From NCBI RefSeq assembly GCF_006345805.1, contig NW_021828395.1, positions 1 to 8,627 on the forward strand: a stretch of 8,627 nucleotides of DNA, written 5' to 3'. Below the pieces are notes generated by a model. It searched no databases. It had not been told where the DNA came from and saw only the letters and a list, made by a program, of their open reading frames with translations. Positions 1 through 8,627 of the stretch are shown piece after piece. A program made the position numbers and the translations under genes. How positions within the stretch are numbered: position 1 is the stretch's first letter; each line of letters opens with the position of its first letter. This DNA comes from Octopus sinensis (Eukaryota).

Positions 1-125
1 GGACATCGTAGTTGTTCATTTTGACCAAAACGCAGAAAAATTTTTTTAATTTTTTTTGGGGGGAAGGTTTTAAGGACCTCATCATGTAAGTCGAGGACAT
101 CGTATTGCCAATTTGAAGTTGTGTG

Positions 126-194
126 CACACACAGACAGACAGACAGACCAGACACACAGACAGACACACAGACAGACAGACAGACAGACACACA
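126..194 (+). repeat. Compound (CAGA)n/(CA)n microsatellite
   Basis: Directly visible: cacacacagacagacagacagaccagacacacagacagacacacagacagacagacagacagacacacac. Confidence 0.95.
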
Positions 195-207
195 CCTACC
201 ATTTTAT

Positions 208-821
208 TTTTTTTTTTTTTTTTTTTTTTTTTAATAGGAAACTTTAATTTATACAAACAAGACAAAAATTACAGATAGCTAAGTTAGTAAAGGCCTCACG
301 AGACACCCGACCAGCCGCGCGAATGGCGAAGACGTTCCCTCGGATCACAGCAATCGACAGACGTTCCAGGAGCCAAGAAAACTCTCTTGATCGTGACTAG
401 TCCTTGAAATCCGTCGACCGAGCGAGCGAAGGAAGCGGAGTGTCTTGGGACCGAAGATCCCGGAGGACTCCAAGGCAATTGGAGTAGTAAGAGCAGCGAG
501 TTGGACAGGTGGCCGTACTTGAGAATCTTTCGCTCCTCGGCCTGCCTGGAAGCGTGCCCAGGATTGGCGCGGACAGCGCGAGATTCCCAGCGAGAACGTG
601 TCCGAGCAGGTAGAATCCCAAATAAGGGATTTCCCCTGCTCGTAGGGGAAGGTGGACATGCCGTCAGGGCGTTTGCCATCCCCTCTATCCATCCAACAGG
701 TTCAGGATAGACGGGATGCCTGCTGAGGCGAGGGCTCTCTGTACGACTGAGTTGAGTTCACTGTGACGGGGGGCACGACCGGCACTCCGCCGGCAAGCGA
801 GGGGATGCAAACCGTACTCGC
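208..821 (-). mobile_element. CRE-like non-LTR retrotransposon copy 1 (5'-truncated, RLE domain only, poly(A) tail, 13-bp TSD)
   Basis: Poly-T 207/208-232 is the poly(A) tail. Perfect direct repeat CCTACCATTTTAT at 195-207 and 843-855. The frameshift-corrected minus-strand protein reads [113 protein letters not shown], i.e. the end of the zinc knuckle plus a PD-(D/E)xK restriction-like endonuclease. Stop at 244-246. Confidence 0.9.
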
Positions 822-846
822 AACCCTAACCCTAACCCTAACCCTA
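822..846 (-). repeat. Short interstitial telomeric-type repeat (TTAGGG)4 at the 5' junction of CRE-like copy 1
   Basis: Plus strand AACCCT x4 at 822-845, plus A846. The last unit overlaps the TSD copy at 843-855 by CCTA. Confidence 0.9.
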
Positions 847-1014
847 CCATTTTATATTAAGATAATAAACAAGTTTAAAAAAATCAAAAATCGAAATAAT
901 CGCAAGAAAATCACAATGCCAAAAATCCCATCAACTTTTAATTATAAAATAAAAATTTTATTTCTAAAATATATAAGTCGATCGCCAAAAAATCTCAATA
1001 TGAAAAGTAGCTCG

Positions 1015-1171
1015 AAAAAAAAAAGTTGGCCATATCCTGCCGTATGTGATGAGATGTACATTACGGCTTCACTTGTTACCGAACGAACCTTCCAGCACAG
1101 ACAGCAGCTGAGATTCAAACCCTGAAACTCGAGAGTTGTCAACAGGATCTCGGCCACTCAGCTGTTCGATA
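1015..1171 (-). mobile_element. Possible tRNA-derived SINE-like / Pol III-type element
   Basis: Minus strand: A-box-like CAGCTGAGTGG starting at 1164 and B-box-like GGGTTTGAATC at 1122-1112, with tRNA-like spacing (44 nt from position 8 to G53). T-stem pairs 4 of 5; the acceptor stem does not pair. A GC-richer body ends in a T10 run (1024-1015). No TSD identified. Confidence 0.35.
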
Positions 1172-1649
1172 TTTTAGCATGAAATGAAAATGGAATATTT
1201 TGAGAGAATTGATGGCAAGAAATTTTAAAAATATTACTAGAAGTGCACATTTAAAAACTAAACTTTAATGTTCTTGAGATGCGTGAAATGATATTTTGTG
1301 AGTAACTTTAATTTCCATTTCTTTTGCGAATTTTGCTTGAAGAATAAAAAAATACGATTCTTTTTGATCAGAACAAAACACGCCTGGCTTTATTGTATTT
1401 GACAAAAAAACAAAAATATATTATTTCTTATGATCTCTGAAAATAATTTATAACAAGTGGATCTGAAAAAATTAAGAAAATAGGACTTACTTTTTGATAG
1501 ATCAAGAAATTTTATTAATTAATTAAAATAATAGCAAGAAATGAAAATGAAAATGTTGTATCACAAAGAAATGAAAATTTGTTTTCACATTGGATATACA
1601 ATTTTTGAGCAAGGCGATTCAAAAAAATCTATTTAATTTATTCTGAACT

Positions 1650-2787
1650 TTAATTCATACAAAAAATCATCAATAATTGCACTTGTGAGGGCTGTTTTAT
1701 TTCAGCAATTGTTGATAGTCTTAGAAAAAATGTCACTCCAAGCATATGACGTAAAAATTACTGCATCTTTTATATTAATCTGTTTGAATAGCTATTCAGA
1801 ATTTGTTTGGGAATCAATTTCGTTCACAACATGAGAGAGTTGGTAATGATAATATCGAGAACACTTGATTATTCCTGCGTCCAATGGTTGAATTTTGTTG
1901 TTGAGTTTTTTGAAGATAATAGCTCAATAAAATTACTGTCATAACTAATTTTATGACTTGGACAATAGTCAGAAATCAATTATATTTTTCTTTTTAATTT
2001 CATATCTATATTCATTAATCATAAATTGGATTCTTTTGGATCCATCCACGAGGTTTGGTTGTATGAATATCTACAAAATGCTGAATAATTGAAATTTTGA
2101 ATTTTCTGGGTTTTTTGAATTTTCCAATTATAAAGGGCATTAGTTTTTCACTCCCATCTCTATAGCAGCAAAATAGAACTGTTATTCTTTTTTTGGATTT
2201 TCTAATCACATATATGATTTTCGAACAATACTCTTTGAAGGCGCAAAAGAGTGAGGTCTCATTACAGTTAAATATGTTTGAACGTTTGTATGAAATAAAT
2301 TTTTCTTTCAATAAAGTCATCAATGCTGATGATGACTTATCATAGTTACAAACTTTTTTTCAGATCCTTCGCCATTACATACTCTCATATGAATATTGTG
2401 ATGCTTTTAAATTTCGACACCCAGCTATTAGATCCTTTAAATACATCAGTTTCATTTGAATTAGAACACACATTTCCATTTTCAAAAAATGACTTTGCCT
2501 TTTCCTTGCCGATTACATCATTATAAAACCCACCACCGGCTTCAACCATATCGACCCATTCCTTTAGCTTGCTTGAAATTCAGATTTCGTGGCATAGAAT
2601 TTATATTTTCATTTAAAGCAAAAGCTTTTTTTAGATCTACTTCAATATCAAGATAATGTTTAATAGATCGACGTTTATTTCCCTCTTGAATAGCAAAAAA
2701 ATATTTCAGAAAATCTATTTATTGCAGTATTCAATAATACCGATTTTTTCTGATAAATTTAGAGCGACTGTTAATTATCAGCGACAT
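1650..2787 (-). pseudogene. pogo/Tigger (Tc5/CENP-B-like) DDE_1 transposase pseudogene, element A
   Basis: Manual translation across frameshifts and stops: LNLSEKIGIIEYCNK, LKEWVDMV..KEKAKSFF..FKGSNSWVSKFK.HNI..GE (CENP-B HTH), NIFNCNETSLF (first catalytic D replaced by N), KRITVLFCC..GSEKLMPFIIGKFKKPR, SWM, ISDYCPSH, IQPLDAGIIK, DAVIFTSYAWSDI..TINNC*NK. Boundaries are approximate. Confidence 0.85.
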
Positions 2788-3053
2788 AGTTTTTTTAATG
2801 AAAATAACCCGCATTTTGATAAACTTACATATAAAAACACAAAAAAACACACAGATTCACCAAAAGAACAGACAAGAACACGTTATTAATTTTTAATCAA
2901 TTAATTAATCATTTAACTAAATTAATTAATAAACATTAATAAAAAATTTTAATAAGTCTGAAAAAGTGGTTAAAATTAGAAAAATAGTAAAAAAATAGAA
3001 AAACATAAGGGAAAAAAATTTCATTTTTATGGTAAAAAAGGAGTGGCACATCA

Positions 3054-3083
3054 TAGAGGTGATAAATTAGAGAAGTTTGACTA
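3054..3083 (-). repeat. Degenerate putative 5' TIR of pogo/Tigger element A
   Basis: TAGAGAAGTTTGACTACA (3068-3085) matches 14/18 to the right TIR plus TA of element B (TAGAGAGGGTTGACTGTA) and lies about 300 bp upstream of the element A ATG. The partner TIR was not found. Confidence 0.45.
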
Positions 3084-3264
3084 CATAAGTTGCTTAAAAA
3101 AACAAACACGTTCTCACCATAAAAGTGACCCTATCGATAATCTAATCCAGGAATTCTCAACCTTTTTTGTTCATCGTCCCCTTAGATATTTTATCGCCCC
3201 CTTGTCCACATACAAATTTAAAATTTTTGTGCATTGTCCTTTAATTGGTTGTTTTTTGTATATA

Positions 3265-4566
3265 CAGTCAACCCTCTCTATAGTGAAACCCTCTCTATAG
3301 TGAACAGGCCATATTAATGCAATCTACAATAACAAATATTAGTAATTCTCATAATATATTTATTATAAAATGAATACCACGTTTAAAAATGTATAATATC
3401 ATTTTTTAAATATTTTTGTGATCACTATTAAAGAATAGTGAACGTCAAATTTTTGTGAACATAAAAATATTAAATTTAATATTTTTACATATATATTTAA
3501 AATTCTTTAAAATGAATAAACTAGACGTTCTACAGTTGTTAGCATGGTGGAAAATCGAAAACGCCTGTCATTTTTTCAAAAGAAGGAAATAATCGAATTT
3601 TATCAAAAAAGACATTACACACAGCGCGATTTATCCCTTTATTTCAATGTTTCTCTGGGCTGCATAAACAAAATTTTGAAAAATTCTGAAGGAATACTTA
3701 ATGTTCAAGATGACCAAAAAAAGAAGAAAATTTACTTCCCCAAGTCTCAACCATTCGACAGAGATTTATTTGAATGGTTCGTTAAAAAACGATCATTTGG
3801 ATTTACAATCAATGAATATCTTTTGAAGTCCATGTCTCTAAAAATGGCGAAAGTTTAATATTCAAGGATTTCAAGCATCAAATGGATGGCTTGAGAAATT
3901 TAAAAATCGATATTGCATTGCTTCCCGTGCTTTATGTGGGGAAAATCAATTTGTTGAAAACCTCTGTGATTGGAAAATTTTACAGAAAGCCTCAATAGAA
4001 AATTATAACAATATTGTTCAAAAATATTTTTAATTTGGAAGAAACTGGATTGTTTTTTAAAACTTTTGTCGAACAGAACATTAGCTGTTGACTCGGACAA
4101 AAATCTGTCTAATAAACAGATAAAAGAAAGAGTAACTGTTATGTTTTGCGTTAGTATAATGGGAGAAAAACTGACCCATTTGTTATTGAAAAAGCCAAAA
4201 ATCCACGCTGCTTTAAAGGAAGAAGAAATTTAATTAATATTTACAAGTGGAATACAAATCAAATAAAAAAGCATGGATGACATATGGCTAGTGAATATGA
4301 AGCTAGTGAATATGCGAAGGCGCTTGAATTATGGTTTCTTGAGAATGATTATGAACAAAGAGAAAAGTATACGAAATACAAAAAATTTTAAGAATTATCA
4401 AACTAATCATTCTCAAAATCACCGATTCATGATAAAATCTCTAAATAATCTTTGTAATTATACTTCAATATTGTTTATTGTTATTTTGATTCTTTTGTTC
4501 ACTATAGACAATAGTGAACATGATGTTTGACGTGGACATTTTGTTCATTATAGAGAGGGTTGACTG
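3265..4566 (+). mobile_element. pogo/Tigger element B, complete ends, internally deleted (non-autonomous)
   Basis: 23-bp TIRs: CAGTCAACCCTCTCTATAGTGAA (3265-3287) versus 4544-4566, 22/23 identical. TA on both sides (3263-3264, 4567-4568). Inserted in the 3' non-coding part of the hAT element. Confidence 0.92.
3544..4430 (+). pseudogene. pogo/Tigger transposase pseudogene of element B (HTH domains plus start of DDE_1; core deleted)
   Basis: MVENRKRLSFFQKKEII (HTH_psq-like), DLFEWFVKKR..FQASNGWLEKFKNRY..LCGE (CENP-B HTH), NIFNLEETGLFF, KERVTVMFCVS, NKKAWMT. It then jumps at about 4286 to a C-terminal-like ASEYAKALELWF segment; the DN..H and QPLD motifs are absent. Confidence 0.88.
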
Positions 4567-4631
4567 TAACTCAAAAATCAAAATATAAAACAATAAATCA
4601 AATGTAATTAAAATTGAATTTTTACTAAACA

Positions 4632-4703
4632 TTTTCGAACCAATATAATAATTTTTCGAATCAATATAATAATTTTTCGAATCAATATAATAATTTTTCG
4701 AAT
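4632..4703 (+). repeat. 21-bp minisatellite, about 3.4 copies
   Basis: TTTTCGAA(C/T)CAATATAATAAT at 4632-4652, 4653-4673 and 4674-4694, plus a partial copy at 4695-4703. Reads SKNYYID repeats in the minus-strand ORF 4465..4917. Confidence 0.95.
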
Positions 4704-4719
4704 TTTCTGAATATTCAAT

Positions 4720-5011
4720 CGAACCAGCGAAATATTCAATGTCGGATTTAATTCTACTCAACTTTATGCGTATATCACCTCTATTACACACTTCCAGTCT
4801 ATTTTTTTCACATTGTGTGTTATAATTGACAAAACTAAATCCACTTTCAACTAAATAAGTGGTAGGGAATATCAATAGTACATTTCTTATTTCCTTCCAT
4901 AAATTTGGAAATTTCATTTGTAGATCTTTCGATTACCAAAATTTAGAGATACCATCCTGCTGAAATCTGTGAATATATTCTTCATTATTTTTCAATTTAA
5001 TTATCTCTTCT
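4720..5011 (-). pseudogene. hAT transposase C-terminal (dimerisation-domain) fragment
   Basis: EEIIKLKNNEEYIHRFQQDGISKFW*SKDLQMKFPNLWKEIRNVLLIFPTTYLVESGFSFVN..KNRLEVCNRGDIRIKLSRIKSDIEYF, the FPTxYLxExGFS..RGDxRxxL pattern of Charlie/SCAND3-type hAT transposases. Confidence 0.88.
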
Positions 5012-5267
5012 CACGATAGCAACGGAGATCAACTGGAGAAGCCACCGGGTCTCACGTGTGTCGTGGCTTTTTAATGTGGCTAAGCGTCCATACTTCTTTA
5101 GGAAGCGAAGCGATTTCCCACTTATTCCTCCAGTTGTCTCGACCACAATCGGACAGAAAACGTGAGAGGCAACGCAACGTCAATTATGTTGGCGGGGTCC
5201 ACTTCGGACAGATGGCTTTATTAGCTAATTAGTTTCTTTTTTAACTGTTTTTGTTAGTGTAATAATT
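5012..5267 (+). mobile_element. CRE-like non-LTR retrotransposon copy 3: 3' fragment with inverted 5' part, 12-bp TSD
   Basis: TSD ATTATCTCTTCT at 5000-5011 and 5268-5279; removing the insert restores the hAT frame (ETI*EEIIKL). Minus strand 5158-5012 encodes FCPIVVETTGGISGKSLRFLKKYGRLATLKSHDTRETRWLLQLISVAIV. Plus strand 5162-5224 encodes VRGNATSIMLAGSTSDRWLY*. Together they align without gaps to the C-termini of copies 1 and 2. Confidence 0.88.
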
Positions 5268-5348
5268 ATTATCTCTTCTTAGATTGTTTCGTTCATATCT
5301 TCTGGCACACATGAAAACGGATCAATTAACCATGCTTCAAATTCCAAA

Positions 5349-5427
5349 TCAAACAAATCTTTGAATCTAAGAGATATATCCGCTTCTAGTTCCTTCAAAT
5401 GTTGATAATATGTCATAATATTGTTTT
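5349..5427 (+). repeat. Direct duplication of hAT coding sequence, left copy (partner 8183-8258)
   Basis: TCAAACAAATCTTTGAATCTAAG(AGA)TATATCCGCTTCTAGTTCCTTCAAATGTTGA(T/C)AATATGTCATAATATTGTTTT: 79 bp versus 76 bp, differing by one substitution and one 3-bp indel. Confidence 0.95.
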
Positions 5428-5499
5428 CGGTGCCAGACAACTCGCCTGTAGGCGAGTTGTCCTGGAACTCGACAATAACAAGGACGGACAACTCGCCTA

Positions 5500-6816
5500 G
5501 GAAGAAAACAATAAAAATTTTATATGTTAGAGAAAATTTATCAGATTTAGGTAGTTCCAATTTTCCGCACTTCGCTTGACACATCCTCACATACTTTTCT
5601 TCTTCTAGCACACAAAGTACATTAATTAGATTTGTCAGGTGAGGATGGGCGGTTAGAAAAAAACTATTAAGAACCCGATGCCAAGATTCTAGTACATTTG
5701 AAGTTCTTGGAACAGATGATTTGATCCTTTCAAAACATGACCAAAATGAAACATCATAACTTGGCGATTCACCATCAAGTCCGGGAATAAATTGTTTTTT
5801 GAAATATTCCAAAAATTCATCTAGCTTTGTATCCTTTTCGGTCATTTCTGCATAATTAAGCAGATTTTTTCGAATTGGAAAAGAAACATCCTTCTCATCA
5901 ATAAAAGCCAGAGAAAAGCAATCTCTGATAATCTGGGTGTTGCCACTCTTTATCTTTGTATTGACACAAAGTCTCTCGGCTTGGACTCTCCTCCAAATCA
6001 TCTGCCCAAGATGAAAGTTGCACCCCGACACCCTAGCCGAAGTAAAAACTGCAGCCGAAGAGTTAATTAGCCCCTTTCAAAGTCCAAAACAATATGTTCT
6101 GGGTCACTGTCAGTTAGGGTTTTGACCTCATTAAAAAAGTGCGTATAGCACTCTTGCGTTTTATTCGCCAAAAGCCCGAAAACACAAGGCCAGTAACTAC
6201 CCAAATATTTGACAAATATCGTCACCAATTGTTGAAAATGATTTGGGACACTTTTAAATGTTCCATCAACAATCCAAATTTTCGACTTTTTAGAAAACAA
6301 AGCTGAAAATCAGAAGCAAAAATGACGTGTCGGTTAACGTCATTGATTCCAGAATCTTTGCGAAAAAACGTTTCACCACGTTTGTTTTTTTACAGCCATC
6401 AGGAATATCAGATCTCGTAACAGCTGTTACTTGCATGCTTCTGTTTCTGACTCGAGTCACAGTCTTAGCCATTGATTGTGTCTTTGGGAGATTCCCTTTG
6501 ACTTCTGCTGAATAGGCCGCTACTGTATTCACAACAACATTTAGTGGCCTATCCATTGACTCGGCTGCTTTTTTCCGCAGTTCAGCTTTAGCCTCGAGGA
6601 GTTTGATTGAGTTATCATCTTCTGGATGATGATTATCTCTACCCTATCAACGACTTCGCTGTTCTCGTCCAAAATAAACGCCCCCCGACACGTTCGTTTC
6701 CGACATCTTCATCTCGTCGTTTTTTCGTCAATGTCCCTATCCTTATTGTAAAGATAGTTGTCCAAAATTACCACCTCACTCTTTCTTTGGCCTAATATCT
6801 TTTTAATTGTAGCCAT
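5500..6816 (-). pseudogene. FLYWCH + MULE transposase pseudogene
   Basis: ATG at 6816: MATIKKILGQRKSEVVILDNYLYNKD..TTR*RCRKRTCRG..(H)NHHP (FLYWCH-like); WIVDGTFKSVPNHFQQLVTI..WPCVFGLLANKTQECY..IVLDFERGLIN..VSGCNFHLGQMIWR..RTSNVLESWH (MULE catalytic motifs DGTF, DFE, GCxFH, RTxNxxExWH). One TGA at the conserved Trp and four frameshifts. The C-terminus runs into the TIR without a stop. Confidence 0.9.
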
Positions 6817-6860
6817 TTATTAGGATTTAATTTAATTAAAAATTTTAACAAAAGAAGAAA

Positions 6861-8087
6861 TTTTTTTTTTTTTTTATATTAAATTTATTATTAATAATGT
6901 CAGTTAATAAATTCAGGGAAGAGATTGATTTGAGAAATCAATTGAGGAGAGCCCGCTGCCTGTATGGAAAGCGAGTTCCCTCGGAGTATGGCTATTCCGA
7001 TCCTTTGTCTTAGCCATACTCCTTCACGAGGATCATTTTCTTTGTGGCGAGCATTCTTCCGAGTTCGCGCAAGAACTCGGCAGTCGCTGGGCCAACAGCT
7101 CCTGATGACTCAGCCGCAACAGGGGTGAATCTGTAGCGGTCCCCGAGGAAGGAATATTTTTTGGTTTTAAGGTTTTCCGCGATTGAGGCAGCTGCTCCAG
7201 GTGTCTGAACCGATTTAAGGAGATTCGTGCTTGAGTAAGTATCGACGCAAGTTGCGTCCCAGACCAAAGATCGTCCGGAGTTGAAAGGGAAGAGAGTCAT
7301 CCCGTCAGGTCTCTTTCCATCACCTCGATCGAGACCCACTGGTTCAAGCTGTGCTGGGAAGCCTGCAGCATTCAGAGCTCTGACGATCACGTCGTTCAGA
7401 GCGGCGTGACGTGGTCCTCTTCCGGCGGATCTCCTGCAGGATAGCGGGTGCAATCCCTTCGCATCGACCGTTTACCCGCAGCGGCATCGGTGCTCCTGGC
7501 AAACGTCTAGTCCAAGTCTTTGTCCGATTCCAATCCTCAAAGAATCGTCGTCCAAAAAAGTCCCGAGATTTGGGCAAGGGATTGCACCAAGCCATGCTCC
7601 GCTCCCTCCACTTGAGGCTGACACCAGGCAAGCAAGGCGATGTTGATTTGCTTCTTTTTTAAGCCCTTCTGAAATTTTGGAGCAGACAATGTTATCCCAG
7701 TTCCTTTGTTTCGTTGTGTCTTCGGGGATTTTGAGTCCTGACCCGTTCCAATCCCGGCAAGCTTCATCAAATGACTCATTCCAGCGAAGTCCAATAGTGT
7801 GACGAAGGACTTGCCGTGTCAAATGGTTGCAGCTTGAGAGAGACGAAAGATATGTCGGGTACGCGACCTCCAGCGCCGATCTTAGACCGACGCCCCCAAA
7901 TCCAGAGGGAAGCTTACATTGCTTCCAACCGAGTTCGTCGAAGCGGACGTTGATTAGTGACTCAACAGTTTGTTTGAGAGATTTGTCTATCGAAAGTAGA
8001 CTGTCGTAATGTTCGTGGCAGGGTGAACTTCGCAGTAGGTATAAAAGCTTGGGTAGTCCGATGTTGTTTCTCATCAGGAAGAAGGAT
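6861..8087 (-). mobile_element. CRE-like non-LTR retrotransposon copy 2 (5'-truncated in the distal RT region; zinc knuckle and RLE)
   Basis: ORFs 7472..8074 and 7010..7453 are the same frame separated by one TAA: LPKLLYLLRSSPC..CKLPSGFGGVGLR..SGAWLGAIPCPNLGTFLDDDSLRIGIGQRLG..CRCG*TVDAKGLHPLSC..RH..LEPVGLDRGDGKRPDG..VWDATCVDT..AENLKTKKY. After a -1 shift near 7037: DPREGVWLRQRIGIAILRGN..FIN*, stop at 6900-6902. AATAAA at 6889-6884, poly(A) 6875-6861 (15 nt). Imperfect TSD GAAGAA(A)TTTT at 6854-6864 and 8088-8097. Confidence 0.93.
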
Positions 8088-8182
8088 GAAGAATTTTAAA
8101 TTAATTGTCCGTCCTTGTTATTGTCGAGTTCGAGGACAACTCGCCTGTAGGCGAATCGAGTTCCAGGACAACTCCGTCAGCC

Positions 8183-8258
8183 TCAAACAAATCTTTGAAT
8201 CTAAGTATATCCGCTTCTAGTTCCTTCAAATGTTGACAATATGTCATAATATTGTTTT
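8183..8258 (+). repeat. Direct duplication of hAT coding sequence, right copy (partner 5349-5427)
   Basis: Same sequence as 5349-5427 apart from the missing AGA and one T>C change; it continues directly into upstream hAT coding sequence. Confidence 0.95.
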
Positions 8259-8467
8259 GACTAAAATATTTACTTATCTCAGATAGTTGTGAAATGTTTC
8301 CAAACTGATTTATAGAAAAATTATGTCGATAAAGCAATAATTTTCTTGCAAATGTTTTCATTATTCTTTTGCAATCAATCATGTTGACAAAATTTACTTT
8401 GAATAAACCCATATTTTAAATATTCGTTTTGATGATTACGACTATTCTTATTTGAGCGAGAAGACAT
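8183..8467 (-). pseudogene. hAT transposase N-terminus fused by an internal deletion to the C-terminal third
   Basis: ATG at 8467: MSSRSNKNSRNHQNEYLKYGFIQS (resembles the R.Y.xEYLKYGF start of Charlie/SCAND3 transposases), joined near 8400, out of frame, to KVNFVNMIDCKRIMKTFARKLLLYRHNF..YCQHLKELEAD. Confidence 0.75.
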
Positions 8468-8599
8468 CTTGGATATCAAACAAGGATGTAAAAACTGCGT
8501 GTTATTTTGAATATAAAATTTATATTAATAAATCTGAAATATTATTAAAATTAACATGTATAAATACTTGTATTATATTTAAATTCGAATATTTCACCC

Positions 8600-8627
8600 T
8601 CATTGACTTAATTATCGCCACCCTGTA
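8600..8627 (-). mobile_element. Possible Tc1/mariner-type terminus at the window edge
   Basis: Minus strand begins TA|CAGGGTGGCGATAATTAAGT, resembling TA-flanked CAGGGTG ends. No partner in the window, and it does not match the hAT terminus at 3148 beyond CAGG. Confidence 0.3.

What the first reader, a model, noticed from the sequence alone, without database searches (positions are those of the whole stretch)
195..863. Telomeric (TTAGGG)n repeats spliced in register into the 5' junction of a CRE-like retrotransposon insertion
Seen: on the element's sense strand the locus reads TSD ATAAAATGGTAGG + GTTAGGGTTAGGGTTAGGGTT + truncated element (GCGAGTACGGTTTGCATCCC..) + poly(A) + TSD ATAAAATGGTAGG. 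The other TSD copy is followed by TGTGTG, so the 21 nt of repeat were absent from the empty site and arrived with the insertion. They continue the target's 3' TAGG in exact telomeric register. The final GTT may double as the element's own Val codon (V-D-E-Y-G-L-H versus V-D-A-K-G-L-H in copy 2); this is inference. Known: the CRE-clade MoTeR (Magnaporthe) and Cnl1 (Cryptococcus) elements live in telomeric arrays, and telomerase can add repeats to break ends with short homology. Three models are inferred. (a) Telomerase extended the second-strand 3'-OH of the TPRT intermediate before joining. (b) The element RT template-jumped onto UUAGGG RNA or a G-overhang. (c) The copy was re-mobilised from a truncated donor embedded in a telomere array, implying a telomere-associated family that escapes to telomere-like internal sites (GGTAGG).
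Basis: partly seen in the sequence, partly recalled or inferred. Interest (0 to 1): 0.85.

Follow-up and report, generated by a model that had tools for sequence, protein, structure and literature searches.

The report
Telomere-repeat filler in a retrotransposon scar
A very recent, front-truncated copy of a jumping gene carries 18-21 bases of perfect telomere repeat between its duplicated target site and its own sequence; the scar suggests telomerase (or a template jump onto telomeric RNA) acted during the insertion, but in this family it is a single case.

Summary
On the minus strand the window reads TSD ATAAAATGGTAGG (855-843), 21 nt of perfect GTTAGG repeat (842-822), the 3' 589 nt of a retrotransposon, poly(A), then the same TSD (207-195) followed by TGTGTG.

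The element belongs to a young family of about 3.2 kb with PHD finger, RT and restriction-like endonuclease. Full-length copies read ...CTGTTGACGAGTACGG at this point. So the final GTT is microhomology with the element, and the true filler is 18 nt, in register with the target's TAGG.

The junction is unique in the 2.72-Gb assembly. Nineteen other junction loci of the family (17 independent insertions) have AT-rich targets, mostly 2-nt microhomology, two fillers copied from local sequence and no telomere repeats. The family is therefore not telomere-associated, and model (c) is disfavoured.

I favour telomerase extending the 13-nt 3' overhang of the insertion intermediate. A template switch onto G-rich telomeric RNA cannot be excluded.

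Two caveats. All three repeat families of the window that I traced lie only on unplaced contigs, so the host is probably a co-assembled organism, a dicyemid according to other scan notes. The available reads could not verify the junction.

The scan noted one similar scar before, in an RTE-like LINE (s1-106206).

The parts
843..855 (-). 5' copy of the 13-nt target site duplication ATAAAATGGTAGG. Its 3' end, TAGG, is in register with the telomere repeat.
825..842 (-). 18 nt of filler, (GTTAGG)3. It is absent from the target, as shown by the other TSD copy, and absent from the element.
822..824 (-). GTT, a 3-nt microhomology shared by the telomere repeat and the element (native ..CTGTTGACGAG).
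233..821 (-). 3'-terminal ~589 nt of the retrotransposon, truncated inside the CCHC motif of the endonuclease domain. It has 0 substitutions and 8 small indels against the family majority. One A is missing right after GTTG.
208..232 (-). poly(A) tail, about 25-26 nt
195..207 (-). 3' copy of the TSD, followed by the (TGTC/TG)n microsatellite of the target
119..194 (.). (GACA)n/(CA)n microsatellite. It lay directly 3' of the second-strand nick in the target.

Best explanation
A single, very recent target-primed reverse transcription event of a non-site-specific PHD-RT-RLE non-LTR retrotransposon.

Shown:
- The bottom strand was nicked at TTTTAT^AT and primed on the poly(A).
- The top strand was nicked 13 nt away. 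This left the upstream half with a 13-nt single-stranded 3' overhang ending ...ATGGTAGG-3'.

Inferred:
- That overhang ends in 4 nt of telomere repeat. Telomerase aligned on it and added about 3.5 repeats (GTTAGGGTTAGGGTTAGGGTT).
- The extended end then annealed through GTT to the cDNA at ..CTGTT|GACGAG and primed second-strand synthesis, which fixed the 5' truncation point.

The last step is the family's usual route, since most of its 5' junctions show 2 nt or more of microhomology.
For: - TSD geometry and the position of the tract are read directly from the sequence.
- There is microhomology at both joints. TAGG is 4 nt in register and GTT is 3 nt shared with the native element. Chance for each is roughly 0.4-2%.
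- Other copies join by 2-7 nt of microhomology. Two carry fillers re-copied from adjacent sequence: L030, 15 nt of upstream flank, and L005, 6-7 nt. So the joint is regularly remodelled by short, locally templated synthesis before it is sealed; extension of the target 3' end is my reading of the L030 filler.
- No sampled junction carries a piece of an abundant cellular RNA, which argues against frequent RT template switching.
- Telomerase insertion of in-register TTAGGG tracts at break 3' ends is documented in mammals (PMC2246262).
- The G-rich strand lies on the strand that carries the target 3'-OH, as telomerase extension requires.
- Short TTAGGG tracts are frequent in this compartment: 3 in about 277 kb held.
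- Lead only, untested: scan notes report a dicyemid TERT gene (s1-110800) and a second, similar scar in an RTE-like LINE (s1-106206).
Against: - This is one locus, and the same product is predicted by a template switch of the element's RT onto G-rich telomeric RNA.
- No telomerase-RNA-derived sequence flanks the tract, unlike the mouse TERC-ITS loci.
- The telomere motif of the organism that owns this contig was not shown directly. Long arrays were listed only on chromosome scaffolds.
- A search for the TERT RBD domain in the assembly returned nothing, and it failed in the controls too, so it is uninformative.
- The junction is not verified by reads.
Confidence: 0.45

Rival explanations
1. Template switch. 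The element's reverse transcriptase left the element RNA at ..GUUGACGAG and continued on a G-rich telomeric RNA (TERRA, or a transcript of one of the TTAGGG-bearing transposons). After about 21 nt, the C-rich cDNA end annealed to the target's TAGG overhang.
For: The orientation fits a UUAGGG template. There is microhomology at both joints. Non-LTR RTs are known to jump templates, for example in U6-L1 chimeras and R2 in vitro (own knowledge). Scan notes report many TTAGGG-bearing transposons in this compartment (untested).
Against: None of 17 other independent junctions carries foreign RNA-derived sequence, although rRNA and snRNA are far more abundant than telomeric RNA. The telomerase RNA template itself is excluded as acceptor, because it would place the C-rich strand on the sense strand.
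Confidence: 0.25
2. Re-mobilised donor. A truncated copy embedded in a telomere array was transcribed from the repeats and retrotransposed in trans.
For: The same sequence outcome is expected. Telomeres are poorly assembled, so a donor could be missing. MoTeR, Cnl1 and FoTeR, which group with CRE and SLACS, do live in telomeres (PMC12857005).
Against: The junction 24-mer is unique, even with 2 mismatches allowed. No copy in about 70 loci lies in a telomere array. The family's nick sites are A/T-rich and non-specific. The model needs two events where one suffices.
Confidence: 0.08
3. Later break repair. A longer copy with a longer TSD was inserted normally. A later double-strand break then deleted its 5' part and was healed with a telomerase-type ITS insertion.
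For: ITS insertion at breaks is a known process (PMC2246262). Short ITSs are common in this compartment.
Against: The tract starts exactly at the end of a 13-nt TSD. Only one unambiguous TSD in this family measures longer (L027, 16 nt, of which 7 nt are shared with the element), and the others are 7-12 nt. The copy has no substitutions, so there was little time for a second event.
Confidence: 0.08
4. Capture of a telomeric DNA fragment, or polymerase-theta-type copying from telomeric DNA in trans, during joining of the 5' end.
For: Templated fillers of the end-joining type occur in this family (L030, L005).
Against: Those fillers copy adjacent sequence, not distant loci. Blunt capture does not predict register at both joints.
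Confidence: 0.07
5. Assembly or sequencing artefact in an 8.6-kb, partly unpolished unplaced contig.
For: The TE copy carries uncorrected indels. The junction is not read-verified.
Against: A perfect 13-nt TSD flanking poly(A), element and repeat is not what a chimeric read or a collapse produces. The unique flanks are cleanly supported at even depth (table 8).
Confidence: 0.05

Closest known systems
Telomerase-mediated insertion of interstitial telomeric sequences at double-strand breaks (Nergadze et al. 2004, 2007; PMC2246262)
   Same: [quoted passage not shown] Here that is 4 nt, TAGG.
   Different: Here the 'break' is the staggered second-strand nick of a retrotransposition intermediate, and the other partner of the joint is a retrotransposon cDNA. 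No TERC-derived sequence is present. No orthologous empty site was available.
Microhomology-mediated 5' joining and chimeric 5' ends of LINE insertions (L1 5'-truncation junctions, U6-L1 chimeras; own knowledge)
   Same: A 5'-truncated, TSD-flanked copy, microhomology at the truncation point, and extra sequence between the TSD and the element.
   Different: The extra sequence is telomere repeat, not untemplated bases or an snRNA. The element is RLE-type, not APE-type.
Telomere-targeting retrotransposons MoTeR, FoTeR and Cnl1, which group with CRE and SLACS (PMC12857005), and TRAS/SART (own knowledge)
   Same: An RLE-bearing non-LTR element next to telomere repeats.
   Different: Those insert into telomere arrays as their specific target. 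This family inserts at diverse AT-rich internal sites, and this copy has an ordinary non-telomeric TSD.
Endonuclease-independent L1 insertion at dysfunctional telomeres (Morrish et al. 2007; own knowledge)
   Same: Interplay of a LINE RT with telomeric DNA ends.
   Different: There the telomere 3' end primes the cDNA, giving a telomere-poly(A) junction with no TSD. Here the repeat lies at the 5' junction inside a TSD.

Membership tests
Non-LTR retrotransposon inserted by target-primed reverse transcription | RT domain, poly(A) 3' end, variable 5' truncation, TSDs of variable length | tested here: met
   RVT_1, E 2.4e-18. The nearest solved relatives are R2 proteins. Copies are truncated at 20 different points and have poly(A) tails; 7-16-nt TSDs are resolvable in about two thirds of them.
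RLE-bearing non-LTR group (R2/CRE/NeSL/R4/Hero) | C-terminal CCHC followed by RHD/N ... E ... R/KPD x12-14 D/E | tested here: met
   CRCGGTVDEYGLHPLAC-x8-RHS-x21-E-x9-KRPD-x14-D at residues 624-700 of the L033 ORF. The motif is as quoted in PMC12857005. RHS replaces RHD/N, and the second Cys-to-His spacer is 9 residues rather than 7-8. No APE domain was found.
CRE clade (CRE1/2, SLACS, CZAR, MoTeR, Cnl1) | RT phylogeny grouping with CRE/SLACS reference elements | not tested
   No reference sequences were available. One relative (barnacle) is automatically named 'SLACS protein'.
CRE clade (CRE1/2, SLACS, CZAR, MoTeR, Cnl1) | Site-specific insertion into spliced-leader genes or telomere repeats | tested here: not met
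   Nineteen other junction loci (17 independent insertions) lie at unrelated AT-rich sites.
Telomere-associated retrotransposon family | Copies embedded in or capped by telomere arrays | tested here: not met
   Only the window copy touches a telomere tract among about 70 loci. The junction is unique.
Telomerase-type ITS insertion at a DNA end | [quoted passage not shown] | tested here: met
   TAGG + GTTAGGGTTAGGGTTAGG(GTT), no mismatch.
Telomerase-type ITS insertion at a DNA end | Tract absent from the ancestral empty site | tested here: inconclusive
   Inferred from the second TSD copy, which is followed by TGTGTG. No empty or paralogous site exists in the assembly, and no empty-allele joint was seen in the unitigs.
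Telomerase-type ITS insertion at a DNA end | The host telomere repeat is TTAGGG and the host has telomerase | tested here: inconclusive
   Long TTAGGG arrays were listed only on chromosome scaffolds. In the window's own compartment I saw only short tracts. The TERT domain search was uninformative. Scan notes claim a dicyemid TERT gene and terminal tracts; I did not test these.

The most novel reading that the evidence does not exclude
In this co-assembled, dicyemid-like genome, telomerase routinely competes for free 3' ends. It would add telomere repeats not only at chromosome breaks but also to the second-strand primer of retrotransposition intermediates and at transposon deletion joints. Short TTAGGG tracts would then be a general repair signature. 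This may be linked to the programmed DNA elimination reported for dicyemids (own knowledge).
Probability: 0.2. Interest if true: 0.75.

Novelty: new variant of a known kind. Interest (0 to 1): 0.5.

Why it matters
If telomerase made the tract, this scar is a natural snapshot of a normally invisible step of LINE integration. It would show that the target's second-strand end exists as a free single-stranded 3' overhang long enough to be captured by another enzyme before it pairs with the cDNA. It would also show direct competition between telomerase and a retrotransposon for the same DNA end.

My four searches of the open-access literature found no description of a TSD-flanked insertion with telomeric filler. 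As one locus (two, counting an untested scan note) it is an anecdote. Its value lies in motivating a census.

Tried and rejected
- Second copy of the junction: none.
- Empty or paralogous target site: none.
- Native internal repeat in the element: rejected, because 29 longer copies read CTGTTGACGAG there.
- Read validation: only Logan unitigs were available and 812-854 was masked as repeat. No empty-allele joint was seen.
- Genome-wide census of short telomeric tracts: 407 matches of a ~3.8-repeat tract ending in TT + non-A, but listings stop inside the chromosome scaffolds.
I did not try to extract letters by other routes.
- Longer telomere patterns, meant to reach unplaced contigs, also listed only chromosome scaffolds.
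- TERT RBD family search: no hit, and none in the controls, so it is uninformative.
- Exact-protein look-ups for the window's ORFs: nothing on record.
- Pfam on the window's short ORFs: nothing.
- Literature searches for a precedent: none found. Dicyemid telomere biology: nothing found.
- Clade naming by the Atlas: unnamed RVT_1/PHD clusters only.

Full report
**1. Observation**

The window is the whole of contig C4866 (8,627 bp) of a 2.72-Gb assembly. Read on the minus strand, it holds:
- ATAAAATGGTAGG at 855-843;
- GTTAGGGTTAGGGTTAGGGTT at 842-822;
- G-CGAGTACGG... and the rest of the element, down to 233;
- a poly(A) tail of about 25-26 nt;
- ATAAAATGGTAGG again at 207-195, followed by TGTGTGTCTG.

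The 13-mer occurs only at these two places in the window. The tract therefore lies inside the target site duplication. TAGG followed by GTTAGG continues the telomeric register without a break. Reversed-pattern controls for telomeric patterns gave zero hits genome-wide, so chance can be dismissed.

**2. The element**

The 589-nt body matched 40 scored copies out of 494 first-look candidates, at 96-99% identity. Copies are truncated at many different 5' points. The longest share a 5' end, TTGCACGTTGTTGCACGTTG..., about 3.2 kb upstream of the poly(A).

The coding sequence has three recognisable parts:
- a PHD finger and RVT_1;
- R2 proteins as its nearest solved relatives;
- the restriction-like endonuclease signature CxC-x9-H-x3-C-x8-RHS-x21-E-x9-KRPD-x14-D, matching the motif quoted for CRE, SLACS and MoTeR elements in PMC12857005.

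Relatives of 36-59% identity are single-ORF elements of about 3.0-4.5 kb, from arthropods, cnidarians and many metagenomic contigs. One of them is automatically named 'SLACS protein'. So 'CRE-like' is fair at the level of the RLE-bearing group, but clade membership was not tested. The defining site-specificity of that clade is not met.

**3. The junction in the light of the family**

All 29 longer copies read ...GGGGGAACTGTTGACGAGTACGG where the window reads ...TTAGGGTTGCGAGTACGG. From this:
- GTT, and the following G, are native element sequence.
- The true filler is 18 nt, (GTTAGG)3.
- The filler overlaps the element by 3 nt of microhomology.
- One A is missing in the window.

The window copy differs from the family majority by eight 1-2-nt indels and by no substitution. 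Short-read unitigs contradict several of these indels (table 4), while the unique flanks are clean. This is the signature of a repeat left unpolished in a long-read assembly, so the missing A is probably an error. The insertion itself is extremely young.

**4. Is it a property of the family?**

No, on the evidence available.
- The junction 24-mer is unique, even with two mismatches allowed.
- Nineteen other 5' junction loci (17 independent insertions) lie at unrelated AT-rich sites.
- Where the TSD is resolvable, in about two thirds of them, it measures 7-16 nt, counting ambiguous A's and microhomology. The target end usually overlaps the element by 2 nt, and once by 7 nt.
- Three junctions have fillers. 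L004 has 2 nt. L005 has 6-7 nt repeating adjacent element sequence. L030 has 15 nt re-copied from the flank just upstream of its TSD.
- None has telomere repeats or foreign RNA sequence.
- None of about 70 held loci shows a copy inside a telomere array.

It also shows that the 5' joint is normally made by microhomology annealing, sometimes after short, locally templated synthesis. For L030 I read that synthesis as the target's 3' end being re-extended.

**5. Mechanism**

The geometry is fixed by the sequence:
- The bottom-strand nick lies at TTTTAT^AT.
- The top-strand nick lies 13 nt away.
- The upstream half therefore carries a 13-nt single-stranded 3' overhang ending in TAGG.

That overhang is a textbook substrate for de novo telomere addition. 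In mammals, species-specific interstitial telomeric tracts start in register with the 3' end of the ancestral break far more often than chance allows: four or more nt in register in 17% of mouse and rat loci, against no more than 0.39% expected (PMC2246262).

I therefore favour telomerase adding about 3.5 repeats, followed by the family's ordinary microhomology step through GTT. My confidence in this is 0.45.

The main rival is a template switch by the element's RT onto G-rich telomeric RNA. It predicts the same product. The orientation excludes only the telomerase RNA template itself as the acceptor. The lack of any other RNA chimera among the 17 independent junctions mildly disfavours it.

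The other rivals are each scored at 0.08 or below:
- Later break repair needs a TSD longer than the 13 nt seen, which only one other resolvable TSD in this family exceeds, and a second event in a copy that has no substitutions.
- Fragment capture does not predict register at both joints.
- An artefact does not produce a perfect TSD.

**6. Whose genome?**

The following all occur only on unplaced contigs, numbered C49 and above, and never on the chromosome-scale scaffolds:
- the family's 24-mer, 69 hits;
- all DNA hits of two element segments;
- the pogo-like transposon at 3240-4570, 73 hits;
- the 94-bp satellite at 1-118, 2,732 hits.

Related proteins are filed under Octopus sinensis, all on contigs shorter than 0.7 Mb. 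The window's non-TE flank is 28% GC, against 37-40% in three samples from chromosome scaffolds. The window therefore belongs to a separate compartment, most simply a co-assembled organism.

Many notes of this scan call these contigs dicyemid, that is, from a kidney parasite of octopus. I tested only the separation, not the identity. Runs from two other coded organisms also hold the family and the satellite.

The telomere motif of this compartment is not shown directly. I found three short or decayed TTAGGG tracts in about 277 kb of it. Scan notes report terminal tracts, a compact TERT gene and many TTAGGG-bearing transposons. All of these are leads only.

**7. Novelty**

My four searches of the open-access literature found no TSD-flanked retrotransposon insertion with a telomeric filler. 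The scan itself noted one similar scar, 27 nt of repeat at the 5' junction of an RTE-like LINE, on another piece of this assembly (s1-106206). I could not examine it. If it is real, two unrelated element types share the feature, which points to a host activity.

I rate this a new variant of two known things: telomerase-type ITS insertion and LINE 5'-junction fillers. Interest is 0.5. It is a clean and mechanistically suggestive scar, but a single locus cannot separate telomerase from a template switch.

**8. Limits**

- No long reads were available.
- Listings of telomeric patterns never reached the unplaced contigs.

Noticed in passing
whole window; G000 contigs numbered C49 and above: All three repeat families of the window that I traced (the RLE retrotransposon, the pogo-like transposon at 3240-4570 and the 94-bp satellite at 1-118) occur only on unplaced contigs, never on the chromosome scaffolds. 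The assembly's proteins are labelled Octopus sinensis. This points to a co-assembled second organism, a dicyemid according to other scan notes.
   Followed up: partly
window 233-821: The TE copy differs from its family only by 1-2-nt indels, which short-read unitigs contradict, while the unique flanks are clean. Repeats in this contig were left unpolished, so single-base indels in repeats of this assembly should not be read as biology.
   Followed up: yes
window 1-118: Partial units of a satellite of about 94 bp (GTTGTTCATTTTAACCAAAATGCA...). One 24-mer has 2,732 exact hits, in arrays on many unplaced contigs. Word depth is enormous in run X1 and in the runs of two other coded organisms.
   Followed up: partly
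L034:780-812 (G000:C12599, about 191.29 kb): A second short interstitial tract, TTAGGGTTAGGGTTAGGGTT, sits between CTCATTAA and TTTAATAATAAA in the same compartment. Its origin is not resolved. L064 holds a decayed tract.
   Followed up: partly
L030 and L005 (5' junctions): Two other copies carry templated fillers: 15 nt re-copied from the flank just upstream of the TSD (L030), and 6-7 nt repeating adjacent element sequence (L005). This is a polymerase-theta-like signature at retrotransposon 5' joints.
   Followed up: partly
window 6840-8100 (-): A second, diverged relative of the same element group (about 73% DNA column identity over the aligned tail). It has the same CCHC...KRPD endonuclease motif but an in-frame stop inside the motif (CRCG*).
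   Followed up: partly
window 5349-5491 and 8105-8258: A 79-bp direct repeat (95%) and an adjacent 50-bp inverted repeat rich in the palindrome GGACAACTCGCC..GGCGAGTTGTCC bracket about 2.6 kb, which includes the second retroelement copy. This may be a split host element or a hairpin-ended transposon.
   Followed up: no
L071 (C1:16.418 Mb) and L072 (C3:23.505 Mb): On the chromosome scaffolds, two short TTAGGG tracts sit next to related sequence (..GATTGGTTAAAATTNCCGAAAT..). In L071 the tract is flanked by an inverted repeat (TGTCACTGTTATTTGACA / TGTCATAAATAACAGTGACA). This looks like a repeat family that carries telomere-like tracts.
   Followed up: no
G000:C1:75.756-75.775 Mb, C2:206.27-206.31 Mb, C7:51.92 and 101.42 Mb, C10:16.74 Mb, C17:16.65 Mb: Large, partly degenerate TTAGGG arrays on chromosome scaffolds. 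Some are clearly internal, and many short tracts mix TTTAGGG with TTAGGG units.
   Followed up: no
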